From Deltaproteobacteria bacterium GWA2_45_12 (GTDB taxonomy: Bacteria; UBA10199), in assembly GCA_001797365.1 (NCBI GenBank), contig MGPH01000063.1, forward strand, positions 37,179 through 101,178: DNA of 64,000 nt, written 5' to 3'. The notes under the pieces were generated by a model, which was not told the origin of the DNA, did no database searches, and worked only from the letters and a program-made list of their open reading frames with translations. Below, one piece after another: positions 1 to 64,000 of the stretch. How positions within the stretch are numbered: position 1 is the first letter of the stretch; each line of letters opens with the position of its first letter. A program made the translations under genes and the position numbers.

Positions 1-1536
1 GTGATGAAAATGATTCGAGCCATGGAGCACTTCCGGCACTCCCAAAAATCCACCGAGGATGGCAAGGAGCCCAAGAATGGCTACAGGGGCATCCATGATC
101 CAGGGAACCTGACTTGAATGATGTTCCTCATGGTGGTCATGAGAATTGTGCGTTTTTCTTTCATGCCCCAAAAACACATATACAAAAAGACGGAACATGT
201 AAAAAGCCGTTAACCCCGCCGCCACAAGGCTTGTAACATACATCCACAAAGGGGCATGCAAATAAACATTCAATAAGATTTCATCCTTGCTGAAAAAACC
301 GGCAAAGGGCGGAATGCCTGCAATGGCCAAGGTTGAAACCAGAAAGGCAAAAGCGGTGACGGGCACTTTTTTGAAAAGCCCTCCCATGTTTCGAATGTCC
401 TGCTCATGGTGCATGGCATAGATGACACTGCCGGCCCCCAAGAATAAACAGGCCTTGAAAAAAGCATGGGTCACTACATGGAACAAGGCCGCTTGAGGGG
501 CCCCCACACCCAGGGCCAAAAACATATAGCCCAATTGCGACACGGTTGAATAGGCCAACACTTTTTTAATGTCGTATTGGGTGATCGCAATAAGAGCGGC
601 TAAAACAGCCGTGGCCAAACCAACGAGGGCAATAATATGCAGAGTCAGGGGCGCCATGTGAAAAAGGAAAAAGAGGCGCGCCACCATGTAAATACCTGCT
701 GTCACCATGGTCGCTGCATGGATAAGGGCTGAAACAGGAGTGGGCCCGGCCATGGCATCGGGCAACCAAATATAAAGGGGAATTTGCGCCGACTTGCCGG
801 TGGCACCCACAAAAAAACAAAGGGTCATCACCGTGGCAATGGGTAAAAACCATTCCTGATGAGAAATGAGAAAAGAATAACTAAGGTAGAGAGGCGCTTC
901 ACCGGTATTTTGGGTGACACAGGTTTTAACCAAATAAAACAAGCCAACCAAAAAACCAAAATCGCCGATACGGTTGACCACAAAAGCTTTTTTGCCCGCC
1001 TTGGCTTTTTCGGCATCCGTAAACCAAAATCCGATTAAAAAGTAGGAACACAACCCCACACCTTCCCACCCAACAAACAGAACCAATAAATTATCTCCCA
1101 ACACCAAAAGCAGCATGAAGAACAAGAACAAATTCAAATAGGCCAGATAACGGGAATAAGACACATCTCCCTTCATGTAGCCCACTGAATAATAATGAAT
1201 GAGCGAACCAACCCCCGTCACCACAAGAACCATCACGGCCGAGAGATGATCAAAGACAAAAGAAAAAGGAATTTGAATCAGGGATGTTGAAATCCAGGAA
1301 AACAAAGGCTCTGGTTGAAGAACTCCATTTTCCGGAAGACCTTTTAAAATACAGAAGGCCCAGAGCGCAATCCCGAAAGACAAAGTGGGCATGGCACAAG
1401 CAACAACCGAAGAAATAATTTCGGGAAAACCTTTGCCACGACGGGCTGCCCCCATGGACAAAAGGGCATTCACCACAAATCCCAAAAGCGGGAACGCGGG
1501 AATAAGGTAAAGGTATGTGTTCGAAAATGAAATCAT
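1..1536 (-). CDS. nuoL: NADH-quinone oxidoreductase subunit L (3' end runs off window)
   Basis: Not in the ORF track because no stop lies in the window. Manual translation from ATG at 1536 gives MISFSNTYLYLIPAFPLLGFVVNA...DHLSAVMVLVVTGVGSLIHYYSVGYM...LFVGWEGVGLCSYFLIGFWF...KKAFVVNRIGD, the NuoL signature. Follows nuoK. Confidence 0.95.
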   Translation of the reverse strand, partial: MISFSNTYLYLIPAFPLLGFVVNALLSMGAARRGKGFPEIISSVVACAMPTLSFGIALWAFCILKGLPENGVLQPEPLFSWISTSLIQIPFSFVFDHLSAVMVLVVTGVGSLIHYYSVGYMKGDVSYSRYLAYLNLFLFFMLLLVLGDNLLVLFVGWEGVGLCSYFLIGFWFTDAEKAKAGKKAFVVNRIGDFGFLVGLFYLVKTCVTQNTGEAPLYLSYSFLISHQEWFLPIATVMTLCFFVGATGKSAQIPLYIWLPDAMAGPTPVSALIHAATMVTAGIYMVARLFFLFHMAPLTLHIIALVGLATAVLAALIAITQYDIKKVLAYSTVSQLGYMFLALGVGAPQAALFHVVTHAFFKACLFLGAGSVIYAMHHEQDIRNMGGLFKKVPVTAFAFLVSTLAIAGIPPFAGFFSKDEILLNVYLHAPLWMYVTSLVAAGLTAFYMFRLFVYVFLGHERKTHNSHDHHEEHHSSQVPWIMDAPVAILGLLAILGGFLGVPEVLHGSNHFHH

Positions 1537-1625
1537 AATGACAATATCAGCAAGATTTTTATTAACGCCTCGAATGTAGAGCTTGCCATTGCACCCTTCC
1601 GCAATCCGCATTCCGCAATTCTCCC

Positions 1626-1928
1626 CTACCCCCCCATCACCTTCCAGTCGGCGGCATTGACTGTCTGGCGATGACGATACAAAACAAGCAAAATTCCCAA
1701 ACCGACAGCCGCTTCGGCAGCCGCCACGGCCATGACAAAAAACGTGACCACATGAGCATCCATTTGGCCGTAGTAACGGGCAAAAGCCACAAAGGCCAGG
1801 TTGGCCGAATTAAGCAATACTTCAATGCACATAAGAATGATCAAAAGATTGCGACGGATCATCAGCCCCACAAGGCCCAAGCCAAACAAAACAGCAGAGA
1901 GTGCAAGATAATGATAAAGTGTGATCAT
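1626..1928 (-). CDS. nuoK: NADH-quinone oxidoreductase subunit K
   Basis: 100 aa, three TM helices, RRNLLIILMCIEVLLNSANL and AVAAAEAAVGL motifs. Confidence 0.97.
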   Translation of the reverse strand: MITLYHYLALSAVLFGLGLVGLMIRRNLLIILMCIEVLLNSANLAFVAFARYYGQMDAHVVTFFVMAVAAAEAAVGLGILLVLYRHRQTVNAADWKVMGG

Positions 1929-2425
1929 GATTTTTCTTTCTTCCCCAAAACCACCACACCCACAAGAGCCACAAGCAAGGTCACCGAAATAAGCTCAAAG
2001 GGAATCATGTATTTTCCGAAAATAAGACGCCCTACTTCCTCGGGCGAACCAAAATGAGGATCAACCGGTTGAAAAGCCAAAAGAGGAATGTGTCTTAAGA
2101 CCTGAATCACCACGACGACAAAGAAGACACCAATGCCACCCAAAAGAAGATTTTTGGCATTCCAACGATCCACAACCAAATCTTCAGGACGAAGCCTTAA
2201 CATCATGATGACAAACACAAACAAAACCATGATGGCCCCGGCATAAACCAACACCTGCATGATGGCCACAAAGGGGGCATGAAGCAAAACATAAAGGGCC
2301 GACAATGCAAAAAAGGCAAACACCAAGCACATGGCCGAAGCAATGGGGTTATTGTTTATGATCATCAAAAGGATGGCCACAACAGTGATGGCTGCAAAAA
2401 TGTAAAAGAAAAATTGTTCACCCAT
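1925..2425 (-). CDS. nuoJ: NADH-quinone oxidoreductase subunit J
   Basis: NNNPIASAMCL, QVLVYAGAIMVLFVFVIMML, PFELISVTLLVALVG motifs. Confidence 0.96.
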   Translation of the reverse strand: MGEQFFFYIFAAITVVAILLMIINNNPIASAMCLVFAFFALSALYVLLHAPFVAIMQVLVYAGAIMVLFVFVIMMLRLRPEDLVVDRWNAKNLLLGGIGVFFVVVVIQVLRHIPLLAFQPVDPHFGSPEEVGRLIFGKYMIPFELISVTLLVALVGVVVLGKKEKS

Positions 2426-2455
2426 ATTAATTAAGGACGATCATGAAGATCGCCC

Positions 2456-3700
2456 CTACACCCATAATAAAGCAACGCTGTAAACCAAAAGGTTCACCAT
2501 ACCCAGGGGCACCATGATTTTCCAACCCAAGTGCATCACCTGATCATACCGAAACCGCGGCAATGTCCACCGCACCCAAATAAAAAACCAGCAACAAAAC
2601 AAAACCTTTCCCAAAAAAACACTAAACTGCACAAAAGCTGCAAAAATCTGGCTCCCCAAAGCGCCCAAATCAAAGGCTCCATGTAACAAAGCCAAAAGCG
2701 CCAATCCCAAGCCCACAATGCTTAAGGGAACACCCAATACCAACACTTCAAAATCGCGCCGGTCGCCGTATTTTCCTTTTTTGAATTTGCTCACCAAAAA
2801 CAGGCCCAAAAGCATGAAGAGAATTCCATTTCCCATGATTAGGATAAAGAGACCCATCTCGGCATTTTCTCTTAATAAAGAAGTGGGCAGAAAAGGAACC
2901 TGCCATCCCCCAAAAAATAAAAGGACAATCAAGGCGGAGGCGATGATCATGTGCGCATATTCGGCCATAAAAAACATGGCAAACTTCATGGAGCTATATT
3001 CAACATGGTACCCTACAATTTCGGATTCACCTTCCGGCAAATCAAAGGGCAAACGATTTGTCTCGGCAAAAGCGGCTGTCACAAAGATAAGACAGGCTAG
3101 CGGCATGCGGATAAAATTCCAATACAAGGGATTTGCGGTCTGGTTCAAGGATAAAATATTCAAATCAAGGGACCCCCCCATCAAAACCACTGAAAGAAGA
3201 GCCAACCCCATCGATATTTCATAACTACACATTTGAGCCGATGAACGAAGCCCACCCAAAAGGGCATATTTATTATTGGCCGACCAACCTGCCAGCATCA
3301 CTCCAAAAACTCCCAAAGAGCTCATCGCCAAAATATAAAGAATACCCACATCCAAATGAGCTGCTTGCAAATAAAAAGGAGCCCCATCAATGACCAAGGG
3401 TTCCCCAAAAGGAATGACGGCAAATGTGATGCAGGCGACCGTCAGGGCCATGAAAGGAGCCATGGTATAGTAAGGTCGGCTTACATGAGTGGGTGTAATG
3501 TCTTCCTTGGTCATCAGCTTGACCACATCTGCCAAGGCATGGAGCACGCCACCCAAGCGCAATCCAAAAATGGAAGCGCGATTGGGACCAGGGCGATCTT
3601 GAATATAGGCACAACCTTTTCGTTCCAGCCAAATGAGAAGAGGAATAATGTTAAAGATAATAAGAAACGGTATCAGAATTTTGAGAATGATCGTAAGCAT
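2456..3700 (-). CDS. nuoH: NADH-quinone oxidoreductase subunit H (extended, 414 aa)
   Basis: ERKGCAYIQDRPGPNR, GGLRSSAQMCSYE, AETNRLPFDLPEGESE, RWTLPRFRYDQVM motifs. Confidence 0.97.
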   Translation of the reverse strand: MLTIILKILIPFLIIFNIIPLLIWLERKGCAYIQDRPGPNRASIFGLRLGGVLHALADVVKLMTKEDITPTHVSRPYYTMAPFMALTVACITFAVIPFGEPLVIDGAPFYLQAAHLDVGILYILAMSSLGVFGVMLAGWSANNKYALLGGLRSSAQMCSYEISMGLALLSVVLMGGSLDLNILSLNQTANPLYWNFIRMPLACLIFVTAAFAETNRLPFDLPEGESEIVGYHVEYSSMKFAMFFMAEYAHMIIASALIVLLFFGGWQVPFLPTSLLRENAEMGLFILIMGNGILFMLLGLFLVSKFKKGKYGDRRDFEVLVLGVPLSIVGLGLALLALLHGAFDLGALGSQIFAAFVQFSVFLGKVLFCCWFFIWVRWTLPRFRYDQVMHLGWKIMVPLGMVNLLVYSVALLWV

Positions 3701-3713
3701 CTTTTTTTAGTCA

Positions 3714-5135
3714 CTAGTTACTAGCCAACATGTGCTGCAAAACAACAAGCGAGTCTCTCAACAATCTTGACTCTCCTTTAGGTTCAAAAGCTTTGGTTAT
3801 TTCCTGAACACGCCCATCCACATTGGTAAAATTTCCCCCTTGTTCGGCAAACGTGGGAACGGGTAATACCACGCGGGTCTTGGAAACAACATCGGATTCA
3901 TTGGAAGCCCATAAAGCTAATAGAGGAATTTTCTTTCCCATCAAATGAGCCAAATCCTTTCTGGAAAGATTGTTTAAAACCAGGATGCCCTTTGCCTCCG
4001 CAAGCTCTGTGACTGGCTTAAATCCCAAACGATTTATCTCCGCCTGGTTCGCATTTTTATCCGGTGTTATCAAAATAGAATCCTGCGTGGGATGATCTAC
4101 CTCATTTTTGCTGTAATAAAGTTTGTCTGTTTTTAAGACCTTCACGGCAAATTCATGGAAAGATTTCAGGTTTTCGGCTGTTTGGCCCGCATGGGCCACA
4201 ACAGCGATCTGGGCTGTATTGACACCCTTAAGAAGATCAATCACTTCAGTTAAGGCCTGTTCATACGAGATTTCCTGGGATTCCCCTTCCGTCACAAGCA
4301 AGGGCCTTAAAATTCTTTTTTGATTGATGAATTCAAAACCATAACGGCCTTCATCGCACATCCAGTATTTGTTCACATCCGGATTAAAACGGGGGCGTAG
4401 CCGATAAACAACCGAATCCGCATGGTCAATCCAGACATTGCAACCACGCGAGCATCCGGTGCACACTGACGGGGTTGATTTTAAAAACCATACACGTTTT
4501 TTGAAACGGAATTTCTTGTTGGTTAAAGCCCCCACGGGACAAACATCCACCACATTGCCTGCATACGGGTTTGAAAGCTCCTTGCCTGGAAAAGTGGTGA
4601 TCGTGACATGATCCCCCCGATTGGCCAAAGCCAGCTCATCAACGCCCGCCACTTCCTGACATGTACGAATGCAACGGGTACAAGCCACACAACGCTCTTG
4701 GTCCAGCATGACATTCGCCCCAAGATTGATCATTTTATTTTTATGAATCTTTTCTTCCTTGAATCGGGAAGGAATTTCGTCGTACTGCATGTAGTAATCT
4801 TGCAGGCGGCATTCACCGGCCTGATCACAGGTGGGGCAATCAAGGGGATGGTTGATCAGCAAAAATTCCATGACCGAACGGCGCATCTTGACCACTTTTT
4901 CAGTCTGGGTCTTGACCACCATGCCTTCGGCCACACGCGTACTGCAAGCGATCATGGGTTTGGGGGCTTTTTCAACTTCCACCAAACACATGCGGCAGTT
5001 ACCATCGATGGACAAACCCGGATGGTAGCAATAATGCGGAATATTAATCCCCACCTTCTCGGCCGCTTGTATGATCGTTTCGCCGGTCTCGGCGGCGATT
5101 TCTTTTCCATCGATTGTTAATTTAATGGATGCCAT
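3714..5135 (-). CDS. nuoG: NADH-quinone oxidoreductase subunit G (short, 473 aa)
   Basis: HYCYHPGLSIDGNCRMCLV (2Fe-2S), NHPLDCPTCDQAGEC, CVACTRC...CPVG, CTGCSRGC...MCDEGR. Confidence 0.93.
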   Translation of the reverse strand: MASIKLTIDGKEIAAETGETIIQAAEKVGINIPHYCYHPGLSIDGNCRMCLVEVEKAPKPMIACSTRVAEGMVVKTQTEKVVKMRRSVMEFLLINHPLDCPTCDQAGECRLQDYYMQYDEIPSRFKEEKIHKNKMINLGANVMLDQERCVACTRCIRTCQEVAGVDELALANRGDHVTITTFPGKELSNPYAGNVVDVCPVGALTNKKFRFKKRVWFLKSTPSVCTGCSRGCNVWIDHADSVVYRLRPRFNPDVNKYWMCDEGRYGFEFINQKRILRPLLVTEGESQEISYEQALTEVIDLLKGVNTAQIAVVAHAGQTAENLKSFHEFAVKVLKTDKLYYSKNEVDHPTQDSILITPDKNANQAEINRLGFKPVTELAEAKGILVLNNLSRKDLAHLMGKKIPLLALWASNESDVVSKTRVVLPVPTFAEQGGNFTNVDGRVQEITKAFEPKGESRLLRDSLVVLQHMLASN

Positions 5136-6412
5136 TACAAAATCCTCACCTTCGGGGCACTGCGTTGAAAATTCTCCTTAAGGTGTTTTTTGAATTCCTC
5201 GGGGAATTTTTTCATATAACTATTAATCGGCATTGCAATAGAATCGGCCAGCACACAAATTGTTTTTCCGGCCATGTTGTCGCCAATTTCATTAAGCAAG
5301 GCATAATCCTCTTTATCCGCCCCTTCCCTTAAAACACGTTCCAAAATCTTGTCGATCCAGCCTGTTCCCTCACGACACGGCGTACACTGACCGCACGATT
5401 CATGGGCATAAAAACGGGCCAGATTTTTTAACGCCCAAACCAGATCAACATCTTCATCCATGACAATGGCTCCGCCGGAACCAAGCATGGAACCATGAGC
5501 CACGACCGATTCGTAATCGAGGTTAACTGTTTCAACATCCTGGGCGTTAAGAATGGGAACCGAGGAACCTCCCGGAATCACGGCTTTCATTTTTTTTCCG
5601 TTAAGGATGCCCCCGCAGTCCTTGTAAATGAGGTCTTTTAGGGGATATCCCAGGGGAACTTCATAAACACCAGGCTTGACCACATGCCCGGACACTGAAA
5701 ATAATTTTGTCCCGGGTGATTTTTCAGTTCCCAACCGGCGATAACCGGCGGCTCCAAACTGAAGGATGAAAGGAACAGCCGATAGGGTTTCGACATTGTT
5801 AATAACCGTGGGGCATCCAAACAAACCCACTTCGGCAGGAAATGGTGGCTTGATGCGGGGTTGCCCCTTGTTCCCCTCAAGCGATTCCAGAAGGGCTGTT
5901 TCTTCCCCGCAAATATAAGCCCCGGCTCCACGATGCACCGTGACATCCAAGGCATAACCCTTTCCAAAAATATTTTTCCCCAAATAACCCTTGGCATAGG
6001 CTTCCTTGACCGCATCGCGCATACGACGATAGGGCAGATCAAATTCTCCGCGAAGATAAATGTAACAAGCATGGCTCCCAATGGCATAGCAGGCAATGAT
6101 GACCCCTTCGATGAGTTGATGGGGATCGGTTTCCAACAGAAGCCTGTCTTTAAAAGTGCCTGGTTCAGATTCATCACCATTGACGCACAAATATTTGGGT
6201 TTATCGTTTTTGGGGACAAAACTCCATTTAAGCCCCGCGCCAAAACCGGCTCCTCCGCGCCCCCGCAACCCGGAAGCTTTCACCTCGTCGATCACCTGGG
6301 CCGGTGTCATTGAAAAAAGTTTTTCTATTAAGCCATATCCACCCGTACGTTCATACACGGCCAGTGTATGGGAATCAGCAATATTTCTTCTGTTTGTAAG
6401 AACAAGGGTCAT
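5135..6412 (-). CDS. nuoF: NADH-quinone oxidoreductase subunit F
   Basis: SGLRGRGGAGF, NGDESEPGTFKDR, GAGAYICGEETALLESLEG, ESCGQCTPCREG. Confidence 0.98.
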   Translation of the reverse strand: MTLVLTNRRNIADSHTLAVYERTGGYGLIEKLFSMTPAQVIDEVKASGLRGRGGAGFGAGLKWSFVPKNDKPKYLCVNGDESEPGTFKDRLLLETDPHQLIEGVIIACYAIGSHACYIYLRGEFDLPYRRMRDAVKEAYAKGYLGKNIFGKGYALDVTVHRGAGAYICGEETALLESLEGNKGQPRIKPPFPAEVGLFGCPTVINNVETLSAVPFILQFGAAGYRRLGTEKSPGTKLFSVSGHVVKPGVYEVPLGYPLKDLIYKDCGGILNGKKMKAVIPGGSSVPILNAQDVETVNLDYESVVAHGSMLGSGGAIVMDEDVDLVWALKNLARFYAHESCGQCTPCREGTGWIDKILERVLREGADKEDYALLNEIGDNMAGKTICVLADSIAMPINSYMKKFPEEFKKHLKENFQRSAPKVRIL

Positions 6413-6882
6413 TTTAATGTTGCCAAAATCTCATCCACCTTTTTGGGATTAAGGCTTTCGTGATATTTTTCGTTAATCATCATGGCCGGGCCTGTGCCAC
6501 AACTGGCCAGACATTCCACCGTGCACAATGAAAACTTTCCATCCTTGGTCGTTTGACCTTCCTCGATTCTTAATTTTTGCTTGAGATGGTCCAGGATATT
6601 TTCCGAGCCCACCAAGGCACACGAAAGCGTCCGGCAAACCTGAAGATGATATTTCCCCACCGGTTTTTGGTGGAACATGGTGTAAAAAGTCACCACGCTA
6701 TACACATGCACCGGCGAGATATCCAGAAGGCCGGCCACTGCCTCCATGGCTTCTTTGGAAATAACGCCTTCCTGTTCCTGCACCAGCCACAAAATAGGCA
6801 GCAACGCCGCTTTTTTATTGGGATAGCAAGCCAAAATCTCGGCAAATTTCTTCTTGTTCTGTTCAGTAAAAATAAAAGGCAT
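6409..6882 (-). CDS. nuoE: NADH-quinone oxidoreductase subunit E
   Basis: Start moved to ATG 6882 (MPFIFTEQ). VCRTLSCAL...ECLASCGTGP 2Fe-2S motif. The track extension to 7011 reads through a repeat element. Confidence 0.95.
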   Translation of the reverse strand: MPFIFTEQNKKKFAEILACYPNKKAALLPILWLVQEQEGVISKEAMEAVAGLLDISPVHVYSVVTFYTMFHQKPVGKYHLQVCRTLSCALVGSENILDHLKQKLRIEEGQTTKDGKFSLCTVECLASCGTGPAMMINEKYHESLNPKKVDEILATLK

Positions 6883-6900
6883 ATAAAAAATTATATCACC

Positions 6901-6969
6901 TCGACTCCGCTCGGTGACCACTCTTTCGGTTCCTGGGTGACCACTCTTTCGGTTCCTGAGCGAAGTCGA
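6901..6969. repeat. REP-like palindrome (TCGACTCCGCTC...GAGCGAAGTCGA) with an internal exact 23-bp tandem duplication
   Basis: Inverted arms at 6901-6912 and 6958-6969; GGTGACCACTCTTTCGGTTCCTG occurs twice (6913-6935, 6936-6958). Confidence 0.85.
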
Positions 6970-6985
6970 AGGACCGATCCTGCCA

Positions 6986-8176
6986 TTATCTATCCAACTC
7001 CCCCGCCACAATATTCAGGGTGCCGATAATAGCCACGGCATCGGCAATCATTTCCCCTTTAATGATTTCCTCAAAGGCCGCAAACAAAGGAAAGCAGGGA
7101 GGACGCACCTTAATACGGTAAGGGGACATCGACCCATCACTGATAATATAAAAACCAAGTTCCCCATTGGCCGCTTCAGTCGCGTCATAAACTTCGCCAC
7201 GTGGGGGAAGAATGCCATGCATGATCAACTTAAAATGGTTCATCAAACCCTCAATACTACCGTAAACCTCTTCTTTGGAAGGCAGGGCCACGCGGGCATC
7301 ATCACTCATCACCGGCCCCCCCGGAATTTTGGCCATGGCCTGGCTTACAATACGGGCACTCTGATAAATTTCTTCAATGCGCACCATGATACGGTCGTAG
7401 GTGTCCCCGTTCTCGGCAATAGGTACGTCAAAATCAAACTCATTATAATAGTAATAAGGTTCTGCTTTTCGTAAATCATGGGCCACACCACTTGCCCGCA
7501 GACAGGGCCCGGTAAAACCCCAATCGATGGCCTGGCTTGCTGACACACGCCCTATGTCCACGGTACGATCGACCAAAATACGGTTATTCTGGATAAGCCC
7601 CATCACATCTTTGACTGCCACTTCCACTTCTTTAAGGACCACTTTTAACTCATCAAAAAAAGTAGGGTAAACATCGCGAGCCAACCCGCCAATGCGCGTG
7701 TAAGCATAGGTCAAACGAGCCCCTGCCACCTTTTCAATGAGCGTATAGATTTTTTCGCGCATGTTAAAAAAGAACCAGAAATTGGTCAGGGCCCCAATGT
7801 CCACAAGATTGGTTCCAATGCAGACAAAATGATCCATGATGCGCGAAAGCTCGCACATGATCACACGGATAAATATGGCCCTGTCAGGAATTTTTAACTG
7901 CAGAAGTTTTTCGACAGCTTTGCAATACCCCACATTGTTCATCAGGGCGGAACAATAATTGAGGCGATCGGTATAGGGAATCACCTGTTGGTATGTGGAA
8001 TGCTCACTATGCTTTTCAAAACAGCGATGCAGGTACCCCATTTCGCTGGCCGCATGCACAATCACTTCACCATCCAATTCAACCTGCGTGCGCAACGCCC
8101 CATGCATGGCCGGATGCGATGGCCCGATATTAAGGGTCATGGTTGGGGTTTCAAAATCTTGTTTGGTTACTGCCAT
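6986..8176 (-). CDS. nuoD: NADH-quinone oxidoreductase subunit D
   Basis: Start moved to ATG 8176 (MAVTKQDFETPTMTLNIGPSHPAMHGALR). GYLHRCFEK, EAANGELG, NIVAGELDR C-terminus. Confidence 0.97.
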   Translation of the reverse strand: MAVTKQDFETPTMTLNIGPSHPAMHGALRTQVELDGEVIVHAASEMGYLHRCFEKHSEHSTYQQVIPYTDRLNYCSALMNNVGYCKAVEKLLQLKIPDRAIFIRVIMCELSRIMDHFVCIGTNLVDIGALTNFWFFFNMREKIYTLIEKVAGARLTYAYTRIGGLARDVYPTFFDELKVVLKEVEVAVKDVMGLIQNNRILVDRTVDIGRVSASQAIDWGFTGPCLRASGVAHDLRKAEPYYYYNEFDFDVPIAENGDTYDRIMVRIEEIYQSARIVSQAMAKIPGGPVMSDDARVALPSKEEVYGSIEGLMNHFKLIMHGILPPRGEVYDATEAANGELGFYIISDGSMSPYRIKVRPPCFPLFAAFEEIIKGEMIADAVAIIGTLNIVAGELDR

Positions 8177-8183
8177 ATTTTTT

Positions 8184-8248
8184 GGACGTATTGTCCCGCG
8201 ACGGGATGCCTTTGGCACAATACGCCCGTACAGTATCGTCGCCCCTAC
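8184..8248. repeat. GTAG-type REP element (degenerate)
   Basis: GGACGTATTGT...ACAATACGCCCGTAC hairpin followed by CGCCCCTAC, in the nuoC-nuoD gap. Confidence 0.65.
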
Positions 8249-8250
8249 CA

Positions 8251-8730
8251 TCACACAATATCCGTCAGTTCCGGTATGGGTTGTCTTTTTTCCAGGGGAT
8301 AATCCTTGCGCAGCGGATAGCCCACAAACGCTTCCCACATCAGAAGCCTTTTCAAATTGGGATGATTTTCAAAGGTAATGCCAAACATGTCATAGGCTTC
8401 CCGTTCAAACCAGTTTGCAGCACCCCAAAGAGCGTTTACTGAATGCACTGCCGGTTCTTTTTCTGAAACTTTTACCTTCACACGAATGCGGGCCAATTTT
8501 TTCAGGGAATATAAATGATAAACCACTTCAAAACGCGGTTCTCTTCCGATGTAATCAACACCGCACAAGTCCAGAAGCTGGTTAAAAGGGATTTCGTCAT
8601 TCTCCTTTAGGAACTTCATCACTTCAAACAAGGATGATTTTTCCACGACAATCGTGAGCATGCCATCATGGGCAACCTCTTGAGCAACACTTTGGGAGAA
8701 TTTATTTTTGATCGTTTCAATAAGAGCCAT
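8251..8730 (-). CDS. nuoC: NADH-quinone oxidoreductase subunit C
   Basis: LLDLCGVDY, RFEVVYHLYS, ANWFEREAYDMFGITFENHPNLKRLL, GYPLRKDYPL. Confidence 0.97.
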   Translation of the reverse strand: MALIETIKNKFSQSVAQEVAHDGMLTIVVEKSSLFEVMKFLKENDEIPFNQLLDLCGVDYIGREPRFEVVYHLYSLKKLARIRVKVKVSEKEPAVHSVNALWGAANWFEREAYDMFGITFENHPNLKRLLMWEAFVGYPLRKDYPLEKRQPIPELTDIV

Positions 8731-8737
8731 AATGAAA

Positions 8738-8786
8738 AACTCGGGGGTTTGCCCCCGAGTTCTTTATTTCGGCCCCAAGGGGCCGA
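8738..8786. other. Two tandem GC-rich hairpins in the nuoB-nuoC gap
   Basis: AACTCGGGGG-tttg-CCCCCGAGTT (8738-8761) and TCGGCCCC-aa-GGGGCCGA (8769-8786). Confidence 0.7.
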
Positions 8787-8801
8787 GTTTGAGTCGAAGG
8801 A

Positions 8802-9275
8802 TCAAGCCAATGCCTGACGCTTGTCGATTTTGTTCTGTATCATTATCACGGCATTCAAAATTTGTTCAGGCCTAGGAGGACAACCAGGCACATAGACATC
8901 CACGGGAATAATTTCATCAATGCCCTGAACCACACTATAATTATTGTAAAAACCGCCTGAAGAAGCACAGGCCCCCACGGCCACAACCCACTTGGGATCA
9001 CACATTTGATCGTAAATACGTTTAAGTACGGGCGCCTGTTTGTAATTGATGGTGCCCATCACCAAAAGAAGATCGGATTGACGCGGTGAAAATCGCACAA
9101 CCTCGGCCCCAAAACGCGCGATGTCATAGGCACTGGAAACCGTCCCCATAAATTCAATGGCACAACAGGCAGTCCCATAGGGCAGGGGCCAAAGCGAATA
9201 CTTACGGCCCCAATTAACCACATCATCCACGCGCGTGGTCAAAACATTATCTCCAAAAAAATTTTTAGCGTCCAT
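8802..9275 (-). CDS. nuoB: NADH-quinone oxidoreductase subunit B
   Basis: [36 protein letters not shown]. Confidence 0.98.
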
Positions 9276-9666
9276 GGGCCCTCCTGCGCACGTTCCAATC
9301 GAGCGCGCCTTTTTTCCAGATGTATAAAAGCCCCAAGCTTAAAACCACCATGAAAACGCTCATTTCTACAAACATCGCCAAGCCCTGCCCTTCCGCAATC
9401 ATCTTTCTATAGAGAATGGCCCAGGGATATAAAAACACTGTTTCAATATCAAAAAGGATGAACACCATAGCCACCAATGAAAATTTAACATCGATGGGTG
9501 CACGAGCATCCCCTATCGGATTCAGTCCGCACTCGTAAGGAGTAAATTTGCCCGGGGTTTTGGATTTTTTTTTGGGACCAATAATGGCTGAAAGCCCTAA
9601 AAACAAGGCTGAAAACAGAATTCCAAGAAGCAGTACCAACAAAATGGGAAGATAAGGATGCTGCAT
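9265..9666 (-). CDS. nuoA: NADH-quinone oxidoreductase subunit A
   Basis: [28 protein letters not shown]. Confidence 0.97.
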
Positions 9667-9848
9667 AAATTGAAGTGCGGCACTTTTAGGGAATTTTCAT
9701 TAGGATGTCAATGCTTGTTACCAAATTACAACCTGATAATTATCAGGTTTTATCTTTTGCCCCAAAGTCATCAACACATTGTATTGCTATTCTTTTCATG
9801 ATAGCTGCATGGGCCATAAACTTCATAGCAAGAAAATTGGAGAAAAAA

Positions 9849-11297
9849 ATGACGCGACAAATCGGCATTCTTTTTTTAACGGTGATAATGCTGTTGAAGT
9901 TGATTTTACCAGCTATCGCGGGCAAGGCCCGTTGTCCTGATTTTTCAGTATCACTCCAGGGATCCACAACGAATATGGGCGTGGTTTATACAGAACGACT
10001 CACCCTGTCCAAGGTTTCGGGTGGAAGCGGATACAATGGCAAATGGCTTGTTGAAGAATTCGAGCAGCAAATTGACTACCCATGGGAGCTAAAGCCCATG
10101 GTCCCACCTACTTCCGGCCGTATAGATATGGGGCTTGGTATGTGGATGAACAATTTTAGCCGGCAGCAAGGGCCTCGTACGCTCATGATGACTTCCACAG
10201 CGGGCAATTATCAGCTGGATGTGGTGGGCGGCAAAGTGGGGTTGATGGCCACCAACCGTTTTTCAGGAACCGTTTCAGGTGATGAGATGACTTTCAAGTT
10301 TGATCCTTCCAACCCCAATGAGCCCGTACTTAAGGGAACCATCATGCGCGGAGGTTCATCCGACATGGAAATGGCCCTTGCAATCTTAAACGACACAAAT
10401 GATGGCAAATTCGTTTACTCCACCGACACACCCGCCACCTTCAAGCTTGTGTTAGAGGCCCGGGTATCCCCTCCAGACCGTGCGGGTGATGTTGAATGGA
10501 CCCTCCCCGAAGTGCCGGGCTCGGTGCGCCTGGTGCAACCGCTTGATGCGCGGGGACCATATGTGACTGCCACGTACAAAATGCTTCCCGAAAAAAATAA
10601 TTCCTTCGGTGACAAAACTGTCACGGCCAAACTCAAAGCCGGGGCCTGCAAGGTTGAAGAGAGTAAAAATATCAAGGTCTTCTTCCCGGCAAATGCAGAG
10701 AATAACCCGGAAGGCCACGATCCCAACTGGTTTTATTATTGGAAACAAACCCCGGCAGGAAAACCCAAAGGACAAACTGTCAAACTTATCTACGGCGGAC
10801 ATCCTTATAGTTTCTGTTATTGGGAAAATGAATCCGTCACAGGTTTTTTTGATCCCAAGGCCTATTCCCACCGCACAGCCTTTATCTGCGACTTGACCCA
10901 ACTAAACTCCACCATGAGCAACCGATATCCGCTTCTCTGGCGTAAAGAACCGGGTAACCATCCTATGAGTGACGGCTTTCGCACCACCACCTTCATTGAT
11001 ACTTTTGCCACGCTGGTGTTGCACGAATTTGCACACATCGGCATGTTTGAAATTTGGAAAATGGGAAAAAGTTTAACCCAACTCCAAGCCCAAGACACCG
11101 ATAGTGACGGCGTGCCTGATGCAAGTGAACCGGATTACGGATTTGATCCGGCACAAAAACAAACCTTCTACAATTTTGGTGAATACAAAAAAATCAAGTG
11201 GGACGAAGAATGGCTGGCCTATGAAGCCATGAAAGATTTTCAACCCGGCAGCCTTGACAAATTTGACTGGGCCAAACCTGGCAAACAGTGGCCATAG
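9849..11297 (+). CDS. Secreted hypothetical protein with HExxH zinc-metalloprotease-like motif and DxDxDG motif
   Basis: Probable start ATG 9849 with signal-peptide-like MTRQIGILFLTVIMLLKLILPAIA; LVLHEFAH (11022-11036), DTDSDGVPD, later DEEWLAY. Confidence 0.7.
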   Translation: MTRQIGILFLTVIMLLKLILPAIAGKARCPDFSVSLQGSTTNMGVVYTERLTLSKVSGGSGYNGKWLVEEFEQQIDYPWELKPMVPPTSGRIDMGLGMWMNNFSRQQGPRTLMMTSTAGNYQLDVVGGKVGLMATNRFSGTVSGDEMTFKFDPSNPNEPVLKGTIMRGGSSDMEMALAILNDTNDGKFVYSTDTPATFKLVLEARVSPPDRAGDVEWTLPEVPGSVRLVQPLDARGPYVTATYKMLPEKNNSFGDKTVTAKLKAGACKVEESKNIKVFFPANAENNPEGHDPNWFYYWKQTPAGKPKGQTVKLIYGGHPYSFCYWENESVTGFFDPKAYSHRTAFICDLTQLNSTMSNRYPLLWRKEPGNHPMSDGFRTTTFIDTFATLVLHEFAHIGMFEIWKMGKSLTQLQAQDTDSDGVPDASEPDYGFDPAQKQTFYNFGEYKKIKWDEEWLAYEAMKDFQPGSLDKFDWAKPGKQWP

Positions 11298-11303
11298 GGA
11301 TCT

Positions 11304-11963
11304 ATGCCAAAAAGTAATTTATCCAAAATAACAGGAAAGATATTTTTATTTTTGTTGGCGTTGGGAATTCTTGTCCCTTCACTTAAAAAAGGATGCCTAA
11401 AAAAAGAAGACATTCCTTTCACGGCTTCTTATTCCATTTATCAGCGACAATCAGAATATGAAAATTGTCTCGGGCCTCAGGAAAAATTATTCTTTTTAGA
11501 AGCAAAACCATCGACTCCTTATTATGTTGTAAAACCAACCCCCCTTTATACCCATGGTGGCGATAAAGAAGACCGCGTGGTCATTCCATGTTCAAGTTTG
11601 GAGGCTTGTCGAAACATTGGAATGAAATCAGGAGTTACTTTGAATCTTGGAGAAACACTGGCAACAAAATCATTTCTCACAACCCACACTAAAAATCCGG
11701 CCGATTATTTATCAATCGATTTACAATATATAAAAATGGAGGGAAAAATTTTCCAAGGGGAAAATTTTGGGGAAGCCATTGACGAACGGACAAATGAAAA
11801 ACTTTGTGATCAGAGCTTGGCCCAAGGATGGTTAAATTATAAAAAAAATAATACCCTCAAATGGCGAAGAATATTTCATGTATATACCCAGCCCTGTGGC
11901 CAACGCACAACAAATGGGAGATGTGTCCTGGATTATGAAATGACCCTTTCAAAAATAGAATAA
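11304..11963 (+). CDS. Hypothetical protein with N-terminal membrane anchor
   Basis: 219 aa, hydrophobic IFLFLLALGILVP, 6 nt after the upstream stop. Confidence 0.7.
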   Translation: MPKSNLSKITGKIFLFLLALGILVPSLKKGCLKKEDIPFTASYSIYQRQSEYENCLGPQEKLFFLEAKPSTPYYVVKPTPLYTHGGDKEDRVVIPCSSLEACRNIGMKSGVTLNLGETLATKSFLTTHTKNPADYLSIDLQYIKMEGKIFQGENFGEAIDERTNEKLCDQSLAQGWLNYKKNNTLKWRRIFHVYTQPCGQRTTNGRCVLDYEMTLSKIE

Positions 11964-12086
11964 CCTGGCTCTTTATGATTTGTCGGCTCCCAGTTGGCAT
12001 CTGAACTCGGAACTCGTCAATCTCACCATACCTGAAAACCCCAGAACATGACCCTTGGATCATCGTTGGACTAAACTTGAGGTTTT

Positions 12087-12494
12087 GTGGTAGATAATTT
12101 TTTTATGCGGCCCCCTCCTCCCAAACCATTTGCCATCGCCTTTTTAGTCTGCCTTGGCCTTTTTATTGTTTGGGCCATTGTCGGCTCCATACTCGAGCCC
12201 ATCCTTACCAAACCAGACATACAGGAAAACATCAAAGGGTTTGCACTGATCATTTCCTTTGGACTGTTTTTGATAATGGCTTTTTCGGCCGTACCCGTGA
12301 TGGTCCATCTTTTTTTCAAGTATTTTCTAAAAATGCAGGAGTCGGCCGGAAATCTTGAACGTCCTTTTGTCCGTAAAATAAAGGATCATCGGGAGACCAT
12401 TGTTACAATTCTCATTTATTCCTTCTGGGCTCTCTATGCTTTGGGAATGATCATCGCCCTCCCTTTTGCCTTCCGTGATTTGATGAGCGTATAG
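12087..12494 (+). CDS. Hypothetical membrane protein (about 3 TM)
   Basis: Three hydrophobic stretches; start uncertain. Confidence 0.65.
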   Translation: MVDNFFMRPPPPKPFAIAFLVCLGLFIVWAIVGSILEPILTKPDIQENIKGFALIISFGLFLIMAFSAVPVMVHLFFKYFLKMQESAGNLERPFVRKIKDHRETIVTILIYSFWALYALGMIIALPFAFRDLMSV

Positions 12495-12505
12495 GCAAAG
12501 TGCAA

Positions 12506-14056
12506 TTAATTTTGCGCCACGGCATTTGATGTGGATGGGCCATGGCCTGAAGCCAGTCTGTTCGTGTTGGTTTCCTTTTCCACCTGCCGGTGAAAGGCCG
12601 CAACAAATTGTTTCAGTTGATAAGAACTGGTCATGTGTTTTCGGCCCAGTCTTTTTTGAATCATTCGAGCCAATAGTGGGAAACGCGTCATATCGCTGGC
12701 TATGGAATGGGCGCGATGGGGGAAAGGGCAAACTGGTTTGACAAGGCTTACAAAATAATTCTGCACCACTGTTCTGACTGCCCGGCGAAGCTGTCGTGGG
12801 GAGACCTTTGCATCTTCTAGTTTTGCAACAACCCGGCCATACACAAGCGCATGATCCATTTCTCCATTGTTAAATCCATAACGGGATAAGAATCGGTTGA
12901 TGCAAGTTTCAACATCCTTTGGGGCAGGTTTTTTACCAGACAATTCTTCATGGTTTGCCAATAATAATTCATCTATAGAAAGATCGGCATTTAAAGCGGG
13001 TTTCGAACCCGGATTATTCTCTCTTGAAACTTGAGCCAACGCCATTCTTGATTGAACCATCTCGCGAATGCCGCCAACGCTTTTAAGATAACCCGCGGAT
13101 ATTTGAGCTAAAACATATTTGATATCCTCCGGCCTATCAATAATCGGGTTTACCAGAGCTTCAATTTCTGCATCTGACAAGGAATTCCTCAAGCGTCGCC
13201 CCATTTCTGCCACAATCATGCGACGCGCAACAATTTCACATTTTTCTTGAAGACTATATTCCTTACCCCTTAATTGACGAATGGCATCAACTGCACCCGT
13301 CATGCTTTCTTCAGATGCGCCAAGCGATAAAAGTCCGTAGGGCCGAAGTTCGTCATTTAATGCATTGACCACAATACTTCGATATCTTTGATCGGGGGAC
13401 ATGGTGTTTGTGATGACGTTAATCCCCATCATCGAACTGCAATCAACGGTTTTACTCCCACCGGCGATTAAAGGATCATCGGCGGCAAATTCAACGGGGC
13501 AATTAATTAATTGTTTAGGGCCCGATGCTACCAAAGAATTGCCTGTAAAATCTTCTGAACTAACTACGGTTCGACCTTTTGCTTCCCAAGGTAATTCTAC
13601 CATAATACTTCCGGCTTCCTTGGAAACCTTGGCCCCTTCAGCTTGAGCGGGTATGTAACCTATAAGAGCAAAGAAAACATCGATGTTGGCCATTTTTTCA
13701 TGACTATTAAGCAAGGCTTGAATCACGACCGCATTGTCAACAAGGGCGGCACCTAATTTTGCCCACTCTTCGGGTGTTTTTGGCCTTTGGTTATCCATGT
13801 TCTTGTTCATGAGAAGATTGGCCTGCAAGCGTTTCAAAACATTCTCACAAAAAATCTGAATGTTCCCTTCGCTACCCAGGTACATCCAACCCGCTCTTAA
13901 TGTCTCAAGGGAAGCAATAGTCTCAACAAAGGCATCCGTGGCGCCTGTCTGGGCCATACCTGCAGGAGGGGCCAAAACTGGCAAAGAAGTTTGGTTGGCA
14001 TCGTTAATATTTTGCGACGTTCCCACTCCAGGGAATGCTGTTACATTATTCCCCAT
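12506..14056 (-). CDS. Hypothetical protein
   Basis: Long ORF; start moved to ATG 14056 (MGNNVTAF) with GGGAG SD; overlaps the stop of the upstream ORF. Confidence 0.8.
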   Translation of the reverse strand: MGNNVTAFPGVGTSQNINDANQTSLPVLAPPAGMAQTGATDAFVETIASLETLRAGWMYLGSEGNIQIFCENVLKRLQANLLMNKNMDNQRPKTPEEWAKLGAALVDNAVVIQALLNSHEKMANIDVFFALIGYIPAQAEGAKVSKEAGSIMVELPWEAKGRTVVSSEDFTGNSLVASGPKQLINCPVEFAADDPLIAGGSKTVDCSSMMGINVITNTMSPDQRYRSIVVNALNDELRPYGLLSLGASEESMTGAVDAIRQLRGKEYSLQEKCEIVARRMIVAEMGRRLRNSLSDAEIEALVNPIIDRPEDIKYVLAQISAGYLKSVGGIREMVQSRMALAQVSRENNPGSKPALNADLSIDELLLANHEELSGKKPAPKDVETCINRFLSRYGFNNGEMDHALVYGRVVAKLEDAKVSPRQLRRAVRTVVQNYFVSLVKPVCPFPHRAHSIASDMTRFPLLARMIQKRLGRKHMTSSYQLKQFVAAFHRQVEKETNTNRLASGHGPSTSNAVAQN

Positions 14057-15329
14057 TTCTACTCCCTTTCGTTTTTTGAACACGCTGAAAAAGAATGATG
14101 GTGTCAGAACCGTTTTTACCGGTAAAAGTCGAAATATTGCCCGCCCCTTTGTTCTCTAATTCAGCTAAAAGCTGACCTACTTTCCTAGAATCAACGGAGG
14201 GAATATAGATAACACCCCATCCTCCATAACAAATGGAAGTAACAAGCTTTGGACGACTTACCTTTACTACAAAAGCTTCAAGATCTCCGGGTGAGAAATA
14301 AAATTCAGCATAACGAAAGGCCCCTCCCCCCCATAGTTCGGTCAAATTCTCTATTGTTGCCGTGGTATATCCGGCAGGGACTATTCGATGAACTCGGCTT
14401 CCAGCCACTAAAATTTTAACCACGTAGCGTTTTTGTAAATCTGAAACTTCCGCATATCGAACCGTATCATCAGAGGCAACAAGCGGTGCAGGAAAACCCA
14501 TTTCTACAAATACACTCGGTCTAAAATTTTCCACTTGCACAGCTTGTAAAGGACGACCCGATGCTTTGTCTGCTTTTTTTGGAGGTTCTTTGGGTGGTCT
14601 TGCAGGTACAAATCCCTTTTTTGCAGGGCTGCGGAAAAGAATGAGAAAGCGATTATAAGTTGATGGGAACAAGGCTACCTCTTCCATCTTCCGCCCTTTC
14701 AAGTTTCTTGCCATCCGCTCTACCACAGTTCTGTCAGTTTGCAAATAAACCACACCCCATCCACCCGAGGTAACAGGTCTTATAAGAAATCGTACTAATT
14801 CACGGTCAAAATGACTCAGGTGATATTCCACATAATCATAATGTGGACGGCTTTTGCGATCATAAAGGTCTGCCTTTGTCACACAATGAGCCGCATGCGC
14901 TGTGGGATATCCCCCTATCTGAAGAATATGGCGGCCCCTTCCCGGATAAACAACATCACTTACTACAGCCGTACGATCCGTGCTTCGGACCAAAGTGGGT
15001 GGAAGTAATGAGCTTGCTGCTAGAGACTGTAACTCAGAAACCAAATGAGCCCCACCTGCCCCTCCATTTCCAACATGATCTCTCCGTCCTCTATGACTGG
15101 AAGCTCCATGCAAAATGGCAGCCTCATAACCAGGAAACCCCCCTCCTATCGCCAGATTATCACCCAGGTGAGTGGGATGAGGTCTTGCAAAAACATGGGG
15201 GGAAGCAGCATCGAATTTTCTTGTCAGTGGAAAACGATGGCATGAACGTAATCCTACAGAAACACGGGGATGGTGGGTCCCTCCAAAAAAAGGAGAATGT
15301 AGGGAACGAATGTTTGCGATAAGGGCCAT
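14046..15329 (-). CDS. Hypothetical protein with an internally duplicated domain
   Basis: 427 aa; VTSGGWGVVYL / VTSICYGGWGVIYI repeat; translationally coupled to the next gene. Confidence 0.7.
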   Translation of the reverse strand: MALIANIRSLHSPFFGGTHHPRVSVGLRSCHRFPLTRKFDAASPHVFARPHPTHLGDNLAIGGGFPGYEAAILHGASSHRGRRDHVGNGGAGGAHLVSELQSLAASSLLPPTLVRSTDRTAVVSDVVYPGRGRHILQIGGYPTAHAAHCVTKADLYDRKSRPHYDYVEYHLSHFDRELVRFLIRPVTSGGWGVVYLQTDRTVVERMARNLKGRKMEEVALFPSTYNRFLILFRSPAKKGFVPARPPKEPPKKADKASGRPLQAVQVENFRPSVFVEMGFPAPLVASDDTVRYAEVSDLQKRYVVKILVAGSRVHRIVPAGYTTATIENLTELWGGGAFRYAEFYFSPGDLEAFVVKVSRPKLVTSICYGGWGVIYIPSVDSRKVGQLLAELENKGAGNISTFTGKNGSDTIILFQRVQKTKGSRNGE

Positions 15330-15429
15330 AAATATCTCTTTATTTCCCTTTGTTTATCGCCCCAAAGAAAGCTTGGTTGCTATGATCTTTGTCACCTTAT
15401 TTTTAATAGATTTTATTTTGACGGACCCT

Positions 15430-17433
15430 TTACAATCCAACCGAATTATAAAAACTGGCTTCGCAAACTTGGACCGCAGGTGCATAGATATGACAATCCC
15501 GGTAATTCAAAACTCCATCTCCGTCGGCATCTCCATTAAGTTCCAAGCCTGTTTTTGCCTTATAAATGACATTTAATTCGTCATAAAAAAGCTCAAAACA
15601 GGAAGCTGCGGGCCTTTGTTGGCGCCTTTCTCCAATGATGCGATCGAGAGCAGCAATATGGTCCCGTTCTTCTTCATCGGTTAAAGAACTTAGGGGCAAG
15701 AAACGGGCGGCCAGATTCGGCGTTTCACAACGTCCATAAAGACTTTGAGTTGAAGGATGGATTAAAGAACGAAGGGCCAAAAGCCGTTTGTCAAACGCAA
15801 GAAAATCTCCCACTACCTCCGGTAACTGTCCTTGAACAAGGGCCAAGCGTTCTCCTTCAAGCCCAAACTCAGCCAATTTTTCGGCAGTGAGAAAAGGATC
15901 AAAATCGGTGTGAAAAACCGAATAACCTTGGGCCACATTTTGAAAGGGGAAAAATCCCTCTAGAGACCAATGTTCAGTGACAGCAATGGATTCTTTTTTC
16001 TGCAGCACACCATAGAGCCATGGGAAGTAGTAAAGATTATCCAAATGATGCAAATAATAATTGTGGCCCTCTATCTCGGCAAACCGCACGCCTGAATGTC
16101 CTCCAAAACCATGATAGTCCCCCAAAAGTTCCACGGGCAGATTCATCGAATGAAAAAGATCTTTAAGAAGGGCTGAGGCCCCCCAGCATCCATTCACGAT
16201 ATGATATTGAGCCTGTAAAGGAGCATCAGGATGAATGACCAAATCGTGGTGGGGATCACGATAAACGAGCACTTCTTTGGGTGTGGGGTGTCTATTTAAG
16301 GGAACGCGGATTCCTTGCGGATCATAAAGAGGTTCTCCTTCGGCATTTCTAGCTCTGTAAGGCCAGATGGGATGAGAAGGCCCTGTTGTATTTTGATCCG
16401 TCCCGCGAATATGTTTGATACGTTCACCGACAAACTGGGTTGTATTCAGAAGGGTTTCAAGGGCTGTGGCCCCAACAAGATTTAAATGATGGTCTTGGGC
16501 TTCACGAAGAGTTCCTTTCACAATCCGAAAAGTTTCAGTGACGTCAAGCTGGGTTCCATAATATTGTTTTTCTGGAAATCGAAACAGAAGCGCCAAACTC
16601 TCTTCGGAATACCCAAGAATGGACCATGGAAGAAGATGATTGGCCTCCACATAAAGATTCCAAGCCATTTGAGTTAGTTGGAGATATTCCCTATATTCTG
16701 GAGTGAAAACCGTATAGGGAACCCTGAACATGTCGACCCGATAGCAAGAGTTTTCACCCCCTTGAGGAGAACAATTTCCTTCAAAAGGGGGAAGCCTTTC
16801 CCCTTGGACCTCTTCATAAAAAACAAGGGTGTTGATTAATTTTCTTTTCAGAGCTTCATCCCAATCCGGAAAGGGTGTGATCCCATCTAGCTTCATCGTT
16901 GATAAAAGTTTATCACTTGTAAAAACGGGACGATATTTTTCCCGATAGAGATCGCGTTTTTCAGCCGCAACCAGGGCATCAAAATAGGGGACAGGATTTG
17001 CTGGTTCTGGATTGGCTCCTGGATTGGGATTGGGATTGAAATTAGGATTACCCCTTTGATTGGGGTTTGCTCGGGCGGGGTTACCAAGCGGTGGTCTGTG
17101 ACCTCCAAAAATGGGCGCATGTTCACAGGCATCCCCCTGACCATCCCCATTGGCATCTTCTTGGTTTGGGTTAGGAGTCTGTTGACAGTTATCAACATCA
17201 TTGGAAACAGTGTCCCCATCCAAATCATTGTCACACTCATCCCCTATACCATCCCCATCCTTATCTTTTTGGTCTGGATTGGCCACATCGAGACAATTAT
17301 CAGAAGCATTAAGGACGGTATCAACATCAAAATCATCGCCGGGGACCGGAGATGAGCCCGCACCTCCCCCCCCTCCACAATGGGCAAGAAATAAAAACAA
17401 AACCAAACTTAAATGGGAGAAAATCAACTTCAT
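15430..17433 (-). CDS. Lipoprotein with thrombospondin type-3 Ca-binding repeats and a transglutaminase-like domain
   Basis: Lipobox FLAHC; DNCLDVANPDQKDKDGDGIGDECD repeats; Asn/Pro linker; NGCWGASALL...GHSG...LDN. Confidence 0.75.
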   Translation of the reverse strand: MKLIFSHLSLVLFLFLAHCGGGGGAGSSPVPGDDFDVDTVLNASDNCLDVANPDQKDKDGDGIGDECDNDLDGDTVSNDVDNCQQTPNPNQEDANGDGQGDACEHAPIFGGHRPPLGNPARANPNQRGNPNFNPNPNPGANPEPANPVPYFDALVAAEKRDLYREKYRPVFTSDKLLSTMKLDGITPFPDWDEALKRKLINTLVFYEEVQGERLPPFEGNCSPQGGENSCYRVDMFRVPYTVFTPEYREYLQLTQMAWNLYVEANHLLPWSILGYSEESLALLFRFPEKQYYGTQLDVTETFRIVKGTLREAQDHHLNLVGATALETLLNTTQFVGERIKHIRGTDQNTTGPSHPIWPYRARNAEGEPLYDPQGIRVPLNRHPTPKEVLVYRDPHHDLVIHPDAPLQAQYHIVNGCWGASALLKDLFHSMNLPVELLGDYHGFGGHSGVRFAEIEGHNYYLHHLDNLYYFPWLYGVLQKKESIAVTEHWSLEGFFPFQNVAQGYSVFHTDFDPFLTAEKLAEFGLEGERLALVQGQLPEVVGDFLAFDKRLLALRSLIHPSTQSLYGRCETPNLAARFLPLSSLTDEEERDHIAALDRIIGERRQQRPAASCFELFYDELNVIYKAKTGLELNGDADGDGVLNYRDCHIYAPAVQVCEASFYNSVGL

Positions 17434-17674
17434 ATAGATAAAATGAAATCTGCAAAGGAAAGGCCAGTTCATAAATTCTAATTTGTTAATAAATACTTAA
17501 TTTTATTATGTTTATATGATCCTTTTTGCTGGTTTAGAAAATTAACATCCACAAACCGTCAAAAGACAAGACACTTTTATCACTTTAAACAGGTCTTTTT
17601 GACCTATTACCTGCCACCAAAGCTTAAAAATGTTCCCTCGGGGGAAACAGGAGGTATGGAAGAGATTTGAGAAG

Positions 17675-19132
17675 CTATTGATTTCCTACTGGAACTGTAA
17701 TTACCACGGGGCTCGCTTCAAAGGGAACCGTTTCACCCTTGGCTTTTACTTCTAGTTTGGCACCGACGCTAAACGTATTTGAATTTTGATCAATATTATT
17801 GGGAAGATTAAAACGTGTTGTCACAGTAATTTGTTGCCCAAATCTTAAAGCAAAACGGCATACGCCGGAATTGGCTTGAGGAACGCATTGTCCACCCTGC
17901 ATTTCAAAACGCTGATTCACCACCTGGGAAGGGGTTGTCAGGGTCAATTCCAGATCGTCATCGGTAAAATCCATGGCCGTATTGTTTTTGACAAGCGTTT
18001 GAATTGTGACAGCTTCCCCCGGAGCCCAGGCCCCATCCCCATTATTGTCCGCCGCCGATTGGGCCACTTCAAAATCATCGTGCCCATCCACTTCGATATC
18101 GGTTTTGGGTAATTCGATTTCTTTTTCATCGGGACAAAGGGCTTTGGGGGCAAAGGAAAATTGTTTATCCCCCACCGAACCATCATTGGTTAAAATTATT
18201 TCAAGGGGACAGGTGCGTATGGTGTCATGAATGGCTGTTTCAAAATTGCTGCGCCGGCAGGCATTGCGCACCTGCAATATGGCAATGACTGTTTCCAAAC
18301 TTATCTCGTGGGAATCGGGATTAAATGTCTTTTCTTTTAATTCGGCATCTACAGGCTCAATAAAAGACGGGAAATCGATATTTTTAACCCGGCATGATTC
18401 CGGATAATGCAAATCAAGGGTGATATGACTTAACCTTTTTTCACGTTCTTGGGTTGCATCAAAATTGGAAAGCTGGGCGGAGTAGTCTACTCCGATGGGA
18501 ATATTTAATTCCAAGGCACTTCCCGAAAGAGTGCCGCAGGCCTTGCCCGATTCAGTCGAGCTGACACCATCCTCATTTTTTTTGTCATCTTTTTCAGATT
18601 CATCATCCCCCTTATCATCAACAGGATCTTCAACGGGGGGATTGTTATCCACACATTTGGCATCGTTGGCACAATCGGAATCATCACAATCTTTCTTTCC
18701 ATCAGCATCGTCATCATCGCCATTATCACAATTAACTTCGCGCGGTATACCCACTTGAGCATGAGCCTGGTTTAAAAAATGAAACTTCCATTTTTCCCCC
18801 TTTAAAAAAGGGGAATGCAAGGGGGATTTTTTGAATAACGCCACTCTTGTCACATCAAGCGACAATAAATCAGCTTCAACCACTGTAATGCAATAAGTGC
18901 CATCCTTGTCATCGACATCCAACTTGAAACGGCCACTCTTATCCGTTTTTCCCTTTTTAACTTCAGCATCGTTTCTTGTAAGGGCAAATCCCATGTTGGC
19001 CAAGGCCGGCTCGTCTTGTTCGTGCTTGTTGTTGTTGTTTTGGTCAAGAAAAACCCGACCCTTCAATTCATGCCCACAGCCAGTTAACAAAAAAGAAATA
19101 AGAAAAAGAAATAAATAATGACGTTGTTTCAT
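17675..19132 (-). CDS. Lipoprotein with SdrD B-like domain, Cys/Asp-rich motif and DUF11-like C-terminal Ig domain
   Basis: Lipobox LLTGC; GRVFLDQNNN...DEPAL...TDKSGRF; EVNCDNGDDDDADGKKDCDDSDC; PGEAVTIQTLVKN. Confidence 0.7.
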   Translation of the reverse strand: MKQRHYLFLFLISFLLTGCGHELKGRVFLDQNNNNKHEQDEPALANMGFALTRNDAEVKKGKTDKSGRFKLDVDDKDGTYCITVVEADLLSLDVTRVALFKKSPLHSPFLKGEKWKFHFLNQAHAQVGIPREVNCDNGDDDDADGKKDCDDSDCANDAKCVDNNPPVEDPVDDKGDDESEKDDKKNEDGVSSTESGKACGTLSGSALELNIPIGVDYSAQLSNFDATQEREKRLSHITLDLHYPESCRVKNIDFPSFIEPVDAELKEKTFNPDSHEISLETVIAILQVRNACRRSNFETAIHDTIRTCPLEIILTNDGSVGDKQFSFAPKALCPDEKEIELPKTDIEVDGHDDFEVAQSAADNNGDGAWAPGEAVTIQTLVKNNTAMDFTDDDLELTLTTPSQVVNQRFEMQGGQCVPQANSGVCRFALRFGQQITVTTRFNLPNNIDQNSNTFSVGAKLEVKAKGETVPFEASPVVITVPVGNQ

Positions 19133-19194
19133 AGGAATTTAGGATAACAAAGGGAAAGTTGAAGATAAAGTTCTTTATACAAACCCTTAGCTCC

Positions 19195-19782
19195 TTATTT
19201 TTTGGGCTTTTTAACGGGCTTAAGAGGTTTCATGATTTGCTTAAGATCTTTTTCGTAGCCTTCCGATTTTGCAAAATGTTTCAGATATTTCAAATCGATA
19301 AATTTTTGGTTTTTAAGCCACAAGAGGCGTGCTTGTTCCAAACGAGACTTCTGCCCCCACTCAACACCGGCAATAATACGATCCATGATGATGTCTTCAA
19401 TTCGTATAACTCGTACCCGATAGCCTTCAAATTCGACAATATTAACATCTCCAATGTGACGATTACCCACTTCAATGGGCGACGGTGGAAATTCGACGAC
19501 AAAAGGGAAAAGAGGATGTTCGAAATGCCGATAAGTACTGGTTCTTTTAAAACCTATACTCCCCATCACTCTTTCAATGATTGTCGTTGTATCTCCCACC
19601 AAAATGGCATCGAGATCCTTCGTCGTATATTCTGCCTTCGTATAATATTGAACAGCAGCGCCCCCTACAACTGTAAGCAAAACATTGTCGCTATCAAAAA
19701 GTCTGGACAAATAACCTCCAAGAGCCAACTGTTGAACTTCGACCGGCATTTTTGAAATTTTGAGTAATTCCTGATCGCTCAT
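19195..19782 (-). CDS. Nucleotidyltransferase (AbiEii/DUF6036-like)
   Basis: VVGGAAVQYY...TTKDLDAIL Pol-beta-superfamily motif; overlaps the upstream HTH gene by 4 nt. Confidence 0.75.
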   Translation of the reverse strand: MSDQELLKISKMPVEVQQLALGGYLSRLFDSDNVLLTVVGGAAVQYYTKAEYTTKDLDAILVGDTTTIIERVMGSIGFKRTSTYRHFEHPLFPFVVEFPPSPIEVGNRHIGDVNIVEFEGYRVRVIRIEDIIMDRIIAGVEWGQKSRLEQARLLWLKNQKFIDLKYLKHFAKSEGYEKDLKQIMKPLKPVKKPKK

Positions 19783-20213
19783 AGCAAGCCTTTCTTTTTC
19801 ATTATCTTTTCTTCATCAAAGGCGCGTGGCTGTAACCTTTTAGATGTTAAACCCAAGATCATCTCTTTTGGGATAGGAATCCGGTCATATTCTTTGGAAA
19901 GTTGCTTCCATTTAAAGACACGGTTGATGTTATAAGTTTGTTCATTGGCCTGATCGATATCGGATAGTAATTTTTGAAGGCTTAAATACAACGGAAACCG
20001 CCCATTTAACCGATAGGCCCTTTGATTGGCCCTTTTGGATGAAAACAAGAACCCCCAATTTTCCATGTTGATGAGTTCGCGATAGGTCTGCTGCGGGGAT
20101 ATCTTGATCTCGCGCGCAAGCTCGCGCACACCCACCTGGGCTTTGGGATTATCAATAAAATATTTAAGCACCGCCCGACGTACTTTAGAAGGAATGAGAA
20201 ATTTCAAGTCCAT
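19779..20213 (-). CDS. Winged-helix HTH protein (putative antitoxin/regulator)
   Basis: SKVRRAVLKYFIDNP..VGVRELAREIKISPQQTYRELINMENWGFL..RAYRLN; probable ATG at 20213. Confidence 0.8.
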   Translation of the reverse strand: MDLKFLIPSKVRRAVLKYFIDNPKAQVGVRELAREIKISPQQTYRELINMENWGFLFSSKRANQRAYRLNGRFPLYLSLQKLLSDIDQANEQTYNINRVFKWKQLSKEYDRIPIPKEMILGLTSKRLQPRAFDEEKIMKKKGLL

Positions 20214-20217
20214 GGCC

Positions 20218-20260
20218 AATTGTCATAGTTTTGATGACAATTGTCAACATTTTGGTGACA
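20218..20260 (-). promoter_or_regulatory. Twin operator palindromes TGTCA-N9-TGACA overlapping a candidate promoter
   Basis: Sites at 20221-20239 and 20242-20260, 21 bp apart. On the minus strand, TTGACA-17nt-GACAAT ends 5 nt before the HTH ATG. Confidence 0.65.
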
Positions 20261-20300
20261 TTTAATGAAAATCTCAAAGGAATTAATCAGCCTTTTTTAA

Positions 20301-23300
20301 TTACCGCGCAAATCGCAGGGGGCTTTTTGAAAATCCATGGAAGGGTACAGCCCTATTACGCAATGCCATGAGGCTATGCCATGTGGATGGTCCTGTTTTT
20401 CTTCCTGGCCTAGCACTCCGTAATGGCATTTTTGCGGGCACAGGATCATCTGATGACACACCTAATGAAACGGGAGTGGTTTCCGCAGAAACTTGAAGAG
20501 GTAATTCTTTATTTTCTGGTAAAAGCGCTTTTTCCCCACGGTGCCTGCTCGTTCCCTGAACCCTTCTTCTCTTACCTTGAGTAAGAGTAAGCCCCTTGGT
20601 TTGAAAATGATCAGAGTCCGGATCGGGATCAGGTTGATGAATGCCTAAAATATCAAAAGCCAATCGGGCATCCCTAAGCGAAGCCCGTCCTTCAACTTCC
20701 TTAAAATTTTTGGTGATAACCCAAAGCCCTTGCTCTTTGAAAAAATTCAAAGCCCCTTGATAAGAAAAATGCCTAATGGCCTCGCTTTGAGAAGTGGCCT
20801 TTTCCCATCGCATCACCAAATCTCCTTCGGCAAGATCTAGATGCGCCTCCAAAGATTTTAAAAAATCAATCCATGCCCAATAAACAATGGGGCTATCAAA
20901 ACTCTTTCCCTCAAAGGCTTCGGGATGTTCTCTACCAAACCATTGCATAGCCAAACCAAGATCCAGCCGCGTTCTCGGGGGAATATGTTGATTAATCTTG
21001 GCATCCCATTCCACCAAACGTCTAATTTGAATCTCGGCTTTTCCTTTCCTGGAGAGTGGCCGCTCAAAATCATAATAAATCGTCCAATCAGCGCTTTGAT
21101 CTACCTGCTGCATTTCAGGCTGTGTCTGCACATACCGCCTGGCGAGTCTCATCCGTATGCCCAATGTATGAATATCCTCGGGATTATCTCCAAGGGCCGC
21201 TAACCAAGATGTATCAGCAACAGGATCAATGAAAAACTTTAATTCAGAAAGCCCAGCACTCTCCAGCAAGGAAACCACTTTTGGGAATTGGTCTTTAAGA
21301 ACATAATCATAAAGATCATTTAAGGGTATGTTAAAAAGATGGCTTACAAGCGTCAGGGTAGCCTTTTTCGGAGGGGCCTTTCCTTCCAGAAAATCAATAA
21401 GGCGTTCCAAGGGGCAGGTAAGTAACCCATCTTCCGAAACAAAAACTTTCTGTTTAACATCATAGGAACCTACTGCCGGATTAAACACTCTGGCTATTAC
21501 AAGGGCAGCAGGATTTTGAGGATGGCATATTGGAAAATGGCTGCCAATTTTATTGACAAGACGAACTTGTTTTTCTGATGAAAGATAAATTTCGCCGCGA
21601 TCACACCGCGTCCATAAAGGATCAATCTGTGGCAAATGTTCCCTATTGAGCCAGTAGGCCAAGAGCATTGGGTCTAGGTTCATGGCTCTGGCCAATTTTA
21701 AAAGAAGGACGTGATCGGGATAAGGGATTCCTCCGGAAATCAACTTATGCCATGTATTGGGAGTAATTCCGATATAATCGGCCACCTTTTCGTTGGATAA
21801 ACAAAGAGGAGATGGTAACCCCGCCCACCAAGCTTTAAGGCGATCAAGAAATTGGTAAGCTCCATATTCTCGCACAATGGCCTCATCCAAAGAAATGCCG
21901 TTGGCATCGGCCCTGCCTTTAAGATCAAACCACGATTTTGAAGAGGTTAAACTTTCAAACTTATCCTTGAATTTTTCAAAGAAAGGCAGACGCACTTTTA
22001 AGTAAAGGATTTTCTGAATATCTTGAAAACTCAAGCCCTCAAACATACTTCCATGGGCATTTTCAAAAACGGCATGGGCTATTGCCGGCACCAATTCAAC
22101 CGGAACACCTTTTTTAATGAGAGCAGGCCATTTCAATTTTGGATTTTTAGTTTGAATCACCGGGTGCTGAAGTGCTACCCAGGCGGCTTCCACACGTGCA
22201 AAATCCTTTGCAACAAATTCATTTCCAATAAAATTCCAGTCAATACCGGAAACCCTGTCCAAAGTCCATTCTGGGGAAAGAGAGAAGTCAATGGTTCTTC
22301 TATGGGATGAAACCAACCCCTCATAGCGCTCGCAGGCGAGGGTATAAAGTTCTTCCATATCAAGCAAAATTCCGGACCTTTGCGCCAGACCCACTAGGGT
22401 TTGGGCCCTGACAGCATTAAGACGCCCCTTTGAAAACAAGAAAACATCGTCTGCTTGTTTGACTTCAAAAAATCCATCCTGATTTTTGTAGAAACTGACA
22501 TAATCCTCTGTTTCATCTTTTCTTAATTTTTCCCAAATGGCTTTCAGTTTTAAAGATAAACCTGTATCGGTTAAGGCATATCTGGGAGTAAGTTTAGGAT
22601 TATAACAACTCCCCATGAAGTAATGCAGTTCCCCCTGCCTGAAATGCACAAACAATTCAAATGGGTCCACCCCAAACTGGGCAACCAAAGCATCCATATC
22701 CTCATCAGTCACCGTGTAAAGACGGTGTTTGAATTTTTCAGGAAGTCCCAAGGCATGGATCAATTCATCGATGGTTGCAAGGCCCATTTCACCCTTCTTT
22801 CTTTCCATGGCGGCACTTAAAAATTCATCTCCGCGCCCACGAACATCACGCTCGGCCATCAAGGCGCGGGCCAGGGCAGTCAAAGCCAGTGCCTTTTCTT
22901 CAGGAAGAGAAAGATCTGGAGGGATAAGATTAACCGTGGCCCCTTCTTGGGAGGCTATTGGGAAAAGTAAAAAAGGCCATGGGTGAGCGGAAGCACACAT
23001 CAAAGCGGCATCCATGGGATGAGTTTCTGCAAAGCCAATGATTTTTTCATCACTAGCAGGATAGTTTCTTTGTTCCTGGACTTGAGCGGTATTTCTGTCT
23101 GCATAGCCTAGCATCCGGCACATGGCAGAGTATCCTTGGCGCTCTCTCAACCGAAGACCATAGATAATTTCTGGATGGGACAAACCCAAAATATTTGGGG
23201 GAAATTCATTTGAAGGAAGTTTAATAAAGGGCCCATTGTCATCACAAATCCATTTTTTAAGCGGTGGCCAAGCCAATTGGGCATAAGCCGGTAAATCCAA

Positions 23301-26300
23301 TTTATCCGCAAAAGCCACCATAAATGCCAGTTTGATCTCTTCTCCAACGCTAATACGAGAGTATTGAGTCAGAAAAACAATGTGATTGCCATTAACATCT
23401 AATGTGTGCCCAGTTAGTGCCTCCCACATTGTTCGAATCAGGGAGGCAGCTTGGGGATAACTCATCCCACCAATGGCTTTATTAACAAGATCCCGCATGG
23501 TCCCTTCTCTGGCTTCCCGAAGTACACGTCTTTGCGGTTTTGACAGGCCTTGTGCCGTAGCCATTTCCCAAAGAGCCTCTGTATCTACTTTGATAAAATC
23601 CGCAATGCGCCGCACATCTCCGCTTTTCAAATCCTTGGCAACGCCCTGTTCCAAATCGTAATAGGCCTTGTCGTTGATTCCGTAACGCCGAGCCATATCT
23701 TCAACTCCCAAGGCGTAAAGCTGACGGACAAGATATAAAAACCCCGACAACCCAGTTGCATTTTTATAAAAACACGGGATTTGATGTTTGGCCGCTCGGC
23801 CATCAAGGTAAAATCGCAACCGTTTTTTACCCAAATGGTCCATGACTTTTTTCATTTCAGAATTGTTGGCCCAATCATCCACCAAATCGACAAAGACCCG
23901 TCCCCCTTTATTGGGGATTTGGGCGGGTACACAATCGTGCATCACACAATCAAAAACATCATCCACAAGTTGGCCGGTCAAGCTGGCCACATCACGCACC
24001 AATTCCAAAGTGGGAAAACTCTTATTCCCACAAATGAAATTGAGGGCAATTTGCCCCTGAAGCAAAACCCGCCGCTCATCGGCAGCTGTTATATCAAAAC
24101 GGCTCTCGTTTCTGAGCGGGGAATGCTTGGGGTCAAGCAAGGTTCTAAAAAGAAGATAACGCGGATTTGCGGCAATTTCCTCAAACGGTTTTTTTGAAAA
24201 TTCTCCAACAATGCGCAAAAGGGCAGGTGTATCGCAATAGAGCTCATAACCCGGCCCTTGAGTAAAACGGCTATCCACTTCAGGATGGGCCTGCCTGTTT
24301 ATAAGGCAGGTCATCACTGAGATATCCATTTGCAAACCCAACACCTCCATCCATGCAGCAAGTAGCGGCTTTAACGGCAGATCATCTCCTGCCTTCCAAT
24401 TTTCAAAAGTCTGCAATAACTTGATGGGTGCAGGGTAGACCTTCCTTAAGTCTGAAATACGTCGCCCCACCTCTTCAATACTTAACCCTAGTGCCTCCCG
24501 ACGCTGTTTTAAAAAATCACACCACAGCAAATTATCAAAACAACAAGCGACAAGATCGGCAAGCACTTCGCCCGTGGTTTGGCACCTCTGTTGAAGGGCT
24601 TCATAACTTTCAAAATTCAAAGGTGAAACCTCTGTGGGTGTTTCATTAGTTAACACACGAGAAATTTGCCTTCTTTCAGAAAGCGCATTTGGACCAATTT
24701 TTTTAAATTTTTGTAGGAAGGCAGCATTGAATTTCAAGAAAAGTATTTTTTCTGTAATATCACCCATGCCCGCATCCTTGGCTTTGGCAGACACAATGCA
24801 AATTTGGCGGTCGTTTAAGCTTAAGGCCACTTCCTTTAAACCTTTCTCACCCACCGCACTAAAATGTCGAATACCCTTCCAATAAACTTCCGCCGGTGTC
24901 CCAGCTGGGGACAGCTGAGTGGCAATGTCTTCCATGAGTGTTTGGACATCCAGGGCTTTGATGGCTTTTTCATCACTCGCATTGGGCCAGCTCCAATCAA
25001 TATCTCCAGAGGGGGAAGTGCCCATAAAATAATGCAAACGGCCATATTGAAAGCCTTCAAGAATCCTTTGAGAATCCACAAAGGGTAGTTTCTCTATCAA
25101 CGCTAACAATTCATCATCATTGAGCACATGCATGGTAGAACTCAAAATGCGGCGCACCAATCTTTCCCCAAACCCTAATTTGTTTATCATGAAAACTTCA
25201 TCACTAATCCCCTGACAATCCATGGCAAGTTTCAGTTTTTGAACAATCTCACCAATATAAGCACGTACCCCGGGTAGAGAACGCCAACGAGCATACAAGG
25301 CCCGATGGGTTTCCGGAAAATCAACACGTGTTCCATCAGCACGTAAAAAATGAGGATCAAAAGCGGCCATCCAAGGGAAACAATTGAGAACAAGGGCGTG
25401 ATAATTTGGGGAATTCACTGGCCAGACTTTTTCGGCAAGCTCGAGCAATTTTTGCCGGCTACCAAAACCCGGTACGCCAGCATAATTGTAGTATTGGGTA
25501 AGGGCCAAACCGAGAATATCGGCTTGCTCCTTGGGCCCGGCAAATTGCCTGAATTCACGCGTTTGTACCGTGTGAGCCATGTTATAGGCCCACAAATCGG
25601 CCCATGATGAAACATCATTGGGCACACACCATGGGTCCTCTGTGGTCAATACAGGAAAACTTTCGGCATCACTAGGGTGGGCTCTCACCCAAAGATTACG
25701 GAATGTTTCAGGGGCAACTTGCGCGCGAAATGTATAAAGAAAGGAAAACACATGCTCCCTTAAGTAATTGTAACGGGAAGTATCCATTTCAACCTCGGGA
25801 GGGTTCGACATCCTCTCCCGCATGCGTGTAAAAGTAGCATAGGTGGGGACCGGAAATTCCGGCATATCTTTAAAAAGAGTAAAGGCCACCTCCTGCCTGA
25901 CTTCCTCGGCATTCAAGCCCCCGGAAATGCGATAAAACGGATTATGTCCTTTGTAAAAATGAAGCAGAGCATGGCACAATGGGCGATCTTTGCCATGGTC
26001 GGAGAAAGCCAAAAATAAACCATGTTCTGATTGATCGTTAAAACCATGTTTAAGAGATGCCGCCAAATCATAAGCCAGTCGTGTATATCCCCATGAGAAC
26101 AAAATGAGTTGTCTTAAAGGAATCCCCAAACGGGAAGATATTGAAGCAAGTTTAGTAAAAATTTGAGGACTACCTTTGCGAAGGCCTTCCCTTTCGCACA
26201 AAGATTCTTCATCCGCGCTCAGAGTGTCTGCTTCTTCAGGTATGACAGAACTTATGTTGTCAGGATGCGTGGCATCCTGGGCTATAGCCTTAAGGATTTT

Positions 26301-27968
26301 TATACTTTTCTCTTCACTAGCAAAAACGAGCCCCACAACTTGACACCAGAAATACTTTTCGCCGCTACTCATGGCATCCCGTTTTTTGTCAGAAATAAGA
26401 CGAAGTCCAAGAGCACCATTTACTATTTCCTCAAGATCGCCTTCAAGCCCTGACAGACGTATTTCCCTAATGGTCGCATGGGGGTCAATCTTCCCTTCTA
26501 GTTGTTTTTGGATACGTTTAATCCATAAGGGTTTGACTGCGTCCCATTTTGACTCTCCATCGGGAAGACTTGTTAGAAGGGTATGTACTGTTGTCCCCAA
26601 AAAGTCGGCAATCCCCAACAATTTTTCCGGAGCATCATATTCATCCCACGAAAAACCATAATGACTTCCCACCTGCAATGGAGAATAAAAGGATATAATC
26701 TGTGCTACGGTAAAACCTGTTTTCCTAGCTATCCTTTTAAAATCTTGCGGGGTGAAATCATCAGAAAGCGAAATTTGCCATGATAAAGCCAGAAGATCGC
26801 GTAAGGGGATATCGGTGATATCATGCATATATTGCAGGTCTTCAAAAGAAGCCCTTGGACCAAGATGATGACGGGCATAATTTTCAAATCCTTGGATATC
26901 ACTTTCATTGGCGTAATAGTATTCAACAAGGCGACTTACCAAGCCTATGTCATCTTCTGCCACATCCCATAGAACATCCATGGTTGGGAACCCTCCGGTT
27001 CTCCTAAGAGTTACTTTGGCCACCAATGGACGAAGGGGATCTGCCAAATCAAGGGATGCTCCCTTTTCCAAAAGGAAAATGTGTCTCTCCAATTGAGCCC
27101 TATTTTTGGCGCTAAGGCGCACTCTTCTGGCGCGAGGAGGTTTGGATGGCTTCTCGGGTTTGATTTTGGGCCGGGCGTCCTCTGCCAAAAGACCTTCATC
27201 CCTTTCATCAAGAAGGGGAACCATGTCAAAGTCGTCGGCTCCGTTGAGAAGATCATCCAGCCTAGCTCCTGGGCTTCTACGCTCAGTGAAAAAATCATCT
27301 CCTGCACGTTTTAAAATGGCATCAAGATCCTCTTCAGTAACCTTGTTCCCAGATGTTGATGAACTCGCTTTAATACTTCTACCGGCAGGGGAAATACCCG
27401 GCACGTTGGCTATGAGCCCCTTAAAGAAACCATCAATATTTTCCTCTTTGAGAGCTTCTCCACGATCAAGCTTAAGGCGAATGTTAAGGGAGTATTCTCC
27501 GGCCCCTATCTGAGTTATTGATATTCTCCCAAAAAAAGCGGTTAAAGAATTATTTTGATAGACAAAGCCAAAGGGAAAAGAATCACCACCAGCGTCCACA
27601 CTGGCAATGAATCTTTGACGGCAATCCATATTGGCAACCGTTGTTCCACCACTAAAATGCATGCGCATTTCATTGGTACCTACTCGAGGGTTGGCCACAA
27701 GCATTGATGAAGGTAAAAACCTCAGCCACTCCTTAATCAATTCACTTTGATCTTCGGTAAACTTGAATGTGAAATGCAATTCGTTGTTGGAAATGGTTAA
27801 ATGCGATGGGTCTTTGAGTGCCTGAATAATTCGATGCCTGTCTGATCCCACATCATTAAAAAGAAGGCGTGAAAGTATAACCAAAATCCGTGGCGAAGAT
27901 GGACTTTCCGGGCTTGGGGATGCTACAGAGGGGACGCTATGTGTCCCATTAGTCGAATCAAGAGTCAT
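20301..27968 (-). CDS. Giant (2555 aa) protein with multiple XRE-like HTH domains
   Basis: 7.6-kb uninterrupted ORF; units such as FLKQRREALGLSIEEVGRR, LYLVRQLYALGVEDMARRYGINDKAYYDLEQG, LSNEKVADYIGITPNTWHKLISG. Confidence 0.85.
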   Translation of the reverse strand: MTLDSTNGTHSVPSVASPSPESPSSPRILVILSRLLFNDVGSDRHRIIQALKDPSHLTISNNELHFTFKFTEDQSELIKEWLRFLPSSMLVANPRVGTNEMRMHFSGGTTVANMDCRQRFIASVDAGGDSFPFGFVYQNNSLTAFFGRISITQIGAGEYSLNIRLKLDRGEALKEENIDGFFKGLIANVPGISPAGRSIKASSSTSGNKVTEEDLDAILKRAGDDFFTERRSPGARLDDLLNGADDFDMVPLLDERDEGLLAEDARPKIKPEKPSKPPRARRVRLSAKNRAQLERHIFLLEKGASLDLADPLRPLVAKVTLRRTGGFPTMDVLWDVAEDDIGLVSRLVEYYYANESDIQGFENYARHHLGPRASFEDLQYMHDITDIPLRDLLALSWQISLSDDFTPQDFKRIARKTGFTVAQIISFYSPLQVGSHYGFSWDEYDAPEKLLGIADFLGTTVHTLLTSLPDGESKWDAVKPLWIKRIQKQLEGKIDPHATIREIRLSGLEGDLEEIVNGALGLRLISDKKRDAMSSGEKYFWCQVVGLVFASEEKSIKILKAIAQDATHPDNISSVIPEEADTLSADEESLCEREGLRKGSPQIFTKLASISSRLGIPLRQLILFSWGYTRLAYDLAASLKHGFNDQSEHGLFLAFSDHGKDRPLCHALLHFYKGHNPFYRISGGLNAEEVRQEVAFTLFKDMPEFPVPTYATFTRMRERMSNPPEVEMDTSRYNYLREHVFSFLYTFRAQVAPETFRNLWVRAHPSDAESFPVLTTEDPWCVPNDVSSWADLWAYNMAHTVQTREFRQFAGPKEQADILGLALTQYYNYAGVPGFGSRQKLLELAEKVWPVNSPNYHALVLNCFPWMAAFDPHFLRADGTRVDFPETHRALYARWRSLPGVRAYIGEIVQKLKLAMDCQGISDEVFMINKLGFGERLVRRILSSTMHVLNDDELLALIEKLPFVDSQRILEGFQYGRLHYFMGTSPSGDIDWSWPNASDEKAIKALDVQTLMEDIATQLSPAGTPAEVYWKGIRHFSAVGEKGLKEVALSLNDRQICIVSAKAKDAGMGDITEKILFLKFNAAFLQKFKKIGPNALSERRQISRVLTNETPTEVSPLNFESYEALQQRCQTTGEVLADLVACCFDNLLWCDFLKQRREALGLSIEEVGRRISDLRKVYPAPIKLLQTFENWKAGDDLPLKPLLAAWMEVLGLQMDISVMTCLINRQAHPEVDSRFTQGPGYELYCDTPALLRIVGEFSKKPFEEIAANPRYLLFRTLLDPKHSPLRNESRFDITAADERRVLLQGQIALNFICGNKSFPTLELVRDVASLTGQLVDDVFDCVMHDCVPAQIPNKGGRVFVDLVDDWANNSEMKKVMDHLGKKRLRFYLDGRAAKHQIPCFYKNATGLSGFLYLVRQLYALGVEDMARRYGINDKAYYDLEQGVAKDLKSGDVRRIADFIKVDTEALWEMATAQGLSKPQRRVLREAREGTMRDLVNKAIGGMSYPQAASLIRTMWEALTGHTLDVNGNHIVFLTQYSRISVGEEIKLAFMVAFADKLDLPAYAQLAWPPLKKWICDDNGPFIKLPSNEFPPNILGLSHPEIIYGLRLRERQGYSAMCRMLGYADRNTAQVQEQRNYPASDEKIIGFAETHPMDAALMCASAHPWPFLLFPIASQEGATVNLIPPDLSLPEEKALALTALARALMAERDVRGRGDEFLSAAMERKKGEMGLATIDELIHALGLPEKFKHRLYTVTDEDMDALVAQFGVDPFELFVHFRQGELHYFMGSCYNPKLTPRYALTDTGLSLKLKAIWEKLRKDETEDYVSFYKNQDGFFEVKQADDVFLFSKGRLNAVRAQTLVGLAQRSGILLDMEELYTLACERYEGLVSSHRRTIDFSLSPEWTLDRVSGIDWNFIGNEFVAKDFARVEAAWVALQHPVIQTKNPKLKWPALIKKGVPVELVPAIAHAVFENAHGSMFEGLSFQDIQKILYLKVRLPFFEKFKDKFESLTSSKSWFDLKGRADANGISLDEAIVREYGAYQFLDRLKAWWAGLPSPLCLSNEKVADYIGITPNTWHKLISGGIPYPDHVLLLKLARAMNLDPMLLAYWLNREHLPQIDPLWTRCDRGEIYLSSEKQVRLVNKIGSHFPICHPQNPAALVIARVFNPAVGSYDVKQKVFVSEDGLLTCPLERLIDFLEGKAPPKKATLTLVSHLFNIPLNDLYDYVLKDQFPKVVSLLESAGLSELKFFIDPVADTSWLAALGDNPEDIHTLGIRMRLARRYVQTQPEMQQVDQSADWTIYYDFERPLSRKGKAEIQIRRLVEWDAKINQHIPPRTRLDLGLAMQWFGREHPEAFEGKSFDSPIVYWAWIDFLKSLEAHLDLAEGDLVMRWEKATSQSEAIRHFSYQGALNFFKEQGLWVITKNFKEVEGRASLRDARLAFDILGIHQPDPDPDSDHFQTKGLTLTQGKRRRVQGTSRHRGEKALLPENKELPLQVSAETTPVSLGVSSDDPVPAKMPLRSARPGRKTGPSTWHSLMALRNRAVPFHGFSKSPLRFAR

Positions 27969-28082
27969 AATTTTTTATTTTAATTGTTGTTAATTGGGTA
28001 GTTATATCGTCCATAGTTTCCAAAAGTTGCGCCAAAAAAACAAAAGACAAACCTTCAAAACTAATATAAATTTAAAACACTT

Positions 28083-29168
28083 ATGCCAGGAAATTCATTT
28101 GGACTTCTCTTTAGAATAACCACCGCCGGCGAAAGCCATGGGCCGGGAAACACTGTTATCATTGACGGGGTCCCTCCCGGCATTCCCTTGGCCCCGGAAG
28201 ATTTTGTGCCCGATATGAACCGGCGAAAGCCCGGGCAATCTAAAATCACCACCCAGCGCCAGGAAGAAGACCAGGTCGATATTTTATCCGGCGTGTTTGA
28301 GGGCAACACCACGGGCACGTCGATCGCCCTGTTCATCCCCAACACCGATGCCCGTTCAAAAGACTACGAAGATATCAAAGACAAATACCGCCCTGGACAT
28401 GCCGATTACACCTTTGATGCCAAGTATGGTTTCCGCGATACCCGTGGCGGAGGGCGTTCCAGCGCTCGGGAAACCACAGCCCGTGTGGCTGCAGGGGTTG
28501 TGGCAAAAAAGATTCTGGCCATGGAAGGGATTTTTGTTGTCGGTTATGTCAAACAAGTGGGGAACATCATCGCCAACATCCCCCACCCGGAAAAAATCAC
28601 GCTTAAACAGGTTGAATCCAACATCGTGCGTTGCCCGGATGAAAAAACCGCACAAAAAATGATCGAACTCATTGAACAAGTGCGCAAAGAGGTTGACTCG
28701 ATCGGCGGTGTAGCTGAAATTGTGGCCACAGGAGTCCCTCCCGGCTTGGGGGAACCCGTCTTTGACAAATTGAAAGCCGACTTGGGGAAGGCCATGCTCA
28801 GCTTACCGGCAGTTCTTGGCTTTGAATATGGTATCGGCTTTGGGGCTGCCACCCTCCGTGGAACTCAAAACAACGATATTTTCGTGGCCCAAAAAGGGGA
28901 AATCGGCACAAACCCCAATCGTCATGGGGGAATGCTTGGGGGCATTTCATCCGGAATGCCCATTGTCATCCGCTGTGCCATCAAACCCACAAGTTCCCTG
29001 GCCCGTGAGCAACAAACCATTACCAATTCAGGCGAAAAAACCACCATCGCCACCAAAGGAAGGCACGACCCCTGCCTGCTCCCCCGCTTTATTCCGATGG
29101 GGGAAGCCATGATGGCCATCACCCTGGCGGACCATTTATTGCGTCACCGGGCCCAAAACCTGGCTTAG
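28083..29168 (+). CDS. aroC: Chorismate synthase
   Basis: TTAGESHG, RPGHADYT, GGGRSSARET, GRHDPC. Confidence 0.98.
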   Translation: MPGNSFGLLFRITTAGESHGPGNTVIIDGVPPGIPLAPEDFVPDMNRRKPGQSKITTQRQEEDQVDILSGVFEGNTTGTSIALFIPNTDARSKDYEDIKDKYRPGHADYTFDAKYGFRDTRGGGRSSARETTARVAAGVVAKKILAMEGIFVVGYVKQVGNIIANIPHPEKITLKQVESNIVRCPDEKTAQKMIELIEQVRKEVDSIGGVAEIVATGVPPGLGEPVFDKLKADLGKAMLSLPAVLGFEYGIGFGAATLRGTQNNDIFVAQKGEIGTNPNRHGGMLGGISSGMPIVIRCAIKPTSSLAREQQTITNSGEKTTIATKGRHDPCLLPRFIPMGEAMMAITLADHLLRHRAQNLA

Positions 29169-29179
29169 AAATTGTTTCC

Positions 29180-29416
29180 ATGAAACAAAACATGCCTAAA
29201 AACCAATCGCCCATCACCGCCCTTATCGAGGCCCATCGTTATGCGGCCCTCTTTGACCAACAATTAACCCGCCTTAAAGCAAGCACCGGCCAAAAGAAAA
29301 ACATGGAAAAGCTCACACACGAATATGTCAGCCGGATTAAAAAAATCTCGTCTAAAAAAGAAGGGGAATTGACTAAAATGGTGGGGTTAATTCTTAAAGC
29401 CGCGCAGGACCGATAA
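29180..29416 (+). CDS. Small hypothetical protein
   Basis: 78 aa helical ORF 11 nt after aroC. Confidence 0.55.
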   Translation: MKQNMPKNQSPITALIEAHRYAALFDQQLTRLKASTGQKKNMEKLTHEYVSRIKKISSKKEGELTKMVGLILKAAQDR

Positions 29417-29449
29417 AGGGCACGGGCAAGGATCTCTCGCTCCGTGTAT

Positions 29450-29472
29450 GGGCGAGGTTACTTCGTCCCTAC
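29450..29472. repeat. GTAG-type REP half-element overlapping the TPR gene stop
   Basis: GGGCGAGGTTACTTCGTCCCTAC; on the minus strand it encodes VGTK*. Confidence 0.65.
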
Positions 29473-30684
29473 GGGTTTCCGGATTTGATTTATTCTTTCC
29501 TGGTATTTTTTGATTTTGCCCTTTTGTCCCACCTTTTCAAAAACACGGATCATGTCTTCAAGCAAATCGGCCACATAATAATGATTTTTTCCCAAAGTTT
29601 TTTCCAACATGCGCAAGGATTGTTCCTGCAAGTCAATGGCTTCTGAAAAACGGGCCTGGGCCGCCAGAATAAGCGCCTGGTTATTCATGGTATTGGCAAT
29701 GGTGGGATGGCTTTCACCAAATTGCTGGCGTAAAATCTGGAGCGCCTGGGCCGTCATGATGGTGGCTTCATCCAGCCTTCCCTGAAAACGATAAATTTTA
29801 CCCAGATTATTCAAGCTAACGGCACGATCAGGACTTTCCGCTCCTTCGGCAATTTCCAAACTATCAAGAACCTCTTTGTGAAGATTGATGGCCTCGTCAT
29901 ACCGAAGCATGTCTGTGTACAAAAGGGCCAAAGAATTTTTGGCAGCCGCTACGTTGGAATCATCCGGGCCACCCAGCTTCCTCCAGATTTCAATCACACG
30001 TTTATAAAAATCCTCTGCAAGGATGTATTTTTTTCCAATGCGGTAGAGCCCGGCCAGGTTATTCAAACAAACAGCGATATCGGGATGAACCATTCCAAAA
30101 TTATTTTCCAAAATCTTGAGGGACTGCATGTAATAATTTTCGGCTTCTTCAAACTTGTTCTGAAAACGAAACACTCCCGCCAGATGATTAAGTGAAATGG
30201 CTACTTCAAGATGGTCGGGGCCCAGCGCTTGTTTGCGTATTTCAAGGGCCTGGTTGTGCATGGCGAAAGCCTGTTCATACTTGTCCTGGCTCATGTAAAC
30301 TTCACCCAAATTGGTGTAGGTAGCCGCCAGGGCCACATGACCCGCCCCCATCTTCTTTGTCACAATATCAATAATGCTTTTATAAAGAGCTTCCGCTTCG
30401 GCATAACGTCCGTTTACCTTGCTAAACAAGGCCAGCTTGTCACTGGCAACAGCAACATTAAGATGGTCGGGGCCGAATATTTTTTTGGCCAGCGCCAAAG
30501 ACTCACCGGCCTTGATCTGGGCCTGGCTTATTTTTCCTTCCCGATACAAATCATCCACGCTCCGATTGACTGTTTCCCAGGCTTTCGCATCCAGACTGGG
30601 AGCCGGCGTTTGCGCCAAGCCTTCCGCTGCCAAAACAAGCCAGAGCATGAATAGATAACTTGTTGTCTTGAAAAGACTTTTCAT
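29458..30684 (-). CDS. Secreted tetratricopeptide-repeat protein (42-aa kinesin-light-chain-type TPRs)
   Basis: Signal peptide; repeated HxxVAxSLNNLAxxY...AExxYxxALxI units. Confidence 0.9.
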   Translation of the reverse strand: MKSLFKTTSYLFMLWLVLAAEGLAQTPAPSLDAKAWETVNRSVDDLYREGKISQAQIKAGESLALAKKIFGPDHLNVAVASDKLALFSKVNGRYAEAEALYKSIIDIVTKKMGAGHVALAATYTNLGEVYMSQDKYEQAFAMHNQALEIRKQALGPDHLEVAISLNHLAGVFRFQNKFEEAENYYMQSLKILENNFGMVHPDIAVCLNNLAGLYRIGKKYILAEDFYKRVIEIWRKLGGPDDSNVAAAKNSLALLYTDMLRYDEAINLHKEVLDSLEIAEGAESPDRAVSLNNLGKIYRFQGRLDEATIMTAQALQILRQQFGESHPTIANTMNNQALILAAQARFSEAIDLQEQSLRMLEKTLGKNHYYVADLLEDMIRVFEKVGQKGKIKKYQERINQIRKPVGTK

Positions 30685-30777
30685 AGTGGTTTCTTTATCA
30701 TGAAAATGATGAATGTAAATAAAAATACCCTTGCGGGGTCTACTGTACCGGGTTTATCCTTGAATCAACAATGAACT

Positions 30778-31104
30778 ATGACACGAAAAATCCAAAATCA
30801 AAACTCTCTAGATGGCCAATTGAGTACGGCCGAAAAAACAGAAACAAAATCCCCTTCCATGTATCGGGTTGTGCTTATCAATGATGATTACACCCCCATG
30901 GATTTTGTCGTGTGGCTGATACAGACCGTGTTTTTTAAACCTGAAGAAGAAGCAACCTTGCTCATGCTTGATGTTCACCAGAAAGGTCGTGGCATTTGTG
31001 GAATATACCCTTATGATGTTGCCCGTACAAAAGTAATGCAGGTTAAAGAACTGACTCAAAAACACGAACATCCGCTTGAATGCATTATGGAGGTGGAAAC
31101 ATGA
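30778..31104 (+). CDS. clpS: ATP-dependent Clp protease adaptor
   Basis: PSMYRVVLINDDYTPMDFVV, HQKGRGICG, HEHPLEC. Confidence 0.97.
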   Translation: MTRKIQNQNSLDGQLSTAEKTETKSPSMYRVVLINDDYTPMDFVVWLIQTVFFKPEEEATLLMLDVHQKGRGICGIYPYDVARTKVMQVKELTQKHEHPLECIMEVET

Positions 31105-33350
31105 TTATCGCCGAAGAACTCGAAAAAACACTTCAACGTGCCTACAATGAAGCCAAGGCCCGCAAACACGAATTTATTGCCCTGGAACATTTGCTGTATG
31201 CGCTTACCTATGACCCCCTTACCTCTGACATTTTGATCCACTGTGGGGGAAACATCCAAAACCTGCGCGAAAAACTGGAAGAATTTTTCAAGACAAAAAT
31301 GCAGGGCGTTCCCACAGAAATTGCTCCCCGCTACAGTGTGGGGGTTCAAATGGTGTTGCAAACAGCCGCCATCCACGCCCAAAGTTCCTCCACTGAAAAA
31401 ATTGATGGGGGGTGTGTCCTGGCGGCCCTTTTTCGGGAAAAAGAATCCCATGCCGTTTATTTTTTGGGCGAACAGAATATTTCCAGACTGGATGTGCTCC
31501 GTTATATTTCTCACAAGATTTCCAAAATTCAGCTGGCTCCCAGCCATCATGGCCTCCCCGCCAAAACGGATGAAAAAACGGATTCAACCTCATTTCCTTA
31601 CTGCACCAACTTGAATGAAAAAGCCAAAAAAGGACAGATCGATCCTCTCATCGGCCGTACCAAAGAAACCGAACGCATGATTCATGTATTGTTGCGACGG
31701 CGTAAAAACAATCCCATTTTGGTCGGGGATGCGGGCGTGGGAAAAACGGCCATTGCAGAAGGATTGGCTCTTAAAATAGTAAAAAAAGAAATCCCTGCCA
31801 TCCTTGAGTCAGCAGTTATTTATCATCTCGATTTGGCGGGGTTGCTCGCCGGCACAAAATTTAGGGGAGAATTTGAAGAACGCTTAAAACAGGTGTTAGA
31901 CCTTTTTAGTGAAAACAAAAATGCCATTTTGTTTGTAGATGAAATCCATACCGTCATTGGGGCGGGCGCTGTTTCCGGGGGTTCCCTGGATGCTTCCAAT
32001 TTGCTTAAACCCGTTTTGGCCAGCGGTAATCTTAGGTGCATTGGCACGACAACCTACAAGGACTACCGTACCACTTTTGAAAAAGATCATGCCTTCTCGC
32101 GGCGGTTTCAAAAAATTGAAATCAACGAGGCCACTGTGGAAGATACCATTCAAATCCTTGACGGCCTGAAAAGTCATTATGAAAATTTCCACGGGGTCAC
32201 CTACCAACCCGAAGCCCTGAAGGCCGCTTGCGAGCTTTCAGCCCAATTTATTCACGACCGCTTCCTGCCTGACAAAGCCATTGACGTCATTGATGAAGTG
32301 GGGGCCGAACAAAAACTGAAAAACCAGACTCCCACACGGCCCATCATTACCGCCGAACAGATTGAAACCATGGTCTCGCGCATGGCCAAGGTTCCCACAC
32401 AAACAGTCAAGACCGATGACCGTGACAAACTTAAAAACCTAAAAACCGAACTGCGCAAAGTCATTTACGGCCAAGAAACGGCCATCACCCAGATTGTCGC
32501 CTCCATCCAGTTAGCCAAGGCAGGTCTTGGCGACCCCCTCCGCCCTCTGGGGAGCTTTCTCTTTTCCGGCCCCACAGGGGTGGGGAAAACCGAGTTGGCC
32601 AAACAATTGGCCAAACACATGGGCATTGAATTTGTTCGCTTCGACATGAGCGAATACATGGAAAAACATTCGGTGGCTCGGTTAATCGGGGCCCCTCCCG
32701 GTTATGTCGGTTATGATGAAGGGGGACTTCTTACCGAAGCCATTCATAAAAACCCCCATGCCGTTCTTTTGTTAGATGAAATTGAAAAAGCCCATCCGGA
32801 CCTCATGAATATACTTTTACAGATCATGGATTATGGCGTTCTCACCGACAACAACGGCCGCAAATCAAATTTTCATCAGGTTATTTTAATCATGACCACC
32901 AACACCGGCGCCCGCGAAAGCATGGTCAAAACCATCGGCTTTGGGGCCAAGGAATTTGAAGACAAAAGTGCCAAGGAAATTGAAAAAACATTCAACCCCG
33001 AATTTCGTAATCGTCTGACAAGCATTGTATCCTTTAATGCCCTTACCCCCACGATTGCCCTACAAATTGTCGAAAAAGCCCTTTTTGAATTGCAGGAAAA
33101 ATTGACGGTTAAAAAAATAAACCTGCAGTTGGATGCCGCCTCTAAAAAATATTTGGCTGAAAAAGGTTTTGATACCAAATTTGGAGCCCGACCCGTCAAA
33201 CGCCTCATTGAAAATGAAATTGCCAAACCCCTTTCGGAAGAAATTCTTTTTGGAAAATTAAATGAAGGGGGGAAAGTAAAGATAACGTTTAGTAAAGGGA
33301 AATTAACATTTAAAATAAACGTAACCGATCAGCGTAAGGGCAATTCATGA
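31101..33350 (+). CDS. clpA: ATP-dependent Clp protease ATP-binding subunit ClpA
   Basis: Start ATG 31101; two AAA+ modules ([16 protein letters not shown]), no ClpB middle domain, coupled to clpS. Confidence 0.96.
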
Positions 33351-33361
33351 ATTGCCCTTAC
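33334..33361. repeat. Perfect 28-bp REP-like palindrome overlapping the clpA stop
   Basis: GTAAGGGCAATTCA|TGAATTGCCCTTAC. Confidence 0.85.
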
Positions 33362-33402
33362 AATTCTCTTGGGGACAGTTATGACCCGTCCCTATCAAAA
33401 TC

Positions 33403-33801
33403 ATGTCCAAACTTTTAATTCTTCTTATTTTTTCTACTTTCTTTTTTGCCTCCTGCGCCACCAAAAAACCCCCGGAACAACCATTACCCACCGGCTTAAC
33501 CCGAACCGGTGAAATTTTTTACGGCCGCGCCTCGTGGTATGGGGGCAAATTCCATAACCGGAAAACAGCCAATGGTGAAAAATTTGACAAAAAAGACCTC
33601 ACCACCGCCCATCGCACACTCCCTTTTGGAACCCTTCTTGAAGTCACCAACCTTGCTAATGAAAAGAGTGTTGTTGTGCGTGTAAACGACCGAGGCCCTT
33701 TCATTAAAAAAAGAATTTTGGATTTATCCCACCGGGCGGCGGAACTGCTGGATTTCATCAAGCAAGGTTGGACAGAAGTAAAAGCAGAAATTGTCCAGTA
33801 G
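33403..33801 (+). CDS. rlpA: Septal ring lytic transglycosylase RlpA family lipoprotein
   Basis: Lipobox FASC; GRASWYG, TAHRTLPFGT, VNDRGPF, ILDLS. Confidence 0.93.
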   Translation: MSKLLILLIFSTFFFASCATKKPPEQPLPTGLTRTGEIFYGRASWYGGKFHNRKTANGEKFDKKDLTTAHRTLPFGTLLEVTNLANEKSVVVRVNDRGPFIKKRILDLSHRAAELLDFIKQGWTEVKAEIVQ

Positions 33802-33935
33802 GGGCGCCCCATGGCGCGCCCCCAGCGCCGACAGAGAAGGGCGCAGCAAGCAGCGCCCGTACGTTGGATTCCGTAGGGCGATTGCCTGCCCGCCTTTGGA
33901 GGGTGTTCGCCCGTTAACGGTACAATACGCCCTAC
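33798..33935. repeat. Cluster of GTAG-type REP elements
   Basis: GTAGGGGCGCCCCATGGCGCGCCC...GGGCGCAGCAAGCAGCGCCCGTAC and GTAGGGCG...ACAATACGCCCTAC. Confidence 0.8.
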
Positions 33936-33983
33936 AATACCCTTGAAATCTGCCGGAAGACACGTTAGTAAAATCGAATTCCG

Positions 33984-35039
33984 ATGTCACAAAACAACAA
34001 TAAAAAATCCCTTACCTACAAAGATGCCGGTGTTGATATTGATGAAGGCGATGCCTTAGTTGATGATATTGTTCCTTCCATCAAAAAAACCCATCGAAAA
34101 GAAGTGATGTCCAACCTAGGGGGATATGCGGGGTTGTTTGCCCTCGACCTGAAAAAATATCCAGAACCCATCCTTGTTTCTACCACCGATGGTGTGGGCA
34201 CCAAACTAAAGCTGGCTTTTGAAATGAACAAGTTTGATACCATCGGCCAAGACTTGGTGGCCATGTGTGTCAACGACCTTATTTGCTGCGGAGCCGAGCC
34301 CCTCTTTTTTCTTGATTATTTTGCCACGGGCCATCTTTCTAAAGAAGTCGGTGCCATTGTCATTCGCGGAATTGCAGAGGCCCTCGCCCCCATCCATTGC
34401 AGCCTCACCGGGGGCGAAACCGCCGAAATGCCCGGCATGTACGCCAAAGGGGAATTTGACCTGGCCGGTTTTGCCGTGGGGGTTGTCAACAAAGACCGTG
34501 TCATTGATGGTTCTTCTATAAAAGCAGGCGATGCCCTCCTTGGGCTGACCTCAAGCGGGGTGCATAGCAATGGTTATTCGTTGGTAAGAAAAATTATTGA
34601 AACGCAAAAAGTGGAAATCACCCGCGACCTGTGTGGTTTTGACAAACCCATCGGAGAAGTTTTGCTTACCCCAACACGTATTTACGTTAATGAAGTGCTT
34701 TCCTTAATCAAACAATTTGATATCCGGGGCATTGCCCATATTACCGGGGGGGGCCTTGTTGAAAACCTGCCGCGCATTTTTTCCCAAAATACCTGTGCGG
34801 TCCTTGATAAAACCAAAATCAAAACCCCAACCATCTTCAAATGGCTTCAAGAAAAAGGAAATGTCCCCGAAGATGAAATGTGGCGTGTCTTTAACATGGG
34901 GGTGGGATTGGTGGTGGTCGCTTCCCAAAAGCAAAAAAACGACATCATAAAACATTTGGAAAAAATGAATTGCACCGCCTTTGAAATAGGCACCATGGTA
35001 GAGAAAAAAACAGGACAAAAAGAAGTCACTTTTTTGTAA
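33984..35039 (+). CDS. purM: Phosphoribosylformylglycinamidine cyclo-ligase
   Basis: TYKDAGVDI, TDGVGTKL, GGETAEMPG, SSGVHSNGYS, AHITGGG, FNMGVG. Confidence 0.98.
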   Translation: MSQNNNKKSLTYKDAGVDIDEGDALVDDIVPSIKKTHRKEVMSNLGGYAGLFALDLKKYPEPILVSTTDGVGTKLKLAFEMNKFDTIGQDLVAMCVNDLICCGAEPLFFLDYFATGHLSKEVGAIVIRGIAEALAPIHCSLTGGETAEMPGMYAKGEFDLAGFAVGVVNKDRVIDGSSIKAGDALLGLTSSGVHSNGYSLVRKIIETQKVEITRDLCGFDKPIGEVLLTPTRIYVNEVLSLIKQFDIRGIAHITGGGLVENLPRIFSQNTCAVLDKTKIKTPTIFKWLQEKGNVPEDEMWRVFNMGVGLVVVASQKQKNDIIKHLEKMNCTAFEIGTMVEKKTGQKEVTFL

Positions 35040-35047
35040 TCGACGTC

Positions 35048-35665
35048 ATGGCACCTCTCCTTAATCTTGGCATTCTTGTCTCCGGTCGCGGCTCCAATAT
35101 GGATGCTGTCATAGGTGCCTGTTTAAAAAAATCAATTGCGGCTAAAGTAGGTGTGGTCATTTCAAACAAGCCGGAAGCCCCGGCCCTTCAAAAAGCCAAA
35201 AAAGCTTCCATTTCAACTGTTTTACTAGAACACATCAAAGGAGAACCCAAAGAAGTCTACGACCAACGCCTGGTTGCCGAATTAAACAAATACGGCGTTG
35301 ATCTGGTCATTCTTGCCGGCTTCATGCGGCTGATCAGCCCCGTTCTTCTCAAGGCTTTTCCAAATCGGGTGATCAATATTCACCCTTCCCTGCTTCCCAA
35401 ATTTCCCGGGCTTCATGCCCAAAAACAGGCCCTCGATGCCAAAGTCAGCGTAAGCGGTTGTACGGTTCATTTTGTAGATGAAGGATGCGATACGGGACCC
35501 ATTATTTTGCAACAAACCGTTCCCGTGCTGCCCCATGACACTGTCCAAACACTTTCTGAAAGAATTTTGGCCGAAGAACACAAGTTATTACCAAAAGCCA
35601 TTGACCTGATGGCCACAAACAAAGTAAAATTACACCCTAATCGTCAAGTAATCATCGAATCTTAA
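35048..35665 (+). CDS. purN: Phosphoribosylglycinamide formyltransferase
   Basis: SGRGSN, LAGFMR, NIHPSLLPKFPG, HFVDEGCDTGPII. Confidence 0.98.
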   Translation: MAPLLNLGILVSGRGSNMDAVIGACLKKSIAAKVGVVISNKPEAPALQKAKKASISTVLLEHIKGEPKEVYDQRLVAELNKYGVDLVILAGFMRLISPVLLKAFPNRVINIHPSLLPKFPGLHAQKQALDAKVSVSGCTVHFVDEGCDTGPIILQQTVPVLPHDTVQTLSERILAEEHKLLPKAIDLMATNKVKLHPNRQVIIES

Positions 35666-35682
35666 AATCAAGGGGGAAAATC

Positions 35683-36258
35683 ATGAAAAAACTAGGGATG
35701 TTTTTTATCATCAGTCTTCTTTTAAGTTCTTCAAGCTATGCACGCAGCGACAAAAACAAGACCTTTGGCCTGATGGTCATGGGAAATTTTCAGCTCATCG
35801 ACACAACCCCCAACCTTGATCCGGGATATGGAGGGGGCTTGTACTTTGATTATCGTTTTAATCAGCGTTTTTCGATTACCGCCGATGCCTGGCTGGCCAC
35901 CCATGATGGAGAGGGAAGCTCTGATGGTGACAATTCCATTGAATTGTTGGGTATTCCCACTGTAACACTTAAGTATTACTTCATGAAAGATGAAGCCAGC
36001 AATTGGGACCCGTATGCCGGTATCGGTGTTGGTCTTTACGCCCTTACCGAAGGCTCTGTTGAAAATGGAACCAATGGTTTTGGTTTGGGGGCCCAAATCG
36101 ATGTGGGCTTTGATTATTATTTTAACAATTCGATATCGGCCGGTTTTGCCGGCATTTTTCATTCAGTCGGAATTGTTCACAGTTTAGGGGATGGCGGATC
36201 TGATTCTTCGGCCATCCTTCCCTTTTCTGTAGTGGGCAAAGTGGGATATCATTTTTAA
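35683..36258 (+). CDS. Outer-membrane beta-barrel protein
   Basis: Signal peptide, alternating amphipathic strands, DPYAGIGVG, C-terminal GYHF. Confidence 0.85.
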   Translation: MKKLGMFFIISLLLSSSSYARSDKNKTFGLMVMGNFQLIDTTPNLDPGYGGGLYFDYRFNQRFSITADAWLATHDGEGSSDGDNSIELLGIPTVTLKYYFMKDEASNWDPYAGIGVGLYALTEGSVENGTNGFGLGAQIDVGFDYYFNNSISAGFAGIFHSVGIVHSLGDGGSDSSAILPFSVVGKVGYHF

Positions 36259-36262
36259 ATGG

Positions 36263-36306
36263 CCCCCGAGCAGAGTCGAGGGGACCATCCCTTCGACTTC
36301 GCTTTA
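36263..36306. repeat. REP-like element related to the 6901 element
   Basis: CCCCCGAGCAGAGTCGAGGGG...CCCTTCGACTTCGCT. Confidence 0.7.
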
Positions 36307-36353
36307 GGAGCCAAAATTAAGGGCTCTAACTTAAGCAACACCTCTACTTCTTT

Positions 36354-37853
36354 ATGCTCGAACGTTACTGCGACGCACTCATTATTGGTACCGAACTGTC
36401 AGGGCTTATTACAGCCTCTTTTTTGGCCCGACGTGGGCTTACAGTGCACGTTCTAGACCTAAACCCCTATTCCCAATCACAGCATAAGCCCGACCCATTT
36501 TGTGTGGGGCATCTCCATTCAAAGCTTCTGCGTTCCATCATGGGCCGGCTTAATATTCCTGAAAATGACATCCAGCAAGTTTCACACAGCGAGTTTCCCC
36601 TTCAGATTATTTTTCCCAACAAACGCATTGATATTTCGGCCAACCCCATCACCTTTTACGAAGAATTAGAACGTGAATTCCCCAGCTTGCATGAACAAAT
36701 GAAAGTATTTTACGAAACACTGGCGCAAATCAAACATCAGGTTGAAACCAGCCAACTCTATTCCCTTATCTTACCCACAAGCTTCATGGAGCGCCGTCAC
36801 TTCATGAAGTTTGTCAAAAACAAAAAACTAGATCAGCGTTTAAATGAGCTTAATCTACCCATTGATACACAAGCTGAACTTAAAAGTTTTATCACGGCCC
36901 AGCTCAAATTGCTTACCTATGCCCATGTAGACATTCCCTTTGCCTTCCAGATTGCCGAACTGCTCAATCCGGGGGAAGGTGAAATTTTATCCGTCAAAGG
37001 TGGGCATGACTCACTCAAACACCTCTTTTTGGAACGCATTGCGCACCATGAAGGAGCCCTGCGCACTGAATCTGCCATTGAAAAACTATTGTTTAAAAAT
37101 GGAGTCATTGAAGGGGTTGAACTGGCAAGCCAGGAAGGAACCATACTCTCTCGTTATGTCATCTGGAATACCGACCTGAAAAAATTGGGAAACTATTTGC
37201 CCAATACTTTTCGATACAGAAGTTTGCGCAAATCCATCCAGAAAATTTCTCCATCGGCGCTGTGGTTTAGTTGTTCGTTTGAGGTCCCGTCAAAATTCAT
37301 TCCCCAACCCATGGGGGACAACATCATCTTCATTTCGAAACCGGACGAAGCCCTGGAAGGAACCAATTTTCTCTACATCCAAATAAAAAAGAGACAGGAG
37401 CAAAAGACAGAAATTTCAGTGAGCTATCTGCTTCCATGCCAGTGGCTAGAGAAAAGCCCCGGTGAGTTTGCGCCCCTTTACGAAAAAATAAAGAATTCCC
37501 TTCATTTTCTCATGCCCTTTTCCGAAAACGACTTAAAGCTTACCTTCCCCTTGGAAAAACGCCCTGAAGAAAGTGAAACCCTTTTCCCTTTGGGCGACAA
37601 TGATTTTGAAATACTCAAACAGTCCGCCCAAAATCACCCTGTGTACTCACTCAAACCCTCTTCTTTCAAAGATCTCTTCCCCCTGACTTACAAAACACCC
37701 ACACCCAATTTTTTCCTGACTTCGCCAGAAATTTTGGGAAGCATGGGTTATGAGGGTCGTTTTATGCTGGGTTTAAAAGTAACCGATATTATCTGGCAGG
37801 ACGTCGAAAAAGAAAAACGCCGCGCCATGAAGTTGGAAAAGAGGATTGCGTAG
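36354..37853 (+). CDS. Phytoene-dehydrogenase-like FAD/NAD(P)-binding fold protein with degenerate dinucleotide motif
   Basis: N-terminal DALIIGTELSGLITASFLARRGLTVHVLD; central VEKLLFKNGVIEGVEL. Confidence 0.65.
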   Translation: MLERYCDALIIGTELSGLITASFLARRGLTVHVLDLNPYSQSQHKPDPFCVGHLHSKLLRSIMGRLNIPENDIQQVSHSEFPLQIIFPNKRIDISANPITFYEELEREFPSLHEQMKVFYETLAQIKHQVETSQLYSLILPTSFMERRHFMKFVKNKKLDQRLNELNLPIDTQAELKSFITAQLKLLTYAHVDIPFAFQIAELLNPGEGEILSVKGGHDSLKHLFLERIAHHEGALRTESAIEKLLFKNGVIEGVELASQEGTILSRYVIWNTDLKKLGNYLPNTFRYRSLRKSIQKISPSALWFSCSFEVPSKFIPQPMGDNIIFISKPDEALEGTNFLYIQIKKRQEQKTEISVSYLLPCQWLEKSPGEFAPLYEKIKNSLHFLMPFSENDLKLTFPLEKRPEESETLFPLGDNDFEILKQSAQNHPVYSLKPSSFKDLFPLTYKTPTPNFFLTSPEILGSMGYEGRFMLGLKVTDIIWQDVEKEKRRAMKLEKRIA

Positions 37854-37877
37854 AGGCCTGATCGCCCTCATCCAAAA

Positions 37878-39917
37878 TCATCTTCCAAAAAAGATAGAAA
37901 CCTTGTTGGGAAATTGTCGCGAATTCGTCGTTGCTGTAAGTGAGATCATCAGATCTGGCTTTCCATCTCCATTGACATCTCCAGAGCTTTGAATGGCAAA
38001 GGCCCGATAAGCGTCTACATTCTCATCAGTAAATGTGGCATGGCTAAGGCTACCCGCTTGGTCTCCCAAAATGACAGAATTTCCACGGTTAAACTCCGTA
38101 ACGGATCCCAAAATAAAATAGGTACGGCCAGCCCTTAAATCATTGGCATTTAACATTCTACGTGATGTGACTGAAAAATCATTCAGACCATCATTATTAA
38201 CATCCCCACTCGAGGCAATAAAAGCCCCGGCTTCCACAAAACCAGCTTCCCCAACAAGGGATAGATTCGCATTCACTAAATTTATTTCTCCATTAAAATC
38301 ATTACGTCCAAGAAAAACATAGATTTTTCCTCGACGTGTTGGGGGCACGCCCGGTGGATCATAATTTAACGAAGAAATAGCCATATCTCCCAAACCATCT
38401 CCATTCACATCTCCCACGGAAGCAAGTGCCGCACCGGCAAACGACCCTCCCTGTTCCGCAATAAAACTTGCGGAAGACTCTTGGTTAACGTCAGGAATGG
38501 AATGCATGGCTCCACCTAGAAAAAGATAAATCTTTCCTACAGGGCCTTCATTGTTACCTGCAATACGGTAACTGGGAGCTGAAATCCACAAATCACTCAT
38601 GCCATCCCCGTTGACATCGGGGCTAGCCACTATTCTCCTGCCGAAACCAGTTTGCCCTTGGGGCATGCTCAATCGAATCACATCGGCATCATTTAAATTT
38701 TGAGCTCCACTTCTTACCTGTTCATTGACACATCCTGAACCGTGACCATAGGCAACAAAAACATCGCTTCGTTCAACGGTTCCCCCTGAAAGTACCACAT
38801 CACTGCATCCATCATGATTCAAATCATTCCCCCCAATGAACTGGTCCCTGTTCACCAAAGGAACTCTCTGAGCATCTCCTGCGTCGCTACCTAAAAAATA
38901 TCCTACAGGTTGGGGAGATAAAAAATTCATTCCAGCAATAATCCCACCCACATTCTCAAGATCGATCTCTCCTTGAAGGGGAACCCCGGAACAAGCAGGC
39001 CCCTGTCCGTAAACAACATAGACCTTTCCACGTGAAGCTCCCTGACCTTGGCCTGCAATACCAGGGGCGGTCACAACCAAATCACTGCATCCATCACGAT
39101 TCACATCCCCTGTATTTCCAAAAGATTCTCCTGCCCGAGAACCGCCAACAGGGCCGTTAAAAACAACATCGGCTTGGGCAGGCAATACAGGAGCTGGCCA
39201 TTCGGGCTTGCCATAAAAAACATATAATTTCCCGGTGGCTCTATTAGCCATGGCCGATCCCACCGCAAAATCGCTTCGGCCATCGCCGTTAAAATCGCCA
39301 ATGGAAGCAGCCACGATACTCTCCCCCCCAAAATCAATGGTCAAGGAAGCGGCATTCATTCTGATCCCCTCATCGGCACTGCCATTGCAGTTGTTATCTT
39401 CACCATCCAACACTTCAGGATTCCCCGGCAGTGTTGCCGCATTCAAATCCCCGCAATCATCGCTTAAGCCACCGTTCGGGCATTGCTCAGGCAGAACGCC
39501 CATAGCACAGTGGCCATCGCCATCGGCATCCGGGTCGCACAAATCACCCAGGCCATCGTTGTCCAAATTCCTTTGGGCTTCATTGGCGGTGAGGGGACAA
39601 TTATCGCGGCTGTCGCCGAACCCATCCGCATCGCTATCACGGAAATCAGCGGCATCCTGCGGGAATAAATCGGACAAATCAGGGGAACCATCATTGTCAT
39701 CATCCTCATCACAAAGATCCCCCAACCCATCCCCATCCAAATCCGCCTGATTATCGTTAGCGGCCAAAGGGCAATTGTCAGCAACATTTAGCACCAAATC
39801 GCCATCGGCATCCCCATTGGGATCATCAATGGGACCCTTAAGCTTATTGAGATGTTCCGCATCGGTTTGACAAGAAACGAAAAAAAGAAAGGCCAAAAAA
39901 CATAAAAAAATTTTCAT
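37878..39917 (-). CDS. Lipoprotein with TSP3 repeats, MopE-like metal-binding motif and FG-GAP beta-propeller
   Basis: Lipobox FVSC; DNCPLAANDNQADLDGDGLGDLCD; DCGDLNAATLPGNPEVLDGEDNNCNGSADEG; many GDVNGDGxxD repeats. Confidence 0.85.
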   Translation of the reverse strand: MKIFLCFLAFLFFVSCQTDAEHLNKLKGPIDDPNGDADGDLVLNVADNCPLAANDNQADLDGDGLGDLCDEDDDNDGSPDLSDLFPQDAADFRDSDADGFGDSRDNCPLTANEAQRNLDNDGLGDLCDPDADGDGHCAMGVLPEQCPNGGLSDDCGDLNAATLPGNPEVLDGEDNNCNGSADEGIRMNAASLTIDFGGESIVAASIGDFNGDGRSDFAVGSAMANRATGKLYVFYGKPEWPAPVLPAQADVVFNGPVGGSRAGESFGNTGDVNRDGCSDLVVTAPGIAGQGQGASRGKVYVVYGQGPACSGVPLQGEIDLENVGGIIAGMNFLSPQPVGYFLGSDAGDAQRVPLVNRDQFIGGNDLNHDGCSDVVLSGGTVERSDVFVAYGHGSGCVNEQVRSGAQNLNDADVIRLSMPQGQTGFGRRIVASPDVNGDGMSDLWISAPSYRIAGNNEGPVGKIYLFLGGAMHSIPDVNQESSASFIAEQGGSFAGAALASVGDVNGDGLGDMAISSLNYDPPGVPPTRRGKIYVFLGRNDFNGEINLVNANLSLVGEAGFVEAGAFIASSGDVNNDGLNDFSVTSRRMLNANDLRAGRTYFILGSVTEFNRGNSVILGDQAGSLSHATFTDENVDAYRAFAIQSSGDVNGDGKPDLMISLTATTNSRQFPNKVSIFFGR

Positions 39918-40034
39918 AGGATTTTCCTCATACCTGCCGGTTTTTATTGTAACAGAGCGCCCTTGGCCAACACAACAGGGGTTTTTAAAGAATTAAACGG
40001 TGCGTTAGGATTTGGGTTTTCGCCAGATTCAAAT

Positions 40035-41423
40035 TCAACCGACATTATCCAGGGCCCGGAAACGGAATTTGGCTCCTAACTCTTCCTCTGCAATCTTGCG
40101 GCAGGCTTGAGGGTCAACCTGGGGAAGGCCTACAACGGAAGCCACCACTTCAGGGATGTGTTTAACAGCCTCACCAATAAAGTCTTTGACTGCCGGATAG
40201 GCCGCTTCTTTATATTTGGAAGGACACACACGGGCATAAGTGGCCGCATCCTGAGCATTCAAACTTACCGAAAGAGCATCCACAAAGGGGGCCAGTTCGG
40301 GAAGAATGTTCCGTTGATGAACAAGATTCCCCAGACCATCCGTATTGATGCGGATGCGTAATTTGGGAAAACGGCTTTTCAAATTTTTGGCAATAATAAG
40401 AAGAGCATCCAACCTGCGTGTGGGTTCCCCATAACCACAAAAAACAACTTCCCTGTATTTTGATGGATCCCCTACCTGGCTTAACACCTCTTCCACCGTA
40501 GGTTCCTTGGGTAGTTTTAGATAATATCCCTTCACTTCATAGTCGATGAATTTGGGGCAGAAAGTGCATGCCAAGGTGCATCGGTTGGTGATGTTTAGAT
40601 AAAGGGAATCCCGAATGGCATACACAACACTGGCTTGGATTTGAGCGGCGGGCAAATTAAAAAACCGTGTGGCATTGAGTGTGGTGATTCGTTCAACATC
40701 CGAAAGCGAAAGACCTTTCTGTTCGGCAATGGCTTTGGCCACAGTCACCACATGGGCCGGTTCATTTTTTTTGCCGCGAAAAGGGATGGGAGCAAGATAG
40801 GGTGAATCCGTTTCGATAAGCATGGATTCAACGGGAGTCAGTTTGACCACCTCGCGCAATTCTTCGGCATTTTTAAACGTGATGATTCCCGTAAACGAAA
40901 GAAGACAGCCTAGGTCCAAATATTTTTTGGCCAACGCCCGGTCACCTGTAAAACAATGGATCATTACCTTCCTTTGAGAAAATGAAGCCTGACGAATAAG
41001 CTCATAGGTTTTATCCCCGGCATCCCGATCATGAATCACCACGGGCTTATCCAGTTTTTTGGCCAGTTCCAAAAACTGGACCAAAACTTTTTCCTGAACA
41101 TCATGGGGGGAATGGCTGTAATGAAAATCCAACCCCACCTCCCCAAGAGCCACCACCTTGGGATTTTTTGCCAAAGCCTCGATATGTTTTAACACCTCAG
41201 GTGTTACTAATTTTGCATCGTGGGGGTGCATCCCCACGGTTGCAAAAACCTGGGGATAGCTTTTTGCAAATTCCACAGCCTGGTCATTACTTTCAACTCC
41301 TTCACCCGCTCCAATATTCACAAACGCCCCCACTCCCGCCTCAAAGGCGCGCGCAAGAATGGCCTCGCGCTCTTCGGGCGAGTAATCTTTAAAACTGAGA
41401 TGGCAATGGGAGTCGATGAACAT
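40035..41423 (-). CDS. tatD: TatD-family hydrolase fused to a radical SAM domain
   Basis: DSHCHL, GMHPH, GEVGLD, IETDSPYL followed by NITNRCTLACTFCP (CxxxCxxC) and FCGYGEP. Confidence 0.92.
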   Translation of the reverse strand: MFIDSHCHLSFKDYSPEEREAILARAFEAGVGAFVNIGAGEGVESNDQAVEFAKSYPQVFATVGMHPHDAKLVTPEVLKHIEALAKNPKVVALGEVGLDFHYSHSPHDVQEKVLVQFLELAKKLDKPVVIHDRDAGDKTYELIRQASFSQRKVMIHCFTGDRALAKKYLDLGCLLSFTGIITFKNAEELREVVKLTPVESMLIETDSPYLAPIPFRGKKNEPAHVVTVAKAIAEQKGLSLSDVERITTLNATRFFNLPAAQIQASVVYAIRDSLYLNITNRCTLACTFCPKFIDYEVKGYYLKLPKEPTVEEVLSQVGDPSKYREVVFCGYGEPTRRLDALLIIAKNLKSRFPKLRIRINTDGLGNLVHQRNILPELAPFVDALSVSLNAQDAATYARVCPSKYKEAAYPAVKDFIGEAVKHIPEVVASVVGLPQVDPQACRKIAEEELGAKFRFRALDNVG

Positions 41424-41439
41424 AATTGGCTTGTTGCCC

Positions 41440-41511
41440 GTCGCTAGTTGCTAGTGAAAACCCTACCCGACTAGCAACCAGTGACTAGCAACTACTAGCG
41501 ACCAGTGACTA
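41440..41511. repeat. Heptamer-based imperfect palindrome
   Basis: GTCGCTAGTTGCTAGT...ACTAGCAACCAGTGACTAGCAACTACTAGCGACCAGTGACT. Confidence 0.75.
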
Positions 41512-41513
41512 AA

Positions 41514-43166
41514 TTATCCTTTTTTTTCCGGAATGAGATACTCCACCATGCTTAAAAGGGAAAGATGAATTTGGCGTAAAAAGGACATCAGTTCCAGGTG
41601 AATGGAAGAAGTGTCCAGTGTCTCTTTTAATCCGTCGTGCAGGCGAAAAAGATGGGTTTTTTTGAGTGGATCCATGCGTTCATTATAAAACTGCTCATGA
41701 TGCTTGATTTGAAGGGCCAACTCCTCATTAAAAGAAGAAAGACAGGCCGTGGCCAAGACCAGCATGTCTTCGGTGGCCTTATACATTTCACAGATTTCAA
41801 GCCAACCTGTTTTTGAAAACTCCAGGTTCTTACTCCATTTGACACGGGCCAGCCTCATCAATTCCCTTTCGATGGTATCCCCGATATTTTCAAGTTCGTT
41901 GGCGGCATTCATCAAATGAAGGCTGATGGCCACCTCCTTTTCATCCAGTTTTGAAAACGACAATTTGGCCAAGTACAGTTTGATGGCCTTGTAAAGAACG
42001 TCCACCTTGTGATCACGCGATGAAATATCATCTTCAATATCCAGATTGTATTTTTTCAACACCATGAGCGAGTCGCGAAGCATGCCCAGGGCAATATCCG
42101 CCATGCGAACCAATTCGCGACTTATTTGTGCAAAAGCAAGGGAGGGAGTGGCCAGGCTGCTTGGATCAAGGTATTTGGGGCCAAAGGGCTGGTTTTCCAA
42201 TTTTTGGGGAATAAACCAACAAACCAGTTTTTCCCCAAAAGAAATAAAGGGCAAAAAAATCAGGGCCACAAATACGTTAAAGAAAAAATGACTCAGGGCA
42301 ATTTCAGCATTCACAGTCAGGGTCCAACCCATCATGCCTTCCACAACCAATAAATGAAGCTGATGCAACAAACTGACGCAGAAGGGAATGAAAGGGGCAA
42401 TAACAATGACGGCCCCCACACGCAGAATCAAATTGGCCCAAGCCACTCTTTTACCTTCCACATTTGATTTGATGGCCGCTGTAATCGCCGTAAAAGCCGT
42501 ACCCACATTGGCCCCCAAAACCATGGGAAAAGCCGACTCAAAAGTAATGGACCCCGAATAAGCCAGGGAAACAAGAATGCCCAAAACCACCCCACTTGAA
42601 TGGACCAAAGCCGTCACCACAGCCGCGATGACAAAATTAGCCAGTGGATAATGATACATAAATTCAAAAATGGTGGGAATCCACGGGTAGGTTTTAAGTG
42701 GGATGGTAGCCTGGGCCATCACATTCAACCCCAAAAATATAAACCCCAAACCAAACAGTATTTCGCCAATGGCCCGGACGACTTTACGGTCCGCAAGAAA
42801 ACGGAGCAGCAGCCCCGACACCAAAATAACCACGCCATAATCAACAATGGCTCTCACTGAAATGAGCAATACAACAAAGGTGGTCCCAATACCTGCCCCC
42901 AAGGCAACACTCATGGCCTGCTCTAAAGTAAGCAGCCCGCTTGAAGCCAAAGCTACAGTCATCACTGTCACAGCCGATGAACTTTGCAGAAAAAAAGTAA
43001 CCCCAATACCCGTAAGAAGACAGCGGAACCGGCCACGCGTTGTCCGGGCAATCATGCTTTTAAAGCGATCCCCCGCGTAGGTTTCAAGCCCTTCATGCGT
43101 GGAATAAAGCCCCAAAAAGAAAAATGCCAAACCCGCAATAAATTGCAGAATATGGGAAGAAGGCAT
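41514..43166 (-). CDS. Na/Pi cotransporter family protein with PhoU-like C-terminal domain
   Basis: LQSSSAVTV / LVHSSGVVLG repeats, GANVGTAFTA, C-terminal ELENIGD. Confidence 0.9.
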   Translation of the reverse strand: MPSSHILQFIAGLAFFFLGLYSTHEGLETYAGDRFKSMIARTTRGRFRCLLTGIGVTFFLQSSSAVTVMTVALASSGLLTLEQAMSVALGAGIGTTFVVLLISVRAIVDYGVVILVSGLLLRFLADRKVVRAIGEILFGLGFIFLGLNVMAQATIPLKTYPWIPTIFEFMYHYPLANFVIAAVVTALVHSSGVVLGILVSLAYSGSITFESAFPMVLGANVGTAFTAITAAIKSNVEGKRVAWANLILRVGAVIVIAPFIPFCVSLLHQLHLLVVEGMMGWTLTVNAEIALSHFFFNVFVALIFLPFISFGEKLVCWFIPQKLENQPFGPKYLDPSSLATPSLAFAQISRELVRMADIALGMLRDSLMVLKKYNLDIEDDISSRDHKVDVLYKAIKLYLAKLSFSKLDEKEVAISLHLMNAANELENIGDTIERELMRLARVKWSKNLEFSKTGWLEICEMYKATEDMLVLATACLSSFNEELALQIKHHEQFYNERMDPLKKTHLFRLHDGLKETLDTSSIHLELMSFLRQIHLSLLSMVEYLIPEKKG

Positions 43167-43210
43167 ATTGAAATTGTAGATGATAAGGAGTTGATTTGAC
43201 TAGAACTTAT

Positions 43211-44056
43211 TTACTCAACTAATTTCTGAACAAAACGGGCTGGGTTAAAAATCTGCATGGAATCCTTGGATTCCCCCAACCCAATAAACCTTAAAGGAAG
43301 CCCCGTTTCACGCACGGCCGATAACACAACGCCTCCCTTTGAAGTGCCATCAAGTTTGGTCAGAACAAGGCCTGTTAAGGGCAGATGGGCCATAAACTGC
43401 AGGGCCTGGGCTAAACTATTTTGTCCAAGACTGGCATCCAAGACCAAAAAAACATCATCCGTGGGGCGCCCCAGCGCCTTTTCGGCCACACGAACCATTT
43501 TTTTTAATTCATCCATCAGCGAAATTTGCGTATGCAAACGACCTGCAGTATCAATCAAAACGACATCCGTGCCGCTGTTTTTGGCCTTTTGGATTCCATC
43601 AAAAACCACACTGGCTGGATCAGACTGGGAAGCCCCCGAATAAAATTCCACACCTGCACGCTCGGCCCAAATACGGGCCTGATCAACCGCTGCAGCACGA
43701 AAAGTATCCGCCCCCACCACCATCACTTGTTTCCCTTCCTTCCGCCAAAGGGCCGCAAGTTTGCCCACCGAAGTTGTCTTGCCGGTGCCATTCACCCCGA
43801 CAAAAAGAATGGTATGGGGTTTTAAGGGTTTGAAGCCCCAGGGTTCCTTGGGTTGAAGCCATTCAAGAATGGTGTTTTTAAGAATGATGGAAACTTGTTC
43901 CGAAGTGGATGGGGCCTCGGCTTTGACACGATTTAAAAGAGCCTCGGCAGTCATCCAACCGACATCGGCTTCGATAAGCTTTTCTTCCAATTCCAAGAGA
44001 AGGTCTTTGACCTCCTTTTTTTGGAACGAAAAAACCTGGCGGAGTTTTTCAAACAT
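43211..44056 (-). CDS. ftsY: Signal recognition particle receptor FtsY (NG domain only)
   Basis: Start moved to ATG 44056 (MFEKL); GVNGTGKTTS, DTFRAAA, DTAGR, TKLDGTSKGG. Confidence 0.95.
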   Translation of the reverse strand: MFEKLRQVFSFQKKEVKDLLLELEEKLIEADVGWMTAEALLNRVKAEAPSTSEQVSIILKNTILEWLQPKEPWGFKPLKPHTILFVGVNGTGKTTSVGKLAALWRKEGKQVMVVGADTFRAAAVDQARIWAERAGVEFYSGASQSDPASVVFDGIQKAKNSGTDVVLIDTAGRLHTQISLMDELKKMVRVAEKALGRPTDDVFLVLDASLGQNSLAQALQFMAHLPLTGLVLTKLDGTSKGGVVLSAVRETGLPLRFIGLGESKDSMQIFNPARFVQKLVE

Positions 44057-44200
44057 GGTCGCGTTGCTCGCTGGCTCGTAAGCTCGTTGGCTCGAGGGGA
44101 AATGCTCGTCGCTCGTAATACGGGGCCCGGTATTTACGAGCAACGCGTTTTCGAGTAACGAGTCCTCGAGCGACGAGCAATCCCCTCGAGCAACGACCCA
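44057..44200. repeat. Long heptamer-based palindromic element
   Basis: GCTCGT/ACGAGC units around the central stem GCTCGTAATACGGGGCCCGGTATTTACGAGC. Confidence 0.85.
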
Positions 44201-44201
44201 T

Positions 44202-45077
44202 CTATTCAATCACCTTGTTTAACGGATATTCCACAATGCCCGTGGCACCGGCGACTTTGAGTTGGGGAATGATATCACGGACTATTTTTTCATCCACAAT
44301 CACCTCAACACTATGCCAGTTGGAACCCGCCAGGGAACTTAGAGTGGGGGTATGAAGAGCCGGCAAGCACTCAAGAACTTTTTTCAGGCTTTTTTCAGGA
44401 ACATTCATTTTCAAACCCACTTTTTCCTCGGCGGCAATCGCCCCTTTTAGAAGCAGAACCAGACTTTCAATTTTTTTGCGTTTCCAGGGGTCGGCCCAGG
44501 CTTTTTTGTTGGCAATAAAAAGGGTTTGGGATTCAAGCAGGGTATCCACAATCCTCAAATTATTGGCCCGAAGGGAGGAACCCGTTTCGGTTAATTCGAC
44601 AATGGCATCGGCAAGCAAGGGAGGTTTTACTTCAGTGGCTCCCCAGGAAAATTCAACAGAGGCTTTTACCTTGTGCTGTCTTAAAAATTGTTTGGTGTAA
44701 TTAACCAATTCAGTGGCAATACGTTTCCCCTGAAGGTCTTTGACCGTTTTTATTTTGGAATCGTTGGGAACAGCCAAAACCCAGCGTACAGGTCGAAGAC
44801 CCGCCTTGGCGTAACGCAATTCACTGACTTCAACAACCCCACCCCCCTGCTCCATGACCCAGTCACGGCCTGTAAGCCCTGCGTCCAGAATGCCGTCCCG
44901 CACATAGCGGGCCATTTCCTGGGCACGGATAAGAAGTCCGGAAAGTTCAGGGTCATCAATGGAAGGGAAATAGGAGCGTGATGAGATCGTAATGCCAAAC
45001 CCCGCTTTCTTAAAAAGGCGAACCGTCGATTCTTCCAGACTTCCCTTGGGTAAACCAAGTTTGAGTTGTTTTTCCAT
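44202..45077 (-). CDS. hisG: ATP phosphoribosyltransferase (long form)
   Basis: [35 protein letters not shown]-terminal regulatory domain. Confidence 0.96.
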
Positions 45078-45192
45078 AAGGGCAAAACCAGTATCATAAG
45101 CCCAATTGTCAATGCAATCTGAAAAAGGAATTGCTTTATTGAAAAACCATCATTAAAATTTGCACTCAAAACTTTTAAAGGGGGATTTTCCT

Positions 45193-46209
45193 ATGAAAAG
45201 ACTTTTTCTTGCAACCTTGTCTGTTTTTTTAATCACCGGGTGTTCCAACATAAAATTATCCGGCGATCCCGATTCAGGCATCAAAGACCTTAACAAGGGG
45301 CCTGTCATTCTTGAAGTCAATGGCAAAAAATTTCATGAGGGTTACCTTGAGTATTTGGCCCGCATCAATCCGAGGGCCAAGGCACAAATTGAAAATCCTA
45401 CCGCCCGCAAGCAATTGCTTAAAAACCTGGCTGAACAAGAACTTTTTTACCAGGCCGCCTTAAAAGAAGGGGCCGACAAACGTCCCGAGGTGACTGAAAA
45501 ACTGGCCATGGTTCAAAAAATGATTGTGTCACAAAGCCTGCTTGAAGCACGCATCGACCAGGAAGCCAAAAAATATTATGACGAAAAAAAAGACACCGAG
45601 TTCACAAAAGTAGGTCTATCGCAAATTCAGGTTAATTTCATCCCTCCCACAGAAAATGAAAAAGGCAAAGCCGCCGATGCCCAACCAACCCAGGCTCAAA
45701 AAGATGCCGCCATGGTCAAAGCTAAAACCGTACGTGAAAGACTCACCAAGGGGGAAGATTTTGCCAAGGTGGCTGAAGAAGTTTCTGACGACAAAATTTC
45801 CAAACGCAAAGGGGGCGACATGGGAGAAGTAAGCCGTAATGACCGCCGTATGGAAAGACATCAATTAACAGCCCTGGCAGAGGCGGCCTTTAAAATGACA
45901 CCCGGGGGAATTTCCGAAATTATTGAGACTCCCAAGGGTTACCACATTATCAAAATCAATTCTGAACCTGCGGCCGTTCCCTTTGATGAAGCCGTGGGGC
46001 TTATCCGCTTTCAGGTTCAAGGGCAAATCAAAGACAAGCTTTTAACTGAATTAACAAGCAAAGCCAAAATTGTTTACCCAAGCAACGAAGAAGAAAAACC
46101 CGGATTAGTTGAAACACCTATTCCTGATAACCCTGAAGGGGCTCCTCCTGCTCAGACTGGAGAAAACACACCTCCCCCGCCACCACCGGCGCCTCCTGTG
46201 GGGCATTGA
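45193..46209 (+). CDS. PpiC/parvulin-type peptidyl-prolyl isomerase lipoprotein
   Basis: Start ATG 45193, lipobox ITGC; GEDFAKVAEEVSDD, GGDMG, IETPKGYHIIK. Confidence 0.92.
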   Translation: MKRLFLATLSVFLITGCSNIKLSGDPDSGIKDLNKGPVILEVNGKKFHEGYLEYLARINPRAKAQIENPTARKQLLKNLAEQELFYQAALKEGADKRPEVTEKLAMVQKMIVSQSLLEARIDQEAKKYYDEKKDTEFTKVGLSQIQVNFIPPTENEKGKAADAQPTQAQKDAAMVKAKTVRERLTKGEDFAKVAEEVSDDKISKRKGGDMGEVSRNDRRMERHQLTALAEAAFKMTPGGISEIIETPKGYHIIKINSEPAAVPFDEAVGLIRFQVQGQIKDKLLTELTSKAKIVYPSNEEEKPGLVETPIPDNPEGAPPAQTGENTPPPPPPAPPVGH

Positions 46210-46219
46210 TGGAAAATTT

Positions 46220-46285
46220 GTAGGGGCGCTGCTTGCCGCGCCCTAATGTTTTTCCAATGATGGGCGCGGCAAGCAGCGCCCCTAC
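46220..46285. repeat. REP doublet (REPIN)
   Basis: GTAGGGGCGCTGCTTGCCGCGCCC (46220-46243) and its perfect inverse (46262-46285). Confidence 0.92.
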
Positions 46286-46290
46286 CATCC

Positions 46291-47106
46291 ATGCAACCCC
46301 TTATCATTACCGTGGCTGGTGTTGGCGCTGAACTCACCAAAAAAGATACTCCCTACCTTCCTTCCACGCCGGACGAAATTATTTTAGAAGCCCAAAAAGT
46401 GGCAAAATTGGGGGCCCATGTTTTCCATTTGCATGTGCGCGACAAAAAAGGTCGCCCCACAATCAATAAAAAACATATTTCCAGACTTGTTGCTGAAATT
46501 CGAAAAACAACCAGCCTCATCATTCAAGTTTCCACAGGGGGAGCGATCACCGACTCTTATAAAAAACGCCTGGCCACCCTGGAAACCCATGTAGAAATGG
46601 CTTCATTGACTTTGGGAAGCACTAATTTTGGAAACGATGTTTTTTCCAACCCTCTTCCCTTTATTGAAAAACTAGCACTGGCCATGAAGGATAAAAAAAT
46701 CCGCCCCGAACTCGAGATTTTTGATGTGGGCATGATGAATACCGCACACAAGCTTATTGAAAAAGGGCTGATAGAAGCCCCCTTTCATTTTAATGTGATT
46801 CTGGGAGGTCCTGGCTGGCTGGCCGCAAGCCTGGAAAACCTGGAATTCATCCTTAAAAAAATGCCTCCTTACTCAACTTGGTCGGCCTCCGGCATTGGGA
46901 AACACCAATTTCCCATGCTTGACTACGCCATTGAACAGGGGGGACATATCCGCACAGGGTTGGAGGACAATATCTATATTCAAAAAGGAATACTTGCGAA
47001 AGGAAATGCAGAGTTGGTAGAACAAACTTTGGACTTGGCCTCCAAATATCAACGCCGATTGGCAACAATGGAAGAGGCAAGAAAAATTTTGGGAATTAGC
47101 CGCTAG
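46291..47106 (+). CDS. kce: 3-keto-5-aminohexanoate cleavage enzyme (BKACE) family
   Basis: LIITVAGVGAE, HLHVRD, PELEIFD, GGHIRTGLEDN, GNAELV. Confidence 0.9.
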   Translation: MQPLIITVAGVGAELTKKDTPYLPSTPDEIILEAQKVAKLGAHVFHLHVRDKKGRPTINKKHISRLVAEIRKTTSLIIQVSTGGAITDSYKKRLATLETHVEMASLTLGSTNFGNDVFSNPLPFIEKLALAMKDKKIRPELEIFDVGMMNTAHKLIEKGLIEAPFHFNVILGGPGWLAASLENLEFILKKMPPYSTWSASGIGKHQFPMLDYAIEQGGHIRTGLEDNIYIQKGILAKGNAELVEQTLDLASKYQRRLATMEEARKILGISR

Positions 47107-47205
47107 TTGCTCGTTACTCGTGGGAATGGCTCGTCGCTCGTCATAGGGGAAAGGAACCCGTATTACGAGCAACGAGCGACGAGTAACCATCAACGAGCAA
47201 CAACT
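47102..47205. repeat. Heptamer-based palindromic element
   Basis: GTTGCTCGTTACTCGTGGGAATGGCTCGTCGCTCGT...ACGAGCAACGAGCGACGAGTAAC. Confidence 0.85.
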
Positions 47206-47206
47206 C

Positions 47207-48136
47207 ATGCCCGGCATAGGCGTCATTTTAAATCCGAATTCAAAAACCTACAAAAACAATCCCAACAGGATGAATCGCATGGGGTTTATTGTGGGAGACA
47301 AGGCTTCGTGTAAACAAACGGAAGATCTTCAGGATTTGCGTCGTGTCGCAGAAGAATTCAAAACACGCGATGTCGATATTTTGGCCATTAGCGGAGGCGA
47401 TGGCACAAATCATTGTACCCTGACCACTTTTTTTAATGTCTATGGGGACAAGCCTCTTCCAAAAATTGCTTTTTTGCGCGGAGGCACCTTAAACACCGTC
47501 GCCCGCGCCCTTGGCATTAAAGGTTCTTCCGAAACTCTTCTTTCACAACTCTTGGTCAAATATCACGAAGACAAACCCTTTAAGACCACCGAAGGTCATT
47601 TGATGAAAATTAACGATGAATACGGATTTATCTTTGGGTTGGGAGTGATCTACAATTTCATGGAAGCCTACTACAATGGCGGCAACCCATCTCCACTTAT
47701 AGCCGGGTGGACACTGATTAAATCCGTTAGTTCAGCCCTTATCAACGGTCCCCTTGCCTGTAAAATGTTTGATCGGTTTGATGCCGAAGTGACAGTAAAC
47801 GGAAAAAAATGGCCTTTTGCCAATTATTCAGCCCTTTATTGCGGCAGCATAAACCAGCTGGGCCTTGATTTTAAGGTGTTTTACACTGTGGACAAAAATC
47901 CGGGGAAATTTCATGCAGCAGGGTTTGCCCTTCCCCCACGCAATATTCTCAAATACATTCCCAAAATGTACATGGGGCAACCCTCAGGCTGCCCTGATCT
48001 TATTGAAGAACCCACCAGTGAAATGACCATCAAACTTAAAAAACCCCTCCCCTACACTATTGACGGGGACATGAAAGACCCTTTGGATACTTTTCATATC
48101 ACCATGGGGCCAACGTTGACGGTGATTGTGCCTTAA
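47207..48136 (+). CDS. Diacylglycerol/lipid kinase family protein
   Basis: VILNPNS, SGGDGT, LRGGTLN, YTIDGD. Confidence 0.9.
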   Translation: MPGIGVILNPNSKTYKNNPNRMNRMGFIVGDKASCKQTEDLQDLRRVAEEFKTRDVDILAISGGDGTNHCTLTTFFNVYGDKPLPKIAFLRGGTLNTVARALGIKGSSETLLSQLLVKYHEDKPFKTTEGHLMKINDEYGFIFGLGVIYNFMEAYYNGGNPSPLIAGWTLIKSVSSALINGPLACKMFDRFDAEVTVNGKKWPFANYSALYCGSINQLGLDFKVFYTVDKNPGKFHAAGFALPPRNILKYIPKMYMGQPSGCPDLIEEPTSEMTIKLKKPLPYTIDGDMKDPLDTFHITMGPTLTVIVP

Positions 48137-48137
48137 T

Positions 48138-48285
48138 TGTCGCTGGCTACTCGAGGGCTCGTGGGAATGGCTCGTCGCTCGAGAATCGTGGGCTCGCGGG
48201 TTCGTAAGCTCGTCGCTCGTAAATACGGGGACCCCGCTTTACGAGCGACGAGCAATCCCCACGAGCAACTAGCAACCAGCGACTA
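48138..48285. repeat. Heptamer-based palindromic element between convergent genes
   Basis: GGGAATGGCTCGTCGCTCG...GCTCGTAAATACGGGGACCCCGCTTTACGAGCGACGAGCAATCCCC; supplies the last codons of UDG. Confidence 0.85.
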
Positions 48286-48988
48286 TCCCCAATTCCTTCA
48301 TCACTTTCTGCAAATCCTCCCACACAAATTTTTTCATATTGGGGTTTCTGAGCAAAAAGGCCGGATGATAGGTGGGCATCAGTTTTGACGGACCATAATT
48401 TTGAAACTCGCCACGCAGCTTGGTAATGGGCACTTCTGTTTGCAAAAGAGTCTGTGATGCAAACTTTCCGAGAGAAACGATCACCTTGGGACCAATGATC
48501 TCTATTTGTTTTTTTAAAAAAGGCATGCACTGGGCAATTTCAGAGGGCTCGGGGTTACGGTTATTGGGGGGGCGGCATTTGATGAGATTAGCAATATAAA
48601 TATCCTCACGTTTTAATCCCATGGCCTCAATCATTTTGGTCAGTAATTGCCCGGCCCGACCCACAAAGGGCTCGCCTTTTAAATCTTCATCTGCTCCTGG
48701 CCCTTCTCCCACAAACATAAGCTCGGCATTGGGGTTCCCCACACCAAAAACCAGCTTGGTACGACCTTTATGTAAAACACAACGGGTACAATTGCCGATT
48801 TCATCATCACAAAGTTGTTTTAATCTTGATTCGTTGAAAGATAAATTTTGTGAGTTCATTTTTATTTCAGGCTTATTTTCCTCTTGAGAAACTGACGTTT
48901 TTTGAGCACGAGGCAAGATATCAACTCCCCATTGTGAAATCATTTCCAGATTGGTTTTTAAGGATTCCGCCATATTTTTTTGGGACAT
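48269..48988 (-). CDS. udg: Uracil-DNA glycosylase family 4
   Basis: Start ATG 48988 with AGGA SD; CTRCVL, VGEGPG, FVGRAGQLL, KCRPPNNRNP, TYHPAFLLR. Confidence 0.95.
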   Translation of the reverse strand: MSQKNMAESLKTNLEMISQWGVDILPRAQKTSVSQEENKPEIKMNSQNLSFNESRLKQLCDDEIGNCTRCVLHKGRTKLVFGVGNPNAELMFVGEGPGADEDLKGEPFVGRAGQLLTKMIEAMGLKREDIYIANLIKCRPPNNRNPEPSEIAQCMPFLKKQIEIIGPKVIVSLGKFASQTLLQTEVPITKLRGEFQNYGPSKLMPTYHPAFLLRNPNMKKFVWEDLQKVMKELGIVAGC

Positions 48989-49052
48989 ATCACTTCCTTT
49001 CACTTAATTAAGTATTTGTAAAATAATATAAAAGAGAATAATTTAACATTCT

Positions 49053-50969
49053 ATGTTTATTTCAATCCATTACCGTATTGTTTTTTTAATTTTTCTTCTT
49101 GGGATTACTTTTGGATGCGACTCTTCTTGCAATGGTGAAAGTGACTCCCAAAAAACCACGGAAGAAGTGGTTGACACGGGTCCTGACGATGAAAATGATT
49201 TTTCGGGTACAGATGCGGGCAATGAGGCCCCTTCAATAGGCCAGGCTGATTCACAGGCCTTTGGGTGTGGAGATTTTGTGTTTGATCCTCCACCTATCGA
49301 CATCGGTGGAAATTTGGCGAGTGGGTACGAACCCAGCGGTGCCGATTGGCATGAAACCTTAAACAAGATTTTATTGGTCAGTGATGAAGGCGTTGTCAGC
49401 ATGATGAGTGCCGATGGGAGCGGCCTTGCCAATTGGAATGTGGGGGGTGATTTGGAGGGAATTACCGTCGCCGATGAGACCAGCGATTTTATTTATTTGG
49501 GTGTCGAAAACCCCGATGGCATCAAAGAATTCAATTTTGTCACCGGACAAGTGACGCGCAGTTTTAATTTGACCCCCTGGATGCAGGGCGCTTCCAATGC
49601 AGGGCTTGAAGCGCTTATTTTTGTTCCTGATGATTTCGACCCCGAAGGAGGGCTTTTTTATGCCGGACATCAAGGAGAAGGAAGCATCTACGTTTTTAAA
49701 CTCCCCATCAAGACAAGCTCTTCATCCACTGTCGTTGAATTTGTAAAAAAATGGGTTCCCGTTCCGGGAAGAACTGATCTTGCAGGGCTTGATTACGAAG
49801 AAAGCACGGGCCTGCTCTATGCCATTTATGATTCCGCAAATAAACTTTCCGCTTTTAAATTAGATGGCACCCTGGTTCAGGAATGGGCCCTCCCCCATAA
49901 CGATCAGGAAGGTTTTGTCCGCAGTAAATCATGCGATTTCATCGTCGCTCAGGATACGGGCAAGAAAGTTTGGTTTTATGAGAGGAATGACAATCGGATC
50001 ACCGCCAGTTTGGATCAACTTACCCGCTTGTCCAATCGCTTAAGCCAGATTCAAAACGATGATGGGAGCTTTGATTGGCAGCAAGATATAAACTTACCCT
50101 TAACCCCTCAAATAACGGGGTTTCAAAACGTCACTGGCATTACCGCGCTGGGATTTTTTGATGCAGATTTATGGATTGATGCGCCCCTTTTGCAAGGGAC
50201 TCTCGATGCAACCGCCTCTTATCTTGATGGGCTGATAACCGCCTTTCTTGTCAATCCTGCGGATGTATCAAAGAACCTTTCCTGCCCCAATTGGACCTTT
50301 CTTGCATGGTATCTTGAAATAAATCCAACCCCGGCCTTGCAGGACAAGGTCATTAATGCCTTTGGCCAGCTCTTAGATGTTCGTGATCCTGTTTTTGGGA
50401 ATGACCCGGGCATGCGTGTCGACGGGATCATCAACCGCATTATTCAAGCCAGAGTAGCTTTGCCTGGAATCATCCCCTGGGATCTTTCCCTGTGCGTCGA
50501 AGCCGTGGGGGCCATGGCGAATTTAAGTGAAAATTTTTCTTCCGATTATGGAAACGCCCTGTCACTGCTATCCACTTATACTCAAAATACCTTTTTACCC
50601 CAGTACGATGCAGACCCCACTCTAGAATCGGGGGACATCTCCCTTGCCATGCCCCTTTTTGTGATGGCAACAAGCCCTCAAGCCCCGTCTTTTGAGGCTC
50701 TCATCGAGGATCTTCTTGCCCATCTGAAAGAGTTGGTAGCGCCCTCGGGCCAAGTGACCAATTCGTCTGCCAATGACAATGCTTATCAAGCAACCGCCTA
50801 TGCCCTCTTGGCCTTCAAAGGAACCCGCGATGAGTCTGCTCAAAATGTTCAAACTTACCTTGAATCGTTGATTGGAGAATTTGGTGTTGTCGATCCCGCC
50901 ACCAATCTTGAAACTTATGAGGTGGACGGGGAAATTTTAAGGGCTCTTTCTTATGGTGATTTGAAGTAA
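49053..50969 (+). CDS. Exported protein: SdiA-regulated-like beta-propeller plus alpha/alpha-barrel-like domain
   Basis: Signal/lipobox TFGC; EPSGA..., DLEGIT, LEALI, DLAGL, DQEG repeats; QIQNDDGSFDW and ATAYALLA. Confidence 0.65.
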   Translation: MFISIHYRIVFLIFLLGITFGCDSSCNGESDSQKTTEEVVDTGPDDENDFSGTDAGNEAPSIGQADSQAFGCGDFVFDPPPIDIGGNLASGYEPSGADWHETLNKILLVSDEGVVSMMSADGSGLANWNVGGDLEGITVADETSDFIYLGVENPDGIKEFNFVTGQVTRSFNLTPWMQGASNAGLEALIFVPDDFDPEGGLFYAGHQGEGSIYVFKLPIKTSSSSTVVEFVKKWVPVPGRTDLAGLDYEESTGLLYAIYDSANKLSAFKLDGTLVQEWALPHNDQEGFVRSKSCDFIVAQDTGKKVWFYERNDNRITASLDQLTRLSNRLSQIQNDDGSFDWQQDINLPLTPQITGFQNVTGITALGFFDADLWIDAPLLQGTLDATASYLDGLITAFLVNPADVSKNLSCPNWTFLAWYLEINPTPALQDKVINAFGQLLDVRDPVFGNDPGMRVDGIINRIIQARVALPGIIPWDLSLCVEAVGAMANLSENFSSDYGNALSLLSTYTQNTFLPQYDADPTLESGDISLAMPLFVMATSPQAPSFEALIEDLLAHLKELVAPSGQVTNSSANDNAYQATAYALLAFKGTRDESAQNVQTYLESLIGEFGVVDPATNLETYEVDGEILRALSYGDLK

Positions 50970-51028
50970 CGACCGTGTTATTAAGTGGTGCGTTTTTAAA
51001 CACCTTCTTTCAAGATTCGGAGGCCTTT

Positions 51029-51577
51029 ATGGATTGGTCACTTTTAGGTTTTCAAGGTCTTAGTCAAGTTTTCAACATTCATCCTGTTTTTGTACATTTC
51101 CCCATCGCACTTTTTCCCATAGCCTTATTTTTCTACTTCATCGGCATTATCCAGAAAAGAAAAGATTTTCTGTTGGCGGGCCAGATCTGTCTGGGTTTCG
51201 GGATGGCCGGTACCATCCTTTCAGTCCTGACAGGGTATTGGGCCCAAGAGAGCTTTCCGCATGGAGAAACTATTCATCGAATGATGGGAACTCATCGGGT
51301 GCTTGGATTCGTCATTCTTGCCTTGGCTGTTGGATTGATGCTTTGGAGCTTCCTGAAACGCGAAGGAATGCCAAAAGCATCGCCATTTTTTCTGGTGTTA
51401 ATTGGTCTTACCACACTTCTAACCCTGCAAAATGCCGATCTGGGCTCACGAATGGTCTTCGTAGAAGGAGCTGCTGTAAAAGCGGTACCCCAGGAAGAGA
51501 ATCATGAACATGGAGAATCCGCTCCGGAAAAAGAAGAGGCTCCGCATGATCACCATGGACATGACCATAATCATTAA
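51029..51577 (+). CDS. DUF2231-type membrane protein with His-rich tail
   Basis: Start ATG 51029 with GGAGG; IHPVFVHFPIAL, TGYWA, H...G, GSRMVF, tail HDHHGHDHNH. Confidence 0.85.
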   Translation: MDWSLLGFQGLSQVFNIHPVFVHFPIALFPIALFFYFIGIIQKRKDFLLAGQICLGFGMAGTILSVLTGYWAQESFPHGETIHRMMGTHRVLGFVILALAVGLMLWSFLKREGMPKASPFFLVLIGLTTLLTLQNADLGSRMVFVEGAAVKAVPQEENHEHGESAPEKEEAPHDHHGHDHNH

Positions 51578-51642
51578 GCAAACTAAAGAACCGAAGGAGT
51601 CTAACCAGGCCCATCATCCCGATCAAGAATAAAGGACCTTTT

Positions 51643-53292
51643 ATGATGAAAGAGCATGCGACAAAATCACCGGGCCAGGTGATGGCCCCGCTCGAGGCGG
51701 GTACAGCAAAGGATCCTATTTGCGGGATGATTGTGGAGAAGGCCAAAGCTTTGACCACTGAGAAAGGCGGTCGTACCTAGATCCCTGCGGAACAAGTCAT
51801 GGTGGATGAGGTCCTGATCGTCAAGCCAGGCGAAAAGATCCCCACGGACGGCATCGTCATCGGCGGAGCCTCATCCGTGGATGAATCCATGCTCACCGGC
51901 GAGTCCATGCCGGTGGAAAAGAAAAAAGACTCCATTGTAATCGGGGCGACGATCAATCAAAAAGGACTCTTGAAGGTCAAAGCGACGCGCATAGGTTCTG
52001 AAACTACACTCGCACAAATCATTAAATTAGTAGAAGAAGCGCAAACAACGAGCGCTCCTATTCAGCGCCTGGCCGATCAGGTCACCGGTTATTTTGTTCC
52101 TGCCGTCGTCATTACGGCTTTTTTGTCATTCGGATCATGGTGGATTGCCGGAAATTTCCCCCAGGGGCTCCTTGCTTTCATCGCAGTGCTGATCATCGCC
52201 TGCCCTTGCGCTTTGGGTATTGCCACACCGGCGGCCCTGATGGTGGGCGTGGGTAAAGGGGCCGAGGCCGGCATCCTTATTCGCGGCGGAGAAGTATTGG
52301 AACGGGCGAAAAAATTAACGACCATCGTGTTCGACAAAACGGGGACCTTGACTGTCGGAAAGCCAACCGTCACTGACATCCTCTCTTTCTCTTCTTTTTC
52401 AGAGACTCAAATTCTCGAGTTCGCCGCCGTTTTGGAATCAGGCTCGGAACATCCCTTGGCCGAGGCCATTGTGAGGGAAGCCCAAAAGAGAATGCTTTCT
52501 TTGGGTAAGCTGGAAAAATTTGAAGCCATTCCAGGCCATGGAATTAGAGGAAGTGTTAAAGGAAAAATGGTTCTCATGGGGAATCGCCGACTTTTTGATC
52601 GAGAAGGAATCCTATTGGGTAAGGGCGTATTGCAATACGCCCCTACGGTGGAAGAAACCATGACAAAACTTGAGGCCATGGGCAAAACAGCCATGCTCGT
52701 GGGGGTGGATGGGGTTTTAGCGGGCGTCATTGCTGTAGCCGATGCCTTAAAGCCAGAGGCTAAGGAAGCCATGACTCTTCTTAAATCCGAAGGTCTCAAA
52801 ATTATCCTGTTAAGCGGGGATAACCAGCGGACGGCCAATTTCATCGCCAAAGAATTGGGGATTGATCGCGTGATCGCCGAAGTACTTCCCGGGGATAAAG
52901 CCAAGATCATCCAAGAATTGAAAGATCAAAAGGAAATCGTCGCCATGGTGGGAGATGGCGTAAATGACGCTCCTGCTTTAGCAACAGCCGACATCGGAAT
53001 TGCCATCGGTTCTGGTTCGGACGTGGCCAAGGAAACGGGTGGCATCATCCTCGTCAAAAACGATGTTCGGGATGTGGTGACCAGCATCCGCCTCTCACGG
53101 GCCACCATGCGAAAAATAAAGCAAAACCTGTTTTGGGCCTTTATATACAACGGAGTGGGAGTCCCCATTGCCGCTTTTGGCTTTTTAAATCCCATTATCG
53201 CCGCGGCTGCCATGGCGCTCAGTTCGCTTTCAGTCATTGTGAATTCAGCCATGCTCAAACGTTTCAAAGTAAGCAAGATGGCCATGGCTTAA
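51643..53292 (+). pseudogene. copA: Cu(I)-transporting P1B ATPase with internal deletion and in-frame stop
   Basis: YHS start AKDPICGMIV...GGRT* (TAG 51778-51780) joined in frame to the A-domain IPAEQV...KIPTDG; [27 protein letters not shown] and MALSS retained; first four TM helices absent. Confidence 0.88.
52619..52646. repeat. GTAG-type REP palindrome inside the copA reading frame
   Basis: GTAAGGGCGTATTG|CAATACGCCCCTAC, encodes [10 protein letters not shown]. Confidence 0.85.
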
Positions 53293-53467
53293 AGAAAGGG
53301 GCATGCCGTAGAGTTTTCGGCGAAAGGGAATAAAACTTAAGCTGGGCACGTAATTTCCAAAGACAATTGGTACTCGCTCTGGTCTTTTTCCTCGTCGCAT
53401 GAGTTATACATACAAGTAGTAGATAGACTTCCCGACCAACATCACCACAATCATAGAGGAATGGAGG

Positions 53468-53494
53468 AACGATTTTGCCTTACGGAAAATCGTT
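53468..53494 (-). terminator. Hairpin downstream of a tRNA 3' fragment
   Basis: AACGATTTT-gccttacgg-AAAATCGTT. Confidence 0.6.
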
Positions 53495-53510
53495 GTGCCC
53501 CCGGCTGGAC
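53495..53510 (-). other. Putative att site: tRNA 3'-end fragment
   Basis: Minus strand GTCCAGCCGGGGGCAC = end of T-loop, 3' T-stem (CCAGC), acceptor strand (CGGGGGC) and discriminator; no 5' half upstream. Confidence 0.6.
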
Positions 53511-53704
53511 GCTTTTAGAACCGCGTGTATCGAGCTTTCTAATGCGGCCTAAGCGGGTGTTTTCAATAATATCGTTCAGTTAGCTTTTGAAAGGCTACAC
53601 TGAATGTTTCGCTTACTCCATAGCATATCGACTCTACCTATCAAGGGCATTTTGATTTTTCCCGTGGCGTTACAGCCCTTTGCCAGAGTTATTCCACCAT
53701 TATT

Positions 53705-53841
53705 AAGCCTTCCCGAAAGCCTTTCAGCAAGGCTTCCTGAAAGGCTTTGCCAAAGGCTTCCCGTAAGCCTTCGAGGAAGGGTTCAATTCGCGAACCGTAC
53801 ATCTTATCGAAAGCCTTCCCCTAAGGCTTCCATCAAGCCTT
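53705..53841. repeat. 12-bp-period array of AAG(C/G)CTT cores
   Basis: Cores start at 53705, 53717, 53729, 53741, 53753, 53765, 53777 (variant AAGGGTT), then 53811, 53823, 53835. Confidence 0.9.
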
Positions 53842-53881
53842 CTTTACCCATTTTCCCATTTTTTGATTGGAGGATTTGCGC

Positions 53882-54199
53882 ATGATCAAAAAGCAACTCC
53901 CCAAGCCGAAGGTGTTATCTACCTATAAGCCAATTGCTGCCATTTTAGGTGTTTCTGTCCGGACCATTATTCGTAATTGGAAATCCATTCCTTGTATCAC
54001 CAAGCGTGGCAATCGAATTTGGGTCGTTGAAGAAGACCTCCTCAATTGGTTTCGCGAAAATCCCAACCTCTGGCGCAAGAAAAACGAATTCTACGGCGTC
54101 AACATGCTGTCACTTTTTTTGTGTTGGCATTCTTTGTCAGGCGAAAAGAGTTTTGTGATGGGGCATCCTCATTTCAACTTTGAAATCAAATATTATTGA
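53882..54199 (+). CDS. Excisionase-like HTH DNA-binding protein
   Basis: TYKPIAAILGVSVRTIIRNW...IP...GNRIWVVEEDLLNWF; ATG 53882. Confidence 0.75.
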   Translation: MIKKQLPKPKVLSTYKPIAAILGVSVRTIIRNWKSIPCITKRGNRIWVVEEDLLNWFRENPNLWRKKNEFYGVNMLSLFLCWHSLSGEKSFVMGHPHFNFEIKYY

Positions 54200-54211
54200 G
54201 AAAGGGACATA

Positions 54212-54505
54212 ATGAAAACATCAAAGCATCCAACAAAACTATTTTTACCTCTTCTCATTTTTGCACTCTGTACTGTTCCTCAATGGGCCTATGCAGCTGG
54301 CCCCGCTTGGGAAAGCGCACTCCAAACAATCGTTGATATCATGACCGGCACCACGGCCCGTCTTCTATCTATCCTAGCGGTGGTTTTCTTTGGGATCTTA
54401 GCCTTGTTCGGGCGGATTTCTTGGATACGAGCTTTGCAGGTTGCCTTAGGCATTTCTATTGTTTTTGGAGCGGCTTCAATCGTCGATATGTTCGCAGGTA
54501 ATTGA
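54212..54505 (+). CDS. virB2: T4SS pilin TrbC/VirB2
   Basis: Signal peptide, WESALQTIVDIMTG, two TM segments, IVFGAASIV. Confidence 0.9.
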   Translation: MKTSKHPTKLFLPLLIFALCTVPQWAYAAGPAWESALQTIVDIMTGTTARLLSILAVVFFGILALFGRISWIRALQVALGISIVFGAASIVDMFAGN

Positions 54506-54527
54506 ACAGGTCATTAGGCCATGAAAA

Positions 54528-54818
54528 ATGAAAATAGAATCACACGACTTGCTTTTTCTGGGTTTGACGCGCCCCACGATGTTTCTTGGGGTGACTCAAA
54601 GTTTTTTCGTCATCAATGGGTTGGTCAACATAGTCTTGTTTCTGGGTTTAAATTCTTTTTTGCCGCTGTTTGTTTTTTTGCCCCTCCTTCATGGATTGGG
54701 ATACCTCGCGTGCTTGAGAGACCCACGAACTTTTGACTTGTGGTTCATATATGCAAAATGCTGCGCAAAATGTAGAAACAAAAGGTTTTGGGGAGCGAAT
54801 AGCTACGACAGCTTTTGA
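54528..54818 (+). CDS. virB3: T4SS protein VirB3
   Basis: LFLGLTRPTMFLGV, RDPRTFDLW, WGANSYD. Confidence 0.92.
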   Translation: MKIESHDLLFLGLTRPTMFLGVTQSFFVINGLVNIVLFLGLNSFLPLFVFLPLLHGLGYLACLRDPRTFDLWFIYAKCCAKCRNKRFWGANSYDSF

Positions 54819-57192
54819 TTTAAAGCTGAAGTTAAAAGTGTCCCCATTTCTTAAAGTGGCAAAGGCGGAAGTCAAATCCGCCGACTTTATCCCTTATACT
54901 TGCCACTATGATGAGAATACCATTCTCACCAAATCCGGTGATCTCCTCCAAATCATCAAAATTAATGGGATCGCCTTTGAAACAGCAGATGGTGACTGGC
55001 TAGAATTTCAAAAGAATATTCGCAACACGCTTTTAAGGAGCATCGCTAAAAGCGGCTATGCGGTTTATGCCCACACTATCCGTCGAAAACAGAATATTTA
55101 CCCCGATGGAAAATTCCCACACGGTTTTGGAAACGACTTAAATGAAGCCTGGAAGAATAAGCATGATAGTTTGGAACTTTACGTTAATGATTTTTATCTT
55201 AGCATCATTCAAAAAGCCTACACACCCGGCCTTGCAGGGCTGAAAGGCTTTGTATCCAAAAAACTAAAACAGGATGTCCAGTCCAGCCACTTAAAGTTGG
55301 CTTACAAGGAACTTCAATCGGTATCGAATCGGTTTCTGGCTAATCTCAAGGATTATGGGCCTAAACTTTTGGGAATGGTCCAAACCGACAAAGGTCTTTT
55401 CTCAGAACCCGCACAATTTTTCAGTCAGCTCGTCAATCTCGAGGACCGTCCCATCCTCGCTCCGCAAATGGAGATGGCGAGATACCTCCCCTCCAAGCGT
55501 CTTTTTTTCGGGAAAGACGCTATGGAGGCGCGGGGTATTACTTCAACGAAGTTGGGAGCCATTCTTTCCATCAAAGAATATTCTGATGCAACCATTCCAG
55601 GTCTTTTGGATTTATTTTTAGAAATCCCAGCCGAGTTTGTATTGACGCAGTCGTTTCTATTTTCGGACCGTCAAAGTTCGTTAAGCAAAATTCAACTTCA
55701 ACAGAGGAAAATGATCCAAACAGAGGATTTGGCCGCATCGCAGATTGAGCAAATTGATGAAGCTCTCGATGATGCAACTTCGGGCCGCATTGGTTTTGGT
55801 TACCACCATTTGACGGTTCTCGTGACAGCCGAAAACACGAAAAAGTTGGATCAAAATTTGGCCAAGGTCGAGGCCTCTTTTTTAAATCTGGGGATTGTGG
55901 CTGTCCGCGAAGATTTGAACATGGAACCCTGCTTTTGGGCTCAATTGCCGGGGAACTTTTCTTTTATCTCTCGTGACGCAATGATTAGCACGGCAAACTT
56001 TGCGGGGTTTGCTTCTCTTCATAACTATCCCTGTGGGAAGTTTGCCAATAATCATTGGGGGCCTTCTGTTACTGTATTGGAGACTGTTTCCGGGACTCCG
56101 TATTATTTCAATTTTCATGTGGGCGATGTAGGTCACACGACAATCATTGGTCCTACAGGAACGGGTAAGAGTGTTTTACTTAATTTCTTAATTGCCCAGT
56201 GTTTCAAATACCGATGCAAGATTTTCTTTTTCGACAAAGACCGTGGTGGAGAGATTTTTCTTCGGGCCATGGGAGGGACTCATTCCACTCTCGGCATCTC
56301 CAAGCCCAGCGGCTTCAATCCTCTCAAACTCCCCGACACCCCTGAAAACCGATCTTTTCTAACTGAATGGCTACAGCTCCTCTTGGCTGTAGAGAAAGAG
56401 CCATTTACGGCTGAACAATTATCCAAAATTTCCGAAGCGGTTGATGGAAATTTTACCCTCGACTTACCCCACCGCTCCCTCGAGAATTTGGCGCCCTTTT
56501 TAGGGTTGAGGGGCGCCGGTTCTCTCTCCAACCGACTTGCTATGTGGTACGGAACGGGGACTCACCGAAATCTTTTTGGCCATGAAGAGGATATCCTCAA
56601 GTTTGACCAATCCATTTATGGATTTGAAATGGCAGAAATCCTTGAGGACAAAAAAGGACTTCCGCCTGTATTGGCCTATCTTTTCCATCGAATCAATATC
56701 GCTCTCAATGGAGAGCCTACCATTATCGTTTTAGAGGAAGGCTGGAAACTTTTAGATAATCCTTTTTTTGCTCCCCGAATCAAAGATTGGTTGCAAACTA
56801 TCAGAAAGAGGAACGGTTTCGTCATTTTCCTCACGCCCAATATCGAGTCTGCTATTCACTCTAGCATTGGCGATACCCTTGTTCAGCAATCAGCAACATC
56901 TGTTTTTCTCCCAAACCATAAAGCCACCACTGAAGGTTATTGTGACGCCTTCAAACTGAGCGAGCGTGAGTTTGAACTGATTCGCACGATGAACCCCGCC
57001 GACCGAACCTTTCTTATCAAACACGGGCAGGATTCTGTAGTCGCTAAACTCGATCTAGCCGGATTGGAAGATTTTATCCGTGTTCTTTCAGGAACCTCTA
57101 AAAGCGTGGCTCTTCTGGATGAGGTTCGGAAAGACAAGGGAGATCACCCCAAAGATTGGTTAAACACTTTTCAACAGAGGGCAAGACTATGA
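54733..57192 (+). CDS. virB4: T4SS ATPase VirB4 (true start probably near 54840)
   Basis: FIPYTCHYD, FWAQLPGN, IIGPTGTGKS, FDKDRG, EEGW, RKRNG. Confidence 0.96.
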   Translation: MTCGSYMQNAAQNVETKGFGERIATTAFDLKLKLKVSPFLKVAKAEVKSADFIPYTCHYDENTILTKSGDLLQIIKINGIAFETADGDWLEFQKNIRNTLLRSIAKSGYAVYAHTIRRKQNIYPDGKFPHGFGNDLNEAWKNKHDSLELYVNDFYLSIIQKAYTPGLAGLKGFVSKKLKQDVQSSHLKLAYKELQSVSNRFLANLKDYGPKLLGMVQTDKGLFSEPAQFFSQLVNLEDRPILAPQMEMARYLPSKRLFFGKDAMEARGITSTKLGAILSIKEYSDATIPGLLDLFLEIPAEFVLTQSFLFSDRQSSLSKIQLQQRKMIQTEDLAASQIEQIDEALDDATSGRIGFGYHHLTVLVTAENTKKLDQNLAKVEASFLNLGIVAVREDLNMEPCFWAQLPGNFSFISRDAMISTANFAGFASLHNYPCGKFANNHWGPSVTVLETVSGTPYYFNFHVGDVGHTTIIGPTGTGKSVLLNFLIAQCFKYRCKIFFFDKDRGGEIFLRAMGGTHSTLGISKPSGFNPLKLPDTPENRSFLTEWLQLLLAVEKEPFTAEQLSKISEAVDGNFTLDLPHRSLENLAPFLGLRGAGSLSNRLAMWYGTGTHRNLFGHEEDILKFDQSIYGFEMAEILEDKKGLPPVLAYLFHRINIALNGEPTIIVLEEGWKLLDNPFFAPRIKDWLQTIRKRNGFVIFLTPNIESAIHSSIGDTLVQQSATSVFLPNHKATTEGYCDAFKLSEREFELIRTMNPADRTFLIKHGQDSVVAKLDLAGLEDFIRVLSGTSKSVALLDEVRKDKGDHPKDWLNTFQQRARL

Positions 57193-57896
57193 ACAAACAT
57201 CTTTTAAGAATGGGGTTCTTTTTGGGCATGTCTGGCATCACGACCATCCAATCCGCCCATGCGGCCTGGCCTGTGATTGACACGACAGCCATTGCCCGAA
57301 TGGTTCAACAGATCAACGAGATGAAAAAGCAGTATGAGGTTTTAAAACAGCAATATGCCGAAATGGAAGCGACCAAAGACGCAGTGACAGGAGCTTATGG
57401 AGTAAGTGAAATCGCCAACGGGGAGATAGATCAAACGAGTCGTCGAGCACTGCCCGGTACGTGGCAAGAAGTGGTAAGTCAACAAAAGTCCGGAAAACTC
57501 CCCGGATTTTTTTCAGAACGACAAGATTACTACAATAAACTTTTTCCTTCCGTGGATTCAAAGCTCTTCTCTGAAAGTTCGACTGATCGAAACGCTGTCA
57601 GCTACCAAGTTTCGACGCAGAATACTCAAGCATCTTTCTCCGCAACGGAAGCCATCTACAACAAAATTCAAGATCGTTTAAAAACTATTGAAACCCTCAC
57701 GCAAGAAATCGACAAAACCGATAATGTAAAAAATGCGACCGACTTGAACAGTCGAATTGCAGCAGAGAATGGTTTCTTGAATGTGGATATGGCCCGCTTG
57801 AGCGCATTGCAACTATCTTTGCAGGCATCTCTCCAAAATGGCCAAAATCAAGCTACTGCCAATCACGCCGAATTTTTTGGAAAGCAGATGCAATAG
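57189..57896 (+). CDS. virB5: T4SS minor pilin VirB5
   Basis: ATG 57189, signal peptide, AWPVIDTTAI, DLNSRIAAE. Confidence 0.9.
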   Translation: MNKHLLRMGFFLGMSGITTIQSAHAAWPVIDTTAIARMVQQINEMKKQYEVLKQQYAEMEATKDAVTGAYGVSEIANGEIDQTSRRALPGTWQEVVSQQKSGKLPGFFSERQDYYNKLFPSVDSKLFSESSTDRNAVSYQVSTQNTQASFSATEAIYNKIQDRLKTIETLTQEIDKTDNVKNATDLNSRIAAENGFLNVDMARLSALQLSLQASLQNGQNQATANHAEFFGKQMQ

Positions 57897-57910
57897 GCAA
57901 AGGTATTTTT

Positions 57911-58885
57911 ATGGCTCTTCCCAGCGAAATTTTAGCTCATGTTGATCAGATCACTCTTGGGTACACAGCGAAAGCGTACCAAGCGGTAGCCAACAGCCAC
58001 ATGACGGAGCTTCGCCTCATGTTGGTGGCCTATGTCGCCATGTTTGGAATTGGGGTTCTGCAAGGGGCAATCTCAATGACGCTTAAGGAAGCCAGCCGTC
58101 ACATCTTAAAAGCCATGATTATTTTCCAGTTGGCGACCAATTGGGGGACTTTTACTACCCTCGTTTACAACGTTTTTACCAATGGCCCTGAAAAAATAAC
58201 GGCGGCTCTGGTTGGATCAAACGATCCCAACCAAAAGCTTGAAGAAGTGTTTTCCACAGGTGTCGAGGCATCCCGACAAATGTACACCAAAGCGGGAACT
58301 TTGGATGTTGGACAAATGCTTTTGGCTCTAGTGATGCTTGTCGCCACCGTTCTTCTCACAGGTGTTGCCCTGTTCTTGATTATTCTCTCCAAGCTGGGGC
58401 TCGCCATTCTCTTATCCATTGCCCCCTTGTTTATCGCATTGGCTCTTTGGAAGAGTACGCAGGGAATTTTTCAGGCATGGATTAACTACCTTATCAACTG
58501 TTCCATGATTCCCGTCATTACCTACGCTTTCTTGGGGCTCATTTTAACGCTCATGGAAGCGCCTGTGGCAGCCATCAAACAATCAGGTGAGAACCTGACG
58601 ATGGTTGCCACCATTCCTTATCTGCTGACTGGAACTATTTCCGGATTATTGTTCTCCCAAGTCCTACGCATCTCGGCCTCTTTAGGTGGAGGTGTGACTC
58701 TTTCGGCGATGGGGGCTTATCAGAAATACATAACCAGCCCCGTTTCTTCTGTTAGCCGCTTAGCGGGAAAACAAATCTCTGGAAATGCAAATAGACAAGC
58801 ATCGTCTCGAAGTATTCCAAAGATGCCGCCGCCCTTTGTCCCTAGCACACCACCCATCCGAAGCACCACGAGAGGTATTAAATGA
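57911..58885 (+). CDS. virB6: T4SS protein VirB6
   Basis: Polytopic; APLFIALALWKSTQGIFQAW, SASLGGG. Confidence 0.92.
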   Translation: MALPSEILAHVDQITLGYTAKAYQAVANSHMTELRLMLVAYVAMFGIGVLQGAISMTLKEASRHILKAMIIFQLATNWGTFTTLVYNVFTNGPEKITAALVGSNDPNQKLEEVFSTGVEASRQMYTKAGTLDVGQMLLALVMLVATVLLTGVALFLIILSKLGLAILLSIAPLFIALALWKSTQGIFQAWINYLINCSMIPVITYAFLGLILTLMEAPVAAIKQSGENLTMVATIPYLLTGTISGLLFSQVLRISASLGGGVTLSAMGAYQKYITSPVSSVSRLAGKQISGNANRQASSRSIPKMPPPFVPSTPPIRSTTRGIK

Positions 58886-59562
58886 CGCTTCCAATAATGA
58901 AAGATGATCCGGTGGTTTCCCAATGGTATCAAGACCTTTACGGTGATGCAGTTATTAGCCGTAACCGTTGGTTTCTGATTGGCACTGTTTCTTTAGCTCT
59001 TACCTGCATTTTAGGAATCGCTCTTATTTCTTTAGTGCCCCTTAAAACGGTTGAGCCCTATGTGATTCAAGTCGACAATAAATCAGGGCTTACCACTGTT
59101 CTCAAACCTCTGCGTGAAAACCATGAGAATACTCTGACCGAGGAAGAAGCTGTAACGAAGTCATTCATCGTTAAGTATGTGATTGCCCGCGAGACCTATG
59201 ACCCCCAAGACTTAAATCGAAATTATGAAGTGGTAAGACTCATGTCGGGGCCCGATGAGGCCGAGCGATTTAATAAATGGATTACCGATGGCAATAAAGA
59301 CAGTCCCATTGAGCGTTTTAAAACGACGACAACCCGCACCATCCGAATAACTTCAGTTTCCTTCTTAGATAAACAGAAAAAAACAGCACAGGTGAGACTC
59401 GCCGCGATGGAAAACTCGCGCATTGAAACCCGTGAGAGTTATTGGGTCGCCATCCTGACATTCCGTTACGTGAATGCCCCGATGGATGAGCAAGACCGAC
59501 TCAATAATCCCTTAGGATTTCAGGTGATGTCTTACCGCTTGGACCAGGAGATGATCCGATGA
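58882..59562 (+). CDS. virB8: T4SS protein VirB8
   Basis: PLKTVEPYVIQVD, YVIARETYD, NPLGFQVMSYR. Confidence 0.95.
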   Translation: MTLPIMKDDPVVSQWYQDLYGDAVISRNRWFLIGTVSLALTCILGIALISLVPLKTVEPYVIQVDNKSGLTTVLKPLRENHENTLTEEEAVTKSFIVKYVIARETYDPQDLNRNYEVVRLMSGPDEAERFNKWITDGNKDSPIERFKTTTTRTIRITSVSFLDKQKKTAQVRLAAMENSRIETRESYWVAILTFRYVNAPMDEQDRLNNPLGFQVMSYRLDQEMIR

Positions 59563-60260
59563 AAACAAAACTCATTACTTTAACCTTATTGTTCTTTGGC
59601 ACATTCAACCAGAGTTGGGCTTCCATAGACCCAAAAGCGTTATCTACGGATCCACGTCTGAAACAGGCCATCTATAGCCCCAATCAGATTTATAATATTC
59701 GATCCTCCTATGGTTATGGGACAACGATTGAATTCTCCCCATCTGAAACTGTGGAGACTATTGTCCCCGGAGATTCAATTGCTTGGCAGGTAGTCCCCAG
59801 TCGAAATCGAATATTTGTGAAACCAGTGGAACAAAATCCAGATTCCAACCTCACAATCGTCACAAATAAAAATATCTATTTCTTTGATATGGGTGCAACG
59901 ACGCCGAAGTTATCCACGTATTTACTCAGATTTGAGTATGTCAAAAACTTCACTTATTTGGAGGAGAAATCCGCAAAATCTCCGGCGGATTATAATTTCC
60001 GCTACAAAATCACGAACAACAAGAAGAGTGGCTTTGTCCGCGCTTTCGATAATAGCCAGTTTACCTATATCCAATTTAAGGATTTGGCCGATTTGCCAGC
60101 TATCTTCTGGATTGATTCCAATGGCAAAGAGTCCGTCGTTAATTACCGTATCGACGGTGCCTATGTAGTCGTCGAGCGTGTTGCCGACCGCTTTGTTTTC
60201 AGAAAAGGCAAGGTTGTGGGCACACTCATTAATAAAAATCCTCTCTCAAAGAGAAAATAA
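59559..60260 (+). CDS. virB9: T4SS protein VirB9
   Basis: DPRLKQAIY, GDSIAWQV, TNKNIYFF, FDNSQFTY, LPAIF, VNYR. Confidence 0.93.
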   Translation: MKTKLITLTLLFFGTFNQSWASIDPKALSTDPRLKQAIYSPNQIYNIRSSYGYGTTIEFSPSETVETIVPGDSIAWQVVPSRNRIFVKPVEQNPDSNLTIVTNKNIYFFDMGATTPKLSTYLLRFEYVKNFTYLEEKSAKSPADYNFRYKITNNKKSGFVRAFDNSQFTYIQFKDLADLPAIFWIDSNGKESVVNYRIDGAYVVVERVADRFVFRKGKVVGTLINKNPLSKRK

Positions 60261-60271
60261 GGAGGTCCATC

Positions 60272-61327
60272 ATGTCCGACGAATTGAATGAAAATAAAAT
60301 ACCAGAAGAAGAAAATATTTTGGATCGAGAGTCTGTTTTAAATCCATCTCCTTCTAAGAAAAAACAACGGAACATTTTTGGGCTTGTTTTGATGGGCTTG
60401 GCCGTTGTTGCGCTTCTTTTCATTTTCAAAGGGGAAGACAAACCCAAGGAAGGTTTGGATAAAGAGCCCGTTCCCTTTGAGCCCGCCGCTCAAAGGCCGG
60501 TGGTGATACCGGAAGCTCCTCCCGTCATTGAAGATAGAAACGATGAAGATGAATCTTTGAAACAAGCCAGAATGAAATCAGCCCTTTTGATTTATGGAGG
60601 GAATGGTTCTTCAAATACTGCCAGTCCCTCTAAGAATGGGATGAAACAAAATGAAAACTCGGACCCGAATGCCCGTTTTCAGGAAAATATAGGAACGACC
60701 GAACGAGTACAGGCTACGGCCATTGGCTCCCTTGATAAGATCATCCTTCAAGGGAAACTCATTGATGCGGTTTTGGAAACCGCCATTAGCTCCGATTTGC
60801 CCGGAATGGTGCGGGCCATTGTGAGTCACGACATCTACAGCGAGTCAGGCGAAGCTGTGCTTGTACCAAAAGGATCAAAACTACTTGGGCAATACAATTC
60901 AGAAGTGAGAAAGGGTCAATCACGGGTTTTTGTTGTTTGGACAAGATTGGTGCGACCTGATGGGTTGGAGGTAGCTCTTAATTCAGGCGGTACAGACTCC
61001 TTGGGACGAGCAGGTATTTCCGGCAAGGTAAACCACCACTTTTGGCAGATGTTTGGAACTTCCATGTTACTCAGCATCATCGGTGCCGGTACGGCCAATG
61101 CCGGAGTGAGCACGATGGATCCCTACAATTCTACGGCCGCTTACCGTCAGCAAATTTCAGAGGCTTTTCAAAACAGTGCCAATCAAGCGCTAGCCGACAA
61201 TATCAACATCCCTCCCACAATTAATGTGAAGCATGGGTCGTTAATTAAAGTTTTTGTGGCACGCGACTTAGACTTTTCGGACGCACTGTCCTCTTTGCCT
61301 ACAAGCGATGTGGTCTTTGTCCAATGA
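60272..61327 (+). CDS. virB10: T4SS protein VirB10/TrbI
   Basis: LETAISSDLPG, LVPKGSKLLG, RVFVVW, GRAG, NIPPTINV, VARDLDF. Confidence 0.95.
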   Translation: MSDELNENKIPEEENILDRESVLNPSPSKKKQRNIFGLVLMGLAVVALLFIFKGEDKPKEGLDKEPVPFEPAAQRPVVIPEAPPVIEDRNDEDESLKQARMKSALLIYGGNGSSNTASPSKNGMKQNENSDPNARFQENIGTTERVQATAIGSLDKIILQGKLIDAVLETAISSDLPGMVRAIVSHDIYSESGEAVLVPKGSKLLGQYNSEVRKGQSRVFVVWTRLVRPDGLEVALNSGGTDSLGRAGISGKVNHHFWQMFGTSMLLSIIGAGTANAGVSTMDPYNSTAAYRQQISEAFQNSANQALADNINIPPTINVKHGSLIKVFVARDLDFSDALSSLPTSDVVFVQ

Positions 61328-62310
61328 GCAATGTGGCTATTCATACGTTTTTAAGACCTTTGGCTCCTTTTCTTAATGAAAAAGGAGTGACTGAAATATC
61401 CATCAATCGCCCCGAAGAAGTCTGGGTCGAAAAAGATGGAGAAATGAAGTGCTACATCGTACCGGCACTTCATTTTCATCATCTTCACACCTTAGCGGAT
61501 TTGGTAGCCGAATATTCTGACCAAGAAATCTCTGAGGAAACACCCATTCTTTCAGCCACATTGCCCGGCGATTACCGTGTGCAAATAGTTCTTCCTCCTG
61601 CGGTGGAGATGGACTGCATTGCCATTTCTATCCGTAAGCAGGCTCTTTTAGATTTGACGTGGGACGATTATCGAAAAATGAAGGCTTTTGATTTGGTGAA
61701 TAAGAGGAGTTCTTGGGAAGAGGAAGCCGAAGGGCAATTACTGACGCTGTTCAGAAAAGGACGTTATGAGGAATTTCTCCAACTAGCCCTCCTTGTTAAA
61801 AAGAACATCCTGATTTCAGCAGGGACCTCTACAGGGAAAACGACTTTTCTCAACATGTGCCTCAAATCTATTCCGCAACGAGAGAGGATTTTGACCATCG
61901 AGGATGCGCGTGAAGTGAAAGTGTTTCATCAAAACCGTGTCCACCTCCTTGCCTCCCGTGGAGGCCAAGGATTGTCCAATGTGACGACCCAGCAGCTTTT
62001 AGAGGCCTCACTAAGGCTGCGGCCGGATCGCATCATTGTAGGAGAATTACGAGGCGCAGAAGCTTTCACTTACTTGAGAGCGATTAACTCTGGGCATCCG
62101 GGCTCCTTGACCACGATTCATGCGGACACGCCGGAACTGGCCTTTGACCAACTGGCTCTCATGGTTATGCAGGCCAACCTGGGCATGACGCGACCTCAAA
62201 TTCTTGAGTACATCCGAAGCATCATTCCCATCGTCATTCAATGGAAGCGCGGAGAAAAGGGGTATCGGTATATTTCAGATATTTATTACCGAGAGGCCAT
62301 TCAGCAATGA
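61324..62310 (+). CDS. virB11: T4SS ATPase VirB11
   Basis: AGTSTGKTT, TIEDARE, LRLRPDRIIVGELRG, SGHPGSLTTIHA. Confidence 0.96.
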   Translation: MSNVAIHTFLRPLAPFLNEKGVTEISINRPEEVWVEKDGEMKCYIVPALHFHHLHTLADLVAEYSDQEISEETPILSATLPGDYRVQIVLPPAVEMDCIAISIRKQALLDLTWDDYRKMKAFDLVNKRSSWEEEAEGQLLTLFRKGRYEEFLQLALLVKKNILISAGTSTGKTTFLNMCLKSIPQRERILTIEDAREVKVFHQNRVHLLASRGGQGLSNVTTQQLLEASLRLRPDRIIVGELRGAEAFTYLRAINSGHPGSLTTIHADTPELAFDQLALMVMQANLGMTRPQILEYIRSIIPIVIQWKRGEKGYRYISDIYYREAIQQ

Positions 62311-62906
62311 GGTATTTCGTCTCATTCATTTTTGGTTTAGTTTTCATGTTGGCCATCTCAAATATGGCCATAGCCAACTGCAAAGATCACGCACTTCGTC
62401 AAAAAGTGGCTGAAACAGCCAAAGAAGAGAAAGTAAACGAAAACGAACTGCTCTCTATTATCGCCCATGAATCGGGTTGCCGCTATTTTGCAATCGCATG
62501 GAATCTTCCCGGCAAACCTGAAACCGCTAAGTCAAAATTCTTTGATCATCTTTCCGAAGCGAAACTATTTGCACAAAGTCTGATCTCAACAGGACGTTAT
62601 CGGGTTGATGTAGGTATTGGGCAGATCAACCATGAGGCAAATATTCGGCCTAAGGGATGGTCATTGGATGAGGTGTTGAACCCCGATATTGCTTTAAAGC
62701 GGGTGGCTAAAATATTGAAAGAGCGTGGGTGGAAAAACTATCATTCCAGTAACCCCGTTCTTGCCAAAAGATGGCAACAAAAAGCTCTTATGACTTTGTC
62801 AAGTATTAATGGTTCTAGTTCTAATACTACCTTCAGCGCCAGCTCTCCATTAGTTGTTTTCATCAATAATCCAATCAAAAAAAGTCCTCCATTAGTGATT
62901 TTTTAA
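62307..62906 (+). CDS. virB1: Lytic transglycosylase (VirB1-like)
   Basis: ATG 62307, signal peptide, IIAHESG, DVGIGQIN, YHS. Confidence 0.8.
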   Translation: MRYFVSFIFGLVFMLAISNMAIANCKDHALRQKVAETAKEEKVNENELLSIIAHESGCRYFAIAWNLPGKPETAKSKFFDHLSEAKLFAQSLISTGRYRVDVGIGQINHEANIRPKGWSLDEVLNPDIALKRVAKILKERGWKNYHSSNPVLAKRWQQKALMTLSSINGSSSNTTFSASSPLVVFINNPIKKSPPLVIF

Positions 62907-63053
62907 TCATAAGTACATGTTTATTATAATATAATAGGCACACCTAATGATTTTGTCAGCTTTGCGAATATGAACTATAGTTTAACGCTGGGTTTGATAT
63001 GTTTATAGCTAAGTTGGCCTTGACAAACTAACCAGTTTATGAGATGATATATC

Positions 63054-63419
63054 ATGGCTTTCGAAAGATTTACCAATACAAATAAGAGCTTTATTTCAAA
63101 GGTTTCAATTAGATCCAACGGACAAATAGGATTTAGTCAGGGGCTCATCCACAAGTTTCATCTAGAGAGCTTTAAGTTTGGGGTTCTGTTCTATGATAAA
63201 GATGAAGGGAAAGTTGGAATACAGTTAACCAATGATGAAAAAGAAAGCGGTATTTGTAAGCTACAAGTTAGACCCCAAAATGCGTCACTTTCAGCTAAAG
63301 CTTTTCTCGATTTTTTTGATTTGGATTATCAGGAAACTCGAAGTTACCCCATGCAATGGGATGAAGAAAACAAGATGATTATAGTAAATCTTAAAGATTA
63401 CAAAAAAGCCACCGTGTAA
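63054..63419 (+). CDS. Hypothetical protein
   Basis: 121 aa with its own terminator; VSIRSNGQIGFS suggests a beta-rich DNA-binding fold (unconfirmed). Confidence 0.75.
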   Translation: MAFERFTNTNKSFISKVSIRSNGQIGFSQGLIHKFHLESFKFGVLFYDKDEGKVGIQLTNDEKESGICKLQVRPQNASLSAKAFLDFFDLDYQETRSYPMQWDEENKMIIVNLKDYKKATV

Positions 63420-63430
63420 GGTGGCTTTTT
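63403..63430. terminator. Bidirectional-type intrinsic terminator
   Basis: AAAAAGCCACC-gtgtaa-GGTGGCTTTTT. Confidence 0.8.
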
Positions 63431-63569
63431 GTATAGGTGGAGATGGGACAGCCCAATTCCACGTTATTTTTGTGCAATAAGAATAATGTAATTGGTATCT
63501 CCTTTTATGTCAATCCAGACTTGTTATTGCTGTCCCTGGATGAGTCTACAAACAAAAGGAGGGTACTGA

Positions 63570-63728
63570 ATGTTCAGTATCTTTAAGGGGCGCGACGGCC
63601 TTTTTTATTGGCATATAAAAGCCAAGAATGGGGAAATCGTTGCTCAAAGCGAGGGATACAGGACTGAGCAATCCGCCAGAGATGGTGCAAACTCAGCAAT
63701 ACGTATTGTCCTTGAGCATTACCGTTGA
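63570..63728 (+). CDS. YegP/DUF1508 family small protein (52 aa, below the track cutoff)
   Basis: AGGAGG SD; MFSIFKGRDGLFYWHIKAKNGEIVAQSEGYRTEQSARDGANSAIRIVLEHYR. Confidence 0.88.
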   Translation: MFSIFKGRDGLFYWHIKAKNGEIVAQSEGYRTEQSARDGANSAIRIVLEHYR

Positions 63729-63732
63729 ACTG

Positions 63733-63765
63733 AAAGGCGGGGTTTCGGCCCCGCCTTTTCTTTTT
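63733..63765 (+). terminator. Intrinsic terminator
   Basis: AAAGGCGGGG-tttcgg-CCCCGCCTTT followed by a T-run. Confidence 0.85.
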
Positions 63766-64000
63766 CGCGAGGTAAAGCTATTCAATGCCAAATATTTCCA
63801 AATTGTTTTGTTAATAAAATTAGGTCCTGCCTATTCAAATCATTACTCCAAATACTTTCTTCTCTCCAATTCCAATACCAATCTATATATTTTAATGAGC
63901 CGTGCGTAGTTTTCTCCCAAGAAGAAGTTTGATGCACCTGCTTGAAATCTGATCTACATAAAATAATGAAGCAGCAACGAGCTACATTTTCAGAGTCAGA

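Follow-up and report, generated by a model that had tools for sequence, protein, structure and literature searches.

The giant protein encoded on the minus strand of the 64,000-nucleotide stretch of DNA from Deltaproteobacteria bacterium GWA2_45_12 analyzed here (the window) carries a block of ~550–600 residues, built of helix-turn-helix (HTH)-like units, twice, in collinear copies of great age. The protein belongs to a rare family of uncharacterised, soluble bacterial proteins, and the best explanation of its whole structure, which we consider probable, is that it is a concatenation of family units that each end in the same domain, here named X. It is the product of a single open reading frame (ORF) of 2,555 amino acids plus stop (20301..27968, minus strand, as are all features given below by window position) and has a pI of 6.2 and no transmembrane segment. 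Its locus adjoins aroC. A second assembly (GCA_003501025.1, DNQF01000148.1), in which the protein is called as 2,527 amino acids, is of the same genome and gives no independent confirmation; the two differ by 7 mismatches, all at the contig edge.

The original prediction described two super-repeats of ~800–900 residues, marked by five collinear pairs of motifs and arising from an ancient tandem duplication. All five pairs are present at their predicted positions and all ten motifs lie within the translation of one ORF, starting at residues 972/1775, 1073/1985, 1222/2106, 1310/2192 and 1435/2297 (offsets of 803, 912, 884, 882 and 862 residues); the methionine codons at 25023–25025 and 22614–22616 are 803 codons apart, as predicted. 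The prediction had made its case depend on a significant self-alignment, and this was obtained: residues 900–1700 aligned to residues 1701–2400 with a Smith-Waterman score of 77, against a null of 40.8 ± 5.1 (maximum 70), so that none of 3,000 shuffles reached the score (Gumbel p 6e-5). The two parts of the block are significant separately, with residues 890–1100 scoring 78 against 1690–2010 (the X1 and X2 block; p 4e-6) and residues 1100–1470 scoring 77 against 2005–2330 (the Y1 and Y2 block; p 7e-6). When 250-residue blocks were compared all-versus-all over the whole protein (171 pairs), the top pairs all fell in the band of offsets from 750 to 1000 residues. In the self dot-plot that the prediction had proposed, the three top ungapped 30-residue windows are its motifs 1, 2 and 3, each with a score that, taken singly, falls inside the range of shuffle maxima.

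The correspondence between the copies is one-to-one and collinear down to sub-segments. In a 7 x 7 segment matrix, whose borders were picked after the alignments had been seen, the first five diagonal cells have z scores of 10.5, 4.8, 7.9, 1.5 and 3.5 (the fourth being weak), with off-diagonal scores all ≤2.6 and within-module scores ≤3.8. The similarity stops at residues 1470 and 2330: residues 1471–1719 show no similarity to residues 2331–2555 (p 0.64; matrix z of −0.6 and 0.5). Thus the predicted spacing holds, at 800–910 residues, but the repeat does not extend over the full period, and only ~555–610 residues per copy are detectable (residues 915–1470 and 1720–2330). The identity of 19–29%, the lack of any DNA similarity between the copies and the Pfam-recognized HTH units described below bear out the proposal that a block of several domains, XRE-type HTH units among them, was duplicated long ago. 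An assembly artefact as the source of the repeat is ruled out by the same lack of DNA similarity. Local iterative HMM searches that started from a single HTH did no more than reinforce themselves.

Motifs 1 and 2 both fall within a single domain of ~175 residues, the X domain, with the signature GELxYFMG....GxIDYxLPxG ... LLYLYFRxxLxxF, which is present in the giant (alignments A1, A3 and A4). The first copy, X1 (residues 915–1096; 24681..25226; alignments A1 and A3), holds motif 1 (GRLHYFMG..GDIDWSWP) and motif 2 (KILFLKFNAAFLQKF). The second copy, X2 (residues 1720–2004; 21957..22811), is more diverged, is detected by HMMs and by its Smith-Waterman alignment to X1, and carries the motifs GELHYFMG, IDFSLSPEW and KILYLKVRLPFFEKF. 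Both copies are recognized independently by an X HMM built from homologs only, X1 over residues 919–1088 (81.8 bits, E 3e-27) and X2 over residues 1723–1793 (E 1.2e-7), and the A2 HMM matches X2 at residues 1733–1838 and 1894–2004. An insert of ~100 residues within X2 (residues ~1794–1893; 22290..22589), whose placement is approximate since two alternative alignments exist, accounts for the rise in offset between motif 1 (803) and motif 2 (912). The AlphaFold model of X1 is confident and all-helical (pLDDT 86.3, pTM 0.82). Foldseek searches of this model against the PDB and BFVD returned nothing below E = 1 and hence no structural neighbor, and the domain has no match in Pfam, in NCBIfam or in a sequence search of the PDB.

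The relatives of the giant are few. An exhaustive HMMER search recovered four remote homologs and, together with two DNA-pattern scans, the total came to about ten, all from metagenome-assembled genomes labelled Deltaproteobacteria or UBA10199; in a set of 1.8 billion representative proteins, the family thus numbers ~ten. Word-indexed protein searches found only the giant itself when queried with the giant, with nothing matching its residues 1–320, and one fragment when queried with the X profile. The alignments contain no conserved stretch of 7–10 columns, and the locus scans used a degenerate DNA pattern; most of its 54 matches were chance, and four genome and four metagenome loci proved real. 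One further candidate locus, L039, encodes a ZIP-type transporter and was rejected as a false positive. No conserved gene neighbor turned up across the homolog loci, and literature searches returned nothing on HTH arrays of this kind.

Among the homologs recovered, X is single and, in complete proteins, C-terminal. A single terminal X is found in P0002 (859 residues), P0003 (583 residues), P0005 (1,204 residues) and the ORFs of loci L005, L017, L026, L038 and L049, and the fragments P0004, P0006 and L014 have one X each. In contrast, the giant, 2–4 times longer, has two X copies, both internal among its 2,555 residues; the expectation that homologs may vary in module number is thereby supported. 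The giant and the single-unit members share the same HTH-plus-linker repeat, of which there are seven copies per high-GC homolog, as well as the X signature. P0002 is collinear with the giant over ~500 residues, its residues 298–795 aligning contiguously to giant residues 1372–1866. Its residues 650–821 also match giant residues 915–1091 and its residues 255–367 also match giant residues 2188–2303, making P0002 an outgroup that bridges both copies. The N-terminal regions differ: that of the high-GC members comprises ~500 residues with hydrophobic helices, and the giant, P0002 and P0003 have N-terminal domains that could not be shown to be homologous.

Downstream of X1, Y1 (residues 1140–1470; 23559..24551) consists of about three HTH-plus-linker repeats that carry motifs 3, 4 and 5 and is defined by its alignment to Y2 and by homolog matches; the domains of Y and W were counted by inspecting the sequence. 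The "first-HTH" type repeat of Y1, Y-a, corresponds to the repeat that opens the P0005 array (P0005 residues 522–639 against giant residues 1152–1264). Within Y1 lie a weak XRE/POU-like HTH (residues 1152–1208; 24345..24515; Pfam Pou 0.0063 and HTH_31 0.014 on a 200-residue segment) and an XRE-type HTH (residues 1410–1466; 23571..23741; Pfam HTH_19 and HTH_31). Motif 5 (YYDLEQG) sits in the recognition helix of the latter, onto which the HTH_3 match of P0002 (residues 340–392) aligns. W (residues 1471–1719; 22812..23558) is unduplicated and is collinear with P0002 residues ~385–650 and P0003 residues ~269–415. Beyond X2, Y2 (residues 2005–2330; 20979..21956) is delimited by Smith-Waterman alignment, the segment matrix and homolog matches, and a Y-W profile matches the giant at residues 2234–2320. 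Its XRE-type HTH (residues 2057–2100; 21669..21800; Pfam HTH_3, HTH_19 and HTH_26) is the positional counterpart of that at residues 1152–1208. The tail (residues 2331–2555; 20304..20978) corresponds to no other part of the protein, and its final ~130 residues are basic (pI 11) and rich in proline, serine and arginine.

Taken as a concatenation, the giant would amount to "two and a half" family proteins in head-to-tail order. On this reading, every family member opens with an N-terminal region that varies and continues with an array of ~100–130-residue repeats, each an XRE-like HTH plus a conserved hydrophobic linker (hYhxxPxhxxhFP....G..h.h), with the last two repeats of the array forming X at the protein end in complete homologs. 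Unit 1 of the giant (residues 1–1096) would thus close in X1; unit 2 (residues 1097–2004) would open with Y-a, follow P0002 over its collinear stretch, with W as its middle, and close in X2; and unit 3 (residues 2005–2555) would open again with Y and be truncated or degenerate. The predicted super-repeat would then be the X-Y junction block, which occurs twice. The phase of the units is not that of the original prediction: motifs 1 and 2, taken as the start of the repeated module, mark the domain that ends complete homologs, and therefore each unit ends there rather than starts. Upstream of X1, the N-terminal region of unit 1 (N and Z; residues 1–914; 25227..27968) has neither a significant match in any homolog nor a significant internal counterpart; it contains one weak HTH-like internal pair (residues 368/597). 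A third, upstream copy, sought by comparing residues 300–914 with Y1-W (residues 1100–1719), gave no significant similarity (p 0.16), with only marginal in-register hints (p 0.04 and 0.07). Because this region and the tail of unit 3 lack matches, the three-unit model rests on the repetition of X-Y together with the domain order of the homologs.

The HTH units give a hint of what such an array may do. Pfam recognizes only the three in the giant described above; singly they fall under the Pfam cut-off (25.8, 17.0 and 16.1 bits), and over the whole protein the scores exceed the gathering thresholds (38.5 against 30.2, 36.2 against 27 and 30.1 against 23 bits for HTH_19, HTH_31 and HTH_3, respectively). 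An NCBIfam search of the giant returned nothing and PADLOC gave generic HTH matches only. Our guess, prompted by the canonical XRE recognition helix that survives in some repeats (e.g., that of motif 5), is that the giant would most likely be an architectural or regulatory scaffold that binds several DNA sites simultaneously, and the many degenerate HTH units would be structural spacers. It is possible, though we consider it doubtful, that the HTH-like units do not bind DNA at all and form a structural or protein-binding scaffold of helical repeats that the duplication merely lengthened. Such a scaffold would fit the degeneracy of most units beyond Pfam recognition, the slight net acidity of the modules (pI 5.6–6.3 for the repeated blocks), the better conservation across the family of linkers than of recognition helices and the lack of a DNA-binding structural neighbor for the X1 model; it fits poorly with the canonical XRE features kept in at least three units, with the whole-protein scores above threshold and with the stronger HTH_31 and HTH_3 matches of the homologs (E 1e-13 and 2e-8).

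The concatenation itself could have arisen either through tandem duplication within one gene or through the joining of paralogs that lay in tandem. That two or three adjacent paralogous family genes fused through loss of stop codons, with no duplication inside a gene, seems unlikely to us. The position of X favors fusion, since X is terminal in every complete homolog, both X copies of the giant sit exactly at the places expected of gene ends, and a repeat of the first-HTH type follows within 12–55 residues of each. Against it, units 2 and 3 have no N-terminal domain like the 200–500 residues that precede the array in homologs, and no relative with separate tandem genes turned up, the family genes being single in the homolog loci covered (several of which are short or cut by a contig end). 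Finally, that there is no higher-order repeat and the motif pairs reflect generic HTH-plus-linker likeness or chance is highly improbable: motifs 1, 2 and 3 are indeed variants of a helix-5-plus-linker signature that recurs across the family, single dot-plot windows do not exceed the shuffles and a blastp self-comparison of the giant showed no off-diagonal HSP at E<10, being too insensitive at this identity, but the segments of module 1 match their positional partners alone, the best block pairs share a single offset band, none of the 3,000 shuffles attains the self-alignment score, and P0002 bridges both copies.

Returning to the concatenation of family units, X may be an oligomerisation module, and X1 and X2 of the giant could pair within one chain. 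A bolder proposal, to which we give little probability, is that X is the oligomerisation module of an undescribed class of architectural DNA-binding XRE-like HTH arrays and that the giant is a single-chain "dimer-and-a-half", in which X1 and X2 would be paired and Y1 and Y2 would serve as equivalent arrays on two related DNA sites. The original prediction, for its part, drew from the duplication a putative pseudo-twofold symmetry, with the giant as a covalent dimer of an HTH array; this would require the two modules to pack symmetrically. The AlphaFold model of residues 1130–2329 (7-row alignment; mean pLDDT 43, pTM 0.32) is too low in confidence for a comparison of Y1 with Y2 or of symmetry.

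Ordinary XRE regulators are proteins of 70–300 residues with one HTH and a sensor or oligomerisation domain that bind palindromes as dimers. The giant units and the homologs match the same XRE/Cro-C1 HTH domains (HTH_3, HTH_19, HTH_31 and HTH_26), but a family chain has 7 to perhaps 20 units with a family-specific conserved linker, and its array closes in a 175-residue domain that matches nothing in Pfam, NCBIfam, the PDB or BFVD. Bipartite or tandem HTH binding within one chain occurs in the POU domain, the paired domain and Myb repeats, and topoisomerase V of Methanopyrus has its (HhH)2 domains in a long array. All are analogous in placing several small helical DNA-binding modules on one polypeptide, but there is no significant sequence or structure match to the giant (the Pou match at residues 1152–1208 is below the cut-off, and topoisomerase V chain 8df7_A reaches only E 2.9 against the X1 model in Foldseek), and they bear no relation to the giant in scale, linker or terminal domain.

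That giant proteins arise when repeat arrays are duplicated within a gene and fused is well known, and the event itself is ordinary. The value of the finding is modest and lies in defining a rare, uncharacterised family in which XRE-like HTH units with a conserved linker are combined with a terminal domain whose fold is predicted confidently. Within this family the giant offers a natural comparison between single and concatenated units, which could show whether X mediates pairing and how HTH arrays read DNA.

The giant gene is a single minus-strand ORF of 2,555 codons (window 20301-27968) encoding a mildly acidic protein (pI 6.2) with HTH-like units and no transmembrane segment. The repeat within this protein is real and collinear. 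All five motif pairs of the original prediction were found at the coordinates given for them, with offsets of 803, 912, 884, 882 and 862 residues, and motifs 1, 2 and 3 are the top three ungapped 30-residue windows of the whole self dot-plot. Comparison of the protein with itself by blastp returned nothing off the diagonal. In more sensitive tests the repeat does emerge: self-alignment of aa ~900-1700 against ~1700-2400 is significant (Smith-Waterman score 77, compared with 40.8 +/- 5.1 for shuffled sequences, 0 of 3,000 shuffles attaining 77; Gumbel p 6e-5). The signal resides in two separate blocks, aa 890-1100 against 1690-2010 (score 78, p 4e-6) and aa 1100-1470 against 2005-2330 (score 77, p 7e-6), and when all 171 pairs of 250-aa blocks are compared the top pairs all fall on one band of 750-1000-aa offset. 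Generic similarity among HTH units as the sole source of these matches is excluded by a matrix comparing seven consecutive segments from each half of the protein, which is diagonal-dominant (diagonal z 10.5, 4.8, 7.9, 1.5 and 3.5; all off-diagonal z <= 2.6), with no similarity in the last two segments. The predicted ancient duplication is thus borne out by a significant collinear self-alignment between copies that share 19-29% identity and retain no similarity at the DNA level. Of the proposed 800-900-aa super-repeats, the two collinear copies stand but their extent is only about 555 and 610 residues, because aa 1471-1719 and 2331-2555 share no significant similarity (p 0.64).

Alignments show motifs 1 and 2 to lie at opposite ends of one conserved ~175-residue domain, here called X (signature GELxYFMG....GxIDYxLPxG ... 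LLYLYFRxxLxxF), which occurs at aa 915-1096 (X1) and 1720-2004 (X2). An HMM built solely from homologs recognizes both copies, scoring 81.8 bits on the first (aa 919-1088) and giving E 1e-7 for the second (aa 1723-1793), and a second X profile also matches aa 1894-2004; X2 therefore contains an insert of ~100 residues, which accounts for the offset rising from 803 to 912. This insert (window 22290-22589, aa ~1794-1893) resembles the second half of X, and its position differs between the MAFFT and HMM alignments, the differing placements suggesting a further small internal duplication. In the homolog P0003 (locus L003), aa ~237-348 form an upstream partial match to X profile positions 47-164, which reflects the generic HTH+linker repeat and shows X itself to be derived from two such repeats. 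The AlphaFold model of X1, built from only seven aligned sequences, is confident (pLDDT 86.3, pTM 0.82); it has twelve helices, with a small hairpin formed at GxIDW. Neither the PDB nor BFVD yielded a Foldseek neighbor of this model with E < 1, and a PDB sequence search, NCBIfam and PADLOC added nothing specific.

A word-indexed protein search recovered the giant protein itself and no other. An exhaustive HMMER search with aa 940-2139 as query, covering 1.84 billion representatives, yielded four relatives, all remote: P0002 (859 aa), P0003 (583 aa), P0004 (a 210-aa fragment) and P0005 (1,204 aa). Scanning genome and metagenome collections with a degenerate DNA pattern for L.YF.G....G.ID....P added ORFs at loci L005, L014, L017 and L026, in MAGs labelled Deltaproteobacteria or UBA10199, and further ORFs at L038 and L049. 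The giant gene is also present on contig DNQF01000148.1 (MAG assembly GCA_003501025.1), where it is called as 2,527 aa; this contig matches window 18471-29086 save for 7 mismatches at its extreme end, and hence represents the same genome and provides no independent evidence. In family members the N-terminal region is variable, and after it come repeats roughly 100-130 residues long (seven in each high-GC member), each composed of an XRE-like HTH and a conserved hydrophobic linker. X is present once in every homolog, at the C-terminal end of every complete one, and the anticipated difference in copy number holds, the giant protein having two. Whole-protein scores of the giant exceed the gathering score for Pfam HTH_19, HTH_31 and HTH_3 (units at aa 1152-1208, 1410-1466 and 2057-2100), and these families score more strongly in the homologs. 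Motif 5 (YYDLEQG / YYDFERP) is the end of an XRE recognition helix and motif 3 is the linker after an HTH. The fourth-best dot-plot pair, DIPLRDLLALSW / GIPLRQLILFSW (offset 229), lies in window 26000-26900 (aa ~368-400 and ~597-630) and hints that the N-terminal third, too, holds degenerate HTH+linker units.

The genes flanking the giant gene (chorismate synthase, a TPR protein, a ClpB-like ATPase, purM-like and nuo subunits) are ordinary chromosomal ones. Directly downstream, two overlapping small minus-strand genes (window 19195-20213) encode a 144-aa winged-HTH protein (PADLOC PDC-M05A, 3.8e-11) and a 195-aa DUF2204/AbiEii-like nucleotidyltransferase (Pfam 1.9e-4), and look like an AbiE/MNT-type toxin-antitoxin pair. 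Also on the minus strand (window 15430-19132) lie two genes whose products may be surface or secreted proteins: one of 680 aa bearing thrombospondin type-3 repeats (2.4e-16), and its neighbor of 485 aa, which gives a weak MG2 match. The strong AT skew of window 1-3700 (about 0.3) is ordinary, arising from minus-strand genes for nuoK/J/H-like membrane subunits. At three homolog loci of high GC (L014 4501-7047, L017 1870-4602, L026 1929-4514) the family gene is followed on its own strand by a long ORF (848-910 aa), whose C-terminal part is a PLP-dependent enzyme (PALP, about 1e-55) in two of the three; the window has no such neighbor.

P0002 298-795 aligns contiguously with aa 1372-1866 of the giant protein, P0002 650-821 additionally matches aa 915-1091 and P0002 255-367 matches aa 2188-2303; P0002 thus bridges both repeat copies. 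In P0005 the array opens with a repeat (aa 522-639) that matches aa 1152-1264 of the giant protein, the segment after X1. Because the array terminates in X in each complete relative, and a segment of the "first-HTH" type follows each X of the giant protein, the most economical reading is that the giant protein consists of family units concatenated head to tail. Unit 1 would span aa 1-1096 and end in X1; unit 2 would span aa 1097-2004, comprising an HTH+linker block (Y1, aa 1140-1470), an intervening region (W, aa 1471-1719) and X2, collinear with P0002; and unit 3 (aa 2005-2555) would be truncated, comprising a second HTH+linker block (Y2, aa 2005-2330) and a tail. On this reading the two super-repeats of the original prediction would be the X-Y block met at each of two unit junctions, and their phase needs correcting. 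Upstream of X1, unit 1 has no demonstrable relation to Y-W (p 0.16 overall; 0.04 and 0.07 for in-register pieces), and the three-unit model is therefore one that we infer. The array may have originated by intragenic duplication or by the fusion of tandem paralogs; the lack of an N-terminal domain in units 2 and 3 favors a partial intragenic duplication.

As to function, we tentatively regard a multivalent DNA-binding or architectural scaffold as the likeliest role, in which a few competent XRE heads would be separated by degenerate units acting as spacers and X may serve as a pairing module. A serious rival is a purely structural helical-repeat scaffold, consistent with the acidic modules and with the linkers being the best conserved parts. 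The pseudo-twofold arrangement that had been proposed stays hypothetical, a 1,200-residue model having reached a pLDDT of only 43. As an evolutionary event the duplication is ordinary; the modest value of the finding lies in the undescribed family and in X, its equally undescribed terminal domain.
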